From positions 1-64,000 of the forward strand of contig JBKAGE010000036.1 in NCBI GenBank assembly GCA_046290225.1: DNA of 64,000 bases, written 5' to 3'. The notes beneath the pieces were generated by a model that worked only from the letters and a program-made list of their open reading frames with translations, was not told the origin of the DNA and searched no databases. Below are positions 1 to 64,000 of the stretch, in pieces. The stretch's first letter is position 1; every line of letters starts with the position of its first letter. The translations under genes were made by a program, and so were the position numbers. This DNA is from Bradymonadia bacterium. GTDB lineage: Bacteria > Myxococcota_A > Bradymonadia > UBA7976 > UBA1532.

Positions 1-140
1 AACGACCTGAGAGTTCAGGTCTTGGGGTGTATGGAGGTCAAAACCTCCAATGAGAGACACATGGGGCCGAGTGGAGCCTCCACCATCACACACCCACGAA
101 CGGAATCATGCAGGGCCACGGGTTCACACCCGTAAAACTC

Positions 141-170
141 GTGCCCGTGCCCGTGCCCGTGCCCGTGCCC
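141..170. repeat. (GTGCCC)5 hexanucleotide tandem repeat
   Basis: Five exact copies read directly, downstream of the alaS stop; flanked by near-identical CCCG(T/A)AAAACTC at 129-140 and 168-179. Confidence 0.9.
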
Positions 171-215
171 GAAAAACTCTCTCTGCGAGCGAAGGCGTCA
201 GCCGCAGCGAGGGCT

Positions 216-2870
216 TCAGCTGCCCTGCGCAGCCACCAGCTCCGAGACTTTCTCGATGGCTGCGGCGAGACCCGAAGGATCCTTACCACCACCTTGAGCG
301 AAGTCCGGGCGACCGCCGCCGCGACCATCGACCAGAGGCACGATGGCCTTGAGGATGTTCCCCACATGGAACTTGCCCTTACTGCGGGGCCCCACCCCGC
401 CGATGATGGCGGCGCTGCCACCCACGTCGGCGCCGAGGACCACCACAGCGTCGGGCAGCTTGTCCCGTACGGCGTCGACGAGGGCCGAGAGGGCCTTGCG
501 ATCATCGAGATCCACGACCGAAGCCACGAGAGGCACACCGGCCACCTCGACCTTGCCGCCGAGCAGACCGTCGAGCAGGCTGCCGCCACCGCGGCGGGCC
601 TTGTCCAGGGCTTTGTTCAGATCCTTGATCTCCGTCAGCAGGCTCTCCACCCGCTGGGGCAGACGACCAGCTTCGGCCTTCGCCGCCCGCGCCGTGGCCC
701 GGATGAGATCCCGCTGCGCGCGATCGTGGGCGTCGGCGGCGTGAGCCACCACAGCCTCGATACGACGCACGCCTGCGGAGACACCCGTCTCGCCGGTGAC
801 GCGGATGAGACCGATGTCACCGGTGCGGGCCACGTGGTTGCCACCACACAGTTCGAAAGACTCGGCGCCCGCGCGCACGGTGCGTACGCTGTCGCCGTAC
901 TTCTCACCGAAAAGCGCAGTGACACCCTGGGCCTTGGCGTCGTCGAGGGACACGCCATCGGTGACCACCACCTCGTCATTGCGACGAATTCGAGCGTTCA
1001 CCCAGTCCTCCACGGCGTCGATCTCATCGGCGGTCATGGGGGCTTTGTGGCTGAAGTCGAAGCGCAGACGATCAGGAGACACCACGGAGCCCTTCTGCTG
1101 CACGTGCTCGCCAAGGATGGCCTGGAGGCCAGCGTGCAACAGGTGAGTCGCGGTGTGGTGCACGGTCTTCTGAGCCCGGCGCGCAACGTCGACATTGGCC
1201 GTCACCACCGTGTCGGCGGCGAGGTTGTCGAGGCTGCCGTCGGCGACGCGACAGAAGTGATGGATGATGCCCACCACCTTCTGCACATCGGTGACATCGA
1301 GGTTGAAGCCCGGGCCAGTGAGCGTGCCGTGATCGGCGACCTCGCCACCACTCTCGGCGTAGAAAGGCGTGGACTGCAGCACCAACTCGATGAGAGGGCG
1401 CTGATCCGGGTCCTTCTCCTTCACTGGCATCGTGCGCCAGCGAATGACGGAGGTCTCCAGGGTGCTCAAGCCGTAATCGGCGAAACCGTCACCGGCGCCC
1501 TCACCGAGGTTCACCCACTCACCGGCGTCGCCGTAGAACTTGTCTTTGCCGCCGCTCTTCCCCTTCTGCTCCTCCATCTCCCTCTGATAACCAGCATGGT
1601 CGACCGTGAAACCCTTCTCCTCGGCAATGATCTCGGTGAGATCGACCGGGAAGCCATAGGTGTCGTAGAGCTTAAAGAGTGCCTTACCGGGCACGACCTT
1701 GGCCTCGGTGTTCTGCTCCATCACATCTTCGAGCATGCCCATACCGCGCCCGATGGTGCGGAAGAATGTCTGCTCTTCTGCCTTGATGGCGCCCGTGGTG
1801 TTGTCGAGCACGCTCGAAGGCAGGTCGTACACACCCTCGAACTGCTCGGCCACCGTGGGGATCAGCTGCCACATGAAGGGCTTCTCGAGCCCGAGCATGT
1901 ATCCATGGCGGACGGCCCTGCGCAGGATGCGCTTGAGCACATACTCGCGGCCCGTGTTGCCGAAGGCGCCACCGTCGCTGATGGCGTGGGTCAGGCAGCG
2001 AATGTGGTCCGCGATCACCTGCATGTGCACGCGCTGCTCGGGGTTCTCCCAGTCACCACCAGAGATCTTCTGGATGTGCTTCAGGATCGGCTGGAACAGA
2101 TCCGTGTCGTAGGCGCTCACCTTCCCCTGCAGGATCATGGTGATGCGCTCGAGGCCCATGCCCGTGTCCACCGACTGCATGGCCAGCGGAGTGACGTTGC
2201 CGTCCTTGTCGCGGTTGGACTGCATGAACACGTTGTTCCAGAACTCCATGTAGCGGTCGCCTTCGCCGCCCATGTAGTCCTCGGGGCCTGTGCCCGCCTC
2301 GGGGCCCAGATCGTAGAACAACTCTGTGCAGGGGCCGCAGGGGCCCGTGGGGCCCATGGACCAGAAGTTCTCCTCGTCGCCGTTCTCCACGTCGCCGAAG
2401 CGGTAGATGCGCTTGGGGTCGAAGCCGATCTCGTCCACCCACATCTGGAAGCTCTCGTCGTCGTCTTTGTAGACGCTGACATAGATGCGCTCCGGGTCGA
2501 GGCCGAAGACGTTCACCGAGAGGTCCCACGACATCTTGATCGACTCGAGCTTGTAGTAGTCGCCGAATGACCAGTTCCCGAGCATTTCGAAGAAGGTCAG
2601 GTGACGGCCGTCTTTGCCCACAGCATCGAGATCGTTGTGCTTACCACCGGCGCGGATGCACTTCTGCGCCGAGGTGGCCCGGGTGTAGTCCCGCTTCTCT
2701 TCACCGAGCAGCAGCGACTTGAACTGGTTCATGCCGGCGTTGGCGAAGAGCAGGGTGTTGTCGTCCTTCGGAATCAACGGGGACGATGCCACCTCCCGGT
2801 GCTCGAGGCCCGGGCGGTTGACGAAATAATCGAGGAACGTGCGCCGAATGCGCTTTTGATCCCAGCTCAT
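216..2870 (-). CDS. alaS: Alanine--tRNA ligase
   Basis: FANAGMNQFK, HLTFFEMLGNWSFGDY, GPCGPC, DTGMGLER, editing HTATHLLH/ELCGGNH, C-terminal GGGRPDFAQGGG; GGAG RBS. Confidence 0.98.
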   Translation of the reverse strand: MSWDQKRIRRTFLDYFVNRPGLEHREVASSPLIPKDDNTLLFANAGMNQFKSLLLGEEKRDYTRATSAQKCIRAGGKHNDLDAVGKDGRHLTFFEMLGNWSFGDYYKLESIKMSWDLSVNVFGLDPERIYVSVYKDDDESFQMWVDEIGFDPKRIYRFGDVENGDEENFWSMGPTGPCGPCTELFYDLGPEAGTGPEDYMGGEGDRYMEFWNNVFMQSNRDKDGNVTPLAMQSVDTGMGLERITMILQGKVSAYDTDLFQPILKHIQKISGGDWENPEQRVHMQVIADHIRCLTHAISDGGAFGNTGREYVLKRILRRAVRHGYMLGLEKPFMWQLIPTVAEQFEGVYDLPSSVLDNTTGAIKAEEQTFFRTIGRGMGMLEDVMEQNTEAKVVPGKALFKLYDTYGFPVDLTEIIAEEKGFTVDHAGYQREMEEQKGKSGGKDKFYGDAGEWVNLGEGAGDGFADYGLSTLETSVIRWRTMPVKEKDPDQRPLIELVLQSTPFYAESGGEVADHGTLTGPGFNLDVTDVQKVVGIIHHFCRVADGSLDNLAADTVVTANVDVARRAQKTVHHTATHLLHAGLQAILGEHVQQKGSVVSPDRLRFDFSHKAPMTADEIDAVEDWVNARIRRNDEVVVTDGVSLDDAKAQGVTALFGEKYGDSVRTVRAGAESFELCGGNHVARTGDIGLIRVTGETGVSAGVRRIEAVVAHAADAHDRAQRDLIRATARAAKAEAGRLPQRVESLLTEIKDLNKALDKARRGGGSLLDGLLGGKVEVAGVPLVASVVDLDDRKALSALVDAVRDKLPDAVVVLGADVGGSAAIIGGVGPRSKGKFHVGNILKAIVPLVDGRGGGRPDFAQGGGKDPSGLAAAIEKVSELVAAQGS

Positions 2871-3024
2871 GGTTTTCTCTCCAGGCCCAGTTCAGCGGGC
2901 TGGTCGTGGAACCGCCATGAGGTAATGCACCAACCCCAATGTGTCAACGACGCACGGCGCAGCGAGGCCCTTTGCCGTGGCCGGGCGCACTGAACCCATG
3001 CACAGCATCTCCGTGGAGCAGGGG

Positions 3025-3053
3025 TTGACAGGCCCCTGACCGCTCCCTAGTGT
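3025..3053 (+). promoter_or_regulatory. sigma70-type promoter
   Basis: TTGACA-N17-TAGTGT upstream of the lipoprotein gene. Confidence 0.6.
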
Positions 3054-3086
3054 GCGCCCCGTTTCGGGCTGTCTGCACAGGTGTTC

Positions 3087-3596
3087 ATGCGCACTCAGGT
3101 CCTCTCCCTCCCCGCGCCGTCGTTTGCCCCGGGCCTCGCCCTCGGGGGCATCTCGACAGGCAAACGATGGCTTCGCGGCACGCTCGCCGCCCTCATGGCG
3201 CTCTTTTCTCTGGCCATGCTCTCCGGATGCTCCGGGGGCAAGGCCGATCAGCAGATGAGGGGCTCTTGGGCCGTCGACGTCGAGGCCCTCAAAGACACCG
3301 ACGAGTTCAAGGCCATGCCCGAGGCGGAGCGACGGCTCACCCAGAGCATGCTCAATGCCTACGCCAACGTCCGGTTCGAGATCACTGCCGATCGCATGAC
3401 CATGTCGGGCCTCACGGCCACGGCAGAGGAACTGAGCTACTCGGTGAAGTCGGTGAACGGGACCCAGGTGACCATCGAGACCCTGAGGAGCGGACAGCCA
3501 GGGGCTACGCCCACTCGCAGCGAGGTCACCGTGGAGGGAGACCGCATGTGGATCAAGATGCGGAACCACACCCTGGTGCTGCGCCGCAGGCAGTAG
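3087..3596 (+). CDS. Hypothetical lipoprotein
   Basis: Hydrophobic stretch ending in LSGC lipobox; host-like codon bias; start uncertain. Confidence 0.75.
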   Translation: MRTQVLSLPAPSFAPGLALGGISTGKRWLRGTLAALMALFSLAMLSGCSGGKADQQMRGSWAVDVEALKDTDEFKAMPEAERRLTQSMLNAYANVRFEITADRMTMSGLTATAEELSYSVKSVNGTQVTIETLRSGQPGATPTRSEVTVEGDRMWIKMRNHTLVLRRRQ

Positions 3597-3617
3597 CCCC
3601 CTACCCCCTCAGAGACT

Positions 3618-3674
3618 CTCAGTCGTGGCGCTCAGCAGTGGTGCTCAGCGGCGGTGCTCAGCGGCGGTGCTCAG
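3618..3674. repeat. 13-bp imperfect tandem repeat (CTCAGCGGCGGTG x4 plus a partial copy)
   Basis: Units start at 3618, 3631, 3644, 3657 and 3670, between convergent genes. Confidence 0.85.
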
Positions 3675-4201
3675 GATTCACCGTCGCTCACGTCTCGGTT
3701 GAGGCTGGGCCACCCGGCCAGCGAGGCGCGCCACGATCGGGGCACCTCGCACAGCAACCGCCGGGTGCCGTCCGCGTTCGGCTCTCGGGCGAGACGGCCG
3801 CACCCGATGACCAGCTCTTCGGTCCGTACGATGCAGTAGCCCCGGCCGTCATCCACAGGCACGACGTCCAACGGGCCATCTTCCAGGAACATCAACGCCT
3901 CGGCGTCGGAGAGCTGATACACGTTCCGCGTGGCGTGGTGGCCGAACTCCAACAGGAAGCTGCTGGTGGGCTTTCCCCCAGGGGGTGGATCTCGGAGCGC
4001 CATCATGCCGATGGCCTCGACCTTGGCCCCAGGCGGCGGGCAGCAATCAGCGCCGACGATCCAGAGGGCCGGTGCCCCGACACGCTGCCACAGTTTGTGC
4101 TGGGCGAAGACCGCTTGGGGGATCCCATAGCGGCTCTCCAGCCATTGCCAGACCTGCTCGGCCTCGCTGTAGGGCTCAAAGACGGCGGAGACGGGCGACA
4201 A
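3671..4201 (-). CDS. Small protein coupled to the m5C methyltransferase (pre-PUA/PUA-like, resembles the haloarchaeal partner of RsmB/NOP genes)
   Basis: TTG start at 4201 with GGAGG 5 nt upstream, overlapping the 3' end of the MTase gene; motifs WLESRYGIP, KPTSSFLLEFGHHATRNV. Confidence 0.7.
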   Translation of the reverse strand: MSPVSAVFEPYSEAEQVWQWLESRYGIPQAVFAQHKLWQRVGAPALWIVGADCCPPPGAKVEAIGMMALRDPPPGGKPTSSFLLEFGHHATRNVYQLSDAEALMFLEDGPLDVVPVDDGRGYCIVRTEELVIGCGRLAREPNADGTRRLLCEVPRSWRASLAGWPSLNRDVSDGES

Positions 4202-5111
4202 AGAAGCCTCCTGTGTCGTTGTGATGGGGCCACATGCGCATGCCATGCACCACGTCGGGGCGATAGCGGTCGGACCCCCAGTCCAGAATGCCTGGCGTCA
4301 CGGTCAAGCCCTCAGGCGGCGTCACCGGCTCGATGACCGCCACCGAGGGATCAATGCCGTCGAGCACGCCTTCGTTCTCTTCTGGGGCATAGGTGCAGGT
4401 GGCGTACACCACCACGCCTCCGGGCTTCACGAGCTTCAGCGCTCGACGGAGCAGGCCGCGCTGCACCCCTACGACCCACCTGCGGTGGCCCTCGGCCCCT
4501 TTACGTCGCCGCCCTTCTGCCTTACGGCTCGTGCCCTCACACGTGCAGGGCACGTCGGCGAGCACCCGGTCGTAGCCACCCGGCAGCTCGGGAAACGTGA
4601 GACCGTCTTCGTGGGTCACCACCGCTGAGGTCATCCCCAAGCGATCGAGGGTGCGCCGCAGGGCCGAGAGTCGATCGAAGCGCCGCTCGTTGGCCACCAG
4701 CGTGCCTCGCCCCTGCATGGCCAGAGCGATCTGTGCGGTCTTGTTCCCTGGAGCGGCACACAGATCGAGCACCCGCTCTCCAGGCTGAGGATCGAGTACA
4801 TCCACCGCCCAGAGGGCCGCCTCTTCCTGTCCGTGCAGCCACCCGGTGAGATACTCGGGCCACTTCCCCGGGCGGGCGTCAGGTGGGAGGCGCCATGCCC
4901 CCTCTCGCCAGGTCAGGGCCTTCGCCTCGGGGCATCGCCCCTGAACCACACGCTCCACAGCCTGAGCCGACACACGGCGGGTGTTGGCCCACACGACCCG
5001 ATCCAGGGGCCTGTCAGCGGCGGCCATGAAGGCCTCGAAGTCGTCGACGAGGTCTCGATAGCGGTGCAGATGCGCCAGGGGTACGTTTTTTTCCGGCGAG
5101 GCGTCGCCCAT
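4176..5111 (-). CDS. RsmB/NOP (NOL1/NOP2/Sun) RNA cytosine-C5 methyltransferase
   Basis: DLCAAPGNKT (motif I), LADVPCTCEG (motif IV PC), YATCTYAPEENE (motif VI TC), PHHNDTGGFFVARL. Confidence 0.93.
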   Translation of the reverse strand: MGDASPEKNVPLAHLHRYRDLVDDFEAFMAAADRPLDRVVWANTRRVSAQAVERVVQGRCPEAKALTWREGAWRLPPDARPGKWPEYLTGWLHGQEEAALWAVDVLDPQPGERVLDLCAAPGNKTAQIALAMQGRGTLVANERRFDRLSALRRTLDRLGMTSAVVTHEDGLTFPELPGGYDRVLADVPCTCEGTSRKAEGRRRKGAEGHRRWVVGVQRGLLRRALKLVKPGGVVVYATCTYAPEENEGVLDGIDPSVAVIEPVTPPEGLTVTPGILDWGSDRYRPDVVHGMRMWPHHNDTGGFFVARLRRL

Positions 5112-5205
5112 GTGTGTCTTCAATGTTTCTCGATTGTTACTTTGAAGCTGCCGGCAGGATGCTCCTCATAACAGACTTTTCACAAGATGTTGTGAAAAAG
5201 TGACC

Positions 5206-5233
5206 TTGTCAGCGCCGAGGGAGCGCCTATAAT
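5206..5233 (+). promoter_or_regulatory. sigma70 promoter of the 6S RNA
   Basis: TTGTCA-N16-TATAAT; predicted +1 near 5240-5241 coincides with the start of the terminal stem. Confidence 0.85.
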
Positions 5234-5240
5234 CATTTTC

Positions 5241-5468
5241 AGGCAGCCAGAGAAGGCTGAAAGCGTGAGGGCTAGAGTTAAATCCCTGAGTACCTGTACC
5301 CTCGGGATCGGTCACTGCGTGCGGTGAGCAGGCCTGTGTATCACGGGTAGGGTTCGCGCCCTACGGCAGGAAGCCTAAAGCACCTAATCACCTTTCCCAC
5401 CTCTACTTGAGGTTCAGGGTTTTAACGGGTTGACCCAAGATTCGACTTTGGTTTTCTCTGTGCTGTCT
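5241..5468 (+). ncRNA. ssrS: 6S RNA
   Basis: Rod-like fold: 5241-5263 pairs with 5446-5468; central bubble; GTTAAATCCCTGA/TCAGGGTTTTAAC stem; 6S-type blocks GGTGAGCAGGCC, GGAAGCCTAAAG, CCCACCT, GGTTCA; has its own promoter and terminator. Confidence 0.82.
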
Positions 5469-5473
5469 ATTTT

Positions 5474-5500
5474 AAAGCGCCCTGCGGGGCGCTTTTTTTT
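5474..5500 (+). terminator. Intrinsic terminator
   Basis: AAAGCGCCCTGCGGGGCGCTTT hairpin running into a T8 tract. Confidence 0.92.
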
Positions 5501-5672
5501 ATGCGCTCAGGATAATTCAGGCTGAATCAATGCCTGAAAGTCACTGCACTGTCCTGAACAGCGCTCAACCAACATACTTTGTGTTGTGAATCTGAAGGCA
5601 GCTCAGCGCCTGATGATGTGAGGCATGGCTCTGGAGAGTGGAGCAACACACACAACTGACAGGTTCAGCCCA

Positions 5673-6266
5673 TCAGTGGAAGGTGAACCGGATCTCGTAG
5701 TCGCAGAGGTAGACGGTGTCGCCCTCTTCGATGCGTTTATGCTCGATCCGCTTGCCGTTGTACTCGATGCCGTTGGTGCTATCGAGGTCTTTGATGAAGT
5801 AGCTGCCGTTGCGGAAGATGACTGCCGCATGCTTGCGGGAGATGTTCCCGTCGCGGATCGTCAAATCAGTGCCCTGGGTCCCACGGCCGATGACGAACCG
5901 GTCGGTGTCGCACCGATACCGTTGCCCATTGAAGAGCAGGTACAGCGTCGGGCGGTGGTGATGGGCCACCTGAGGGGTCTCCTGCCCGGGTATCGGGGGC
6001 GGACGCCGACGCTGCTGAGGCTGAGGTGCCGGGGTCTGATGATGCGGCTGAGGGTAGCCGCCGTGCTGAGGCTGCGGTGTCGCCTCAGGGGCGCCCGTGC
6101 GCTGCGAGGACAGGCTGTAGTTGCGGCTGCGGGCGTAGTGCCGCATGGACTCGTTGATCAGATAGTCCATGGAGCAGCCGAGGTCCCGGGTCATCACCTC
6201 GAACAGCTCCCACAGATAATCTCTGCAGTAAAAGCTTCGGAGGGTCTTGCGATTTTGATCCGCCAT
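5673..6266 (-). CDS. FHA-domain protein with N-terminal ribbon-helix-helix-like segment
   Basis: C-terminal FHA motifs IGRG, ISRKHA, DLDSTNG; N-terminal RSFYCRDYLWELF...DYLINESMRHYA; Pro/Gln linker. Confidence 0.88.
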   Translation of the reverse strand: MADQNRKTLRSFYCRDYLWELFEVMTRDLGCSMDYLINESMRHYARSRNYSLSSQRTGAPEATPQPQHGGYPQPHHQTPAPQPQQRRRPPPIPGQETPQVAHHHRPTLYLLFNGQRYRCDTDRFVIGRGTQGTDLTIRDGNISRKHAAVIFRNGSYFIKDLDSTNGIEYNGKRIEHKRIEEGDTVYLCDYEIRFTFH

Positions 6267-6469
6267 GAATCCTCTTGTCGCCGTGCGTGGCTCACTACAT
6301 TTGCTGTGTTCACTGCCGGTGGAGGCAAGTCATCGCTGCATCGAACGGGCAGAGACAACGTTTCTTAGCAGAGGACCGATGTTTTGTGAATGATGCGCCT
6401 TCTGCCCTGTTGGGCTCACGGCGTGTTCCCCAGTCGGCACGCCTTGATGAGGATCATGAGGAGAATGTC

Positions 6470-6919
6470 ATGCGGGTGGTTGTTCAGCGGGTAAGCAGGG
6501 CCCAGGTCACGGTAGAAGGTGAGGTCGTCGGGGCCATCGAGCGGGGGTTCTTGCTCCTTGTAGGCATCGCCCGCGGTGACGACGTGCGGGGCATCACCCC
6601 CCTTGCGAGCAAGATCGCCGGGCTCCGGGTCTTCGAAGATGACGCGGGCAAGATGAACCTCGACATCAAGGCTGTGGGTGGAGCGGTGCTGGCGGTCTCA
6701 CAATTCACCCTCATGGGTGATTGCCGCAAAGGGCGGAGGCCATCTTTCTTCGAGGCGGGTCGCCCGGAAGACGCCCGGCCTCTCTTCGAGGCCTTTGTGG
6801 AGGCCCTCAAGTCCGAGGGCCTTCAGGTGGAGACCGGCGTGTTCCAGGCGCACATGGACGTCGAGCTCGTCAACGATGGTCCGGTGACGTTGCTGCTCGA
6901 CTCTGATCGTCAGTTCTGA
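6470..6919 (+). CDS. dtd: D-aminoacyl-tRNA deacylase
   Basis: [36 protein letters not shown]. Confidence 0.97.
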
Positions 6920-7793
6920 GTGCAGGTGAGGGCGTCTTTCGGGTGCGCTTTTGCGTCACGGTCACGCCAATGCCCGTCAAGATGACGCCCACCGAGACCC
7001 ACTGCAACGTGGTGAGATGCTCTCCCAACCAGATGACCCCACCCACAGCCGCCACCGCAGGGACCAGGAGTTGAGCGACCCCCGCGGTGGCCATGCTGAG
7101 GCGAGGGACCGTGGCATACCAGATCACGTAGCCCAGGCCTGAAGTCACGGCACCGGAGAGCACGCCCAGAAGCAAGCCAGTGGTGCTCACCTCACCGATG
7201 AAGATACCCAATGGGGCGGCGAGGACTGCGGCGCCGATGAAGTTACGTGCCGTGCGGGCCACAGGATCTGTCACCCCTTTGCCCAGCACGCTGTACACAC
7301 CCCAGGCCACCCCTGCCAGGGCCATACCGCACACCGGCCAGATGGCGCCCTCGAGCTTCAACCCCGGCGTCAACAACGCCACCAGGCCTCCCAGGGCCAC
7401 GGTCAGCCCCAGAAGTTCACGGTGCGATGGGCGCTGACCCTTCAAGGCGCTCACGCCCGACATCGTGAACTGCACACAGGCAAACAGAATCAACGCCCCC
7501 AACGCAGCGCCCATGGAGACATAGGCGAAGGTGAAGCCCGCGGCGTAAGTGAAGAGCGAGATGACGCCGGCGATGTCTGCCCGACGCGGTCGGATATATG
7601 CGCCTTTGATGCCGCCGATGATCGCCAGCACGAGGGCCCCTGATCCGAGACGTACGACGACGAACGCCTCGGGGCCGAGGTGACCATCGGCGAGGGCAGC
7701 TCGGGTGATGAGGGAGTTCCCGGCGAAGGCCACGATGGTGATGACGGTCAGCCCGAGGGTGACGATCGCTGGATGCATGCTCAGCCTGCCCAT
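6870..7793 (-). CDS. EamA/DMT family transporter
   Basis: About 10 hydrophobic helices; [27 protein letters not shown]. Confidence 0.9.
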
Positions 7794-8081
7794 GAGTCTC
7801 GAAGAGATACAGCTCTGGAGATGGCCCGAACCTGCAGGGGTTTCAGCACACCGAATGTCACGCAGGGTAAAATTTGTCTCTCCATACCCTTTCGGGCTCG
7901 TGACACTGTGTCATCGGGTCGTCTCCATGCGGCTCGGGGGCGTGGCCTCGGCATTGCCTGAGAATGAGGGCCGTGATACCTAGCCCCGTTCAGCCTGACC
8001 CGGGGTGCACCTTTCGACCACAACGTGTTGAAGGCCCCACCCCTCGAACGCGTTCAACGCACAAACCTGCAGAGACAGCCG

Positions 8082-8906
8082 ATGTATACCCTCCTGCTTT
8101 CCCTCGGCGTCACCCTCTTCATCATCTTCGTGCCCATGCTCTTCGGCGTCGGCGCTCAATGGACGGTGTTGTTGGGGTTCATCCTGGGGATCATCTCCTT
8201 CATCTGGGTGGGGCGCCGTATCAGCCGCCGCATTCAAGCGGTGACCCAGGCGTCAGACCGCGAGCTGGCCACGCTCCAGCAGCTGGCCCAACAGCGCCCT
8301 GGGCCCAAGACCCAGCAGCTCGTGGCTCGGAAGTTCGACGCCGCCATCGAGGTGCTCAAGCGCGGCTTCATCTTCGAGAAGTGGCAGCTCGGCGCCAGTA
8401 CGATGTTCAACGCCCGAGTGGGCATGCTGCTCTTCTCCAAGCCCATGTTGATCCCCAAGGCCCGGGTGGCTGAGGCGATCCCCTACCTCGAGAAGGCCCG
8501 GGCCAAGGGCCTTAAGGCCAAACTGCTCAAGGGCATGTGGCCTGCGTGGGCCATGCTGGGTGTGGCGTACTACCGCACCAAGCGCGATCTCAGCGAAGTG
8601 CGCGGGGTCTTCGACGGTGCCATCAAGGTGGTCAAGAACGACGGCCTGCTCTACTCGGTGTACGCTTGGATCCTCGCCAAGGAGAAGCAGACCGACGCCG
8701 CCATCGAGGTGCTGCTCGCGGCCAAGAAGGAGCTGCCCTCCGACGAGCGTATCGCCGAGAACCTCAATGCGCTGCAGAATGGGAAGAACATGAAGATGCG
8801 TTCCTACGGCGAGCAGTGGTACCAGTTCGGCCTCGAGAAGCCCAAGGCTGCTCAGATGAAGCCCCAGATGTCCCACCCCAGGGCCCGCGGCGCCCGGCGC
8901 CGTTGA
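8082..8906 (+). CDS. Membrane-anchored TPR-like hypothetical protein
   Basis: Two N-terminal TM helices, helical repeats, strong codon bias; precedes the kinase gene by 19 bp. Confidence 0.78.
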   Translation: MYTLLLSLGVTLFIIFVPMLFGVGAQWTVLLGFILGIISFIWVGRRISRRIQAVTQASDRELATLQQLAQQRPGPKTQQLVARKFDAAIEVLKRGFIFEKWQLGASTMFNARVGMLLFSKPMLIPKARVAEAIPYLEKARAKGLKAKLLKGMWPAWAMLGVAYYRTKRDLSEVRGVFDGAIKVVKNDGLLYSVYAWILAKEKQTDAAIEVLLAAKKELPSDERIAENLNALQNGKNMKMRSYGEQWYQFGLEKPKAAQMKPQMSHPRARGARRR

Positions 8907-8925
8907 GCCTGCGCCGGCGAGCTGC

Positions 8926-10689
8926 ATGAGCCCCACCACCCCCGAACCTCTGACCACGCTGGGTCGCTATCAGCTGATCCGCAGGCTCGCCTCTGGCGGC
9001 ATGGGCGAGGTCTATCTCGGGGAGCTCAAGGGCGCCGCGAACTTCTCCCGGCAGGTGGCCATCAAGCGCATCCTGCCCCACCTGGCCAAAGATCAAGCCT
9101 TCGTGGCCCGCTTCATCGACGAGGCCAACGTCATGGTGCAGCTGCACCACGGCAACATCGTCTCGGTGCAGGAGCTCGTCGACGAAGGGGGCGAGCTGTT
9201 CCTGGTGATGGACTACCTGCCCGGGCGGGATCTCAAGGCGTTGATCAAGCGCCTCGATCATCGCCAGGCCCCCATCTCTCCAGACATGGCCCTCTACATC
9301 ACCGCAGAGGTGCTCTCGGGCCTCGACTATGCCCATCACCGGGTTGATGGGCAGGGCGCCCCCCTTGCCATCGTGCACCGGGACGTGAGCCCGGCGAACG
9401 TGCTCCTCGGGGCTGCAGGCGAGGTCAAGCTCACCGACTTCGGCGTGGCCAGGGCCCGCGGCGGCGTCCACCAGAGCGTCTCTGGCGCTCTACAGGGCAA
9501 GTTCGTCTACATGAGCCCCGAGCAGGCAGATGGGCAGCCACTCGATCACCGCAGCGACATCTTCTCTGTTGGCCTTGTCCTCTATGAGCTGCTCACTGGC
9601 GCTCGGCCTTTCGCCGCTGACACCGACACGGAGATTCTTCGCAAGGTGCGCACAGCAGCCGTGGAGCCTCCGAGCACACTGCGTGCAGATCTGCCGCCAG
9701 AGGTGGACAGCCTGGTGATGAAGGCCCTCGAGCGGGATCCAGGGGACCGCTTCACCGATGCGGCGGCGTTCCAGATCGCCATCCGCGATCAGCTCGCTGC
9801 CATGGGCAGTACCCTCGGCGCCCGAGCCCTCGCCGATGTACTCGCTCAAGTGTTTCCAGAGGGCGTCGTGCCCACTGGAGCCGCTGATCGGCCCATGTCC
9901 ATCGACGATGCTCTGCTCGCCCAGCTCGAGGGCCCCGGGCAGACTTCGGACCTGACCTTCACCACTGGCTCGGGCAACCGCAGCCGCACCTTCACCCTCA
10001 CAGGTGAAGAAGGCCCCGTGACCCCAGGCACACCCACCTCGGGCGTCGGCGCCCCCGTGGTGAGCGTCGATCCGGTCTCCTTCGACACTGGTCGCCCTGC
10101 AGACGTGGCCCCTGTCGGTGAGTCGTCGGTGGAGATGACACCGCCCAAGCGACCTTTCTACCGGCTGATTTTTGCGGGGACAGTCCTCGGCGGGGCGCTC
10201 ACTGCAGGCCTCATCTACTGGCCGAGCTATGCGGAGCTGTACGTCGATGCTGAGCCTGCCCACGCCACCCTCACCTTGGGGGATGTGCGGTTCTCGAAGG
10301 CCGACCTGCCATTGCAGGTGCGTCGTCGAACGACGGTTCAGGTGTGCGCCACCGCTGAAGGCTACCAACAAGACTGTGACCAGGTAGAGATCAACGGGCG
10401 TGAGGTGCGCCACACCATGACGTTGGCGGCGAAGTACAGCACCTTCAGCTTTGACGTGACGCCGAAGGTTGTGGAAGACGAGGTGCGCATCCTCGTCGAT
10501 GAGCGGCCCACCGATTTCGGGTACGACAGTCAGGTGAAGCTCTCCCTCAACACAGGCCACACCTTCACTCTCCAGAGTGTGCCCGAGGGCTACACCTTCG
10601 AGCCCCTCACCATGTCAGCCCAGGAGCTGCGCGACCGCAGCGACATCCCCATCGCGCTCACGCCGAAAGCAGATCCGCCCTCCCCTTGA
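8926..10689 (+). CDS. Membrane Ser/Thr protein kinase with extracytoplasmic PEGA-like domain
   Basis: GGMGEVY, VAIK, HRDVSPAN, DFG, GKFVYMSPEQ; TM LIFAGTVLGGALTAGLIYW. Confidence 0.95.
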   Translation: MSPTTPEPLTTLGRYQLIRRLASGGMGEVYLGELKGAANFSRQVAIKRILPHLAKDQAFVARFIDEANVMVQLHHGNIVSVQELVDEGGELFLVMDYLPGRDLKALIKRLDHRQAPISPDMALYITAEVLSGLDYAHHRVDGQGAPLAIVHRDVSPANVLLGAAGEVKLTDFGVARARGGVHQSVSGALQGKFVYMSPEQADGQPLDHRSDIFSVGLVLYELLTGARPFAADTDTEILRKVRTAAVEPPSTLRADLPPEVDSLVMKALERDPGDRFTDAAAFQIAIRDQLAAMGSTLGARALADVLAQVFPEGVVPTGAADRPMSIDDALLAQLEGPGQTSDLTFTTGSGNRSRTFTLTGEEGPVTPGTPTSGVGAPVVSVDPVSFDTGRPADVAPVGESSVEMTPPKRPFYRLIFAGTVLGGALTAGLIYWPSYAELYVDAEPAHATLTLGDVRFSKADLPLQVRRRTTVQVCATAEGYQQDCDQVEINGREVRHTMTLAAKYSTFSFDVTPKVVEDEVRILVDERPTDFGYDSQVKLSLNTGHTFTLQSVPEGYTFEPLTMSAQELRDRSDIPIALTPKADPPSP

Positions 10690-10794
10690 GCGCTTTCACG
10701 AGAAATCCGCTTTGATTTCCGTGACCGTCCATCACAATGGACCCACAATGCCGCCGGTGGCCCCGAGGCCAGATCATCATCACGAGTCGTTTTT

Positions 10795-12186
10795 GTGAGC
10801 ACTGACGTCACCCGCACCCTCATGAGATCGCCCGACCTCGAGCGACTCACCACCCGGACGTACACCCTCGAGGTCCTCGAGGGCCCTGATGCGGGTCTGA
10901 AGCTCACCACCGGCGCCCGCGTGGTCCGGATGGGCACTCACCCAGAGTGTGAGTTCGAACTCAACGAGAGCACCACCAGCCGCTTTCACGCCCGCATCGA
11001 GATCGATCCTCTGGGTCACCGACTCATCGACGAAACGAGCAAAAACGGCACCTTCGTGCACAAGATGCGGATCAAAGATCTATATCTGACCACAGACACA
11101 CGGATCCGCATCGGCACCAACATCATCCGATACACCCCAGGCAGTGATCAGGTGGAGATCTCGCTCACCCGGGAGCACCAGTTCGGTGACCTCCTCGGTC
11201 AGAGCGCCGCCATGCGGGAGATCTTCGCGGTGCTTTCGCGAGTCGCCCCCACCGACGCGACAGTGCTCGTGGAGGGCGAATCTGGTACAGGCAAAGAGCT
11301 GGTGGCTCAAGCCCTGCACCACCACTCGCAGCGCAGCGACAGCCCCCTGGTGGTCTTCGACTGCTCGGCGGTGAACCCCAGCCTCATCGAGTCCGAGCTC
11401 TTTGGCCACGTGAAGGGCGCCTTCACTGGAGCCACAGGGGCTCGCTCAGGGGCCTTTGAGCGGGCCGATGGTGGAACGCTCTTCCTCGACGAGATCGGAG
11501 AGCTGCCCCTCGATCTGCAGCCCAAGCTGTTGCGGGCCTTGGAACAACGGGAGATTCGACCCGTCGGTGGCAACCGCCCGGTGCGCTTCAATGCCCGCAT
11601 CGTCGCCGCCACGAACCGCAGCCTGCAAAAAGAGGCGCGCCTCAATCAGTTCCGAGAGGACCTCTATTACCGGCTGGCGGTGGTGCGTCTCGTGCTCCCG
11701 CCTCTGAGGCGCCGCACAGAAGACATCCCCCTGCTGGTCCGAGCCTTCCTCGATGAATTCAACACCCGCGGCGACACCCAGGTCCAAGTGGGCTACGACA
11801 CCATCATCAAGCTGCAAAAACACCCGTGGCCCGGCAACGTGCGCGAGCTGCGGAACTTCGTCGAGCGGGCCACCATGCTCGCCACCGACGATCGACTCGA
11901 GACGCGCTATCTCGCCCCACCCTCTGTCGGTGACACCCGAGACTCTGGTGTTCAAGCAGACCTGCAACCGGGCAGCCAGCCAGGGTGGGCTCTGATAGAC
12001 GAGGCTTTGCCTTTCAAAGATGCCAAGGCCCGTCTGGTCGACGGATTCGAGCGGGCGTACTGGCAACGTCTGCTCGAGAAGACCGAGGGCAACGTCAGCG
12101 CCGCGGCACGCATCGCCGGGGTGCATCGAAAGAGCGCTGAGTACCTGCTCAAAAAGCTCGATTTAAAGCCAGATCAGTCCGGGTGA
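10795..12186 (+). CDS. FHA-domain sigma54-dependent enhancer-binding protein
   Basis: [44 protein letters not shown]-terminal Fis-type HTH. Confidence 0.95.
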
Positions 12187-12197
12187 CTCACCAGGCT

Positions 12198-12224
12198 TTA
12201 CTTTTCTCCGTCACCAGCCGAAAC
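12198..12224 (+). promoter_or_regulatory. Putative sigma28 (FliA)-like promoter
   Basis: TTACTTTT-N11-GCCGAAAC versus consensus TAAAGTTT-N11-GCCGATAA; +1 would fall near 12232-12234. Confidence 0.45.
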
Positions 12225-12233
12225 TCCTCTCAT

Positions 12234-12545
12234 GCATCAGGTGCCCCGATGGGGCCTGTGCCTGACCAGGGACGCTCTTCGTCGAGATCCGGCGCTCCCC
12301 TGACATGGCGTGCATGAGCCGATGGTATCGAACGTGCTCGTCCCTCGACGGCGCAGATACAGGTTGACGATGCTTCACCCGGACTTCCAATTTGCTGGCG
12401 GTCCACAGCGTGCAGGCGTTTCAACGGTATCAGGCGTCGACGTCGCGAGCCTGAGGTCTCCTTCGGGCGCACCCATGTACTGGGCGGAGTTTCGTCTTTA
12501 CGAGCGGGCAAACTGGGGGCCAGGCTCTTTCAGAGCACCTGATGC
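12234..12545 (+). ncRNA. Candidate structured ncRNA (alternatively REP-doublet/MITE) bounded by 25-bp quasi-inverted repeats
   Basis: Perfect 11-bp IR GCATCAGGTGC/GCACCTGATGC; terminal hairpins with compensatory changes; T6 tract at 12546-12551; no credible ORF. Confidence 0.5.
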
Positions 12546-12607
12546 TTTTTTGCTTTCTGGAATGTTCGAGCGATCACTCGGGCGAGCTCAATCGCCCCAT
12601 CAGGCCC

Positions 12608-13276
12608 TCAGGCCTGATTGCGAGCCCTCACCGGGTTGGTGAGTTCGAGTCGCTCCATCCATGCCCCCTCTACCCGCTCCCGCAACCTGACGCTGACCTC
12701 ATCGCCATCGAGTAGAGGGCCCACGCCCTCTGGCGTGCCCAGCGAGACGATGTCTCCCGGGCTCAAGCGCATGATGGCGCTGATGAAGGCCAGCGCTTCG
12801 CCTGGAGGGAACATGAGATCGTCGAGGGTGCCCCGCTGTCGCACCTGACCGTTCACGGCGCAGCTCACCTCACAGGCAGACCAGTCCAGGCCAGAAACGA
12901 GGGTGTCGCTGATGGGGCAGAAAGTGTCGAAGCCCTTCGCCCGAGTAAAACGGCCCTTGTCAGCCCGCTGCAGATCACGGGCGGTGACGTCGTTGAGCAG
13001 CGTCCAGCCAGCGATGGCCTGCAGCGCCTCTTCTGGCGTGGCGTGGCTCAGGGGCTCACCCACCACGAGGGCCATCTCACCTTCGTGGTGCACCTCGTTG
13101 CTCTGCTCAGGCAAGACAATGGGCTCGCCAGGGCCGATGACAGCGGACTCAGGCTTGAGAAAGATGACCGGCCACTCGGGGATCGGGTTGCCCAGCTCGA
13201 TGGCATGAGCGCCGAAGTTTCGGCCGACACAGATGATTTTTCCGTTGGGAGGTCGGGGCGAGAAGGTCGGGGCCAT
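12608..13276 (-). CDS. Fumarylacetoacetate hydrolase family protein
   Basis: KIICVGRNF, FLKPES, HHEGEMA, NDVTARDLQ, RAKGFDTFCP, GTPEGVGP. Confidence 0.93.
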   Translation of the reverse strand: MAPTFSPRPPNGKIICVGRNFGAHAIELGNPIPEWPVIFLKPESAVIGPGEPIVLPEQSNEVHHEGEMALVVGEPLSHATPEEALQAIAGWTLLNDVTARDLQRADKGRFTRAKGFDTFCPISDTLVSGLDWSACEVSCAVNGQVRQRGTLDDLMFPPGEALAFISAIMRLSPGDIVSLGTPEGVGPLLDGDEVSVRLRERVEGAWMERLELTNPVRARNQA

Positions 13277-13309
13277 GAGAAGCCTCAGGAGGGCGCTGGA
13301 GAGAGAAGC

Positions 13310-14362
13310 TTACTTCTTCTCTTCTTCCTTCTTGGGCTCGGCACCCTCGGGGGGCACTTTGCAGACACAATCGGTGACCTGGTTGCCCTTGGCCACTGCC
13401 TCGTCGTGGTACAGCGCGCAGGCGCCCTTGTCCTCGAACTTCTTCTCGCGCTTGGCCTTGGCGTCGTACAGGAAGTAGTACTCGCAGTTGATGGGCACGA
13501 GATCGATGATGCGGGCCAACTTGTAATCGCCGGTGGTGTCGTCTTTGGTCCAGATGTGCTCGGCGACACTGAACTCGTAAGGCTCGTAGCCCTCGAGCTC
13601 GAGGCGGAACTTGTAGGTCTGGCCGATGTCCATGTCGAGCATGTTCGTCGGGGTTTTGGCGACGATCTCTTCCTGAGTCTCGGGATCCTTGGTGATGATC
13701 TTCTCACCGTTCTTGAAGATCACCGCCTGCTCAGGGTTCGACTCGATGCGCAGGATGCCGTACTTCTTCTGCTTGGCCAGCTGCTCTTCGAGGTGCTTCT
13801 TCTCGATGGCCTCTCGCTCGGCCTTCTTGGCGGCGATGGCCTCGGGAGACGACACCTTCTGAAGGGCGTATGCGCCACCACCGATGGCGCCGATGACCAG
13901 GATGAAAAGCAGCAGGTTGATGATGCCACCACCGCTGGTGAGCTCTTCGTCGTTGACGAAGTCCTTCACCGCTTCGGGATCACCGCCAGCACCCATGAGC
14001 ATGTCGGTGACGCTCTCGTGGTCAGGATCGACAGGCCAGGCGTTGAAGGGCTTGCGGCCACCGTTCTCGGCAGGCTTCGAAGCGCCCTTGTCACCGCCCT
14101 TTTTGCCCTTCGCGCCGCCCTTTTCGAGGGCGACGCGGCCTTCCTCGGCGGGCACGACGCTTTCTTCCTTGTCGTCTTCAGAGTCGTCTTTGCCGTAGCC
14201 CTTGCCATCTTCTTTGGCCAGGTAGGGGTTGGACTCGTCGCCGTCCTTCTTGGAGCCGCTCTCTTGCGACTCCTCTTCTGCGCCGACGTCCTTGGCAAGC
14301 TCATCGATGATGGCGTCGGTGGACTCGCCTGAGTTCTTACCCGGCTCTTTCTTCTTCGCCAT
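13310..14362 (-). CDS. Single-pass membrane protein with PEGA-like domain
   Basis: Acidic/Lys-rich N-terminus, TM IINLLLFILVIGAIGGGAY, LRIESNPEQAVIF, C-terminal Cys residues. Confidence 0.8.
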   Translation of the reverse strand: MAKKKEPGKNSGESTDAIIDELAKDVGAEEESQESGSKKDGDESNPYLAKEDGKGYGKDDSEDDKEESVVPAEEGRVALEKGGAKGKKGGDKGASKPAENGGRKPFNAWPVDPDHESVTDMLMGAGGDPEAVKDFVNDEELTSGGGIINLLLFILVIGAIGGGAYALQKVSSPEAIAAKKAEREAIEKKHLEEQLAKQKKYGILRIESNPEQAVIFKNGEKIITKDPETQEEIVAKTPTNMLDMDIGQTYKFRLELEGYEPYEFSVAEHIWTKDDTTGDYKLARIIDLVPINCEYYFLYDAKAKREKKFEDKGACALYHDEAVAKGNQVTDCVCKVPPEGAEPKKEEEKK

Positions 14363-14530
14363 GGGCCATTCGCCTTTACTGTCCGGCCGAGGGCCGGTCC
14401 GCGTTGGTCAAGATTCCGCGCTGCTCAGGATTTTGATCATAAAATGCTGAACGTTTCCGACGCTCTTACCTGCCATCAAGCCTCAGGTCAAGTGCACCTC
14501 GATGCACTGACCCACTCTGGTTCGCCCGCC

Positions 14531-14559
14531 TTGACGCCCCCGTGGAGGTCCCTTATCGT
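14531..14559 (+). promoter_or_regulatory. sigma70-type promoter
   Basis: TTGACG-N17-TATCGT about 50 bp upstream of the ATG at 14608. Confidence 0.6.
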
Positions 14560-14607
14560 AAACCGCTGGCATCACAGGCTTTACCTATCCGCCCCCACAG
14601 GACTTCC

Positions 14608-15582
14608 ATGGCCTCGGAACGTAAGGAAAACTCGGTTCTGTTCAGCCTCAAGGAGCTGAAGGATCTCACGGCAGACGATCCGACCCCTGCTCCTCGCAAG
14701 GCGCCCGAGCAGGTCAACGTTTCCACCACGGGGCGTAGATCGTCGGCGTTCATCGACGACACCGACTCCCTGCTCGCGGACATCCGCGGCGCCGTGGACG
14801 AGGAGGCGGAGGCCGAACGGACCCGCCTCGAAGCGGAGCGCGCTGCCAAGGCTCAAGCCGAAGAGCGAGAGCGTCAAGAGACAGCAGCGCTCCAGCGCGC
14901 AGAGATCGAAGCGCGCATCGCCGCTGAGAAGGCTCGCCAGCGGGCAGCAGCAGAAGAGCGTGAGGCCCGGGCCCACGCCATCGACATCGCCGAGCGCCGC
15001 GCTCGGGGTGAGATCATCGAAGAAGATCAACCCGCCGTTGCTGCTGCAGTGGTGCCTCAGCAGGCCCAGGCCGCAGCCACGGTCGCCCAGGCACAGGCGA
15101 GCCCGGCAACCCCCACGGCCCCTGCTCAAGAAGAGAAGAGCCGCGGCGCTGGTTTCTACGCCATGATCGTGGCCATCGTGGCTTTGGTCTGCGGCACGGT
15201 GGTGGCCATCGTCATGATCATGCAGCCTGATCCTCCACCTGAGGTGAAGGAGCCGCCCATCGCCAAGAAGCCGGTCTCTCAGGAGCCGGTGACGGTCTCC
15301 GCAGGCGAGCCCATGCCCAAACCGGATCCGGTCCCTGTGGCTGCGCCCCCTGCCCCTGACGCCGAGGTGGAAGAAGAGGTGGCCGATGCCGGGCCACCCG
15401 ACGCCGGTGAGAAGAAGGTGGCCACCAACAAGCGCCGTCGTAAGCGCCGGAACAGCGGCAAGCGAGGGGGCACCAAGACCGCCAGTAAGGGCTCTGAGAA
15501 GGGCAAGGACGGCAAGGGCGGTAAGGACACCGGGGGCGGCGGCCCTGCCCCACTCACCCTCGACCTCGACACCATGCAGTAA
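14608..15582 (+). CDS. Coiled-coil single-pass membrane protein
   Basis: N-terminal ERKENSVLFSLKEL, E/R/A-rich coiled coil, TM helix, Pro-rich then basic tail. Confidence 0.8.
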   Translation: MASERKENSVLFSLKELKDLTADDPTPAPRKAPEQVNVSTTGRRSSAFIDDTDSLLADIRGAVDEEAEAERTRLEAERAAKAQAEERERQETAALQRAEIEARIAAEKARQRAAAEEREARAHAIDIAERRARGEIIEEDQPAVAAAVVPQQAQAAATVAQAQASPATPTAPAQEEKSRGAGFYAMIVAIVALVCGTVVAIVMIMQPDPPPEVKEPPIAKKPVSQEPVTVSAGEPMPKPDPVPVAAPPAPDAEVEEEVADAGPPDAGEKKVATNKRRRKRRNSGKRGGTKTASKGSEKGKDGKGGKDTGGGGPAPLTLDLDTMQ

Positions 15583-15671
15583 GAAGCCCTCGCCCGGTCG
15601 CCTCACCTCGGCGACCTGCTGACCTCACCTGGGCCTCGCGCAGAGCATTCTCCCCCACACTCCGCTGATGA

Positions 15672-17501
15672 TTACAGGCAGACGCCGAAGGCCCACCCAG
15701 GCTGCTCGGCACAGGTCTGTCCATCGGGGCAGTCCGCTGCAGCAGGATCACAGAGCGCGAGGCACACATCTCCACCACCGGGGTCGGCGCAGAGGGCCTG
15801 ATCGGCACACTCGGTGTTCTCAGTACAGGGCTGCCCCAACGCCACCTGCCCAGCAGCAGTGCAGATGCCCTGATTGTCGATGAGGGTGTAAGGCCGGCAG
15901 TTCAGCCCACCAGCGCAGTCATTGGCCGTGACCTCACAATCCGACAAGAGACACAGACCCAACAGGCGCGTCTCGTCTTGTGGGGTTTGAGGATCGTCGT
16001 CGCTGCCGAAGTCGACGCACGCCTCCCCTGCTGCACAGGCTGCAGCGAGAGGATTGCAGAGCGAAGCACAGTAGCCCCGGGCATCCCAGTTCTGACCAGG
16101 GTCCAGGGGGTCATCCGGATCTTCGACACACAGCAGGCCGCTGGCACACTGGAGCGAGCGAGCGTTGGCGTCCCGACCTTCTTCTTGTGCATTGCACGGC
16201 TGGCCAGCAGCGGCAGTACCGGCCTCGATGCAGAGGCCAAAGTCGTTGGGATCTGCAGGATTACCACGCTCCACCGGCATGCAGGTACCCTCCCACTGCC
16301 GTTGACTGCCCACTGTGCAGTCGCCATAGAGGGTGCCGTTGTTCTGTGAAGGGCCACACAAATTGTAGTAGCAGACGTTCCCGGAGTTCTGAGTGGCCAG
16401 GCAGGCGCGGTCCGAGGGACAAGCGGCGTCATTGACGCAGCTGAACAGGCAAAACCCGCCCCCATTCTGAAGGGGCACGCAGGTCTGACTGGCATCGCAG
16501 TCGTTCTGCACATTGCAGTCAGAGAACTCGGGGATGATGCATCGCCCGGCACTGCAGCTGCGATCAAGAGGGCAGTGGTAATCAGTGACGCAGGTACCGT
16601 TGTCCCGAATGCAACGCCCCTCGTTGCACACTTCTCCCGCTGCACATGGATATGGGCAGGGTGCCGGGGGCACTTCACACAAGCCCGTACCTTCGTTACA
16701 CACCTGACCCTCGTTGCAGCCCACCTCTCGACAGTCGGGCAAGCACACTCCGCCGATGTCTTCTACGGGCGCACAGGTCCACCCCTCACGACAGGGCTCA
16801 TTCTCGTCGCACTGCTCGAAACAGATCTGTGAGTCGGCATTGGGCAGACACAACCGACCAGAGCCGCAATCCGCCGTACGCTCACATTCGACCAGACAGA
16901 ACCCCCCAGGGATGGGGTTGTCAGGGTTGTCGGGGGGCAAACACATGCCCACCCCACAGTCCTCGTTGCGTAGACAGGGGCCTGCAGGCTGGCCCGTCTC
17001 GCTGCTCACGCAGACGCCGGTCTCGGGATCACAGCGCTCGCCGATGTCGCAGATGACCCCCATACACGGATCACCCATGGGCTCGCCACCAGCGCCCCCC
17101 TGATCGCCGCCCACAGGCTCACCGCCCGCTCCACCCGGCACGCCTCCCATACCGCCCGTGTCGCCACCAGCACCACCCATGGGCTCACCGCCAGCACCGC
17201 CCGCGGGCTCGCCGCCGATGGGGCCAAAGTCCGAGAGTTCGCGCACGATGGCGTCGACCTCTCGGGGGCCGCCGCCACATGTGCCGCTGGCTTGAGAGAT
17301 CATGCCGTTGGTGCACACGGATTCGATGCAGGCACCCTCGGCCGTGTTGCCGTTGTCGAGTCTCAGCTCACAGCAGGGGCCCGAGCGACCGTCGGCGAGC
17401 ACACACTCTTCACCGAGGGTGTCGGCGCAGCCACCTACGAGGGCGGCGGCACCCATCCACAACGCCGCACGCCGGACCATGTGCACCAGTGAGATCATCA
17501 T
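15672..17501 (-). CDS. Cys-rich repeat lipoprotein
   Basis: VGGC lipobox, Gly-rich linker, many repeated Cys modules; AGGAG RBS. Confidence 0.85.
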   Translation of the reverse strand: MMISLVHMVRRAALWMGAAALVGGCADTLGEECVLADGRSGPCCELRLDNGNTAEGACIESVCTNGMISQASGTCGGGPREVDAIVRELSDFGPIGGEPAGGAGGEPMGGAGGDTGGMGGVPGGAGGEPVGGDQGGAGGEPMGDPCMGVICDIGERCDPETGVCVSSETGQPAGPCLRNEDCGVGMCLPPDNPDNPIPGGFCLVECERTADCGSGRLCLPNADSQICFEQCDENEPCREGWTCAPVEDIGGVCLPDCREVGCNEGQVCNEGTGLCEVPPAPCPYPCAAGEVCNEGRCIRDNGTCVTDYHCPLDRSCSAGRCIIPEFSDCNVQNDCDASQTCVPLQNGGGFCLFSCVNDAACPSDRACLATQNSGNVCYYNLCGPSQNNGTLYGDCTVGSQRQWEGTCMPVERGNPADPNDFGLCIEAGTAAAGQPCNAQEEGRDANARSLQCASGLLCVEDPDDPLDPGQNWDARGYCASLCNPLAAACAAGEACVDFGSDDDPQTPQDETRLLGLCLLSDCEVTANDCAGGLNCRPYTLIDNQGICTAAGQVALGQPCTENTECADQALCADPGGGDVCLALCDPAAADCPDGQTCAEQPGWAFGVCL

Positions 17502-17616
17502 CACTCCTCTCGTCGACATCACCTGTGTGGCCTACCTTGCCCGATTTGCCGACGCAGGCGCAAAGGTGGAGCAACGGCCGCTGCTCCATGGCTGGCTCTG
17601 GGAAAACTGGCCCCAT

Positions 17617-17650
17617 AAAAAAAGGCCCGGCCAAAATGGCCGAGCCTTCT
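17617..17650 (-). terminator. Intrinsic terminator
   Basis: Minus strand AAGGCTCGGCCA-TTT-TGGCCGGGCC followed by a T7 tract, after the 17699 stop. Confidence 0.85.
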
Positions 17651-17698
17651 TCGATAGATGGCCGAGCTCACACTCGGCGCATCATCGAGTACCAGACC

Positions 17699-19285
17699 TT
17701 ACTGGGTCTGGCAGATGCCCAGAGCAGGCTCCACGAAGCCACCCTGGCAGATGGCACCCTCACCACACACCGCGTTGTTGGGCGAGTTGGGATCGGGGTT
17801 GCACAGGCCGTAGCAGCGTGCGGGGCTGTTGGGGTTCATGAGATCGCTGGGCGCGCAGATGCTGCCGCTGCCGCAGAGACCCACACCCTCGCCACAGGCG
17901 TCGCCGACGCCGACGATGGGCTCGGGGTTCTCGGCGGGATCGATCTCGAAGCAAGCGCCGATGAAGCTCTGCACGGCGGTCCCATCGTTGCCGGCCTCGA
18001 AGCCGGGGAGGATGAGGGGGTTGCAGAGGCTGCCTTCGCCACAGCTGTTGTTGGTGTCGTAGGGGTTACAATCACCAAGGCAGATGCCGTAGTCCTCGTT
18101 GCTGCCGGAGCCGGTGCCGCCGAGCTCGATGATCTCGAGGGCGCAGCGGGAGCCGTCGTCACAGACGCCGAGGTTGTTGACGTCACACCACTCGAGGCAG
18201 ACGTTCACGCCTTCCTGGGTGAACTCGGAGCAGAGGTAGTTGGCGGGGCAATCGCTGAAGATGTTGCCTTCGCACACGGTGTTCTGACGGCTCATCTCCG
18301 GATCGTCGGCGGGGGGCACAGCCTCGCCCTCGGGGATGTCGACGCAGAAGCCGATGTGATCACCACCGGCGCTGTCGCCCATCAGGCAGATCTGGTTCTC
18401 ACCACAGCCTTCCTGGGTGAGGGCGTCGCAGGAGTCGTGACACACCTTGTACTCGACGCCACCGAGGCGGTCGGTCCAGTCAACGCAGGTCTGACCCTCG
18501 CCGGCACAGGTGCCATCGTTGCAGTCGGACTGGCAGGTGCCGAACATGCAGAAGAGGCCCTCGGCGCAGAGCTCACCCTCGACGAGCTCGCCGGTCTGCA
18601 GGCAGGGATCGCCCTCGCCCTGGGTACCGTGGGGCAGGCAGAAGGTGATCTTGTCGACGGCGATGCAGCCCAGGTCGGGGGCCTCGCAGACGCCGGTCTG
18701 CGAGGTGCCACACTCGGCGCCAGGCTGGCAGAAGCCCTCCCAAACGTCCTCGTTGTTCTCCGGGGGGTTCTCTTCGTCGAAGGGGTTGCACTGCTCGCGG
18801 GGGGCGCAGCCGTCGGGACGATCGTTGTCCTCGGCGTTGGCGTCACAGGTACGCAGGCAGATGCCGTTGCCGGCGTCGTCGGCGGGCAGGCACTCGAGAC
18901 CACGCTCGCAGCAGTTGTTGGCGACCTGGCACTCTTCGCCGACACCGATGGGTGCGTCACACTCCATCATGCCGCCGCCCATGCCGCCGGCGCCACCGGG
19001 ATCACCACCCACGCCGCCAGCACCACCGGGCATACCGCCCATGCCACCGGCGCCACCGCCGCCAGCACCAGCGACACCGCCGCCCATGCCACCGGTACCA
19101 CCGCCGGCACCACCGACACCGCCACCGGCACCCGCGGCACCGCCGCCAGCTCCACCACCGCCGGCACCTGCGGCACCGCCGCCAGCACCGCCGGTATCAC
19201 CGCCATCATCACCATCGTCACAGCCGAACATGGCCAGTGAAGCGCTGGCCATCACAACCAGCCAAAGATGGGAACGCTTGCTCAT
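17699..19285 (-). CDS. Cys-rich repeat lipoprotein
   Basis: GGAGG RBS, MFGC lipobox, Gly/Ala/Met linker, repeated Cys modules; very strong codon bias. Confidence 0.88.
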   Translation of the reverse strand: MSKRSHLWLVVMASASLAMFGCDDGDDGGDTGGAGGGAAGAGGGGAGGGAAGAGGGVGGAGGGTGGMGGGVAGAGGGGAGGMGGMPGGAGGVGGDPGGAGGMGGGMMECDAPIGVGEECQVANNCCERGLECLPADDAGNGICLRTCDANAEDNDRPDGCAPREQCNPFDEENPPENNEDVWEGFCQPGAECGTSQTGVCEAPDLGCIAVDKITFCLPHGTQGEGDPCLQTGELVEGELCAEGLFCMFGTCQSDCNDGTCAGEGQTCVDWTDRLGGVEYKVCHDSCDALTQEGCGENQICLMGDSAGGDHIGFCVDIPEGEAVPPADDPEMSRQNTVCEGNIFSDCPANYLCSEFTQEGVNVCLEWCDVNNLGVCDDGSRCALEIIELGGTGSGSNEDYGICLGDCNPYDTNNSCGEGSLCNPLILPGFEAGNDGTAVQSFIGACFEIDPAENPEPIVGVGDACGEGVGLCGSGSICAPSDLMNPNSPARCYGLCNPDPNSPNNAVCGEGAICQGGFVEPALGICQTQ

Positions 19286-19363
19286 CTTTCTGCCTCCGAA
19301 TACCAGAGTTGCCGCATCACTCTCTGCGGCCATGTATCCCGCTTCGTGCGTCGGAATCCGCGG

Positions 19364-19464
19364 AACCTACGCAGGCTCCTACATACATGTCAAGATTCTT
19401 CATACCCCGTGGTGGTCCACCGAACCGCGCCGAGGTTGACGCTGCTCGAGGGCATCCATAAGGT
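19364..19464. promoter_or_regulatory. Divergent sigma70-type promoters
   Basis: Minus: TTGACA-N18-TAGGTT (19393-19364); plus: TTGACG-N17-TAAGGT (19436-19464). Confidence 0.55.
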
Positions 19465-19573
19465 TGCGGCCCTTCTGCCGCCGCCTTATCACGAGGCGGG
19501 CCAAGATTCCCCGAGCGCCGTCGTACGTCGCGAGGGCAGTTTTCTGCACCCGGCCACGGGCCTGGAGGTGAGC

Positions 19574-20599
19574 ATGGGCGATTCGAAGAAGCGAACTGAT
19601 CTGGTGGTGGCGATCCTCGGCGCCACGGGCGCTGTCGGCGAAGAGATTTTGCGGGTGCTCGAGGAGCGGGACTTCCCCGTAGGGCAACTGCGCCCCATGG
19701 CCTCCGCCCGCTCCGCTGGCAGTACCGTGGAGCTCCGAGGCACCCAGTACACAGTGGAGTCCATCGAAGACGCTGACTTCGATGGGGTCGATCTCGTCTT
19801 GTCCTCTGCGGGCGCCTCGGTGAGCAAAGCCCACGCTCATCGCGCGGTGGAAGCAGGCGCCGTGGTGGTGGACAACACCAGCGCCTTCCGTATGGAACCT
19901 GACGTGCCTCTGGTGGTGCCCGAGGTGAACCCCGAAGCCCTCGACGATCACGCGGGCCTCATCGCCAACCCCAACTGCTCCACGATTCAGATGGTGGTGG
20001 CCCTCGCGCCTCTTCATGCAGTGGCCCCCATCAAGCGGGTGGTGGTGAGCACCTATCAATCAGCATCGGGGGCTGGCCGAGCCGCCATGGACGAGTTGAG
20101 AGATCAGACTGTAGACCTGCTCAACTTCCGCACGCCCAAGACCGACGTCTTCGCTCGACGGCTGGCCTTCGACTGCCTGCCTCACATCGATCGGTTCATG
20201 CCCGACGGTGACACCAAAGAAGAACTGAAGATGAAGCAGGAGACCCGCAAAATCATGTCGCTGCCGGCGCTGCCCGTGAGCGCAACTTGCGTCCGAGTGC
20301 CGGTCTTCGTGGGGCACGCACTCTCGGTCAATGTGGAGTTCGACGGACCCATCACCCCCGAGCAGGCCGTCGCCGCCCTCGAGAGCGCCCCTGGCGTGCA
20401 GGTGGAGGCCGATCCCCTCAGCTACCCCATGGCTCAGGACGCGGCGGGCATCGACGATGTGCTTGTCGGCCGGGTCCGTGTCGACGACTCGGTGACGCAC
20501 GGCCTCAACCTGTGGGTTGTGGCCGACAACCTCAGAAAGGGCGCAGCGACGAACAGCGTTCAGATCGCCGAGACGCTCCTCGAGGCTGGAAAACTCTGA
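19574..20599 (+). CDS. asd: Aspartate-semialdehyde dehydrogenase
   Basis: GATGAVG, DNTSAFRM, ANPNCSTIQ, TYQSASGAG, CVRVPV, DNLRKGAATN; GGAGG RBS. Confidence 0.97.
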   Translation: MGDSKKRTDLVVAILGATGAVGEEILRVLEERDFPVGQLRPMASARSAGSTVELRGTQYTVESIEDADFDGVDLVLSSAGASVSKAHAHRAVEAGAVVVDNTSAFRMEPDVPLVVPEVNPEALDDHAGLIANPNCSTIQMVVALAPLHAVAPIKRVVVSTYQSASGAGRAAMDELRDQTVDLLNFRTPKTDVFARRLAFDCLPHIDRFMPDGDTKEELKMKQETRKIMSLPALPVSATCVRVPVFVGHALSVNVEFDGPITPEQAVAALESAPGVQVEADPLSYPMAQDAAGIDDVLVGRVRVDDSVTHGLNLWVVADNLRKGAATNSVQIAETLLEAGKL

Positions 20600-20805
20600 G
20601 ACAGAATGTCGACAATCCACCCTCGCTGCTGACACCTTGGCACGGCAAATCGACCAGAACCCCCTTCAATGGCCGATGAATGGCTCAATCGTCGTTGGAG
20701 GGCATATCGACGTGAGTGGTACAGTTCTTGTTAGCCGAAGACAGCCACGGCCCTGCCGACACTCACTGTGATCGCTCAGGCGAAACACTCAAAGGCGGAA
20801 CTTTC

Positions 20806-21864
20806 ATGCTCCTGCGCCTCCCCATCGTGCTCACCGGCGTGTTGATGGCCTCGACCGCTGCAGCGCAGTTCAACACGTGTGGTGGGTTCAACAACCGCAA
20901 CGTGTCGAATGACGATCTCTCCATCACGATCTCTGGGGAGACGGAGATCTTCCTCAGCATCGATGACTGCCGCTCGAAGCTCAATGACGACTATTCGATC
21001 CAGGGCACTCTCGGCAATGGCGTGCCGTTGTGTGATGGAGAGCTCACGATCTTCGTGGGCCGCGACGGCGTCACGTGCAACGAGTCAGTCCTGAGCAGTT
21101 GTCCGGCGACGACCGCCGACGGCACCTGCCAGTGCCTGGTGACCAGTGACGCCGGCACCAGCCTGAGCACCACCGAAGACCTCGTCGACATCTGGCCTGA
21201 AGCCTGTGACACCGAGGGTCGGTTCGAGCTGGACTTCGAGGTGCGCTTCATCGAAGACCTCGGCACCGAGGATCAAGAGGCGACGAGTGATCCCTCAAAG
21301 GTGATCGTCGATCTCGAGCCCCCGGCGACGCCGGACGAGGCCCCCACAATCCAGCCCTCCGACGGGGCTCTGGTGGTGACGTTCCCCGAGCGCCGGGGCA
21401 CCGAAACCTTCAGCTACGAGGCGTGCTACCGCATACTCGGCTCTGCCGACGAAGACGGCATCGGCCTGCCCGATGCCGGCGGTGACCGGTTCCCTTCCGT
21501 GCTCGACGCCGAGGTCTTGTCCTCAGTGGGAGGCAACGGCGCAGCCAACCTGCCGACGAACGACACGCTCCGCGGCAGCTTCAACTGCAATTGCGACAAA
21601 AAAGAAGACACAGAGTATCGCTGCGAAGGCCTTGAAAACGGTGTGGATTATGAGGTGGTATACGCCGTCCTCGACGAGGCCGGCAATCGCAGCGAGAGCA
21701 GCCCGTCGAGCCTGGGCACCCCAGGGCAAGTGCTCGACTTCGCCGAGCGATACAACGGCGGAGAGACTGGCGGCTGTCACGCCGTCGGAGGGTCCGGTGT
21801 GGGCTTTCTGGCGCTGCTCGCCGGTCTCGGGCTGATGATGACCACCCGCCGCAGGAGGCAGTGA
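20806..21864 (+). CDS. Secreted Cys/FN3-like protein with MYXO-CTERM-like tail (MXAN_2561-like)
   Basis: Signal peptide, FN3-like GLENGVDYEV...DEAGNRS, C-terminal GGC + TM + RRRR. Confidence 0.75.
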   Translation: MLLRLPIVLTGVLMASTAAAQFNTCGGFNNRNVSNDDLSITISGETEIFLSIDDCRSKLNDDYSIQGTLGNGVPLCDGELTIFVGRDGVTCNESVLSSCPATTADGTCQCLVTSDAGTSLSTTEDLVDIWPEACDTEGRFELDFEVRFIEDLGTEDQEATSDPSKVIVDLEPPATPDEAPTIQPSDGALVVTFPERRGTETFSYEACYRILGSADEDGIGLPDAGGDRFPSVLDAEVLSSVGGNGAANLPTNDTLRGSFNCNCDKKEDTEYRCEGLENGVDYEVVYAVLDEAGNRSESSPSSLGTPGQVLDFAERYNGGETGGCHAVGGSGVGFLALLAGLGLMMTTRRRRQ

Positions 21865-22640
21865 AGATGATGTCCGTGATGTTGAGGGTGACCCGCGCTG
21901 CGCTCGCGGCGGTGATCTGCACCGCAGCGGTTTCGGCCCTGAGCCCCGCTGAGGCCCAGAGCCGGCGACGCACCCTCGAGTCGGACCGCACCCGGTTCTT
22001 CGAACTCAAGGTGGGGCCCTATCAGCCCCGCATCGACTCCGAGTTCCAGGTCCCTGCGGGGGCCAACCCCGGCGACTTCCAGTTCCCGTACCAGGGGTCC
22101 TTCGGCGACGCCTCCCCCCTGATGTATCTGGGCACCTACGAGTTCCAGATCTTCAACCGGGCCGGCACGCTCAGCTCGGGCATCACTCTGGGGTACTGGC
22201 AGGTCTCGGGCACCAACGGCTCCCTCGATCCCAACTCCGACGCCAGCGAGGAGACGGGCATCCAGATGATCCCGATCCAGGCAGGTTTTACCTATCGTCT
22301 GGACCAGATGCGGGAGCGGATCCCCCTGGTGCCCACGGTGCGTCTGGGCTTCGACTACTACCTCTGGCGGGTCACCCGCGGAGACGGTGAAGTGGCACGC
22401 TTCGCCAATGGCAGCAAGGCCGAGGGGGCCACCATGGGCTGGCACGCCGGGATCGGTGTGCACTTCCTCCTCGACTTCCTCGCCCCCACCATGGCCTCGG
22501 ACTTTGATCGAGATGCTGGGGTGAACAACAGCTACCTCACCTTCGACTACCAGTACACGCAGGTAGACGACTTCGGCTCGGCGTCGTCACTCCGCCTCGG
22601 TGATTCGACCTTCTTCGTCGGGCTGGCCCTCGATCTCTGA
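21861..22640 (+). CDS. Outer-membrane beta-barrel protein (MXAN_2562-like)
   Basis: GTGA overlap; FELKVGPYQPRID, LLDFLAP..FDRD.GVNNSYL, terminal GLALDL. Confidence 0.75.
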   Translation: MKMMSVMLRVTRAALAAVICTAAVSALSPAEAQSRRRTLESDRTRFFELKVGPYQPRIDSEFQVPAGANPGDFQFPYQGSFGDASPLMYLGTYEFQIFNRAGTLSSGITLGYWQVSGTNGSLDPNSDASEETGIQMIPIQAGFTYRLDQMRERIPLVPTVRLGFDYYLWRVTRGDGEVARFANGSKAEGATMGWHAGIGVHFLLDFLAPTMASDFDRDAGVNNSYLTFDYQYTQVDDFGSASSLRLGDSTFFVGLALDL

Positions 22641-22643
22641 TCG

Positions 22644-23438
22644 GTGCACGACTCCCCCAAACGCATTGCGTTCCATGTCGCATACGACGGTACGGCCTAC
22701 CACGGCTGGCAGCGTCAACCTTCGGGCCTGAACACCATTCAGGGCACCCTCGACGCCGCACTCTCCGACTTGCTCAAACAACCTGTGAGTGTAGACGGCG
22801 CCAGCCGCACTGACGCTGGGGTGCACGCCCGAGATCAGCTCGCCGCCGTCACCTACACCCACCCCATGCCGGCGAAGGGCCTGGTGAAGGCGCTCAACAC
22901 CCGCCTGCCCGACGACATCGCCGTGCGTCATGGGGTGCAGGTGGCTGGCGACTTCAATCCCCGCTTTGCCAACCAGGGCAAGACCTACTGTTACCGCTTC
23001 TACGAGGGCCCGGTGCGCCGACCCCTCATCGATCGCTTCGCCTGGCGCGTGGGCTGGACCCTCGACTTACCTGCGATGACCGAGGCCGGGCAGGCTCTGG
23101 TCGGTACCCATGACTTCACGAGCTTTGCCGCCTCAGACGGCAGCCACCAGAGCGCCGAGCGTACGATTCACCGGCTTCACGTGGATCGAGGCCCGTGGGG
23201 CACGGTGGAGCTCGTCGTCGAAGGCAAGGCGTTCTTGAAGCAGATGGTACGCAACATCGCCGGCACTCTGCTCGAGGTGGGTCGAGGACACCGTCCGCCG
23301 ACCTGGGTGGCGGACGCCCTCGCCGCTCACAGCCGCTCTGCAGCGGGCCCCACGGCGCCGGCATGTGGTCTGGTATTGGAGAAGATGCACCTGGAGGGCC
23401 CTCTGGCAGAATCAGGCCCTGCTTTCGGACTCATCTAA
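22644..23438 (+). CDS. truA: tRNA pseudouridine(38-40) synthase
   Basis: YDGTAYHGWQRQ, GASRTDAGVHA, GTHDFTSF, FLKQMVRNIAGTL, GPTAPACGL. Confidence 0.96.
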   Translation: MHDSPKRIAFHVAYDGTAYHGWQRQPSGLNTIQGTLDAALSDLLKQPVSVDGASRTDAGVHARDQLAAVTYTHPMPAKGLVKALNTRLPDDIAVRHGVQVAGDFNPRFANQGKTYCYRFYEGPVRRPLIDRFAWRVGWTLDLPAMTEAGQALVGTHDFTSFAASDGSHQSAERTIHRLHVDRGPWGTVELVVEGKAFLKQMVRNIAGTLLEVGRGHRPPTWVADALAAHSRSAAGPTAPACGLVLEKMHLEGPLAESGPAFGLI

Positions 23439-23468
23439 GCCCAGGCCTGCAATCGACAGAAGGCAGCC

Positions 23469-24905
23469 TCAGAACGACGTCTGGATGCCCAGGTTGATGT
23501 CGACGTGATAGCTGGGGGAGTCACCGAACAGATGATAGAAGTCGGGCCCCACCACAAAGGCGAAGTCCTTGCCGAAGTCCACAGAGTAGAGCAGACCAGC
23601 GGTCCAGGAGAACGGGCCCTCTTTGGTGGTATCGAGGAAGTTGCCCAAATCGACGAGGTGCCTCACCTCGCCGTAGCCTCCGCCGAGGCGCAGCTGCAGG
23701 TGATGATCGCCTGCATTGACCACCTGGAACTTCAGCCGCACCCCCTCGAGATGCTCGAACTCCACGATCTGCACACGGGCAAAGGCGCCGATGGCAAATG
23801 ACTCGGTGAGCCAGAAGTCGAGCTCGAGCATGGTGTGAAAGGGCGCAGGGGCCAGGCCCGCGACCACGTCGGTGTTGGGGCGTTGGACCGGGGTGGCGAA
23901 GTCGGTGATGAAGCCGAAGCCCGTGCCCACGTTCAGGGTCAGGCTCATGAAGCGCTCGCCGCTCCCCTGCTCTCCTTCTTCATCTTCCCAGCCGCCATCC
24001 CAATCGCCGTCGCCATCGCCATCGCCGTTGCCATCACCATCTCCGATGAGGCTGTCCCCTTCTGGCAGACGATCGATGTCGCCAAAGACCTCGTCCTGAA
24101 GCTTGATGACGAAGGGCTCCTGGGCACTGCGCACACCGGCAATGGGCTGCCGTCGACGATCTTCCACGACGATGTAGTACTGCAGACTGCGCCCTGCGAC
24201 GAAACGGCCTGGGATGCGGGTGGTGAACCGCCGTGCCCCTTCGGGGACCATCTCGACGCGCTGCACCGAGTCGGCTCGGGCGCTGCGGAAGTACACATAG
24301 ACCCGGTAGAGGCGCTCGTCGATCTCCTGAGAGACCTCGAGGTTGAGGCGTATCTCCTGGCCACCACGGGCGTCCCGTACGGGCTCGTGCACGAGATCGG
24401 GCTGTCGCCGTGGGGGCGGACGGTCGTTGCGCGGCTCGCGGCGGTTGTCTCGTGGGGGTGGCCGCCGTCGGGCCTCGCGCCGTGCCTGCTCGAGCAGATC
24501 TTCGAGACTGGGCGTGCTGATCAGAGGATCGATGCGGGCCCGATCATCGATGGTGATGGCAGAGACGAATGCGTCGAGGGCGGCGCCCTCGTTTCGACGA
24601 CGATCCCGTACGAAGAGCAGGATGCCCCTCAGGATGTGCACATCGGCGACGATGGGCTCTTTGATGTCGAACCGCTCAGCGAGTCGCAAGGCCCGGTCGA
24701 GGGCAGCGTCGGCTTCGTCGAGCTCGAGGTCTTCGTAGTAGGCCCGAGCGTCGTTGAGCAACCGCTCCATCTCGGCCATGGCCTGATAGGCCGACCGCTG
24801 ACCATGTGCACTCTCAGGCGCCACCATCAACCCGGCAGTGCTCAGAAGGCACAGGATGAGGAAACGCACGATGTAGAGGAGTTGTGGCTTCACGAGTGAT
24901 GTCAC
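23469..24905 (-). CDS. Secreted TPR + Ig-like + C-terminal beta-barrel hypothetical protein
   Basis: Signal peptide, TPR-like helices, (DG)n linker, amphipathic strands ending in F; GTGA coupled to the OmpA gene. Confidence 0.75.
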   Translation of the reverse strand: MTSLVKPQLLYIVRFLILCLLSTAGLMVAPESAHGQRSAYQAMAEMERLLNDARAYYEDLELDEADAALDRALRLAERFDIKEPIVADVHILRGILLFVRDRRRNEGAALDAFVSAITIDDRARIDPLISTPSLEDLLEQARREARRRPPPRDNRREPRNDRPPPRRQPDLVHEPVRDARGGQEIRLNLEVSQEIDERLYRVYVYFRSARADSVQRVEMVPEGARRFTTRIPGRFVAGRSLQYYIVVEDRRRQPIAGVRSAQEPFVIKLQDEVFGDIDRLPEGDSLIGDGDGNGDGDGDGDWDGGWEDEEGEQGSGERFMSLTLNVGTGFGFITDFATPVQRPNTDVVAGLAPAPFHTMLELDFWLTESFAIGAFARVQIVEFEHLEGVRLKFQVVNAGDHHLQLRLGGGYGEVRHLVDLGNFLDTTKEGPFSWTAGLLYSVDFGKDFAFVVGPDFYHLFGDSPSYHVDINLGIQTSF

Positions 24906-26062
24906 TGCCCGATGATGTGGAACTCAACCCGCCGGTTCGCAGCGCGACCATCGGCGGTGCGGTTGTCCTCGATGGGGACCTCTTCACCTACGCCCAGGGC
25001 TTCCATTCGATCTCCGTTGATGCCCTGGCCGATGAGGTAGCGCCGCACGGCGTCGGCCCGCTTCTGCGAGAGACGCTTGTTGTAGCGGGCTGACCCCTTG
25101 CTGTCGGTGTGACCCTCGATGCGGACCCGCAGCGCGGCGTTGTCCTTCATGGCAAGGGCCACCTCATTGAGCAACGGGAACGAGCGCCCGAGAATTCTCG
25201 ACTTGTTGCTCGAGAAGAAGACTTTCTGCTTCAGCTCGATGCGATCACCGGTGACCACGATGGTCTTGTAGATGTCGGGGCAACCGTCTTCGTCGGCGTC
25301 GTTGTCGTAGTCTTCAGGCTGATCAGGACACTGGTCGACGACGTCGAGGATGCGATCTTTGTCGTTGTCGATGTCGGGGCAGCCGTCCGCGTCTTCGAAG
25401 CCATCTTTGTCCTCGGGCTCCACGGGGCACTTGTCGGCGACATCGAGCAAGCCATCCTTGTCGTTGTCGGTGTCGGGGCAGCCATCCGTGTCCTCGAAGC
25501 CGTCTTTGTCTTCGGCCTGTACCGGGCAGCGATCCACAGCGTCGCCGATGCCATCACCGTCTTTGTCTTCGGTGATGTCGGGGCAGCCGTCCTGATCAGC
25601 GACACCGTCGAAGTCTTCCGGCTGCTTGGGGCACTGATCTTTGCTGTCGGCGATGCCGTCGCCATCAGAGTCTTGATCTTCCGGGCACCCGTCGGCGTCT
25701 TCGACCCCGTCTTTGTCTTCGGGCTGGTCCGGGCACAAATCGACGTCATCGAAGATGCCGTCACCATCGCGATCGGCGTTGCGGCACCCCACCTGAGCGG
25801 CGGCGACCTCTGCCTGACGGCCGAAGTCGACGGCGACATCCATGTGATCTCGAGCCTTGAGGTAGGTGCCCTGCTGCAGCTCGACTCTGGCAAAGGCCAG
25901 ATGGGCGTCTGCCATGGCCAGCTCGCGCTGAGCGCACTTGTATGCTGGCTTCCGGATGCGCTTGAGCTGGTCTTCCAGGGTGTCGCCACGGGCCCTGAGG
26001 GCTGCGCCGCTGACACACCCGCCGAGGAGCGTGGACACGAGCAAGAAGAGCAATGCCTTCAC
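24902..26062 (-). CDS. OmpA-family lipoprotein with thrombospondin type-3 repeats
   Basis: LGGC lipobox, DxDxDGxxDxxDxCP repeats, IEGHTD, LSQKRA, NRRVEF. Confidence 0.93.
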   Translation of the reverse strand: MKALLFLLVSTLLGGCVSGAALRARGDTLEDQLKRIRKPAYKCAQRELAMADAHLAFARVELQQGTYLKARDHMDVAVDFGRQAEVAAAQVGCRNADRDGDGIFDDVDLCPDQPEDKDGVEDADGCPEDQDSDGDGIADSKDQCPKQPEDFDGVADQDGCPDITEDKDGDGIGDAVDRCPVQAEDKDGFEDTDGCPDTDNDKDGLLDVADKCPVEPEDKDGFEDADGCPDIDNDKDRILDVVDQCPDQPEDYDNDADEDGCPDIYKTIVVTGDRIELKQKVFFSSNKSRILGRSFPLLNEVALAMKDNAALRVRIEGHTDSKGSARYNKRLSQKRADAVRRYLIGQGINGDRMEALGVGEEVPIEDNRTADGRAANRRVEFHIIGQ

Positions 26063-26430
26063 AGCTGGCTCCCTTCTGGCGTCTCGTCGTCACCGGCAGG
26101 CTCCGAGGATGGCGCGAGGCCTCTAGGAGGCGCGTCGAGGCCCCGGGTGGGGTTGTCGAGGGCCCGGACCTTGGCCTTGTCGGCGTACTCTGCGGCCGTG
26201 AGCGCCAGATCGACGGCGTCTTGGAAGTTGGAGTAACCCTCCATCTCCCGCGCCTTCTTCAGGAACTCCACGGCGCTCACGAGCTCGTAGACAGCATATC
26301 GATCGGCCTGGGCCGCCCGCGCCGCCTCGACGGAGATCGTGGCCTTTCGGATCGCTTGATGCGCGGTGATGGGGCCACATGCGCTCAGGAGCAATGCGAC
26401 CAACACACCGAAAACCATGTTTTTCAGCAT
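26059..26430 (-). CDS. DUF4398-like small lipoprotein
   Basis: LSAC lipobox; Ala-rich helices ARAAQADRYAVYE; its stop overlaps the OmpA start. Confidence 0.75.
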   Translation of the reverse strand: MLKNMVFGVLVALLLSACGPITAHQAIRKATISVEAARAAQADRYAVYELVSAVEFLKKAREMEGYSNFQDAVDLALTAAEYADKAKVRALDNPTRGLDAPPRGLAPSSEPAGDDETPEGSQL

Positions 26431-26628
26431 ATTGTGCGGGGGGGTTCGCCCATTCCGGGCGTCACGCAGACCGCCAGGCTGCAGGGGGGGCCGCTTGGGG
26501 GCCAGTGACTGAGTCACGGTGTGCACTCCACAGGATCACAGCCGGTCCCATCTACACTTGGCACCTTTCCCCTGTCAAGGCGAGGGCCCAGGGGCGGCTA
26601 CTCTAAAAGACGCGCTGTGCTGGCGCGC

Positions 26629-27117
26629 TCAGCTCAACAGCTCGTCGAGCTGCTCAGCGACATCGCCTTCTTCACAGCCCTGAGCCACAGCGAGCTCTTG
26701 GATGAGAAGCTGCCGTGCGTCTTCGAGCACGCGGCGCTCGCCGTAGGAGAGGGTCTTGTCCACCGCGGTGAGGTGAAGGTCGCGCAGGACCTCGGCCACC
26801 TCTCGCAGCTCACCGGACTTCATCTTCTCGAGGTAGCGGCGATGGCGACGGTTCCAGTTGGGCTCCTCGACCTGCAGCGTGTTGCAGCGAAGGGCCTCGA
26901 GCACCTGCTCGATCTCGGCCTCGGTGACCACGGAGCGAAGGCCCACCTGGCGGGCGTTGCGCACCGGCACCCGGATGGTGTTGTCGGAATCGAGGCACCG
27001 CAGCACGTAGAAGCGGTTCGTCGTGCCACAGATCTCCAGGGTCTCGATGCTCTGGATCTCGGTGACGCCCAGCTTGGGGTAAACCGCCTTATCGCCAACT
27101 TCGAATGCTACATCCAC
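26629..27117 (-). CDS. cdnL: CarD/CdnL family RNA polymerase-binding factor
   Basis: FEVGDKAVYP..GV, VGLRSVV, WNRR, AEVLRDL, LSYGERR; GTG start with GAGGTG RBS. Confidence 0.88.
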   Translation of the reverse strand: MDVAFEVGDKAVYPKLGVTEIQSIETLEICGTTNRFYVLRCLDSDNTIRVPVRNARQVGLRSVVTEAEIEQVLEALRCNTLQVEEPNWNRRHRRYLEKMKSGELREVAEVLRDLHLTAVDKTLSYGERRVLEDARQLLIQELAVAQGCEEGDVAEQLDELLS

Positions 27118-27206
27118 GACAACACCTCGTCTTAAGTCTTTGCCCATATGAGGGCGATGGGTGTGTGGACAGTCCACAGGTCTGCCCATCCACAGCAGTT
27201 CATACA

Positions 27207-27222
27207 AGCATCAGACGTGCCA
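27207..27222 (-). promoter_or_regulatory. sigma54 -24/-12 promoter
   Basis: TGGCACGTCTGATGCT (GG-N10-GC) about 90 bp upstream of the cdnL start. Confidence 0.6.
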
Positions 27223-27499
27223 TGATCTGCATATCTTCTGAGGGTCTATGTGAGGGGGGTATGCCACAAGGGCACACTTCTGCCCTTGATGTGGGCAAGA
27301 CAGCATGTTTGACCGCGTTGTTGAGCGGCTTTTGACCACTGCGGTCCACGGGCGGTGGGGCGACTTCGACCTCGGATCGAGGTCAAAGGCGTGTGACACG
27401 GAAGAGACAGTCAAGTGGCCAGTGGTTCAGCCAGCCACTGGGGTCAGCTGGCCGATCGAGTGGCCAAAGCGGGCATGTGCACCACGCCCACCAGACTGA

Positions 27500-27832
27500 T
27501 TACTTGGCGGCCCGGGCGAGACTGCTGTGCAGGTTGAGCAGACGACCGGTGGACTGGCCGAGCAGCTTGCGACGGTAGTCGGCGTTGCCCTTGCCGGCGG
27601 TCTTGAGCTCGACGATTTTGTCGACGAGGGCCTCGCGGCTGCCGAACTTGTCGCGGAGGTTGTTCTCGCGGTGCCAGAGGCGGAGCAGCTTGGCGTTGCT
27701 CACGCGAACCAGGCGAGCCTTGAACTCGGCGTTGTCTTCCTCGGCGCCCTTGTCGAGCATGGGCAACAGTTTATCGACGAGGGCCTCCTTGGACCCGAAC
27801 TCGTTCTTGACCTGCTGAAGCGGGGTGGCCAT
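27500..27832 (-). CDS. Small basic helical hypothetical protein with internal duplication
   Basis: AAGGGAG RBS; FGSKEALVDKL and FGSREALVDKI repeats; strong codon bias. Confidence 0.85.
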   Translation of the reverse strand: MATPLQQVKNEFGSKEALVDKLLPMLDKGAEEDNAEFKARLVRVSNAKLLRLWHRENNLRDKFGSREALVDKIVELKTAGKGNADYRRKLLGQSTGRLLNLHSSLARAAK

Positions 27833-27949
27833 AGATGCTTGCTCCCTTGCTGTGGATGAAGATCTTCATCCGGTGTGGGCAGCGCCCTGGCAGGCGCCGC
27901 CAATGTTTCGCCACACGGTTGCCGTGGGCATGAAGTAAAAGGGACGCGC

Positions 27950-29599
27950 GTGATATCACAGCCTCGAAGCCTCGAGCAAGGCTTCACATCCCTCTGGTGG
28001 ACAACTTTTTGTCTGAGCCTCTCTCTCGGTTGCAGCTCTCCCTCCCCTGAGCCCGACGCAGCTCGCGTGCTCAAGGACGACAGAGGCCAAGCGACAGCGG
28101 ATGCTTCATCTGCCCCACGCCCAGGTGCCCCCCGCCAGGCTGGTCCCGGTGACCCAGGTGATGCAGGTGTCGATGCGGATCTCCTCGGCCGAGCGGGCAA
28201 CATCACTTTGTCTCTGGAGGGCTTCCAACGGGGTGTCGCCGAGGCCTGGGCTCTGCAGCACTGGCAGACAGGTCAGGCGCCGCCAGTAGAAGCGCTGAAT
28301 GCTGCCCAGCTGCGCCGTCGGATCGCGATCCAGCAGATGGAGTCACGGGTGGTCCGTCAGGCTGTCGCCGAGGCGAAGGTCGACGTGTCACCCAAGGCGG
28401 TGGATGCCTTGCTCGCCGATGCCCTCGCCGGACGCAAGCCTGGATCTCTCGATGGAGATCTGAGCCGCGGTGACGCCCTGCCTCCCGACGTGGACACCCG
28501 CCTGTCGGCACGGTTCGGCGTCGACGCTGAGCGGATCCGCTCTGTGGCTGCTGACCTGGTCTACGCCCATGCCTTCACGGCTCACCTGCTCAAGGAGACG
28601 CCCGAGGACGCGCTGCAGAAGCAATGGAGAGAGGCTGAGACCCGCGTCACCCTGGAGCTGGTGAAGGTGCCCCGAGTGCCCACCACCGACGAGATCACCG
28701 CAGCGGTCTCCTCTCGAGCCAGTGAGCTTCAGGGCTGGTACGACGGCCACCCCCGCTTGTTCAAGACGCCGGAGCGCCGTCGCGTGAGGGTGGTGATGTG
28801 CCCGGAGGGTCAGAGCGGGCAAGAGGCTGCAAACGCCCTACGCTCAAAGGTCATCGGCGGAGAGACGCTGGAGGCGGCGGCGAAGGCCTGGGGCGGGCAT
28901 CCTTCTGCGGAGCAGGGCGGTGTGCTGAAAACCGTAAGCAAAAAGCGCATGCCTGAAGCCTTCGCAGTACCCGTGGGTCAGCTCTCCGAAGTCGTCAAGC
29001 ACCCGCAGGGCTGGATGTTGTTCTTCGTGGAAGCGGAATACCCGGGCTCGGTCCGCCCGATCACCGACGGCAGGGTGCAGCGGGAGATCGCCGCAGCGAT
29101 CCTCCGCGAAGCAGATGACCTCCCTTCAGCCCAGCGGATGATCCAACGTGTGAAGCAGAGATTGTCCGAAAACGCATCGTTGCAGATGCTCGAGCGCCTC
29201 AAGACCATGGGGCGGCTTCGCTTCGAGCAGCCAAAGCCCTTTGCCCCCACCACAGGAGATCGCGTGCCTGGGCTTGGGCTTGCACCTGAGGTGGCTGCTG
29301 CGATGAAGTCCGCTCAGAAAGGCGCTGTGCTTGGCCCCTTCACGGTGCGACAAGACTATGTGGTGCTCAGGATCGTCGATCGCGTGGAGCCCGAAGCCAC
29401 GCTGTGGGCTCAGGCCAAAGCTGATTTCATCGCGCAGTGGCGTCGTCGGAAGGCGCCGAGGATGATCGACGAGTGGCTCGACAAAACGCTCAAGGGGCAG
29501 AAGCTCTTCGTGAACCAGGAGGTCATCGACAAGCTCTCCCTCGATGCAGTGACCCAGGGGCTGAACCTGCCGCCTCAGGTCAATTCAACTCCGCAATGA
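27950..29599 (+). CDS. SurA/PpiC-type peptidyl-prolyl isomerase-like lipoprotein
   Basis: LSLGC lipobox; TPERRRVRVV, SAEQGGVL, VGQLSEVVKHPQGW; divergent parvulin-like domains; start uncertain. Confidence 0.7.
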   Translation: MISQPRSLEQGFTSLWWTTFCLSLSLGCSSPSPEPDAARVLKDDRGQATADASSAPRPGAPRQAGPGDPGDAGVDADLLGRAGNITLSLEGFQRGVAEAWALQHWQTGQAPPVEALNAAQLRRRIAIQQMESRVVRQAVAEAKVDVSPKAVDALLADALAGRKPGSLDGDLSRGDALPPDVDTRLSARFGVDAERIRSVAADLVYAHAFTAHLLKETPEDALQKQWREAETRVTLELVKVPRVPTTDEITAAVSSRASELQGWYDGHPRLFKTPERRRVRVVMCPEGQSGQEAANALRSKVIGGETLEAAAKAWGGHPSAEQGGVLKTVSKKRMPEAFAVPVGQLSEVVKHPQGWMLFFVEAEYPGSVRPITDGRVQREIAAAILREADDLPSAQRMIQRVKQRLSENASLQMLERLKTMGRLRFEQPKPFAPTTGDRVPGLGLAPEVAAAMKSAQKGAVLGPFTVRQDYVVLRIVDRVEPEATLWAQAKADFIAQWRRRKAPRMIDEWLDKTLKGQKLFVNQEVIDKLSLDAVTQGLNLPPQVNSTPQ

Positions 29600-30395
29600 A
29601 GTCTTCTGCGTCCACCGCTTCCTGGCGATCGGGGTAGGCCTTGATCAAGGCGCTCGCCGTGGCCATGGCCTCGGCCCGGCGACCGAGGACCTCGTAGGTG
29701 CGAGCGAGCAGATAGGCCGCCTCGGACCAGTGCCGGGGCAAATCTTCACGGTAGGTGTTGTAGACGCCCTCGAGGCGCCCCACTGCAGAGAGGGGTCGCT
29801 TGTCCCGCAGATAGAACCGGGCCACGTAGAGTTCGTGATCAGCGAGCATGCCTTTGCAATCCCGCACGCGCTCGCGGGCTTCTGCGATGTCCTTCGACTC
29901 GGGGAACCGCTGCACGAACAGCTCCAGTGCTCGGAGTGCCTCGGTGGTGGCGCGCTGGTCCTTCTCGTGTGCCGGAGGAAACAGAATGAAGTCGCTGGGG
30001 ATCTGCTCGAAGTGGCTCAGGGCACGACGCCACATGGCGTAGTCCACCTTCTCGTGATTCGGGCGACTCTCCACGAAGGTGCCATAGGCCTGGATCGCCT
30101 CGGCGAACTTCTCCTGCTCGAAGTAGGCATCGGCAATGCGCAGCTCTGCCAGAGCGGCGAACTTGCTGTAGGGGTATTTGTTCTTCACGAAGGTGAACTG
30201 CCTGATCGCTTCCAGGTAGTCGCCATCGTCGAGGGCTTCTGCGCCCTGCTCATAGCTGTACCGTGCTGATCCGGCGTAGCTCTCGGGGGGCTTTCCGCGG
30301 CCACCACATGCGGTGAGAACCATCGACGAGCCAAGCAGAATCACCAGGGTGATCCACCCTCTCGAAAGCCAGTGTGTGCGGGTGTGGGAGGCCAT
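29580..30395 (-). CDS. bamD: Outer membrane protein assembly factor BamD
   Basis: LTAC lipobox; YPYSKFA..AELRIADAYF, RPNHEKVDYA, DQRAT, LADHELYVARFY. Confidence 0.92.
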   Translation of the reverse strand: MASHTRTHWLSRGWITLVILLGSSMVLTACGGRGKPPESYAGSARYSYEQGAEALDDGDYLEAIRQFTFVKNKYPYSKFAALAELRIADAYFEQEKFAEAIQAYGTFVESRPNHEKVDYAMWRRALSHFEQIPSDFILFPPAHEKDQRATTEALRALELFVQRFPESKDIAEARERVRDCKGMLADHELYVARFYLRDKRPLSAVGRLEGVYNTYREDLPRHWSEAAYLLARTYEVLGRRAEAMATASALIKAYPDRQEAVDAEDFIAELN

Positions 30396-30554
30396 GCCGT
30401 CGCCCTCAACGTGCAAGTGGTGTTTGACCGATGTCGGCCCGGTTGTGTACCAAAGCGAACGCGCTCTTGCGAGTTGCGATTCCATCAAATGCGCTGTTCA
30501 CGTGATTCGATCACGCCGCGCACCGAATTCGGGAGTGCCCCTGTGCGACGTCGA

Positions 30555-32549
30555 ATGATGCTCTTCGGCCTCCGGCAATGTCCTGCCATACTTGGTCCTG
30601 GTGTTCTGGGTCCTGGTGTTCTGGGTCCTGGCGTTCTGGGCCCTGCTGTCCTGGGCTGTCTACTCCTGGCCACCTCTGCAAGCGCCTATGTCACCCTCGA
30701 CGGAGATCGCTCTGCGTGGTCCAACAGCCCGACCTATCGCATCATCAACCGCTCCCCCGACGTGGCCGCCGCAGCTTCAGACCAGGCGGTGCGGGCATCG
30801 TTCACGGTCTGGAACGATGTGCCCCGCGGCAACCTCAACATGCGCGAGGTGAACGGCGGCGGTGACATCACGGTGGAGTTCATCTCTCAAGGCTGGCCGC
30901 CGGAGGTGGGCCCTGGTGCCGCTGGGGTGACCTACACCGAGCGCGCCCGCGGTGAGATCTTCCGGGCCACGATTTTGATCAACAATGTGAACTTCGACTG
31001 GGCCACGGACGGCAACGCGACCGACGCCGACATCCAGGGGGTGACCACCCACGAGGTGGGTCACGCCATCGGTCTGGGTCACAGCCGCACCCGTGAGGCC
31101 ACCATGTACTGGTCCGGCGGCGATGTTCAGCTGCGGGATCTGCATCCTGACGACGAGCGCGGCATACGGTTCCTCTACGGCGCCTCTGGCGAAGGGCTGG
31201 TCTGCGACACCTGCCTGGGGCCCGATGACTGCGCCGCTGGGGGGATCTGCATCCAGTTGGAAGATCGACGGGCCTTCTGTGGGCAGGCCTGCGGCGCCAA
31301 CAACAGCTGCCCTGAGGGCTCGAGCTGTCGTGGCCTCCAGGGCGGAGGTGAGCAGTGTGTGCCCGACGAGCTGTTCTGCTCCGACGACGCCGGCACCGGC
31401 ACCTTGGGTCAAGGTGACTACTGTTGGGGCGCTGCTCAGTGTGCAGCGGGCCTCGATTGTCTGCCCTTCCCTGACGGCCCCACCATCTGTACTCGACAGT
31501 GTCGCAGTGACCGGGACTGTGACGATGGCCTGACCTGCCTGAACGGCGCCCCGGGCAGCCAGGGTTTCTGCATTCCCTCTGGTGAGGGCACCATCGGGGA
31601 TCCCTGTGGGGGCGGCACCGACTGCGCCTCGCTGCTCTGCGTGCCGGTGAGCGAAGAAGAGTCCATCTGCTCTGACGACTGCAACCCCAACGCCGACAAC
31701 TGCCCCAACGGCAGCTTCTGTGTCGAGGTGGACGGCGTTGAAGGCATCGACGGGCTGTGCATTCCCTCAGGCAGCGTGCCTGAAGGCGGCAACTGTGCCG
31801 AGGAGCGCTGCGCCCAGGGTTTGCAATGCTTCAACCTTGGCGATGATCTGTTCCGCTGCCTGCGCACCTGCGACGATCGCGATCCTGACAGCTGCGGCCC
31901 TGGCCTCTCCTGCCTCGATGCCGACGGCAACCAGGGCAACCTCGGCATCTGCCCCCCGGGCGATGCTCGCTTTGGTGAGGCCTGCGAGAGTGGCCTCGAC
32001 TGCGGCTCCTTCATCTGCATCGGTGACGGCAACGGCGGTGGCGTCTGCTCTCAGGACTGCAGCGCCGTCAACCCCTGCCCCGACAACTGGCGCTGCCAGA
32101 ACACGATCAATGGAGGCGCCACCTGCTTCCCGCCGAACGAGCCCGTGGGTGGCGCTGGCGGTGGTGGTGGCACAGGTGGTGGTGCAGGCGGTGCCGGTGG
32201 CAATGCAGGTGCTGGCGGCGGCAACGCAGGCGCCGGCGGTGCTGGTGGCGGTAACGCAGGTGCAGGTGGGGCCGGCGGTGGTGCAGGAGGCGCTGGTGGC
32301 GGCAATGCAGGTGCTGGTGGCGGCAACGCAGGTGCCGGAGGTGGTGCAGGTGGCGCCCCCGTCGGTGGTGGCGTCGGCGGTGGCGCTGGTGATCCGGGCA
32401 GCTTCGATGGTGGCGTCGAGGGGGGTGTCGTACGCAGGAACGAGGGTGGCGGAGGCGGCGGCTGCATGGCTATGCCGGCCAGAGCCAACCCCTGGTCCCT
32501 CGCCCTTTTGCTGGTCAGTTTGGGCGCCGTGCTGCGGCGCCGGCGGTGA
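30555..32549 (+). CDS. Matrixin-family (M10) zinc metalloprotease with Cys-rich repeats and MYXO-CTERM-like tail
   Basis: HEVGHAIGLGHS plus Met-turn ATMY; Cys repeats; Gly/Ala linker; GGGC + TM + RRRR. Confidence 0.9.
   Translation: MMLFGLRQCPAILGPGVLGPGVLGPGVLGPAVLGCLLLATSASAYVTLDGDRSAWSNSPTYRIINRSPDVAAAASDQAVRASFTVWNDVPRGNLNMREVNGGGDITVEFISQGWPPEVGPGAAGVTYTERARGEIFRATILINNVNFDWATDGNATDADIQGVTTHEVGHAIGLGHSRTREATMYWSGGDVQLRDLHPDDERGIRFLYGASGEGLVCDTCLGPDDCAAGGICIQLEDRRAFCGQACGANNSCPEGSSCRGLQGGGEQCVPDELFCSDDAGTGTLGQGDYCWGAAQCAAGLDCLPFPDGPTICTRQCRSDRDCDDGLTCLNGAPGSQGFCIPSGEGTIGDPCGGGTDCASLLCVPVSEEESICSDDCNPNADNCPNGSFCVEVDGVEGIDGLCIPSGSVPEGGNCAEERCAQGLQCFNLGDDLFRCLRTCDDRDPDSCGPGLSCLDADGNQGNLGICPPGDARFGEACESGLDCGSFICIGDGNGGGVCSQDCSAVNPCPDNWRCQNTINGGATCFPPNEPVGGAGGGGGTGGGAGGAGGNAGAGGGNAGAGGAGGGNAGAGGAGGGAGGAGGGNAGAGGGNAGAGGGAGGAPVGGGVGGGAGDPGSFDGGVEGGVVRRNEGGGGGGCMAMPARANPWSLALLLVSLGAVLRRRR
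30591..30656 (+). repeat. 15-bp tandem repeat encoding LGP(G/A)V x4 in the signal region
   Basis: CTTGGTCCTGGTGTT, CTGGGTCCTGGTGTT, CTGGGTCCTGGCGTT, CTGGGCCCTGCTGTC. Confidence 0.88.
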
Positions 32550-33199
32550 ATGCACACTCTGCAGTGAGGGTCCAGGTCCACACAGCAGGCGAATCTCTGG
32601 AGGCGATCTTGAGCCGATTCTCTCTCAACTCGATTCTGCTCGGCGCTCTGATGTGCGCCCCAGCCGTCGTACACCTCGCGCCCCAGCAGGCCGATGCCAC
32701 GGTGATGAAGGCGCTGTCTCTCGATCAGATGGTGAAGCAGTCGGACGTCATCGTGCGCGGTGAGGTCGTGGCCCAGCACAGCGCGTGGAACGAGGCGGGC
32801 AACCGCATCTACACCGTCACTGAGCTGAAGGTGATGGAGCCCCTCAAAGGGCAGGCCACCTCAGAGACGATCATCAAGATCAGGCAGCTCGGCGGCACTG
32901 TGGACGGCATCACCCAGAACATCGCTGGCAACGCGCTGCTCTCTACAGGAGAAGAGGTGGCGATCTTCCTCAGGGCTGATGCTGAGAAGTCGCTGCACTA
33001 TGTGGTGGGTATGGCCCAGGGCAAATACACCATCGACCGCTCGAGCGGGACGCCGATGGTGGTGCGCCAGATGCACGGTCTGAGCTTCACCCGTCCAGGT
33101 GTGAAGACCCTCGCCGACGCCCCCAAGCCCACGGGCAAGACCACCTCGTGGGCCGATCTGAAGGCCCAGATTACGGCAGCTCAGGCACCACCACGCTGA
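32546..33199 (+). CDS. Secreted hypothetical protein coupled to the metalloprotease
   Basis: GTGA overlap; signal peptide; LSLDQMVKQSDVIVRGEV, IYT, QLGG, GEEVAIFL, VGMAQGKY; start may be later. Confidence 0.8.
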   Translation: MNAHSAVRVQVHTAGESLEAILSRFSLNSILLGALMCAPAVVHLAPQQADATVMKALSLDQMVKQSDVIVRGEVVAQHSAWNEAGNRIYTVTELKVMEPLKGQATSETIIKIRQLGGTVDGITQNIAGNALLSTGEEVAIFLRADAEKSLHYVVGMAQGKYTIDRSSGTPMVVRQMHGLSFTRPGVKTLADAPKPTGKTTSWADLKAQITAAQAPPR

Positions 33200-34025
33200 T
33201 CTCCGCCTCGCAGGCTTCACCGAAAGCCGGGCGGCCTGTGACCTTGAGCCGCCTGATCCCGGGCGCCACCGTCACCGGGCGGAAGGCCCCCTCCCCTGCC
33301 GAAACCGCAGAGACGTCCACCTCTTCGTCATCGACGCTGAGCACGACAGGGATGTCTGCCTGCAGATCAGTCTCCACCTGTACGGTGATCTGGAACCCTG
33401 CCTGAGCGGCACCATCGTCCTCGGCGGTGAGCCGCTGCTCCGCGAGAGGGCGGACGATGTCGACAAAGCAGCCCTGAGGGCCCATGTCCGGACCCTCTTC
33501 CACACGTGGAGGCACGAACGTCACTGATGGGCAGCGCTCTGCGACGTGCGTGGTCAGTTCAGCATACGCCTCGGCAGGCCGCTCGCGTGTCTCCGACAAA
33601 GCCTGCCGCCACTGGGCAACCTCACCCGCGCAAGGTGGATAGACAGTGTGGAGCGTATCCTGGGTGTAGAGGAGCACCACCCACCACCCTTCTTGCCCGG
33701 TCATATCGAGATCGAGCAGCACATCGGCTTCGGTGATGAACGCCGAGGTCTCCGGTGCATCGATCAATGGAGAGACCAGAGGCGCCCCTTCGAGCATGTT
33801 CGGATCGCCGAAGAACAACATCACTTCACCCCGAAGGGGTTCAGAGAGCGACCGGTTGGTGAGCACTTGCACCCGATGCGGGCCGGGGATCTCCACCTCG
33901 CCGAGGGGTCCCTCCACGTCGAGGATGCGCAGTCCCTCTTCGGCATCATCTCCACAGCCACCCGACACCACTGTGCTGGTGAGGGCGAGGGACAAGAGCA
34001 CAGGTGAGAGAAGGTGGCGAGTCAC
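33171..34025 (-). CDS. Hypothetical lipoprotein
   Basis: SGGC lipobox-like end of hydrophobic leader; C-terminal Ig-like strands. Confidence 0.65.
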   Translation of the reverse strand: MTRHLLSPVLLSLALTSTVVSGGCGDDAEEGLRILDVEGPLGEVEIPGPHRVQVLTNRSLSEPLRGEVMLFFGDPNMLEGAPLVSPLIDAPETSAFITEADVLLDLDMTGQEGWWVVLLYTQDTLHTVYPPCAGEVAQWRQALSETRERPAEAYAELTTHVAERCPSVTFVPPRVEEGPDMGPQGCFVDIVRPLAEQRLTAEDDGAAQAGFQITVQVETDLQADIPVVLSVDDEEVDVSAVSAGEGAFRPVTVAPGIRRLKVTGRPAFGEACEAEISVVVPELP

Positions 34026-34170
34026 GGGGTCTCCTCGATGCAGGCTCGATGAAGGTGGGGCAGATGGCGGGTATGTGTCAATCCGCCCCAGGGTGTTGCG
34101 GTGATTCGTTGCCTCTCCGTACTCGCCGGAGGTATAACCTCGCCCCCGCCATCGACGTCCGGAGAGCCCG

Positions 34171-35856
34171 GTGACCCCTGCAGATCAGGCCCCCATCGCC
34201 CAGCATCTCGCCCGCGCCCTCGCTCGGGCCCTCGCCCCGGAGCGCAAGGTGCTCCTGGCCCACGAGACCTTCGACACCTTGCAGCACATGGCCGAGGCCG
34301 AGGTGAAGGAGTTGGTCCTCGTGGAGCCCAGCCTCGATGGCGACATGCCTGCAGGGCAGACCGCCCACGGCGCCCCTCTGCGCATGCGGCCCGACTGGCG
34401 TGAGCGCCCATCGTCGAAGGATCTCATCCTCGACGTCGAAGGGGGCATGCCTGCAGAGCAGGTCACCCGACTCTTGAAGAAGGCCGGCCTCTACGTCACC
34501 ACTGTCGCGGCACCAGCCCTCGAAGCTCTGCCCCACGTGACCACGCTGCACGGCGCCGCGCTCTCGGGGTGGGCCGTGGGCGGAGATGCTCACGCAGGCG
34601 ATGTTCAAGTGGACGACCTGCGCTCGGAGGGCATCGCCCACGACGATCAGGCGCCTGTGATCTATGTGGCAGGCAAGCTGCCCATCGATGATCTCACCGG
34701 TGTGGCCTGGGTGGGCGCAGGGGGTGAGGCCGACGCGCTTCGCGAGGCGTTGCGAGAGGCTCAGGCAGCCCGCGCTGATGCAGAGGGCCTTGTGGCCACT
34801 CGCGATGGCGAACTCGATGCCGCTCGGGCACGGCTGGCCGAACAAGAGGCCGAGCTGGAGCGCCTCCGTACACGGGTTGCTGCAGCGGAAGGCGGCATCG
34901 CCGAGGCAGAGGCCACCGCAGAGGCCGCTACACAAGAGCTGGCCGAGCGCCGGATCCGCGATCGTCGCGTCGATCTGGCTGAGGCCCGCTTCGATCAGGC
35001 ACGGGCCAGCCTGCAGACGGAGATCGATGGCCTGCGAGAGCGGCTGCGGGCCGCCGAGCCCGAGGGGGCAGATCGGATGGCCCTCGCCGCCGCCCGAGAC
35101 ATGGCCCGAGGCAGCTGGGATCGACTCGCAGGCGTCATTCAAGGGGCCATGGGCGATCTCGGCGTGGCCCTCGGTCGCACGGCACCGCCGCCACCTCCCC
35201 CCGCTGGGGCCGAGCCGCCACTGCTCGAGGCCTGGATCGAGCTTGTGGGCACTCAGCTCACTGCCCTCACAGAAGAAGCGCAGGCACGAGGCGCGCGGTT
35301 GACCACCACCTCCGAAGCCCTCACAGCCGCCGAGGCCAGTGTCGCTGCGCAACGAGAGACGCTCGCCGCCTTGAGCACAGATACGCAGGCGGCCCCGGCT
35401 CTGACCATCGACCTGCCTGATCTCGACGCCGCTCGCCGGGTCAAGGCCCTGGAAGAAGCCCTCGCCCAGGAGCGGGCTCTCCGAGCCACCCTCGACGACG
35501 AGCAACTGCGCGCCCGGCAAACCGTGCATCACGTGGCCAGCGCCCTCCAGAGCGCCCGCAGCCAGCTCGCCGAGGCCCGAGCCGCCGGCGCCCGGGCCCG
35601 CCTTGGTCAGGCACAGGCAGAGTCGCAGGCAGCACTCTCCAAGACAGAGGCCGAAGATCGCACCCGACAGATCGCCGATCTCGAGGCCATGGTGGGCACC
35701 TACCGTCAGATGCTCGGCCTCGTCTCTCAGGGGCTCGCACACGCGGAGCAGGACCGCACTCAGGCCCAGACCGAGCTGGCGGCGACCGCCGAGAACCTCC
35801 GGATTCTTCAAGGGGAATTCGAACGCCATCGCGCCCAGGCCGCATCTGCGGATTGA
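34171..35856 (+). CDS. Long coiled-coil protein with globular N-terminal domain
   Basis: A/E/R/L heptad-rich from about residue 185; host codon bias. Confidence 0.75.
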   Translation: MTPADQAPIAQHLARALARALAPERKVLLAHETFDTLQHMAEAEVKELVLVEPSLDGDMPAGQTAHGAPLRMRPDWRERPSSKDLILDVEGGMPAEQVTRLLKKAGLYVTTVAAPALEALPHVTTLHGAALSGWAVGGDAHAGDVQVDDLRSEGIAHDDQAPVIYVAGKLPIDDLTGVAWVGAGGEADALREALREAQAARADAEGLVATRDGELDAARARLAEQEAELERLRTRVAAAEGGIAEAEATAEAATQELAERRIRDRRVDLAEARFDQARASLQTEIDGLRERLRAAEPEGADRMALAAARDMARGSWDRLAGVIQGAMGDLGVALGRTAPPPPPPAGAEPPLLEAWIELVGTQLTALTEEAQARGARLTTTSEALTAAEASVAAQRETLAALSTDTQAAPALTIDLPDLDAARRVKALEEALAQERALRATLDDEQLRARQTVHHVASALQSARSQLAEARAAGARARLGQAQAESQAALSKTEAEDRTRQIADLEAMVGTYRQMLGLVSQGLAHAEQDRTQAQTELAATAENLRILQGEFERHRAQAASAD

Positions 35857-35887
35857 AAACCACACGGTTGAGTAGGAAAATGCCGGC

Positions 35888-36343
35888 ATGAAGCTTTCCA
35901 CTCGATGCCGGTACGCCACCCTCGCACTCTTCGACATCGCCTTTCACGCCGGCGATGCCCCCACTCAAGTCAGACAGATCGCCGAGCGGCAGGACATCCC
36001 CCTACGGTTCCTGGAGCAGATCTTTCAGGATCTCAAACGGGCCAACCTCGTAGAAGGCAAGCGAGGTCGAAAGGGGGGCTACCAGCTCAGCCTGCCGCCA
36101 AGCGAGATCTCTGTGGGTGACATCGTTCGGGCCACGGAAGGGCCCATCGAGGCCTGCCTCGGCGCCGACGACACCCCCGACGGTCCTCCTGTGAACGGTC
36201 GGGACATCTGCGCTCTGGCGTGGATGGAGATCACCGAGCAAGTGGCCGTCATCTTCGACAACCTCTCTCTGGCTCAGCTCGTCCACCGCGCCCAGGCCGC
36301 AGGCATCACCCGCGATGTAGCGGGCTACATGTACTTCATCTAG
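35888..36343 (+). CDS. Rrf2-family regulator (IscR/CymR-like)
   Basis: MKLSTRCRYA, IAERQDIPLRFLEQIF, KRGRKGGYQL, C-terminal YMYFI. Confidence 0.93.
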   Translation: MKLSTRCRYATLALFDIAFHAGDAPTQVRQIAERQDIPLRFLEQIFQDLKRANLVEGKRGRKGGYQLSLPPSEISVGDIVRATEGPIEACLGADDTPDGPPVNGRDICALAWMEITEQVAVIFDNLSLAQLVHRAQAAGITRDVAGYMYFI

Positions 36344-36823
36344 ATGGTGCAGATGATCCCCTGGTCTGTCGAAGAGCATGCTTCGCTCTGGAGCGAGATG
36401 ACGCGCCACGCCAGTGCCGGCTGGCCAGAAGAGGTGTGTGGTGTCGTCTCGCAGGATCGCGCTGACACCCTCCGCGTTCACCTGGGTGTCAACAACGCCT
36501 CGATGCCGCGTGCCGCCTTCGATCTGGCAGCAGGGCTTCTGCTCGACCTCGCCCGCCATGGGCGTCGACCCGTCGCGTTCTTTCACAGCCACCCTGATGC
36601 AGCGCCTGTGATGAGCGCGGCAGATCACCACGCAGCGGTCCTCGACGGCGAGCCGATCTGGCCGGGGGTGGATCACATCATCATCTCCGTGTACAACCGC
36701 CGGCCGCGCGCGCTCATCATCCATCGGTGGTCTCAGAGTCATCGACGACATCGGCCACTGCTGACCATCGATCTCGAGTCCGCGCCTATGAACATCCCTC
36801 AGCCCTCGGTCCCTCGCCCATGA
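36344..36823 (+). CDS. JAB/MPN (Mov34) metalloisopeptidase
   Basis: PEEVCG and intact HSHP-x6-S-x2-D JAMM motif; starts immediately after the Rrf2 stop. Confidence 0.88.
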   Translation: MVQMIPWSVEEHASLWSEMTRHASAGWPEEVCGVVSQDRADTLRVHLGVNNASMPRAAFDLAAGLLLDLARHGRRPVAFFHSHPDAAPVMSAADHHAAVLDGEPIWPGVDHIIISVYNRRPRALIIHRWSQSHRRHRPLLTIDLESAPMNIPQPSVPRP

Positions 36824-37662
36824 ACACCACGCCTCTCACCACCAAACACCAGCACCTGCGCCGCCTGCTCAAAGAGATGGGTGATGTCCTCATCGCCTAT
36901 TCTGGAGGCGTCGACTCGGCCTTTTTGCTCCACGAAGCCGTCCAGGTACTCGGCGATCGAGCAGTGGCCCTCACCGCCCGCTCAGGCAGCTACCCGCCCT
37001 GGGAGCTCGAAGAGGCCCGCACCCTCGCCGAGCAGATGGGGGCCCGGATGATCGAGGTGGACAGCTTCGAGATGGAGCGCCCTGGATATCGCGCCAATGC
37101 GGGTGATCGCTGCTACCACTGCAAGACCGAGCTCTTCGAGATCGCCGAGGCCCACGCCGAGGCCTTGAGCATGGGCACGCTGTGCTATGGCGCCATCCCC
37201 GACGATCTCGGCGATCATCGACCGGGCATGCAGGCGGCGAAGGAGCGCTCGGTCCGAGCACCTCTCATTGAGGCAGGGCTCAACAAGGCCGACATCCGGC
37301 AGCTTTCGAAGGCAGCAGGGCTGCCCACATGGGACAAGCCAGCCTCGGCCTGCCTGTCGAGCCGGTTCCCCTACGGCACCGAGATCACTCCGGACCGCCT
37401 GGATCAGGTGGCCCGGTGCGAAGCAGGCTGGCTGGCGTTGGGCTTCCGGCAGTTCCGCGCCCGCTTCCACGGGCAGCTGGTGCGACTGGAGCTTTCAGTG
37501 GACGAGATGCCCCGCCTGCTCGGTGACGCCGCTTTGCTCGCTGAGGTCGTTCGAGTGGGGAAAGAGGCCGGCTTCCTTCACGTGAGCCTGGATCTCGAAG
37601 GCTATCGGAGCGGCAGCGCCAACGCCGCCCTGGTTCAGCTCGACGAGCCACGCCAACGCTGA
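36820..37662 (+). CDS. larE: ATP-dependent sulfur transferase LarE family
   Basis: PP-loop AYSGGVDS, DRCYHCK, DDLGDHRPG, WDKPASACLSSRFPYG, LEGYRSGS; ATGA overlap with JAB. Confidence 0.92.
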   Translation: MNTTPLTTKHQHLRRLLKEMGDVLIAYSGGVDSAFLLHEAVQVLGDRAVALTARSGSYPPWELEEARTLAEQMGARMIEVDSFEMERPGYRANAGDRCYHCKTELFEIAEAHAEALSMGTLCYGAIPDDLGDHRPGMQAAKERSVRAPLIEAGLNKADIRQLSKAAGLPTWDKPASACLSSRFPYGTEITPDRLDQVARCEAGWLALGFRQFRARFHGQLVRLELSVDEMPRLLGDAALLAEVVRVGKEAGFLHVSLDLEGYRSGSANAALVQLDEPRQR

Positions 37663-37668
37663 GTTGAC

Positions 37669-38994
37669 TCAGTCGAAGTCGTGCCGGAACTGCAGGGCCA
37701 TGTGCCAGATCTGGCCCCCTGCTGTGTACGAGCCCACCGAAGACGCCACCCCTTCTGCCTTGCGCATCTCTCGATCCGTCAAGAACGTGCCCTGAATCGA
37801 GAGATCGAGGGTGATGGGTGATCGGTGCATGGCCAGGGGGTCGGGGAAGGTGTAGCCGAAGCCCAGGCCGATCTGATGGGCGGCGCTGTCGATGTAGTTC
37901 GGCGCCTGTGTCTGCTGAGGCAGCGGCGTCGGATGAAACCCGTAGCCCCCGCGCAAGGCCCAGAAGTCGTTGGGCCGCCACTCCATGCCCAGGCGCACAT
38001 CGAGTGTGTCTTTGGCGCCGAGGTCGACAGGGGTGGCGCCCACGTCCACCGAGCCCTTGTCGATGGGCTCACCGTCGAGCAACAGGTTGAAGCTCGCCGA
38101 GGGATCAGGTGAGAGGCTCCACCGAGACCACACGAGATCAGCCGTGGCCGAGAGCGACTGATGCTTCCAGCTCGCGCCCCAGGTGTAGGTCGGGGGCGTC
38201 CAGAGCGCCTGCCCTTCCACCACGGCCACCATGCGGCCGGCCCCCTGAATGGTCAGATCTGTGGACAGTGAGTAGTCGAGCGACAGCGCCCCCCGATAGG
38301 AGAACCCCAGTCGCCAGTCATCGGCAGGCTGTACGAGCACCCCGGCGATGGGTGCGCTGGCGGTCTCCAGATCTACGGCCAGGTCACGCCTCAAGAACCG
38401 ACGGCCCAATGGGTCGAGGGTGGCGGTGGCTTTGCCCGTGAGGGTGCCCAGGAGTTGCCCCCCGACGCCGATGGACACCCGGTCGTGCACGCGATAGGCA
38501 AGGCCTGCCGCCATGACCAGCTTGTCGGTGAGGGCATCGTATCGGTGAAAATGCGGCGTCTGTACGTCGACAGCGTCGACTCGAGTGACCTGGATTGTGG
38601 GCACATAAAGCCCCACGCCGAGGGCGAGCCGATTCTCGATGAGGCCACCCAGGGGGAACAACAGACCCAGGTTGACACCCACGTTGCTCTCAGGCAGCTC
38701 GGTGAGCGGGGCGTCCGCACCAGACTGCTGACGATCGACGTAGAGGCTCGGCACCACCACGTTGAGGCCTGTGCCCACGTGGGGCTTTCCGTGCACTGTG
38801 AGGGCGCCGGGGTTGTAGAACACCGCCGTGTAGTCTTCGCTGGCAGCGCAGTGGGCATTGCCCATCGCCGTCGCTCGGGCACCGAAGCCATACACATCGA
38901 AGAGGCCCGCCGAGGCCACCTGAGGCAAGCAGGCCGCAGCCACGGCCCAGGTGAGCAGCCCCTTGGAGAGCGAGCGCTTGTGGAGCACGTTCAT
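37669..38994 (-). CDS. FadL/OmpP1-family outer-membrane transporter
   Basis: Signal peptide; GFGARATAMGNA, VFYNPGAL plug motif; beta-strand pattern. Confidence 0.85.
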   Translation of the reverse strand: MNVLHKRSLSKGLLTWAVAAACLPQVASAGLFDVYGFGARATAMGNAHCAASEDYTAVFYNPGALTVHGKPHVGTGLNVVVPSLYVDRQQSGADAPLTELPESNVGVNLGLLFPLGGLIENRLALGVGLYVPTIQVTRVDAVDVQTPHFHRYDALTDKLVMAAGLAYRVHDRVSIGVGGQLLGTLTGKATATLDPLGRRFLRRDLAVDLETASAPIAGVLVQPADDWRLGFSYRGALSLDYSLSTDLTIQGAGRMVAVVEGQALWTPPTYTWGASWKHQSLSATADLVWSRWSLSPDPSASFNLLLDGEPIDKGSVDVGATPVDLGAKDTLDVRLGMEWRPNDFWALRGGYGFHPTPLPQQTQAPNYIDSAAHQIGLGFGYTFPDPLAMHRSPITLDLSIQGTFLTDREMRKAEGVASSVGSYTAGGQIWHMALQFRHDFD

Positions 38995-38997
38995 CGG

Positions 38998-39666
38998 TCA
39001 GCTCAACACGTAGACGTCGGCGGGGTGCGCCCGACCCACGACCACAACGCGCTGCTCCACATCGGGTGGGGGCGTCTGGCCGAGGACGTCGAGGGTGCTG
39101 GCATCGGCAAGCACCTGACCCTCTGCCGCAGCGTCTTCGATGGCGCCGGCGAGGGTGGTCAGCTCACCGAGCAGCGTCCAGCTGCAGAAAGGCCGCTGGC
39201 CCACCAGACCAGAGAGCGCTTTGCCAGAGGCCAGGCCACAGGCCACCCCCTTCACGCCCACCTCGAGGCTCTGCTGCAGTTGTAGGGGCAAGTCAGCAAG
39301 ACGGCTCTGAATCAGCTGTGCAGCCCTCACCGCCTGCTCTGCGGAGACGTGTGCCTCCAGCCGTCTGGGGGCGCCGAAGACCGCATGGACTTGATCGTCG
39401 ATGATGCGGTCGATGCATCCCCCCTGCTCGACCAGGATCGAGATCACGGGCCCGAAGTAGTGTGCATTGAGCGCCGCGAAGACCTGTTCAGCATCTTTGA
39501 AATGGCGGCGTGCGGTGCGGAAGCCTCGGAGGTCGACACAGAGTACCGTCACGTCGGTCCAGGCCGGGGCGAGCTGCTCGAGGGAATGCTCCAGGGCGGC
39601 GAGGGTCTCCTTCGACACCCGACCCTGCAGAGCGCTCAGCGCACGCCGGTACAGATCTTCACTCAT
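38998..39666 (-). CDS. Class III adenylate/guanylate cyclase-domain protein, degenerate
   Basis: VTVLCVDLRGF, IDRIIDDQVHAVFGAP, GLASG..LSGLVG; NxxxR motif replaced by TLAGA. Confidence 0.8.
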   Translation of the reverse strand: MSEDLYRRALSALQGRVSKETLAALEHSLEQLAPAWTDVTVLCVDLRGFRTARRHFKDAEQVFAALNAHYFGPVISILVEQGGCIDRIIDDQVHAVFGAPRRLEAHVSAEQAVRAAQLIQSRLADLPLQLQQSLEVGVKGVACGLASGKALSGLVGQRPFCSWTLLGELTTLAGAIEDAAAEGQVLADASTLDVLGQTPPPDVEQRVVVVGRAHPADVYVLS

Positions 39667-40513
39667 CGGCGAGCACCTCCAGGCTGAGATCGACGGCAGT
39701 GGCGGAGTGCGTCAAGGCGCCGATGGCGATGAGATCCACCCCTGCGCGAGCGAAAGCAGCCACTGTGCTGAGATCAACCCCACCGCTGGCCTCGATGAGG
39801 GCGCGGCCTCGGGCCTGGGCCACAGCCTCTGCAGCCTGCTCGGGGGTGAAGTTGTCGATGAGCACGACATCGGCCCCGGCTTCGAGAGCCACCTCGAGGC
39901 CCTGCAGATCCTCCACCTCGATCTCGATGCGCAGAGGGTGTGGTGCCCGAGCTCGGGCTTGCTCCACCGCAACAGCGATGCCACCAGCGGCGGCGAGATG
40001 GTTGTCTTTGATCAAGATGCCGGAGTCGAGGGCGCCGCGATGGTTTCTGCCCCCACCAATGCGCACGGCGTATTTGTCCAGGGCACGCCATCCCGGCAGG
40101 GTCTTGCGGGTACACACGACCTGAGCCGAGGTGCCTTGCACCGCCTCAACATAGCGCCGGGTCAGGGTGGCCACCGCGGACATGCGCTGCATGAAGTTCA
40201 GCAACGGACGCTCCACCACCAGCACGTGGTCGAGCGGGCCTTCGAGATGACCCACGACGGTGCCACCCTCCACCTGAGCACCATCCGCCACAGTCCAACG
40301 GACCGCGGGGGCGCCTGGGCCATATCGCCAGAGCAAGCGCTCCGCGAGGGGGATGCCACACAGCGTCAGCGGAGACCGGGCGATGAGCGCCCCGGTGGCG
40401 GTGACAGTGGGTGGAATCAAGGCTTCGGTGGTCACGTCGCCCACGCCGATGTCTTCTGCGAAGGCGAGGTCGATGAGGGCGTCGATGTGCGGGGTGGGCA
40501 TCAGTCGGATCAT
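39659..40513 (-). CDS. nadC: Quinolinate phosphoribosyltransferase
   Basis: EDIGVGDVTT, ERPLLN, TRKTLPG, GGGRNHR, LIKDNH, EIEVE, EASGG, GALTHSA. Confidence 0.96.
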   Translation of the reverse strand: MIRLMPTPHIDALIDLAFAEDIGVGDVTTEALIPPTVTATGALIARSPLTLCGIPLAERLLWRYGPGAPAVRWTVADGAQVEGGTVVGHLEGPLDHVLVVERPLLNFMQRMSAVATLTRRYVEAVQGTSAQVVCTRKTLPGWRALDKYAVRIGGGRNHRGALDSGILIKDNHLAAAGGIAVAVEQARARAPHPLRIEIEVEDLQGLEVALEAGADVVLIDNFTPEQAAEAVAQARGRALIEASGGVDLSTVAAFARAGVDLIAIGALTHSATAVDLSLEVLADE

Positions 40514-40690
40514 GGAATGGCCGTACCACGTCGCACGGTTTGCCGCAACAGCGGCTCATCGAGGCGAAAGACGTCGGCGGCCTTCACACCAACCCTTGCG
40601 GGCGATACGGTGCGGCGACCTCGAACCCTACGCCTGCAGGCGCCTCGAGCAGCTCTCTCTCTGCCTGTTCGCAGCTCCAGTGGAGGATGC

Positions 40691-41956
40691 ATGTACCCTT
40701 TGATCTGGCCCATCACTCTGATTCTCGCTCAACTCGGCGGCCCCCTCGGCAGTGACAAGGCCGATCCCAAGGCCCTCGAGGGCATGGCTCGGGAGGCCCT
40801 CGCCGATGTGGAGTTCATGCGTGGGCAGCAGCTGTCCGCGCCTTTGAAGATGGGGGTGAAGACCAAACCCGAGGTCACCAAGTTCATCCAGCGGCGTTTC
40901 AAAGAAGAGTATGGCCCCGCCTACATCGAGGCCGAGGGTCGCCTGCTCAAGATGTTGGGTTTGATGCCCGCCGACATGAAGTACGGCCAGTTCATGACCG
41001 AGCTGCTCACCGAGCAGGTGGCGGGCTTCTACGACCACACCCGCCAGGAACTGCACATCGCCGCGTGGCTACCGGCAATGATGCAGGGCCCGGTCATGGC
41101 CCACGAGATCTTCCACGCCATCCAAGATCAGGAATGGGGCGGCGGCAAACTCATCGACTCGAAGAAGTACAGCCATGACGCCGTGCTCGCCCACGCAGCC
41201 CTCCTCGAGGGGGACGCCACGGTAGTGATGTTCAACTACACCCAGTACGTCACCCAGAAACAGATGGGGGCTCAGAACGGCGAGTTGCCCGACATCAGCA
41301 CGTCCAAGTTCACCATCGCCACCATGGCCGCCGCCCTCGCTTCTCAGATGGGAGGGGCTGCCTATCCGGTCATGGCCCGGGCGCCCAAGTACATGAAGCA
41401 GAGTCTCATCTTCCCCTATCAGCAAGGGCTGCTCTTCGTCGCAGCGCTCCGACAGGCCGGTTGGGGCTGGGACAAGATCAAGGGGGTGTACGCCGATCCG
41501 CCGAGCTCTACGGAGCAGGTGCTGCACCCGGAGCGGTACCACGGCACTCGAGATCTGCCGAGTGACGTCACCCTTGAAGGCGATTTGCTCCCGGGCTTCA
41601 CCCGCGGATGGGACCACGTCGCTGGAGAGTTTCATTGGCGGGCCTGGCTTCAGAGCGGCCTCGACCAGGGCAAGGCCGAGGAGGGCGCCGCAGGCTGGGA
41701 TGGTGATCGCACGGTCCTGCTCATGAAGGGGGCCGACTCGGTCCTGGCCAGCGCTCAGATCTGGGACGCCCCGGAAGAGGCCGCCTCTTTCGTGAAGGCC
41801 GCTCAGGCGGTCCACGCCACGCGCAGCGGCAAGAAACCAGCCATGAAGATCGCGCAGCGCGGCGACAAGGTGTTCATGGTGCTCGCCCACGACAGCGCCC
41901 TCGCCGATCGCGCCATGACCGCCCTCGAGAAGCAGGCCCGCTTCACCAAACGCTGA
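40691..41956 (+). CDS. Secreted putative zinc metallopeptidase (HExxH)
   Basis: GGAGG RBS; EQVAGFYD, AHEIFHAIQDQ, ALLEGDAT, FPYQQG, PPSSTEQVLHPERY, AAGWDGD. Confidence 0.82.
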   Translation: MYPLIWPITLILAQLGGPLGSDKADPKALEGMAREALADVEFMRGQQLSAPLKMGVKTKPEVTKFIQRRFKEEYGPAYIEAEGRLLKMLGLMPADMKYGQFMTELLTEQVAGFYDHTRQELHIAAWLPAMMQGPVMAHEIFHAIQDQEWGGGKLIDSKKYSHDAVLAHAALLEGDATVVMFNYTQYVTQKQMGAQNGELPDISTSKFTIATMAAALASQMGGAAYPVMARAPKYMKQSLIFPYQQGLLFVAALRQAGWGWDKIKGVYADPPSSTEQVLHPERYHGTRDLPSDVTLEGDLLPGFTRGWDHVAGEFHWRAWLQSGLDQGKAEEGAAGWDGDRTVLLMKGADSVLASAQIWDAPEEAASFVKAAQAVHATRSGKKPAMKIAQRGDKVFMVLAHDSALADRAMTALEKQARFTKR

Positions 41957-42055
41957 GGCCTGCCAGGGTGCCCGAGTCGGTCCCGACCCACCCACCCCCA
42001 ATGCTCTTGGGTCAAATCTGCCGATGTTTCCATCGTGAAGCCGGGAGATGCGCCC

Positions 42056-44299
42056 ATGGCCATTGTGTTCAACAAACTCACCTGCACCTGGGCCTCGCTG
42101 CTGTGGGCAGGCCTCAGTCTGTCCTGGGCCTCGGCGGCCCCGGGGCCCGGTGAGATCCGGCTGTCGGGTGACCGCATCCGCCAGGTGAGCGCCTCCTCGG
42201 AGAGCGAGGTTCACGAGCGAAACCGACCGGTGTACCCCGCCGCCCACCTCACAGACGGCAGAGACTGGTCCGCCTGGGGGAGTACCCCCAGAGATCGTCT
42301 CGGCGCGTGGGTGGAGATCGGGTTCTCTCGTGTCGAGTACGTGAGCCGCCTGGTCTTCGTGCCTGGTGACGCTCGCAATCGCAGCAGCTTCGAAGGATGT
42401 GGCAGGCCAGCGAGGGTGCGTCTGAGCACCGACCAGGGCGAGCGCACTTTCGAACTGGGCGACAAACGCTGGCGCCAGGATCTCGAGATCTCGCCGCCCC
42501 TGGCCGGCCGTTCACTCCGTGTGACGGTGGAGCAGGTACATGGTCGCGGGCGCATCGCTGGGGTGTGTATCTCCGAGATGAAGCTCTATGTGCCTCGGGC
42601 CATCCTCGATGCGCTGCCTCTGCTCACACGACAAATCGAAGAGTCACTCAACGAGCTCGAAGCGGGCCACGAGCCCGAGGCAGCCCTCGCTCGGCTGAAG
42701 TCCATCGGCCGCCCGGCCCTGCCTGCCATGCTGCGACGTCTCGATCCCGATCTGCCTCAACGCACGGCATCGATGCTGGCGGCTCTGGCCGACCTCGGGG
42801 ATCCACAAGCGATCCCCTCGGTGACACAGGTGTTCGAAAGCTCTTCGCCCTACCTGCAGCAACACGCTTTGCTGGCCCTCGTGGCCCTCGGCAGCTCCGA
42901 TCATGTAGATGCACTGGTGCTCAGCTACGCGGGCTCGCAGAACCATGAAGCGCGTCGGGGCATGTTCTCGGCCCTCGCCCGCTCCGGTCACCCCAGAGCC
43001 CTGCCCATCGTACTTGAGGGTGCGCGCTCGGGCTCAGCCCCCATCAGGGCCCTGGCTGCGGCTCACCTCGGCCGCTTTGGTGCTGAGGCGATGCCCCATG
43101 TAAGCGCGCTGCGCAAGAGTCCGGATCCGCACCAGAGAGCAGTGGCCTATGCCGCTCTGGGTACCCTGGCCACTTCGCCGGACTGTACGCCCATCGGCGA
43201 CGGCCTCAATGACGAAGATGGCCTCGTCCGGGGTGCGGCCCTCACTGCCATGAGCCAATGTGATCCAGGGGGCAGCGTCGCTGAGCTCGAGGGGGCGGTG
43301 TACAGCCCCTTCAGTGATGTCCGCAGGGCCGCAGCAGAAGCCCTCGGTCGCCTCACGCCGCCTTCGGGGTTCGACGCGCTGCGCGATCAACTGCTCTTCG
43401 ACGAGACGCTGAGCGTGCGGCTGGCAGCCATCGCGGCCCTTGGCCAATATGGCCTCAAGGCTCAGAAAGATCTGCGACGCCTGGCACTCCAGAGCGGAGA
43501 CGAGGCAAGTGCCCTGGCTGCGGCAGAGGCGATGATCGCGCAGAAACCCTCGGGGATGGTGCTCACGGATCTCCTGAAGGCCTGGTACCCCGGCGTGCAC
43601 ACGCTCGCGTTGAAGGGGCTCAAGGACATGGGTGTCGATGGCCGCGCCGCACTGCTCGCTGTGGCCACTGGCCCCAATGACGTCGCCCGCAAGGCGGCCC
43701 TGAAGCACATCGATCTCGACACGCCCGGCACTGCCGAGGCTCTGTTGATGTATGCCCAGAGCGCGCCCCCACAGGCACTGCCCGACGTACTCGCCCGCCT
43801 CTCCAGCTCCAAGCGCCCCGAGGCCGCCTCGGTGGCCTTGCAGGTGCTCTCACACCCACAGCCTCCGGAGGTCAGGGCCGCTGCCATGCACGTCTTCGGG
43901 CAATGTGGCGATCCGCTTCAAATCACCCCAGCCCTCGTCAAAGGGGTGGCTGACACCTCCCCTGAGGTGCGGATCTCGGCGATCGAGAGCATCGGCGCCC
44001 GCAAACTCATCGGCGCCGCCGAAGTGCTCGAGGTGGCGCTGCTCGAGGTGTCCCCGAGGCCTCAGCGTGTGGCGATCCTTCAGGCCTTGGGTCGAATCGC
44101 CGCAGCCCGCAGCCTCGATCCACTCATCGAGGCCTATCACCGCACCTTCCAAGGTGGGCCATACGATCCGGGCTTCAGGGCCGAGGTGGTCGACGCCATT
44201 GGTAAAATCGGTGGTCGCGAGAGCCTTGACGTCCTCATCGATGCCGCTCTAGACCGGGAGCAGGTGGTTCGGGTGGCCGCCCTCAAGGGCCTGCAGTAA
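42056..44299 (+). CDS. Discoidin-like domain + HEAT-repeat protein
   Basis: Signal-like N-terminus; ASSE...YPAAHLTDG..SAW...GAWVEI...CISEMKL; repeated VRxAAxxALG. Confidence 0.8.
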   Translation: MAIVFNKLTCTWASLLWAGLSLSWASAAPGPGEIRLSGDRIRQVSASSESEVHERNRPVYPAAHLTDGRDWSAWGSTPRDRLGAWVEIGFSRVEYVSRLVFVPGDARNRSSFEGCGRPARVRLSTDQGERTFELGDKRWRQDLEISPPLAGRSLRVTVEQVHGRGRIAGVCISEMKLYVPRAILDALPLLTRQIEESLNELEAGHEPEAALARLKSIGRPALPAMLRRLDPDLPQRTASMLAALADLGDPQAIPSVTQVFESSSPYLQQHALLALVALGSSDHVDALVLSYAGSQNHEARRGMFSALARSGHPRALPIVLEGARSGSAPIRALAAAHLGRFGAEAMPHVSALRKSPDPHQRAVAYAALGTLATSPDCTPIGDGLNDEDGLVRGAALTAMSQCDPGGSVAELEGAVYSPFSDVRRAAAEALGRLTPPSGFDALRDQLLFDETLSVRLAAIAALGQYGLKAQKDLRRLALQSGDEASALAAAEAMIAQKPSGMVLTDLLKAWYPGVHTLALKGLKDMGVDGRAALLAVATGPNDVARKAALKHIDLDTPGTAEALLMYAQSAPPQALPDVLARLSSSKRPEAASVALQVLSHPQPPEVRAAAMHVFGQCGDPLQITPALVKGVADTSPEVRISAIESIGARKLIGAAEVLEVALLEVSPRPQRVAILQALGRIAAARSLDPLIEAYHRTFQGGPYDPGFRAEVVDAIGKIGGRESLDVLIDAALDREQVVRVAALKGLQ

Positions 44300-44356
44300 T
44301 CATACTTCGTACGAAGCGGTCGACGTACGGCCGCCATTGCCCTACCCTCCCCAGCC

Positions 44357-45040
44357 ATGCTCTGGGCCATCGCCATCATCATTGGATACCTGCTCGGCGC
44401 GTTCCCTACGGGGGTACTCGTCGGTCGCCTCTCGGGCCTCGATCCCCGCACCAAGGGCAGCGGGAACATCGGCGCCTCCAACGTCACCCGAACGATGGGG
44501 TGGCGCCTGGGGGCTGCAGTGCTCGTCGTCGACGTGGCCAAGGGCGCCCTGGCCACGGCGTTGCCATTGTGGGTGGGCGGCGACATCGAGCATGCCGCCA
44601 CCGGGGGCTTCATGGCCGTCGTGGGCCACTGCTACCCGGTCTGGTTGAAGTTCAATGGCGGCAAGGGCGTGGCCACAGCGCTGGGGGCCATGCTCGTCGG
44701 CGCCCCTGTTGTCGCCCTCATCACCGCCCTCGTGTGGATCGCTGTGGTGTTCATCACCCGGATCCCCGCCCTGGGCAGCTTGCTCGGGGTGCTCATCTTC
44801 GCCCTGCTCACCCGCCACCCCAGCGTGGACTTCCCCGTGCACGTCATGGCCCTCGGGGTGGCGTTGATCATCGTGGTGCGCCACCGCAGCAACATCCGCG
44901 TGCTCGTCAAGCGGGCCCAGGGCAAGGCACCGCCACCCAAGCGCCGCCGCAATCCGCAACCTGGTGGCGGAGGCCGCACGTCGGGCAAGAAGGTGAACAA
45001 GCACAAGGGCCGCGGCCGGGGTCGTGGTCGTGGGCGCTGA
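44357..45040 (+). CDS. plsY: Glycerol-3-phosphate acyltransferase
   Basis: GYLLGAFPTG, GSGNIGASNV, DVAKG, GHCYPVWLKFNGGKGVAT, RHRSNI. Confidence 0.95.
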   Translation: MLWAIAIIIGYLLGAFPTGVLVGRLSGLDPRTKGSGNIGASNVTRTMGWRLGAAVLVVDVAKGALATALPLWVGGDIEHAATGGFMAVVGHCYPVWLKFNGGKGVATALGAMLVGAPVVALITALVWIAVVFITRIPALGSLLGVLIFALLTRHPSVDFPVHVMALGVALIIVVRHRSNIRVLVKRAQGKAPPPKRRRNPQPGGGGRTSGKKVNKHKGRGRGRGRGR

Positions 45041-45059
45041 GGCGTCCTGGTCCGAGGCG

Positions 45060-46154
45060 CTACAGCTGATCCTGATAGGCCAGTGAGAGGCCCAGCACCT
45101 GTCTGCTGAAGGGCTGATCAGAGGCGAAGGGTGAGAACCAGAAGCCCCCATGGGCCGAGATGCCCCATGGCCCGGTGATGGGGCGCAACACCCTGAAGGT
45201 CACCGAGGAGCGGTTCTCATCATCGAGCAACACAGTGGGGGCGCTGTTCTCCGCGCTCACGGCCACAGTGTTGTCGTACCGCACGTGCTGCACGCCCACC
45301 GCGAGGGAGGCGATGAGCGACCAGGGCAGGCTCGTGGTGCCGCTCAGCTCGAACCGATGCTGAACCAGCCCACCCCCGAACGAATTCGAAGCGTTGTCCA
45401 CCAGCGTGTACCGCACCTGACCCACAGAGTTGCCAACGTACTGCAGTTGAGCGCTCAGGGTGCTCAGGGTGTCTTGCCGACTCGAACCGGCCACGGCAGA
45501 GATCACGGGCACCCCACCCACAGTCTGCTCTCCCCTTAACCTGGGCCCTTCGAAGCGGCGGGTGAGGGCCGAGCCACTCAGGGCGAGCCGTACGCTTCCC
45601 CAGCGAGTGCTCAGGGCCCCCCGGCCGCCAAACCCTTCAGTGCTCTGGGCAGCATTGGGCTTGAAATAGAACCGCTCTACGGTCCCGCGGGTGACGAGCT
45701 GCCATGCGCCCCACCTGAAGCTGGGCCCGACCTCCGCTGAGGTCCGCAGGTAGTCTCGAGGCAGGAACGGATCGCGCGTGCTGCGATCGCGCAACGAGAC
45801 CGCGCCACCCACCGAGACAGCCCCCTTCGGGGTCAGACGGGTCCCCGCCCCCACGGTGAGGCGCTGCAACAACACGTCTTCCTCGGGTCGGTCGAAGAAC
45901 CTCTTCCCACCCCCTTGATACTGTCCGTAGATCGATGCGCCTGGGGCGAGCTTCTCCTGGCTCTGGAGCACGCCGATGACGCGGAGCAGGCCACTGGAAA
46001 TGGAATCGCCCTGGCCTTCTTCGATGCGGGTGACGTTGGTGTCGACGGCAGGGCCGCTCTCGAGACGCAAACGGCCCCGGGCCTCACCAGACAGAGGGTG
46101 CAGGCAGATCACCGCCAGACAGGTGAGCGAGAGCGCGGTGGGCGAGACGATCAC
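45060..46154 (-). CDS. Putative outer-membrane beta-barrel protein
   Basis: Signal peptide; DTNV start motif; alternating amphipathic strands. Confidence 0.65.
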   Translation of the reverse strand: MIVSPTALSLTCLAVICLHPLSGEARGRLRLESGPAVDTNVTRIEEGQGDSISSGLLRVIGVLQSQEKLAPGASIYGQYQGGGKRFFDRPEEDVLLQRLTVGAGTRLTPKGAVSVGGAVSLRDRSTRDPFLPRDYLRTSAEVGPSFRWGAWQLVTRGTVERFYFKPNAAQSTEGFGGRGALSTRWGSVRLALSGSALTRRFEGPRLRGEQTVGGVPVISAVAGSSRQDTLSTLSAQLQYVGNSVGQVRYTLVDNASNSFGGGLVQHRFELSGTTSLPWSLIASLAVGVQHVRYDNTVAVSAENSAPTVLLDDENRSSVTFRVLRPITGPWGISAHGGFWFSPFASDQPFSRQVLGLSLAYQDQL

Positions 46155-46156
46155 CC

Positions 46157-47467
46157 TCAGGGAGCCCCCTCGATGGCATCGGCCTGGCGCTCCAGATCGG
46201 CGGTGCGGTCCTGAAGAGCCCTGGCGGTGCGCTTGAGAGCCCGGCGCTGCGACTCCATCTTCTCGATGTAGTCTGCGAGGGCCTCGGGAGAGAGGTCATC
46301 GACGTCGCCGATGAGCAGCTGGGGATCGAGGCCCTGAGAGAGCGATACCGCGCCACCTTCTGCGCTGTCGAAGCCCCCATTGACCACCACGCCCGTGGTG
46401 CCAGGATCCACGGGGGCAGGGTCGAAATCAGGATCTGCGCCCAAATCATCACCCGTCGGATCACCGGCGCCCTGCTGACCGAAGTCATTGCCACCTTCAC
46501 CCTGAGCGCCAGGCTCAGCAGGCGGAGGGGCCGCCTCGGCCTCGGGCTGGTCGAAGGCCTGATCTCCATCATTGGCTTCCATGGTGGGCGCTTCTTCGGC
46601 CCCACCCCCACCGACGTTGCGGCCATTCGTGTCGTCGCCGACGACAGGGCCCGGGTTGTCGCTGTCGCGCTGGCCTCGTGCTGGGCGAAGGCCCTGAGCA
46701 TCCACCGAGGCCACCCGTCGGTTGCGCTCGTCTTCACCGAAGAGGTTGGAGTCGGTGGCAAAGTCCTGGGCGGCCTGCAACACACGGCGCCGGTCCCGCA
46801 GGGCGCTCAAACGACTCTCCAACGCCTGCAAACGGCCCTGCACCCGCTCCTCGTGATCGCGGGTCTCGTCGGCGAGTTCTCGCAGCTCGTCGGGGCTGGC
46901 ATCTTCCGCACCGTTCAGGGCTGGCAGCTGGACAGCGGGCGACGCACTGGGGGTTGCAGAGGCCAGCACATCCCGGCGGGTCTCGATGAGCCCCTTGAGG
47001 GCCTCAAAATACTGACGCCGTTGCTCAGCGTTTGCGCCAGACATGGCACGCCTCAGGCTCGCGATCTCGCCTTCGACAGCCTCGACCAGGGCAGTGCGGG
47101 TCTGATCGACCACTGCGCGCCGCCGAGCCACCTCACGGTCGAGGACTTGCAGCTGCTCTCCCATGGCCTGGGCGGCCTTCAGCTTGCGATCGAGGGCGCC
47201 TCCACCGACACCGGGCAGCACCTCGACCCGGTTCGCCTTCGCCTCAGCGATCTCTGCGGCGAGGGACTCACTGCGTGTCGCCAGGGCGTCTCGGGCAGCC
47301 GTAGCCTCTTCGAGGGCCTGCTGCGCTGCCTGATGTGCTGAGCGTGCCGACGCCGTCGACGGCGCAGCGGCAGCGGACTGCACGAGCCCGTTGCTCAAAT
47401 CGCTGATGCTCAGGCCGCTGAGGCTCAGAGCAGTCGCGAGCACATATGGGAAGAGGCGTTTCATCAT
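46157..47467 (-). CDS. Secreted coiled-coil hypothetical protein
   Basis: Signal peptide, coiled coils flanking an acidic disordered segment. Confidence 0.78.
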   Translation of the reverse strand: MMKRLFPYVLATALSLSGLSISDLSNGLVQSAAAAPSTASARSAHQAAQQALEEATAARDALATRSESLAAEIAEAKANRVEVLPGVGGGALDRKLKAAQAMGEQLQVLDREVARRRAVVDQTRTALVEAVEGEIASLRRAMSGANAEQRRQYFEALKGLIETRRDVLASATPSASPAVQLPALNGAEDASPDELRELADETRDHEERVQGRLQALESRLSALRDRRRVLQAAQDFATDSNLFGEDERNRRVASVDAQGLRPARGQRDSDNPGPVVGDDTNGRNVGGGGAEEAPTMEANDGDQAFDQPEAEAAPPPAEPGAQGEGGNDFGQQGAGDPTGDDLGADPDFDPAPVDPGTTGVVVNGGFDSAEGGAVSLSQGLDPQLLIGDVDDLSPEALADYIEKMESQRRALKRTARALQDRTADLERQADAIEGAP

Positions 47468-47478
47468 CGGACAGCTAA

Positions 47479-47495
47479 AGCAGACTCCGTGCCAG
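47479..47495 (-). promoter_or_regulatory. sigma54 -24/-12 promoter
   Basis: CTGGCACGGAGTCTGCT (GG-N10-GC); AT-rich IHF-like site at 47556-47568. Confidence 0.65.
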
Positions 47496-47696
47496 ACATG
47501 CGAGGGCTGCGCAAGCCCACAACTGTGTTGATGATGCCTGTGTCACCCGGGTTTTCATCAAAAAACTGAGCACCCGTCCACACGGCTTTTTGAAAATCTG
47601 GCGAGCCGGTACAGTGCCCCACGTCATCGGTGCTCTGCACGTGCAGGATCCTTGGCCGAAGGGGCGGCCCTTCGAGACCCATCGGGAGGGGTAGTT

Positions 47697-48629
47697 TTGG
47701 CCGACTTGGACATTCAGTTCACCCACGATCATCAAGAGGCCTGTCGTCTGCGAGATGCAGGCTACGAGCCCATCGAGTGCGCCTTCGGGCAATACGGCTC
47801 GGTGTTGGGTCCGCTGGCCCTCGATCATCACGGCACCGAGAGCCACCGTGAAGGCGTGGCGCTCAGGGCCTGCCGAGACCATCACGGCGCTCGAGCAGAC
47901 GATCCACGCTTCGTGGTCACCGGCACCCCAGATGCCGACGCCGTGCTCGCCATCGTTGCCCTCGCCGACCTGGTCCCCGAAGGGGCCATCAGCGATCAGT
48001 TCTATACCCTCGTCAATCAACACGACACTGATCCCATCGGTCATGATCTCATGTCCACTGAAGCGGGGCTGGCTCTGGCGTGGTTCAACCAGCGCCCCTC
48101 GATGTCTCAGTCGGCGAAGGGTTTTCGCAAAGCCGTGACCGACATGGTCCGGGTGCTCACCCAGGGCCTCGATGCCGAAGACGAGCGACACATCAGAGGT
48201 TCAGATCGCTCCCGCCGCCGACGGGCCATGGAGGGCATCGTCGCCCTGCTCGACGGCGACGGCTTCGACGTCACAGTGCCTGCCCGTGCTGAAGGCCTGC
48301 CCGTTCGCCGCGGAGACGAGCTGTTCGCCCACGACGGCATGGTGCTGGTGGTGAAGAGCACGGTGTGGGGCTTCGATCAGTGGTACCGCATGGCGCCGTT
48401 GGTGGTGAGCTTCGCCAGCCGACTGCACAAAGTCACTGTCGGCTGCCCCGACGTGGCCACCGCAGAGCGCCTGCTGGGCCCTGGAGGCCTCACCGCTGCA
48501 TGGAAGCTGCTCGGCAAGGGGTGGGGTGGCCGGGAAGCCATCGGTGGCAGCCCCCGTGGGGTTCAGCTCACCCTCGACGACGCCCGCGAGACCGCCCACC
48601 GCCTGTGCCCGCTGGTTGCGCGTCCGTGA
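47697..48629 (+). CDS. DHH-like hypothetical phosphoesterase
   Basis: TTG start after GGAGG; LDHHG, DHHG, PDADAV, GWGGREAIGGSPRG. Confidence 0.65.
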   Translation: MADLDIQFTHDHQEACRLRDAGYEPIECAFGQYGSVLGPLALDHHGTESHREGVALRACRDHHGARADDPRFVVTGTPDADAVLAIVALADLVPEGAISDQFYTLVNQHDTDPIGHDLMSTEAGLALAWFNQRPSMSQSAKGFRKAVTDMVRVLTQGLDAEDERHIRGSDRSRRRRAMEGIVALLDGDGFDVTVPARAEGLPVRRGDELFAHDGMVLVVKSTVWGFDQWYRMAPLVVSFASRLHKVTVGCPDVATAERLLGPGGLTAAWKLLGKGWGGREAIGGSPRGVQLTLDDARETAHRLCPLVARP

Positions 48630-49443
48630 GAGGCGGCTTCTGCATGATGATCAGGTGATTGAACCCCCGCAGGAAGAAGTTCCCCTCTTCTGCAGCGCGG
48701 TGATAGTTCCCCATCTTGAGCGTCTTGTTGTGTCTCACCACGGCGATGTGGTCCACGGGGATGAAGTACTGCAACAGCAAGGCGAGGCAGCGGGTGCCGA
48801 TGGGCACGAAGCCATCTTTCTTGCTGTGGGTGTCGCAGATGTAGACCGCCATGTGACGGCCGGGGTGCAGCACTCGGTGGGTCTCGGCGAAGACCTCGTC
48901 GAGGGCCTCGAAGTAGGCCTCGTCGGTGGCCTTGATCCGGCCGATGCAGTTGGGCTTGTCGCTGTACTTGATGTTGTCGGAGTATGGCGGATCCATAAAG
49001 ACGAAGTGCGCCGTCTCGTCGTCGAGGGGCAGGGCCCGAGCGTCGGCCTCTTCGATGTCGCCGCGGAACGGGTTCACGTCGAAGCCCCGGCCCCGGCGCC
49101 GTAGATCTTTCGCCACGTCGAGGGTGGTGCCCGATCCACAGAACGGGTCGACGACGATCTCCCCCGCCTCGGTGTACCGCTGCAGCAGGTTCCAGATGAC
49201 GTACGACGGCGTCGCGCCGATGTAGCGCTGATCACCCTGCATACCCTCGCCATAGTGCTGGCTCGGGTAGTCCCACAACGTCGTGGTCTGGATCCTCAGC
49301 GGGGGCTTCTTGAAGGCCGGGCGTCGCTTGGGCGGGCCGCTCTGACCAGGCCCCTGCCCCCCCTGACGTCGCGGGCCCTTGCCGCCGCCCTGCCCCCGGC
49401 CGCGGTTCGGCCGCTGTGATCTCGGTGGACGCTCATCGCTCAT
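48568..49443 (-). CDS. SAM-dependent amino-methyltransferase (DPPY; DNA N4/N6- or Trm11-like)
   Basis: VVDPFCGSGTT (motif I) preceding FMDPPY (motif IV); ATGA overlap with the LOG stop. Confidence 0.88.
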   Translation of the reverse strand: MSDERPPRSQRPNRGRGQGGGKGPRRQGGQGPGQSGPPKRRPAFKKPPLRIQTTTLWDYPSQHYGEGMQGDQRYIGATPSYVIWNLLQRYTEAGEIVVDPFCGSGTTLDVAKDLRRRGRGFDVNPFRGDIEEADARALPLDDETAHFVFMDPPYSDNIKYSDKPNCIGRIKATDEAYFEALDEVFAETHRVLHPGRHMAVYICDTHSKKDGFVPIGTRCLALLLQYFIPVDHIAVVRHNKTLKMGNYHRAAEEGNFFLRGFNHLIIMQKPPLTDAQPAGTGGGRSRGRRRG

Positions 49444-50036
49444 GGGCGGCTGATCCACTTCTCGGTTTCGGGGATGGTCACCGTGGCCAGGCCCTGTACG
49501 AGGGCGCCGATCTCATCGGACACCACCATGAGATCACGGTGCATCGGCCGGATGAAGCCCTCATCCGAGGCGTGATGGATGAACTGCACCAGGCCGTCGT
49601 AGAAGCCCTTGAAGTTCAACATGCCCACAGGCTTGAGGTGATAGTTCAGCTGGGCCCAGGTGGTGACCTCGAAGATCTCCTCGAGCGTGCCCCAGCCACC
49701 GGGCAGCGCGATGAAGGCGTCAGAAAGCCGGGCCATCATCGCCTTGCGGGCGTGCATGCCCCGGACGACGTGCAGGTTGTTCCCGAGACCCTCGTGCCCC
49801 ACCTCGAGGTTGAGGATCTTCTCGGGGATCACCCCCTGTACCTCACCTCCGGCCTCGAGGGCGCCATCGGCCACGGCGCCCATGAGGCCTACCCGGCCGC
49901 CGCCGTAGACCAGCCCGATGCCGCTCTCGGCGAGCCACTTGCCCACGGAGCGGGCCATCTCGATGTACGCGGGATCGACATTGTTGCTCGATCCGCAGAA
50001 GACACAGATACGCTTGAAGATACGATGTTCACTCAT
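49440..50036 (-). CDS. LOG family nucleotide 5'-monophosphate nucleosidase
   Basis: ICVFCGS, LVYGGGRVGLMG, MHARK, PGGWGTLEE. Confidence 0.95.
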   Translation of the reverse strand: MSEHRIFKRICVFCGSSNNVDPAYIEMARSVGKWLAESGIGLVYGGGRVGLMGAVADGALEAGGEVQGVIPEKILNLEVGHEGLGNNLHVVRGMHARKAMMARLSDAFIALPGGWGTLEEIFEVTTWAQLNYHLKPVGMLNFKGFYDGLVQFIHHASDEGFIRPMHRDLMVVSDEIGALVQGLATVTIPETEKWISRP

Positions 50037-50208
50037 GGGACGAACCTAACGATCTGCCCCACGACGCACAAGGGCGTGGTGCATACAATACAGACAGAAC
50101 TTGTGCCTGCGTCGAGGCATCAGAGAATGGCCGACACGGTGTCGCGCACTCTGTACTCAGAGGTCCGCTGTCGTGTCGGGGCCTCGCAATCACCTGGAGA
50201 GATGTTCG

Positions 50209-51354
50209 GTGTCCGAGATCACAGTGAAGACCCTCCCCCAGGTGGGCGAGGTGGCCCCGGAAGCCTGGGACGCCCTCGTCGGCGTCGGCGGCTGCCCCTT
50301 CCTCGAGCACGGCTTCTTGTCCAGCCTCGAAGACGCCGGCTGTGTGGGGCCAGGCACCGGGTGGAGCCCTCGCTACATCGCCGCCCGACGGGGTCGCGAT
50401 CTGGTGGGCGCCTTGCCTCTGTTTCGCAAAGACAACGGATACGGCGAGTTCATCTTCGACTGGGGGTGGGCCGATGCCGCTCAGCGGGCGGGGATCCCCT
50501 ACTACCCCAAGATGGTGGTGGCGGCCCCCTTCTCCCCCGTGGCAGGCCCTCGGTTCCTGCTGGCCCCGGGTGAAGGTGAAGCGGTGATGGACGCCCTGCT
50601 TCAAGGGGCGCGCACGGCGGCGGTGCAGGAGCCCGCCACAGGCATTCACTGGCTCTTCATCACCGAGACAGAAGAGGCCTTTTTGCAGAGCCGTGGCTTC
50701 GCCATCCGCCACACCCACCAGTTCCACTGGACCAACGACGGCTACGACGATTTCGACGGCTTCTTGCAGCGTTTCAACAGCAAGCGACGCAACCAGATCA
50801 AGCGAGAGCGCCGCAGAGTGCGTGAGGCCGGGGTCACCACCCAGGTGCTCACGGGTGAGGCCATCACCGAAGATCACATCGACACCATGTGGCGCTACTA
50901 CACCTCCACCGTCGATCAGTACTTCTATGGCCGCCGGTATCTGAACCGTCGAGCCTTCGATCTCATGCATCAGCGTTTCCGCGACCGTATGTTCTTTCTC
51001 ATCGCCGAGCAGGGCGGCGCCCCCATAGGTGGCACCTTCAACGTGGCCAAGGACGGCGCCTTGTACGGCCGCTACTGGGGCACGACGACGCAGATCCCGA
51101 ACCTGCACTTCGAAGTCTGCAGCTATGCCGGCATCGAGGCCGCCATCGAGCGGGGCTTTCACCGCTTCGAAGCGGGCGCTGGCGGCGGAGGCCACAAGTT
51201 CGGCCGGGGGTTCCTCCCCAACATCACCCGCTCAGCCCACGAGATCTTCATCCCTGGCCTCGATGAGGCGATCCGACGCTTTGTTCGACAGGAGAAGTTC
51301 TCGCTGGCCTGCGAGTTGGAGGAGGTCCAGGGGCGGGTGCTCAAACCCCGTTGA
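50209..51354 (+). CDS. FemAB-like GNAT family protein (DUF482 type)
   Basis: PFLEHGFL, GEFIFDWGWA, YYPK, LYGRYWG, LHFEVC, FEAGAGGGHK..RGF. Confidence 0.9.
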   Translation: MSEITVKTLPQVGEVAPEAWDALVGVGGCPFLEHGFLSSLEDAGCVGPGTGWSPRYIAARRGRDLVGALPLFRKDNGYGEFIFDWGWADAAQRAGIPYYPKMVVAAPFSPVAGPRFLLAPGEGEAVMDALLQGARTAAVQEPATGIHWLFITETEEAFLQSRGFAIRHTHQFHWTNDGYDDFDGFLQRFNSKRRNQIKRERRRVREAGVTTQVLTGEAITEDHIDTMWRYYTSTVDQYFYGRRYLNRRAFDLMHQRFRDRMFFLIAEQGGAPIGGTFNVAKDGALYGRYWGTTTQIPNLHFEVCSYAGIEAAIERGFHRFEAGAGGGGHKFGRGFLPNITRSAHEIFIPGLDEAIRRFVRQEKFSLACELEEVQGRVLKPR

Positions 51355-51387
51355 GCGGACGGCCGTGCGCTCAAGGCAGCTCACTGC

Positions 51388-52380
51388 TCAGTTGAGCAGA
51401 TCCTTCACGGTCTCGCGCTCGCCGGAGAGCTCCGCAGCGGTCTTCTCGATGCGGGCCTTGGACTTCTCGTCGATCTCGAGGCCCTGCACGATGTGGTACT
51501 GGCCGTTCTCGTCCACGGTGCAGGGGAAGCTGAAGATCAGCCCCTCAGGCACACCGTAGCTGCCGTCAGAGGGCACGGCCATGCTGACGAACTCACCGTC
51601 GGGGGTGGGGAAGAACCAGTCGTGGATGTGGTTGATGCCTGCCCAGGCAGCGGAGGCCGCGGAGGACTTGCCGCGGGCCTTGATGATGGCCTTGCCGCGG
51701 GTCTGCACCGTCTTCATGAAGTCGTTCTCGAGCCACTCGCCATCGGTGATGACCTCGGTGAGGGCTTTTCCGCCGATCTCGGCGTGGGTGTAGTTCGGGT
51801 ACATCGTGGGGGAGTGGTTGCCCCAGATGGCCAGCTTCTTGATCTCACCCACGGGGGCGCCGCTCTGGATGGCGAGCTGTGCCTTGGCGCGGTTCTGGTC
51901 GAGGCGGGTCATGGCGGTGAAGTTCGCCCGGGGGATCCGCGTGGCCTGGTGCATGGCGATCAGGCAGTTGGTGTTGCAGGGGTTGCCGATGACCACGATC
52001 TTGGCGTTCTCGGACGCCACGGCGTCGATGGCCTTGCCCTGACCCACGAAGATGGGGCCGTTCTCGCGGATGAGATCAGCACGCTCCATGCCGGGGCCAC
52101 GGGGCTTGGAGCCCACGAGCATCACCACGTCGGCGTCTTTGAAGCCCACCATGGGATCATCGGTGCAGATGATGTCCTGCACTAGGGGGTAGGCGCAGTC
52201 GCGCAGCTCCATCTCCACGCCCTTGAGGGCGTCGAGGGCCGGGGTGATCTCGAGCAGCTGCAGGATCACGGGCTGATCGGCGCCGAGCATGTCGCCGTTG
52301 GCGATGGGGAACAGCAGGCTGTAGCCGATGTTGCCGGCGGCGCCGGTCACTGCAACGCGAAGGGGCGTCTTGGTGCTCAT
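51388..52380 (-). CDS. mdh: Malate dehydrogenase (type 2)
   Basis: [54 protein letters not shown]. Confidence 0.97.
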
Positions 52381-52447
52381 GGGATCTCCATGGGTCGGGG
52401 GGTTGTGCGTGCCCCCGCTCACGCATGGGACACTCTGGTTGGGGCGC

Positions 52448-52475
52448 AGTCTACTCAACCAGCCTTGGGTGTCGA
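52448..52475 (-). promoter_or_regulatory. sigma70-type promoter for mdh
   Basis: TCGACA-N16-TAGACT, giving a leader of about 60 nt. Confidence 0.45.
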
Positions 52476-53861
52476 GGGGGTTGGCGTTTTCAGGGCCACG
52501 ATCTCGAAACCGATGGCGAGCAGGAGCGCCACGGCGGTGAGCCCTGCAGTGAGACCCCACCACAGACCACGGGGGCCCTCTGTGGTGCCGTAGGCCAGCC
52601 ACATGGCCAGCGGAAACCCTACGGCCCAGTGGCCCACGAGGTTCATGATCATGGGCGCTCGGGTGCGTCCGAGACCTCGCCACGCCCCGGCGCCTACGGC
52701 CTGCAATCCATCGCTCACCTGAAACAACGCCGCCACGTGCAGCAGCGGGATGGCCACCTGGACCACATGACCCTTGTCGGTGAGCAGCCAGGCCAGCGGC
52801 TCGGCGAAGGTCCAGAACATCAGGCCGTTGCACCCCATGAACACCGCAGCCGCTCCGAGGCCGGCACGGCCAGCAGCGCGGGCGCGCCGCAGATCCCCCT
52901 CCCCCACAGCCTGACCCACCATGGCCGAAGTGGCCCCGGACAAACCCATACAGATGGTGAAGGTGAAGCTGGCCAGCATGAGCGCCACATGATGACCGCT
53001 GGTGACCACTGGACCGAACCGCCCCATGAGCACGGTGACGCCGGCGAAGATGCCCACCTCGGCGCCGAGCTGCAGCCCGATGGGCCACCCCATGCGGAAG
53101 ACCTCGGCCACCTCCCCTGGGGCCGGTGGCAGCGCCCCACCGCCGATGGCCTTCACCGAGCGATGCATGATCCAGAGCTGAAGCAGTGACGAGGCAGTAG
53201 ATGCCAGCCCCACACCGGCGACGCCGAGCCCGGCGCCGATGTGTCCGAGCCCCAAAGCCCCTGCCTGCTCTGGCGTGAAGGCCAGATAGACGCTCATGGG
53301 TACATTGATGAGGTTGGCGCCGATGGTGGCCACGAGGACCGGGCGGCCGTGGCCCATGGACTGAGCCATCCCTCGACCAGAGATGTACATGAAGAGGGGC
53401 AGCAAACCCACGCAACGGGTGACGAGGTACACCCCACATTCCTGAATCGAAGCAGGATCTACACCGATCGGGTGCAGCAGCCACCAGGCCAGGGCCAGCA
53501 ACGCCGTAAGGGGCAGGCTCATCAAGCGGCTGAGCTTGAGCGCCGCCCCATATACCCTCCGGGCCCGGGTGAGATCACCAGCACCGACGCCCTGAGACGC
53601 CAGTGGGTCCATGCCACCGAGCACACCCATGCCCAGCACCATCGTCCCTGCAAAGAGACCTCCGGCGAGGCTGGTGCCTGCCATGGCTTCGGCGCTGATG
53701 CGCCCCACCACCGCAGCATCGACGACGCTCATCAGCTGTTGACCTGCGTAGGCCACCACGAGGGGGCCGGCGAGCTTGAGCACTGCAAAAAGAGGGGCAT
53801 CGGGGCCCTGGCGACCCAGCGTAATCAAGGTTTCACCTCTAACAGCCGATGACTGTGACAC
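52455..53861 (-). CDS. MATE family efflux transporter (NorM-like)
   Basis: About 12 TMs; [36 protein letters not shown]; true start probably 53828 or 53783. Confidence 0.92.
53825..53852 (+). promoter_or_regulatory. sigma28 (FliA)-like promoter
   Basis: TCAAGGTTT-N11-GCCGATGA upstream of the diguanylate cyclase. Confidence 0.65.
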
Positions 53862-53955
53862 GCCCCCGTCTACCGGTCCTATGGGTCGGGTTCAAGCGGG
53901 GTTTGTTCGCGCAGCGCCTGAGCAGGTCTCAGGCTGATCGACTGCAGAGGGGTCC

Positions 53956-55005
53956 ATGCACCAGGAGCAACAGCGATCACCGGCAACGTTGGAGGCCCGG
54001 TCCACCAATGCGCTCGGCTCTCAGGCCAGCGAAGCCGAGGCCCACAACTTCATCAAATCGATCGCCCACACCCTCAAAGTGTTGGTGGCCGAAGATGATC
54101 GCATCACCCGTCGTATCCTCACTCGAACGGTGGAACAGCTCGGCCATGAGTGCGTCGCAGTCTCGGACGGCGAGAGCGCACTGGCCATTTTCGAAGAGCG
54201 CCCCTTCAACGTGATCATCAGCGACTGGATGATGCCGGGTATGGACGGCAAAGAACTGTGCCGCCAGATCAGATCGCGACAAGGCTACACCTATTTCATC
54301 CTGCTCACTGCCCTCGACGACCATCAGTATCGCCTCGAGGGTATGCGGGCCGGCGCCGATGACTTCTTGACCAAGCCTCTGAACCGGGATGATCTCGAAG
54401 CGCGCCTGATCGCCGCTCAACGGGTCACTCAACTGCACGCGCAGATCGCGGAGCAGAAGGCTGAGCTCGACAAGCTCAATGCCAAACTCTTCGAGGATGG
54501 GCGCCGAGATCGACTCACGGGCGTGGGCAATCGACTCAAGATGGACGAGCGCATCGAATCTCTCGAAGCGCAACTCACCGAGACCACCATTCCCTTGTGT
54601 GTGGCTCTGGTAGACATCGATTGCTTCAAAAGCTTCAACGACACCGCAGGTCATATGGCAGGGGATCGTGCTCTGGCGGCGGTGGCTCAGTCTCTCGAAC
54701 GTGAGAGCCGACGCAGCGACGCCATCTATCGCTTCGGCGGTGAAGAGTTCGTCATCTTCCTGCCCGAGCTGACGCTCGACGAAGCAGAGAAAGTGCTCGA
54801 GCGAGTCAGAGAAGCTGTTCAGGGTCTCAAGATCCACCACCCGGGCACGAGCCCCTTCGGCGTGGTCACCATCAGCATTGGTGCAGCAGCCGTAGCCCCA
54901 GATGGCCCTGGATGCATCCTGTCGGCCATCAAACGCGCCGACAAAGCCCTCTACGCCTCGAAAGACGGCGGCCGAAATCGTGTATCGGTGAGCGAAGGCT
55001 CATAA
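53956..55005 (+). CDS. Response-regulator diguanylate cyclase (REC-GGDEF)
   Basis: VLVAEDD, SDWMMP, DFLTKP; DRLTG, RRSD I-site, GGEEF. Confidence 0.95.
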   Translation: MHQEQQRSPATLEARSTNALGSQASEAEAHNFIKSIAHTLKVLVAEDDRITRRILTRTVEQLGHECVAVSDGESALAIFEERPFNVIISDWMMPGMDGKELCRQIRSRQGYTYFILLTALDDHQYRLEGMRAGADDFLTKPLNRDDLEARLIAAQRVTQLHAQIAEQKAELDKLNAKLFEDGRRDRLTGVGNRLKMDERIESLEAQLTETTIPLCVALVDIDCFKSFNDTAGHMAGDRALAAVAQSLERESRRSDAIYRFGGEEFVIFLPELTLDEAEKVLERVREAVQGLKIHHPGTSPFGVVTISIGAAAVAPDGPGCILSAIKRADKALYASKDGGRNRVSVSEGS

Positions 55006-55041
55006 AAAACGGGGTCATCTAAAAAACTCCGCCTCGGGCAC

Positions 55042-55069
55042 TCAATGTCAGGCGGGTTTCAGCCGAAAA
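55042..55069 (+). promoter_or_regulatory. sigma28 (FliA)-like promoter
   Basis: TCAA-N16-GCCGAAAA upstream of cheA; same spacing as the 53825 site. Confidence 0.55.
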
Positions 55070-55200
55070 CATGAATGACTGCTTGACAAACATGAGTATT
55101 TTCATCGAGCAGACCTGAACTTTTATTCACACGACACTGCTGAATCCAGAAGGAGTGCTGGTTCGAGCGGTGGGGTGTATCAGCCGGTGGGACAGAGCCC

Positions 55201-57954
55201 ATGAGTGACTTCGACGACGAAATCATCAGTGAGTTTCTGGTCGAGGGGCGAGAGAGCCTGGACCAGCTCGATCGAGATCTCGTTCAGTTGGAAGAAGATT
55301 CTGCAGATCGAGGCACCCTCGATCGCATCTTTCGCCATATCCACACACTGAAGGGCACCTGCGGCTTCATGGGGTTCAGCAACCTCGAGGCCCTCGCTCA
55401 CGTAGGTGAGAACCTCTTGAGCAAGTTGCGAGATGGTGAATTCGATGTCACCCCAGACATCATCACCGCCCTGCTCAAAACCGTCGACGCCATCCGCGAG
55501 ATGATGGACACGATCGACGAGACAGGGAGTGACGGGACCAACGAGTACGCAGATCTCAAGGCGGAGCTCACCCGACTGCTCGCAGGCCCTGGCGCCGCTG
55601 CAGCCGCTGAACCCGTGGCCGAGGCGGCCCCTGAGCCTGCCCCTGAGCCCGAGCCTGTGGTCGAGGCGGCCCCTGAGCCTGCCCCGGAGCCCGAGCCCGT
55701 GGTCGAGGTTGCCCCCGAGCCTGAGCCCGCCCCTACGCCGGCGAGCTCCGGTGGGGTCGACAGCATCAAGGCCGCCTTGCTCGCCGAGTTGGGCCTCGAT
55801 GACTCGGAGATCAGCGCCGTGCTTTCGGGTGAGGACGTCACCGAGACCGCCTCTGCGGCTCCGGCACCTGCTCCGGAGCCCGAGCCAGCACCCGAGCCTG
55901 CCCCGGCACCTCAGGTGAACGTCAACGATCTCAGTGGCGATCCTTCTGCCCTCGCCGACGCGATCCTCGCTGGCACCCTGGGTCACGTAGGTGGTGCCAT
56001 GGAGCTCGACGCCAAGCCGGACGAGCCAATCGACGTCAACGCCGCGGTCTCCGCCCTGCTCAGCGAAACCATGCAGCAGATCCCGGGCACCGAAGAGAAA
56101 AAGAAGAACGTCACCGCCAAGGCCCAGGACGACGCTGAGCAGGTCATGGCTGCCCCGCCTCCCAAGAAGGAGAAGAAGGGCAAGCCTGCAGAGAGTGGCC
56201 AGCGCAAGGCCCGCGCCCACGAGAACATCCGCGTCGACGTGACACTGCTCGACACGCTGATGAACCTCGTCGGGGAGCTGGTGCTCATCCGCAACCAGAT
56301 CGTGCAGTGCACGCAGAGCAAGGAAGACACCGTGCTCACGGCGGCCACGCAGCGTCTGAACCTCGTCACTTCCGACCTTCAGGAAGGGGTGATGAAGACG
56401 CGCATGCAGCCCATCGGCAATGTGTGGAGCAAGTTCCCCCGCGTGGTCCGCGATCTCGCCATCACCTGTGGCAAGCGGGTGCGCGTCGAGATGGTGGGCA
56501 AAGAGACCGAGCTCGACAAGTCTCTCATCGAAGCCATCAAGGACCCCCTCACCCACTTGGTCCGCAACTCTGTGGATCATGGCATCGAATACCCCGGTGT
56601 CCGTGAGGAGAAGGGCAAGAACGGTGAGGGCCTGCTGCAGCTGCGTGCCTACCACGAGGGCGGCAAGGTCAACATCGAGATCAGGGACGACGGCGGGGGC
56701 ATCCCACCGGCGAGGATCAAGCAGAAGGCCATCGAGAAGGGCTTGATCACCGAGGAGCAGGGCGAAGGGATGACCGATCACGAGATCGTGAACCTCATCT
56801 TCACCCCGGGCTTCTCCACCGCCGAGAAGATCACCAACGTCTCTGGCCGAGGTGTGGGCATGGACGTGGTGCGCTCGAACATCGAGCGCATCGGTGGCGC
56901 CATCGAGGTGCAGAGCACCGAGGGTCAAGGCACCACCTTCCGCATCAAGATCCCGCTCACCCTGGCCATCGTGCCTGCCCTCATCGTGGGCAGCGGCAAT
57001 GGCCGGTATGCCATCCCTCAGGTGGCACTGCAGGAGCTCGTGCGACTCGACGCCGACGAGGCGAAGAAGTCGGTGGAGTTCATCCAGGGCACCCCGGTGT
57101 ACCGCCTGCGCGGTCGCTTGCTGCCGCTGGTGTTCCTCAGCGACACGCTGGGTCACGCTCGGCAAGAGGATGTGCTCAACGGCAGGGGCCGGTCGATGCG
57201 CATCGCCGTGCTGCAAGCCGACGATCGACAGTTCGGCATGGTGGTCGACTCGATTCAGGACACGCAGGACATCGTGGTCAAGCCACTGTCGAAGCACCTG
57301 AAGGCCATGTCCATCTACGCCGGCGCCACCATCATGGGTGACGGCCAGGTGGCCTTGATCCTCGACGTGCTCGGCATCGCCCAGCGAGGCAACGTGCTCA
57401 AGGCGCTGCGCTCCCGCGCTGCGGAGGATCAGGTGGAGGACAACATGAACGACGCTGGCGAGCGCACCAAGCTTTTGCTGGTGCGGTCCCCCGACGACGG
57501 GCGCCAGGCGGTGCCTCTGGCCATGGTGGCCCGCCTCGAAGAGGTGGAGGCCGACAAGGTGGAGCACGTGGGCAGCCAGCGTGTGGTCCAGTACCGCGGC
57601 GAGATTCTGCCTCTGGTCTTTGTGTCCGACGTGTTGCCCGAGCGCCGCTCGATGTACCGCAGCGAAGACGATTCAGCGGCTCAGCGGCTGCTCAACGTGG
57701 TGGTCTACACCGAGAACGGTCGCAGCATCGGCCTCGTGGTGGACCAGATCCTCGATGTGGTGGAGACCCGCCTCGACGAGCTTCAGCCCGGCTCCCGCCA
57801 TGGGGTCACCGGCTGCCTCGTGGTCCGCGACAAGGTGACCGAGCTCCTCGACGTCCGGGCCATCATCCGCGCAGCGGAGCCCTCCTTCTTCGACGCCGTA
57901 CAGCAGCCCACTCACAGCACCTACCGCGAGAGCGGTATGGCCATGGAGATGTGA
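55201..57954 (+). CDS. cheA: Chemotaxis histidine kinase with two CheW-like domains
   Basis: Hpt FRHIHTLKG, LMNLVGELV, HLVRNSVDHGIE, DDGGGI, SGRGVGMDVV, two P5 domains. Confidence 0.96.
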   Translation: MSDFDDEIISEFLVEGRESLDQLDRDLVQLEEDSADRGTLDRIFRHIHTLKGTCGFMGFSNLEALAHVGENLLSKLRDGEFDVTPDIITALLKTVDAIREMMDTIDETGSDGTNEYADLKAELTRLLAGPGAAAAAEPVAEAAPEPAPEPEPVVEAAPEPAPEPEPVVEVAPEPEPAPTPASSGGVDSIKAALLAELGLDDSEISAVLSGEDVTETASAAPAPAPEPEPAPEPAPAPQVNVNDLSGDPSALADAILAGTLGHVGGAMELDAKPDEPIDVNAAVSALLSETMQQIPGTEEKKKNVTAKAQDDAEQVMAAPPPKKEKKGKPAESGQRKARAHENIRVDVTLLDTLMNLVGELVLIRNQIVQCTQSKEDTVLTAATQRLNLVTSDLQEGVMKTRMQPIGNVWSKFPRVVRDLAITCGKRVRVEMVGKETELDKSLIEAIKDPLTHLVRNSVDHGIEYPGVREEKGKNGEGLLQLRAYHEGGKVNIEIRDDGGGIPPARIKQKAIEKGLITEEQGEGMTDHEIVNLIFTPGFSTAEKITNVSGRGVGMDVVRSNIERIGGAIEVQSTEGQGTTFRIKIPLTLAIVPALIVGSGNGRYAIPQVALQELVRLDADEAKKSVEFIQGTPVYRLRGRLLPLVFLSDTLGHARQEDVLNGRGRSMRIAVLQADDRQFGMVVDSIQDTQDIVVKPLSKHLKAMSIYAGATIMGDGQVALILDVLGIAQRGNVLKALRSRAAEDQVEDNMNDAGERTKLLLVRSPDDGRQAVPLAMVARLEEVEADKVEHVGSQRVVQYRGEILPLVFVSDVLPERRSMYRSEDDSAAQRLLNVVVYTENGRSIGLVVDQILDVVETRLDELQPGSRHGVTGCLVVRDKVTELLDVRAIIRAAEPSFFDAVQQPTHSTYRESGMAMEM
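55612..55728 (+). repeat. 42-bp tandem repeat (about 2.8 copies) in the CheA linker
   Basis: Encodes PV(A/V)EAAPEPAPEPE units. Confidence 0.8.
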
Positions 57955-57957
57955 TCA

Positions 57958-58389
57958 ATGAGTGACGCAGCAGGTGGACAGTTCTGCACCTTCTTTCTCG
58001 ACAACCACTTCTTCGGGGTGGAGGTCAACCACGTCCAGGAGGTCTTGCGGTACCAGGAGATGACTCCGGTGCCCCAGGCCCCCGACACCATCCGCGGACT
58101 CATCAACCTCCGCGGGCAGATCGTCACCGCCATCGACCTGCGGCGACGGCTGGCCTTCGAGCCTCTCCCCGAAGAGGCCAAGCCCATGAACGTCGTCGTG
58201 GGCACGGATGATGGCACCGTGAGCTTCCTCGTCGACCGCATCGGCGACGTGCTCACCGTCGACGAGGGGCAATATGAGGCCCCGCCGGAGACCCTGGAAG
58301 GCCCCGTTGCCAACATGGTCACCGGCACCTACAAGCTCGAAGACCGGCTCCTGCTCGTCCTCGACACCTTGCAGGCCACCGCAGTCTGA
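57958..58389 (+). CDS. cheW: Chemotaxis coupling protein
   Basis: VQEVL, TPVPQAP, GLINLRGQIVTAIDLR, LVDRIGDV. Confidence 0.95.
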   Translation: MSDAAGGQFCTFFLDNHFFGVEVNHVQEVLRYQEMTPVPQAPDTIRGLINLRGQIVTAIDLRRRLAFEPLPEEAKPMNVVVGTDDGTVSFLVDRIGDVLTVDEGQYEAPPETLEGPVANMVTGTYKLEDRLLLVLDTLQATAV

Positions 58390-58429
58390 CACTGCGGGGC
58401 CCCCCTCACGCCTGCCCCGAGGTCGCATC

Positions 58430-59767
58430 ATGAGCCAGAAACCCATCCGCGTGGTGGTCTGCGACGACTCCTCCACAGTCCGACGCATCATTCGTCGGTG
58501 CCTCAAAGATCTCGATGACATCGAAGTGGTCGGCGAAGCCAAAGATGGCATCGAAGTCTTGCCTTTGATCCGCGAGCTCGAGCCCGATCTGCTCACCCTG
58601 GACATCGAGATGCCCCAACAAGACGGCCTCTCGACCCTGGCGCAGCTCAAACGGGAAGGCGTGAGGCTGCCGGTCATCATGATCAGCACCCTCACTCACC
58701 GTGGTGCGGCCATCACTCTGGAGGCCCTCTCTCGAGGGGCGAGCGAGTACATCGCCAAGCCCTCGAACGTAGGCTCTCTCAATGAGGCCCTCGATCTCGT
58801 ACGGGCCCAGCTCGTGCCCAAAATCAGAGGCCTCACCGAACATCTCCGGCGGCCTCCGCGGCCCGCGACGCCTTTACCAAAGGCGCCTTCGGCCCCGACA
58901 CCTTTGATGACGAAGCCCACACCGGCACCCAGGCCATCGCGGCCTTCGTCGGCGCCTTCCAGGTCTGCAGAGCCTGCGCTCTTGAACCTCGCGGCAAAAC
59001 GCAAGCGCTCGCTTCTGGCGACGCCGGCGCCGCTGAAGAGCAGCCGTACACTGACCCCCGCGAAGCCAAAGCCTGTTCGAGCAACGCCTGCGCCATCGCT
59101 CAAACGGGCACCGAGGCCAGCCCTGCGGGTCGGGCAACATCGCATTGTGGTCATCGCGGTCTCTACAGGTGGGCCCAACGCCATCACCCAACTTCTGTCA
59201 GCGCTCCCTGGGAGCTTCCCAGTGCCCATCCTCGTGGTGCAGCACATGCCCGCCCCCTTCACTCAGCTGCTCGCTGAGCGGCTCGACGAGCGGTGCGCCC
59301 TCACGGTCCGTGAGGGATACGCAGGTGGTCTCGTAGAGCCCGGTACGGTGTGGATCGCCCCCGGTGGTTTCCACATGGTGCCCCAGAAAACTGAGTCGGG
59401 GGTCATGTTGGCAATTAATCAAGACCCACCCGAGAACTCTTGTCGCCCAGCTGCCGATCCAATGTTCAGAGCGGCGACAGAGATCTACGGCTCTCAGGTC
59501 CTCGGTGTGGTGATGACTGGCATGGGTCAAGACGGCCTGGTCGGTAGCCAGCACATCAAGGCAACTGGTGGTGAGGTCATTGTCCAGGACGAGAGCTCCA
59601 GCGTGGTCTGGGGCATGCCTGGCGCAGTGGTCGGTGCCAACCTCGCCGATGGGATCTTCTCTCTCGACCAATTGGCCCGAGAGATGAGCACCCGAGTCAG
59701 TCAACAGAAGGGGCGTGGGGCCAGTCAGGGTCGGACGTCCATTGCAGAAGCCGCGGGACAGAGCTGA
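58430..59767 (+). CDS. cheB: Chemotaxis methylesterase with long linker
   Basis: REC LDIEMP; STGGP, QHMP, RPAAD, MTGMGQDG, VVWGMP. Confidence 0.95.
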   Translation: MSQKPIRVVVCDDSSTVRRIIRRCLKDLDDIEVVGEAKDGIEVLPLIRELEPDLLTLDIEMPQQDGLSTLAQLKREGVRLPVIMISTLTHRGAAITLEALSRGASEYIAKPSNVGSLNEALDLVRAQLVPKIRGLTEHLRRPPRPATPLPKAPSAPTPLMTKPTPAPRPSRPSSAPSRSAEPALLNLAAKRKRSLLATPAPLKSSRTLTPAKPKPVRATPAPSLKRAPRPALRVGQHRIVVIAVSTGGPNAITQLLSALPGSFPVPILVVQHMPAPFTQLLAERLDERCALTVREGYAGGLVEPGTVWIAPGGFHMVPQKTESGVMLAINQDPPENSCRPAADPMFRAATEIYGSQVLGVVMTGMGQDGLVGSQHIKATGGEVIVQDESSSVVWGMPGAVVGANLADGIFSLDQLAREMSTRVSQQKGRGASQGRTSIAEAAGQS

Positions 59768-59859
59768 CACACGTCAGGCCCAAGGCATCACCAACCCGAT
59801 GACCACGGTCATCTCACAGCAGGTCTGTCTTCAAGCAGACCCTGGGGAGTGCATCGAAG

Positions 59860-60330
59860 ATGGACGCTGAAGTCATCAACCCGTTCATCAACGCCACCCG
59901 TAATGTGGTGGCGACCATGGCAGGGATCTCCCCGAAGCCGGAAAAGCCCCGGCTCAAGAGAGATCACGCCTCGACCATGGATTTTACCGGTGTGGTGGGG
60001 CTGGCCGGAGATGGAGCCAAGGGCTCTTTCGCGGTCAGCTTCAGCCAGAGCTGTATCGAGCGCATCGTGCGCAACATGCTCGGCGACGAGATCGAAGACA
60101 TGGAGCAAGACGTCCGCGATGCCGTGGGCGAGCTGGCCAACATGATCTCCGGTGGCGCCCGAGCAGAGCTGGAGCAGAAAGGCTACAGCTTCGATATGGC
60201 GGTGCCCACCCTCATCGCAGGCAGAGGACACCGCATCTTTCAGCTCACTGAGATGCCGGTACTGGTCGTCCCCTTCAATACAGAGGATGGCCCGTTCACC
60301 GTCGAAGTCTGCCTCAAGAGCGGACGCTGA
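59860..60330 (+). CDS. cheX: CheY-P phosphatase CheX
   Basis: INPFINA, TGVVGLAG, DAVGELANMISG (ExxN). Confidence 0.92.
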   Translation: MDAEVINPFINATRNVVATMAGISPKPEKPRLKRDHASTMDFTGVVGLAGDGAKGSFAVSFSQSCIERIVRNMLGDEIEDMEQDVRDAVGELANMISGGARAELEQKGYSFDMAVPTLIAGRGHRIFQLTEMPVLVVPFNTEDGPFTVEVCLKSGR

Positions 60331-60412
60331 GAGCCACTGAGTCAATAGATCTCACACAACACCAACTGGGAAGACTGACAGACAGCGAATCTGTCAGATG
60401 GAGAACGACAGC

Positions 60413-60805
60413 ATGAACATCGACAAGAACATGCGGATCCTGGTGGTCGACGATTACTCCACCATGCGTCGGATCGTCAGGGGCATTCTGCGCCGCCTCG
60501 GCTTCAACAACATTGAAGAAGCCGAAGAGGGCAAGAGTGGCCTCAAGAAGCTGCAGGAAGAAGAGTTCGAACTCATCATCTGTGACTGGAACATGCCGGT
60601 CATGACGGGTCTCGAGCTGCTCAAGACTGTGCGAGCTGACGACAAGCTCAAGCACATCCCCTTCTTGATGGTCACCGCCGAGGCCAAGAAGGAGAACATC
60701 ATCGACGCCATTCAGGCGGGGGTGAGCAACTATGTGGTGAAGCCCTTCACCGAAGATGTGCTCGCGCAGAAGCTCGAGGCCATCTTCAAGGCTCAGGCGG
60801 CCTGA
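60413..60805 (+). CDS. cheY: Chemotaxis response regulator
   Basis: [40 protein letters not shown] favours this ATG over 60398. Confidence 0.93.
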
Positions 60806-60832
60806 TCGGTCGGGGGTACATCTGGCAGGGGC

Positions 60833-63238
60833 TCACCGCACCTGCCGAATGTTGGACTTCTCCTGAACGAAGACCTTGAACCCTCCAAATGCAGGCAGGT
60901 ACTGCGCTGGAGGTAGAGGACGACGACCGCCGCTCACCTTGTGCAAGGTCACCCGTCGACGACCGGGCTCGTACTGAGCCCGGTATTTGACTTCGTCGAG
61001 CGTGATTTGCCGGGGAAAGCTGCGGTCGAGCTTATCTTGCACCCAGGGGTCGAGGGCCTCCGGGAGCACGTCCTCTACCGACATCAGCACCAAATCAGCC
61101 CCAGAGTCGAGGCCAATGGTGTCGATCTGGTGGCTGAGCCAGGCCTCCACCTCTCCACCCCACCGTGCGGTGTCGGGTGTATCTCCCCGTTCTACCCCGG
61201 CGTCGACGAGGGCGGCCCACAAGGCTGCGCTCTGTAGCCTCTCGGCACACAGTTCTGCTGCGCCCTTGAGCACACGGTTCTGCATGATCAAGCGGACCAC
61301 CGCCGCACGGGCGATGGCCCCCTCGGGGACCACTTCGCGACTGCGGAGCACCTTGCGTGCGTAGACCTGCTCCACCTGAGCCACCACCCGTACATCGTCA
61401 CCCCGGCCGCTGATGCTGGCGTCACCCAGTCGATCCCGCCCCAGGCCTGCTGCAGCCATCCAACTCAATGGCAACGGCATGGCGCAGGTGGCGATCACCT
61501 GTGCATCTCGGATACCGCCGATGGCCCGGGTCTCGAAGACAGCCACGGCATCGGGGCGGTGCTCGAGTCGATGGATGGCGCTCTCCCGGCCCACCTCGAT
61601 CTCGGTGCCGCCATTGCTCCACCCGATCTTGCGACCTCGATCTCGACCCACATGGGCGATGCGCGGATCTGCCGCCATGGCCAGGGCGGCGATGGCCCGT
61701 CGCTCGATGGGCGCCTCTGGCCCCGATCTGTGCGGACAATCGAAGACCTTCCGCAACCGATCGCTGAGGGTGCGCGCCTCTTGCCAGGCCTGGGGGTTGA
61801 TCCCGTGGGGGTTCACACCACGGCTGGGCCGTGGCGCACGCACCGCACGAATACAGGCAGTGACATCACACCCTGATGCTCGGAGATCGTCAGCGTCGTC
61901 CTCGAACTCACCTGAGCCCCTTCGTGGGAGAAAGAGCGATCGTGGCAGATCAAGGCAGCTGACCAGATCGATGACGTCCCCGAGGATCTCCGAGCCCTGG
62001 GCTTCGACGAGCAGTCGGGCGAGGGCCGGGTCGAGGGGCATCCCGAACATCTGACGGCCGCGCTCGGTGATCTCACCTTGGGTATCCAGGGCGCCGAGGG
62101 CGGTCAGATCCTCGATGGCGGAGTCGACCGCGTGGGGCTTGGGGCTGTCGAGGAATGTCAGACCGTCGAGCGGTGCGCCCGCGGAGGCTCGACATGCCGC
62201 AGCGGCGAGAACCAACGGCACCAGAGACTCGCGGTGCATCTCTGGTGGGGTCGAAGCATCGAGGCGATGCCCCTCGCCCCAGAGTCGAATGGCCACCCCG
62301 GGGGCAGTCCGCCCTGCTCGGCCTGCCCGCTGATCTGCGGAGTCCTGAGCCACCACGGCGAGGCTGAGTACACCACGGCCCCGCTGATAACGCGTACGGC
62401 GGACCAGGCCCGAGTCGATGACCACCCGAATGCCGGGCACCGTGATGGAGGTCTCTGCCACATTGGTGGACAGAATGACCTTGCGTCGATCTGCTGGCGC
62501 GAAAACCCGCGACTGTTCTGCGAGGGTCAGACTGCCGTGCAGAGGCATCACCTCAAGATCGGCTCGACCTCTGAGACTCCGGGCCACAGCGCCGATCTCC
62601 CCCTTCCCTGGCAGGAACACCAGTACGTCGCCGGGCACTCCATCGAGCTCTGAGAGCGCAGCCCCCACTCGACGCTCCAACGCCTGCGGATCAGGGCGAG
62701 CGCTGCGATCGGGCAAGTAGCGATGCTCCACGGGGAACAGACGACCACCGCTCTGCAACAACTGGCCCTCAACGTGGTGGGCCACCCGCTCTCCATCGAG
62801 GGTGGCGGACATGATCACTCGACGGGGCCCACGGCGGGTCAACGCGAGGATGAGGTCGATGTCGAGGCGGCGCTCGTGAAACTCGTCGATGACGAGGGTG
62901 TGCACATCGCTGAGAGGGCCACGGGCGAGACGCTGGAGCACGATGCCCGGCGTGGCGAAGAGCAATCGTGTCGACGGCCCAGCCTTGCGCTCGCCCCGGA
63001 CGGCATAGCCCACCCGCCCGCCGAGCTCACAGCCCTCGAGCTGAGCCACCCGCACTGCCAGAGAGCGGCAGGCCACTCGACGGGGCTGAATCACCAGGGT
63101 GTAGCCCGACTCGGCGCACCAGCGAGGGACCAGGGTGGACTTCCCCGAGCCTGTGGGTGAAGTCAACACCACAGGTCCGTCTACGATGGCCTCTTCGAAA
63201 GCCCCCCGGAGCCCCTCGACGGGCAACGCGCTCGTCAT
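60833..63238 (-). CDS. hrpB: DEAH-box RNA helicase HrpB-like
   Basis: PTGSGKST, DEFHER, MSAT, STNVAETSIT, QRAGRAGR. Confidence 0.88.
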   Translation of the reverse strand: MTSALPVEGLRGAFEEAIVDGPVVLTSPTGSGKSTLVPRWCAESGYTLVIQPRRVACRSLAVRVAQLEGCELGGRVGYAVRGERKAGPSTRLLFATPGIVLQRLARGPLSDVHTLVIDEFHERRLDIDLILALTRRGPRRVIMSATLDGERVAHHVEGQLLQSGGRLFPVEHRYLPDRSARPDPQALERRVGAALSELDGVPGDVLVFLPGKGEIGAVARSLRGRADLEVMPLHGSLTLAEQSRVFAPADRRKVILSTNVAETSITVPGIRVVIDSGLVRRTRYQRGRGVLSLAVVAQDSADQRAGRAGRTAPGVAIRLWGEGHRLDASTPPEMHRESLVPLVLAAAACRASAGAPLDGLTFLDSPKPHAVDSAIEDLTALGALDTQGEITERGRQMFGMPLDPALARLLVEAQGSEILGDVIDLVSCLDLPRSLFLPRRGSGEFEDDADDLRASGCDVTACIRAVRAPRPSRGVNPHGINPQAWQEARTLSDRLRKVFDCPHRSGPEAPIERRAIAALAMAADPRIAHVGRDRGRKIGWSNGGTEIEVGRESAIHRLEHRPDAVAVFETRAIGGIRDAQVIATCAMPLPLSWMAAAGLGRDRLGDASISGRGDDVRVVAQVEQVYARKVLRSREVVPEGAIARAAVVRLIMQNRVLKGAAELCAERLQSAALWAALVDAGVERGDTPDTARWGGEVEAWLSHQIDTIGLDSGADLVLMSVEDVLPEALDPWVQDKLDRSFPRQITLDEVKYRAQYEPGRRRVTLHKVSGGRRPLPPAQYLPAFGGFKVFVQEKSNIRQVR

Positions 63239-63260
63239 CTTCCCTCACCTGCCCCCATGA

Positions 63261-64000
63261 TCACCGAGAGCGCCGCCAGAGGCGACGGCGTCGGCGACCA
63301 GGGGTGCGCATGAGGTGGATGGCCACGAAGATCGACAGCCAGGGCAGCCAGCGGGCGAGGCGCGTCACGAGGGGGCTCCGACGGCGACGGCCGGAGACCG
63401 AAGCCACAGCGTCGCCATCGCAGCTCTCGCAATCTGCGCCGCCACCGCTGTCGCTGGCGCTGGATTCGTCGAGATCGTCACCGGCGCAGCCCGAAGTCTC
63501 AGGCTCGCTCTCTTCGTACCCTTCGCTGAGATCGTCGCCGCCACAGCCAGAGTCTTCTTCGGCGAACTCTTCAGAGTCGTCATCGGCCCACCATGTGGTG
63601 CAGCCATCCCAGACGCTGGCGTCGGCGGAGGCCCCGGGCACGTCGCCGCTGGCGTCCCGCACCGCGGGACGCATGTTGATGCGATCGACCTCCAGGCGAC
63701 GCCAGGTGCGATCCTCCCCTTCCACCTCGAGGTCGTAGCTGAGGGCCAGGTAGTTGTCGAAGGCCACGTCACCGCTGAGCCGAACGAAACCGCTCACCAC
63801 CCGGCTGGCCTTGAAGTGCAGGCTGCCGTCAGAGGTGTACTCGGTGTAGGCCACCTTCACCTCGCTGTCGGGCAGGGTGATGCCTCGGCCCTGAGCTCGG
63901 TCGAGGGGCATCCGCATCGACAGGACCCCGTCAGGGCCAGGCAACGCGAGGGTCTGCACGATGTGCCCTCTGCCTCCCGGGCCATCGCTCGCTTCGAAGC
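63261..64000 (-). CDS. Hypothetical protein, 5'-truncated, with C-terminal TM and Arg-rich tail
   Basis: Frame stays open to the window edge; acidic Cys mini-repeats, then WLPWLSIFVAIHLM and RRRRR. Confidence 0.7.
   Translation of the reverse strand, partial: FEASDGPGGRGHIVQTLALPGPDGVLSMRMPLDRAQGRGITLPDSEVKVAYTEYTSDGSLHFKASRVVSGFVRLSGDVAFDNYLALSYDLEVEGEDRTWRRLEVDRINMRPAVRDASGDVPGASADASVWDGCTTWWADDDSEEFAEEDSGCGGDDLSEGYEESEPETSGCAGDDLDESSASDSGGGADCESCDGDAVASVSGRRRRSPLVTRLARWLPWLSIFVAIHLMRTPGRRRRRLWRRSR

What the first reader, a model, noticed from the sequence alone, without database searches (positions are those of the whole stretch)
12198..12551. Unannotated 312-nt structured element with covarying four-way-junction ends, a sigma28-like promoter and a U-tract: candidate motility-regulon ncRNA
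Seen: the left end GCATCAGGTGCCCCGATGGGGCCTG (12234-12258) and the reverse complement of the right end GCATCAGGTGCTCTGAAAGAGCCTG (12521-12545) match at 20/25. Four of the five differences are two compensatory base pairs inside a 5-bp hairpin (GCCCC-gat-GGGGC versus GCTCT-gaa-AGAGC); the fifth is in the loop. The ends can therefore form a four-way junction: a 9-bp closing stem, two hairpins and a CTG/CAG inner stem. The interior offers further stems (CAGGG/CCCTG; GATAC-GTTGA-GATGC/GCGTT-TCAAC-GTATC at 12356-12431; TCAGGC/GCCTGA; CCCA/TGGG; a C-UUCG-G loop). TTACTTTT-N11-GCCGAAAC ends 9 bp before the stem and shares CAGCCGA with the promoters of the DGC and cheA genes. T6 follows the closing stem directly. 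It lacks the hallmark motifs of RNase P, tmRNA, SRP and 6S RNA, and no reverse transcriptase or transposase is adjacent. Inference: a stand-alone FliA-dependent large structured RNA. The alternative is a REP doublet/MITE between convergent genes.
Basis: partly seen in the sequence, partly recalled or inferred. Interest (0 to 1): 0.9.

Follow-up and report, generated by a model that had tools for sequence, protein, structure and literature searches.

The report
Unlisted rod-shaped RNA in myxobacteria relatives
This is probably the gene for a roughly 300-letter RNA that folds into one long, bulged hairpin, kept at the same place, at the same length and behind a housekeeping-type promoter in many related bacteria even though its letters change fast, and it matches no catalogued RNA family.

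Summary
It folds as one bulged rod 103 pairs deep (z -5.2 to -5.7); the terminal four-way junction costs 7.6 kcal/mol more and has near-zero probability. The promoter is sigma70-type (TTTACT-17-GAAACT), not FliA-type. Synteny found positional homologues in 16 more genomes (10 genera in all): 270-305 nt, only about 32-53% alike between genera, 95-117 pairs deep in 13 of 16, with a sigma70-like promoter just before the closing stem in 13 of 17 (0 of 17 at the other end), a shared apical bulge pattern (91 of 100 cross-genus pairs; controls about 50%) and compensatory changes in some pairs. Four carriers have no flagellin match. Contigs from RNA libraries of three studies hold the element; transcription, strand and ends are not shown. 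It is not the genome's 6S, SRP, RNase P, tmRNA, retron RNA or REP family. Best reading: an undescribed stand-alone RNA that works by shape, presenting an apical protein-binding site on a duplex of fixed length. The partner is unknown.

The parts
12197..12225 (+). sigma70-type promoter: -35 TTTACT (12197-12202), 17-nt spacer, -10 GAAACT (12220-12225); start inferred near 12232
   Evidence: score >=10 in 13 of 17 homologues 2-12 nt before the stem, 0 of 17 at the opposite end, 1.2% of interior positions; consensus hexamers recalled
12234..12545 (+). RNA body, 312 nt, one bulged rod 103 nested pairs deep with two side hairpins
   Evidence: RNA-library contigs at 12260-12517, 12270-12507, 12261-12447, 12284-12681
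12234..12244 (+). 5' strand of the 11-bp closing stem (pairs with 12535-12545)
   Evidence: pair probability 1.0; a 9-17-bp closing stem in most homologues
12535..12545 (+). 3' strand of the closing stem
12246..12313 (+).
   Evidence: no shared directional pattern across genera here (50 of 100)
12469..12533 (+). 3' arm of the basal rod
12314..12341 (+). side hairpin, not seen in most homologues (lineage-specific expansion, inferred)
12449..12468 (+). second side hairpin, not seen in most homologues
12344..12447 (+). apical arm: terminal loop 12390-12395, 3'-side bulge about 12405-12409, further bulges; the part whose layout is shared across genera
   Evidence: this RNA: true orientation beats flipped in 13 of 14; mean 14.6 against 2.5 for shuffled rods
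12546..12551 (+). T6 after the closing stem; not conserved as a U-tract (pyrimidine-rich only in most homologues; one T changed in run X10, whose contig reads on to 12681)
10795..12186 (+). upstream neighbour: FHA-domain sigma54 enhancer-binding protein (synteny marker, not part of the RNA)
12608..13276 (-). convergent neighbour: fumarylacetoacetate-hydrolase-family gene, whose 3' end the rod abuts in all 17 carriers

Best explanation
A stand-alone non-coding RNA of about 270-315 nt, made from its own housekeeping (sigma70-type) promoter on the + strand, that folds into a stable bulged rod about 105 base pairs deep and works by shape rather than by sequence: the long basal duplex is a spacer of conserved length whose letters drift freely, and the apical 60 or so rungs (terminal loop, 6-10 bp, a 3-5-nt bulge on the 3' side, about 10 bp, a 2-nt bulge on the 5' side) form a binding site for a protein that the RNA scaffolds or titrates. 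Shown by computation: single copy, rod fold, positional homologues, promoter, shared apical layout, compensatory changes in some pairs. Suggested only: transcription (contigs of RNA libraries). Inferred: strand, ends, protein binding, and the decoy or scaffold role. That it is a stand-alone structured RNA I put at about 0.8; that it acts as a shape-based protein ligand at about 0.5.
For: Rod fold z -5.2/-5.7. Positional homologues in 16 other family genomes; 95-117 pairs deep in 13 of 16 laddered; blind scan next to FAH 3' ends gives depth >=90 in 12 of 17 family loci with a gap against 5 of 140 unrelated FAH loci. + strand folds better than - strand by z in 10 of 12. Promoter in 13 of 17. Apical layout shared in 91 of 100 cross-genus pairs against 44-53% in six shuffled sets. 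Both-side changes above the independent expectation in 8 of 10 directed pair tests, and kept as pairs more than the null in 3 of 10 (best 22 of 27 against 11.1); 12 of 89 and 12 of 100 alifold pairs change on both sides (these pairs were chosen by a method that rewards covariation). A variant contig has 5 listed changes in 262 nt of the element against 17 listed changes and 16 gap letters in the next 136 nt. Contigs of RNA libraries from 3 studies hold the element; two stop at 12260/12261 where a DNA contig goes on, a weak hint of an end. No long conserved single-stranded seed (longest unpaired run 4-9 nt) and at most one unpaired GGA per RNA, which argues against base-pairing or CsrA-sponge action of the intact RNA.
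Against: No sequence similarity between this RNA and any homologue; a 4-sequence covariance model found only 1 further homologue (E 0.033) and not this RNA, so homology rests on position, promoter, size and layout. The three genus-g3 homologues fold branched, with weak z in two. 7 of 10 pair tests are not significant for kept pairs. This RNA scored 89, under the cut of 90, in the blind scan. Deep folds are not rare in this genome's gaps: 39 of 546 folded gaps reach depth 103, 8 of them single-copy (gaps were up to 520 nt long). One variant change (12518) breaks a pair unless its partner, not covered, also changed. Contigs cannot show strand, ends or level, and RNA libraries can hold DNA. No partner protein was found. 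No rod at this locus in 6 family genomes and in the other families looked at.
Confidence: 0.5

Rival explanations
1. It is an RNA-polymerase-binding DNA mimic in the manner of 6S or Ms1, a second such RNA beside the canonical 6S 7 kb upstream.
For: Rod shape with paired ends, housekeeping-type promoter, fast sequence turnover with kept synteny, and a length like Ms1 (~300 nt; Ms1 has extra short hairpins at its ends, PMC9130861 passages).
Against: No conserved central bubble: longest unpaired run 4-9 nt and mean unpaired fraction 0.22-0.31 in 17 rods, against 6-14 nt and 0.35-0.44 in 8 family 6S RNAs folded the same way (the contrast in run length is partial). No 6S or other Rfam match. The family already has a syntenic 6S.
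Confidence: 0.15
2. The rod is a precursor that a nuclease trims to a short regulatory RNA, as Pxr of Myxococcus is processed from longer forms.
For: Only the apical part keeps a shared layout; RNA contigs end inside the rod at roughly facing places (12260-12517, 12270-12507); Pxr processing is known in myxobacteria (PMC11928866 passages).
Against: No conserved sequence seed across genera; constant total depth is not needed for a precursor; contig ends are not molecule ends; no Pxr family match in Rfam.
Confidence: 0.15
3. It acts in cis on the convergent FAH gene, as an antisense or termination and stability element at the meeting point of two transcription units.
For: It abuts the FAH 3' end in all 17 carriers and stays with FAH when upstream genes change; one RNA contig runs from the rod into the FAH 3' end (12284-12681); the U-tract is not conserved.
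Against: FAH orthologues sit without any gap in G003 and G010; a 105-bp rod with its own promoter is far more than a terminator needs; the + strand folds better.
Confidence: 0.1
4. It is a decayed mobile or repeat element (REP doublet, MITE) or an orphan retron RNA.
For: Terminal inverted repeat between convergent genes; the genome has a REP-like palindrome family and two type XIII retron RTs.
Against: Single copy here and in each of 5 homologues tested in its own genome; no likeness to the REP family; strand-biased fold; the retron locus has its own inverted-repeat-flanked RNA region upstream of its RT, and 9 of 17 rod carriers have no such RT match.
Confidence: 0.05
5. One reading: a FliA (sigma28)-dependent motility-regulon RNA with four-way-junction ends.
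For: GCCGAAAC lies 9 nt before the stem; the genome has 2 FliA matches over cut-off and 8 flagellin matches; both local hairpins exist in the sequence.
Against: sigma28-like -10 in 2 of 17 homologues, sigma70-like promoter in 13 of 17; rod present in G013, G021, G014, G022, which have no flagellin match (77-94% complete), and missing at this locus in flagellin-bearing G003, G004, G006, G010, G027; CAGCCGA under-represented; junction probability near 0; a variant change at 12534 would turn a rod mismatch into a C-G pair while weakening the 3' hairpin (partner not covered).
Confidence: 0.03

Closest known systems
Ms1 RNA (Actinobacteria; binds RNA polymerase core)
   Same: About 300 nt, intergenic, found across genera by synteny where sequence similarity fails, paired ends (PMC9130861 passages).
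   Different: No conserved central bubble, different phylum and gene context, no Rfam match, polymerase binding untested.
6S RNA (RF00013)
   Same: Stand-alone rod-shaped RNA with a housekeeping-type promoter.
   Different: 270-312 nt against about 180-200; no open-promoter bubble; the family's 6S is a separate syntenic gene.
SRP RNA (4.5S, RF00169; long forms recalled)
   Same: Rod that carries an apical bulged protein-binding domain at the end of a long helix (recalled analogy).
   Different: No SRP model match; the genome's SRP RNA lies on contig C35.
Pxr sRNA (Myxococcaceae and kin)
   Same: Intergenic myxobacterial regulatory RNA; processed from longer forms; lying beside an enhancer-binding-protein gene is recalled, not read.
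   Different: Three short stem-loops against one long rod; arose within Cystobacterineae; no Rfam match here.
Retron type XIII msr-msd RNA (Mx162 clade)
   Same: Paired inverted repeats at the ends, similar size range, same group of organisms (PMC7736814 passages).
   Different: No contiguous RT; no separate msr hairpins and msd stem, the two arms pair along their length; not co-distributed with the RT.

Membership tests
6S RNA | match to RF00013 | tested here: not met
   genome's best 6S match is elsewhere, window 5251-5458
6S RNA | central unpaired bubble mimicking an open promoter | tested here: not met
   longest unpaired run 4-9 nt, not at a shared place; prediction only
6S RNA / Ms1 | binds RNA polymerase holoenzyme or core | not testable with these tools
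   needs RIP or gradient profiling
Ms1 RNA | about 300 nt with central bubble and short hairpins at both ends | tested here: inconclusive
   length met; end hairpins possible in this copy but disfavoured and not mirrored in homologues; bubble not seen
SRP RNA, RNase P RNA, tmRNA | match to the family model; role not already filled | tested here: not met
   each has its own gene elsewhere in G000
Retron ncRNA | contiguous reverse transcriptase gene | tested here: not met
   neighbours are an EBP and an FAH; the two RTs are on C79; no RT_XIII match in 9 of 17 carriers
REP/REPIN/MITE | many dispersed copies of the ends | tested here: not met
FliA (sigma28) regulon | conserved sigma28 promoter and co-occurrence with flagella | tested here: not met
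CsrB/RsmZ-type sponge | many GGA motifs in loops | tested here: not met
   0-1 unpaired GGA in each of 17
Y RNA (Ro60 partner) | Ro60/TROVE gene in the genome | tested here: not met
   TROVE match in 3 of 28 family genomes, none in G000
Protein-coding gene | conserved reading frame | tested here: not met
   two overlapping ORFs have no NCBIfam match and were not called by a codon model; 1-nt indels between close homologues; 16 gap letters in the 3' part of the 110-aa ORF in a variant

The most novel reading that the evidence does not exclude
A new class of bacterial 'ruler' RNA: a duplex of about 105 bp (roughly 30 nm) whose length, not sequence, is selected, holding a small apical protein-binding module at a set distance from its base so as to span or mimic a long nucleic-acid duplex for a machine such as RNA polymerase, the ribosome or a dsRNA/DNA-sensing protein; invisible to Rfam-style searches because its letters turn over within a genus.
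Probability: 0.25. Interest if true: 0.85.

Novelty: new variant of a known kind. Interest (0 to 1): 0.6.

Why it matters
Few large stand-alone bacterial RNAs are known, and each (6S, Ms1, SRP, tmRNA) acts on a core machine. This one is kept across at least 10 genera of an uncultured myxobacteria-related family, with constant length and promoter but almost no sequence conservation. It shows a kind of RNA gene that sequence and covariance searches miss, and gives a concrete target (a 312-nt RNA with 16 natural variants) for probing and pull-down. Its patchy presence within the family limits how central it can be.

Tried and rejected
BLAST of the element against 60 related genomes: no match. nhmmer against syntenic loci: none. 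Sequence-only multiple alignment of 12 rods: no usable consensus; MAFFT's structure mode was not available. Covariance model R1 from 4 apical segments: too weak to search genomes, so the range beyond the family was tested only by synteny: no rod after the 480-aa gene in 2 scorable genomes of the sister family and 4 of other families, nor beside FAH in 4 such genomes; one locus in each test ended at a contig edge. An 18-mer scan of viral contigs gave 2 hits with no likeness beyond the 18-mer, taken as chance. In the 3 RNA runs laid, no contig covers 11936-12203 or the FAH gene beyond 12739; absence of contig cover is not a finding and I do not count it. No joint suggesting a circular RNA was listed within the element (contigs show presence only). 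Flagellin upstream regions of G000 (5 of 8 looked at) showed no clean sigma28 consensus to compare with. A first attempt to locate gene ends by tblastn returned nothing and was redone from coordinates. Earlier-findings look-ups returned nothing.

Full report
Observation. The coordinates hold. The left 25-mer (12234-12258) and the reverse complement of the right one (12521-12545) match at 20 of 25, T6 follows at 12546-12551, and the element lies in a 421-nt gap between an FHA-domain sigma54 enhancer-binding protein (EBP) gene and a convergent fumarylacetoacetate-hydrolase-family (FAH) gene. It is single-copy in the 8.58-Mb genome: BLAST found no other match below E 0.2, and the right-hand 25-mer has one other site within 6 mismatches besides its partner. 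Rfam has no match at gathering score in the window, none better than E 3 near the element, and none on the rods in 11 homologous loci.

Fold. The + strand folds at -157.5 kcal/mol, z -5.17, 0 of 100 shuffles as good. The structure is one long bulged rod: 12234-12313 pairs with 12469-12545, two side hairpins branch off, and an apical arm 12344-12447 ends in a 6-nt loop; most helices have probabilities above 0.9. The two hairpins exist in the letters and the 5' one could form briefly during transcription (inference), but they are not mirrored in the homologues.

Homologues by position. BLAST found nothing in 60 related genomes. But the EBP orthologue and the FAH orthologue lie 2.1-2.7 kb apart in 12 family genomes, with two genes of 170 and about 480 aa between them that were not found in G000. 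Eleven of the 12 keep a gap of about 300-500 nt beside the FAH 3' end, and 5 more genomes show the same gap where the block is rearranged. These 16 gaps hold elements of 270-305 nt with paired ends; with G000 that is 17 of 28 family genomes, in 10 of 16 genera. Between genera they are 32-53% alike after alignment, close to noise for this GC content (12 sequences). Yet 13 of 16 laddered elements fold 95-117 nested pairs deep (this one 103); the three of genus g3 fold branched, and L010 was left out of that count because its ends were uncertain. In 9 of 12 tested against 40 shuffles each, z was below -3, and the + strand beat the - strand in 10 of 12. A blind scan beside FAH 3' ends gave depth 90 or more in 12 of 17 family loci with a gap (this RNA scored 89, a miss) and in 5 of 140 unrelated FAH loci; 142 of 160 control loci were long enough, and two of them, L185 and L186, which appear to repeat family loci, were set apart. 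Their titles say Myxococcales, which is my basis for calling the group myxobacteria-related; the class name Bradymonadia is my recall and comes from no call. Against generality: G003 and G010 have no gap, and G001, G004, G006, G009 and G027 have no rod after the 480-aa gene; none was seen at either marker in the other families looked at.

Promoter. A sigma70-like pair of boxes (consensus recalled) scoring 10 or more ends 2-12 nt before the closing stem in 13 of 17 elements, in 0 of 17 at the opposite end, and at 1.2% of interior positions; L072 has a good one 21 nt away. Here it reads TTTACT-17-GAAACT. A GCCGAWA-like sigma28 box occurs in 2 of 17, and CAGCCGA is rarer in the window than chance (10 against 19.7). 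G000 does have two FliA and eight flagellin matches, but four carriers of the rod (G013, G014, G021, G022; 77-94% complete) have no flagellin match and five genomes without the rod at this locus have 8-10. The FliA and motility reading is not supported.

Is the structure selected? In close pairs, 12 of 89 and 12 of 100 consensus pairs change on both sides (the method favours such pairs). In a fairer test, one sequence's confident pairs mapped on its partner, both-side changes exceeded the independent expectation in 8 of 10 directed comparisons and kept pairing more often than the null in 3 of 10 (22 of 27 against 11.1; 17 of 26 against 10.8; 9 of 12 against 5.3); 7 were not significant. Aligning the rods rung by rung from the apex, the true orientation beat the arm-swapped one in 91 of 100 cross-genus pairs among 15 elements (L071 and L073 left out as branched), and in 13 of 14 for this RNA; six shuffled sets gave 44-53%, and the basal 45 rungs gave 50 of 100 (the pairs are not independent). 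The shared layout is a 3-6-nt loop, 6-10 bp, a 3-5-nt A/C-rich bulge on the 3' side, about 10 bp, and a 2-nt bulge on the 5' side; this copy fits loosely. A 4-sequence covariance model found only L069 (E 0.033) and not this RNA, so homology rests on position, promoter, size and layout, not on letters. As a caution, 39 of 546 folded gaps of G000 (of 656 chosen, up to 520 nt) reach depth 103; 31 belong to repeat families and 8, this one included, are single-copy.

Expression. Of 22 runs listed I laid 4, all as contigs. RNA libraries of three studies hold the element: 12270-12507 (0 differences), 12260-12517 (2), 12261-12447 (10) and 12284-12681 (26, depth 213). Two stop at 12260 and 12261 where a DNA contig continues to 12185, a weak hint of an end. 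The deep contig has 5 listed changes in 262 nt of the element against 17 listed changes and 16 gap letters in the next 136 nt (4 of its 26 differences are not listed). Of the five, two are in a loop or bulge, one in a weak pair, one would close a C-A mismatch of the rod and one would break a pair; the partners of the last two are not covered. Contigs show neither strand, ends nor level, and RNA libraries can hold DNA, so transcription is suggested, not shown.

What it is not. The genome has its own SRP, RNase P and tmRNA genes, and a 6S candidate at window 5251-5458 that is syntenic in the family. The rods lack a shared bubble: unpaired fraction 0.22-0.31 against 0.35-0.44 for 8 family 6S RNAs. 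Five homologues tested are single-copy in their genomes, and the genome's REP-like family is unrelated. The two type XIII retron RTs lie on C79, one behind its own inverted-repeat region, and 9 of 17 carriers have no such RT. TROVE is in 3 of 28 genomes, not G000. Unpaired GGA is at most one per RNA. No coding signal holds.

Mechanism. The pattern, fixed length, free letters and a shared layout only at the tip, fits an RNA read by shape: a stable duplex spacer that presents an apical protein-binding site. This is inference; no partner was found. I give it 0.5, a polymerase-binding 6S/Ms1-like role 0.15, a processed precursor 0.15, a cis role on FAH 0.1, a mobile or retron remnant 0.05 and the FliA reading 0.03.

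Literature. Eight full-text searches listed no paper on such an RNA; two returned nothing at all. I saw passages only of PMC9130861 (Ms1), PMC11928866 (Pxr), PMC7736814 (retrons), 10.1101/2025.09.11.675593 (names a candidate M. xanthus sRNA, MXnc1, acting by base-pairing) and 10.64898/2026.07.10.737749; the rest as listings. The library lacks most subscription papers, and I read no supplements; lists of Myxococcus ncRNAs there, including the preprint's data files and a published survey I only recall, could hold a relative.

Verdict. Interest 0.6; a new variant of the stand-alone structured RNA kind, with a 0.25 chance of being a new length-selected class.

Noticed in passing
window 5251-5458 (+): 6S RNA candidate below Rfam's cut-off (34 bits, E 1e-4) with a strong sigma70-like promoter just upstream; syntenic 6S matches over cut-off in relatives.
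   Followed up: partly
G000, e.g. C40:66383-66823, C35:152679-153099: REP/REPIN-like palindromic repeat family (core CTGTAGCGGACG, about 45-105 BLAST sites) forming DNA-symmetric hairpins 120-170 bp deep, mostly between convergent genes. No transposase looked for.
   Followed up: partly
L065-L076, between the EBP gene and the rod: Two genes of 170 aa and about 480 aa with no Pfam family over cut-off, the larger one found in 49 of 113 class genomes, are not found in the 99% complete G000.
   Followed up: partly
G000:C79:173091-189783: Two convergent type XIII retron loci (two RTs, each behind SWIM-like and HEAT-like genes); one RT has an inverted-repeat-flanked non-coding region of about 330 nt upstream, the other follows its upstream gene directly with no room for one. 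Paired RTs recur in 7 other family genomes, one of them with a partial second match.
   Followed up: partly
G000 and family: 5-12 flagellin-domain matches per genome in 21 of 28 family genomes, and two FliA-class sigma factors in G000, unusual for myxobacteria relatives ('unusual' is recalled).
   Followed up: no
window 12599-12618: Perfect 8-bp hairpin overlapping the FAH stop codon; heavily changed in the variant contig of run X10, so probably not conserved.
   Followed up: partly
genus g3 (L070, L071, L073; G017, G024, G002): The only carriers whose RNA folds branched rather than as a rod are also the only family genomes with a TROVE/Ro60 match; three kin, so possibly coincidence.
   Followed up: no
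window 12234-12239 and 12537-12545; G000:C79 upstream of the first RT: The element's end letters share a 6-mer and a 9-mer with the start of the retron's non-coding region; likely chance, as homologues do not keep them.
   Followed up: no
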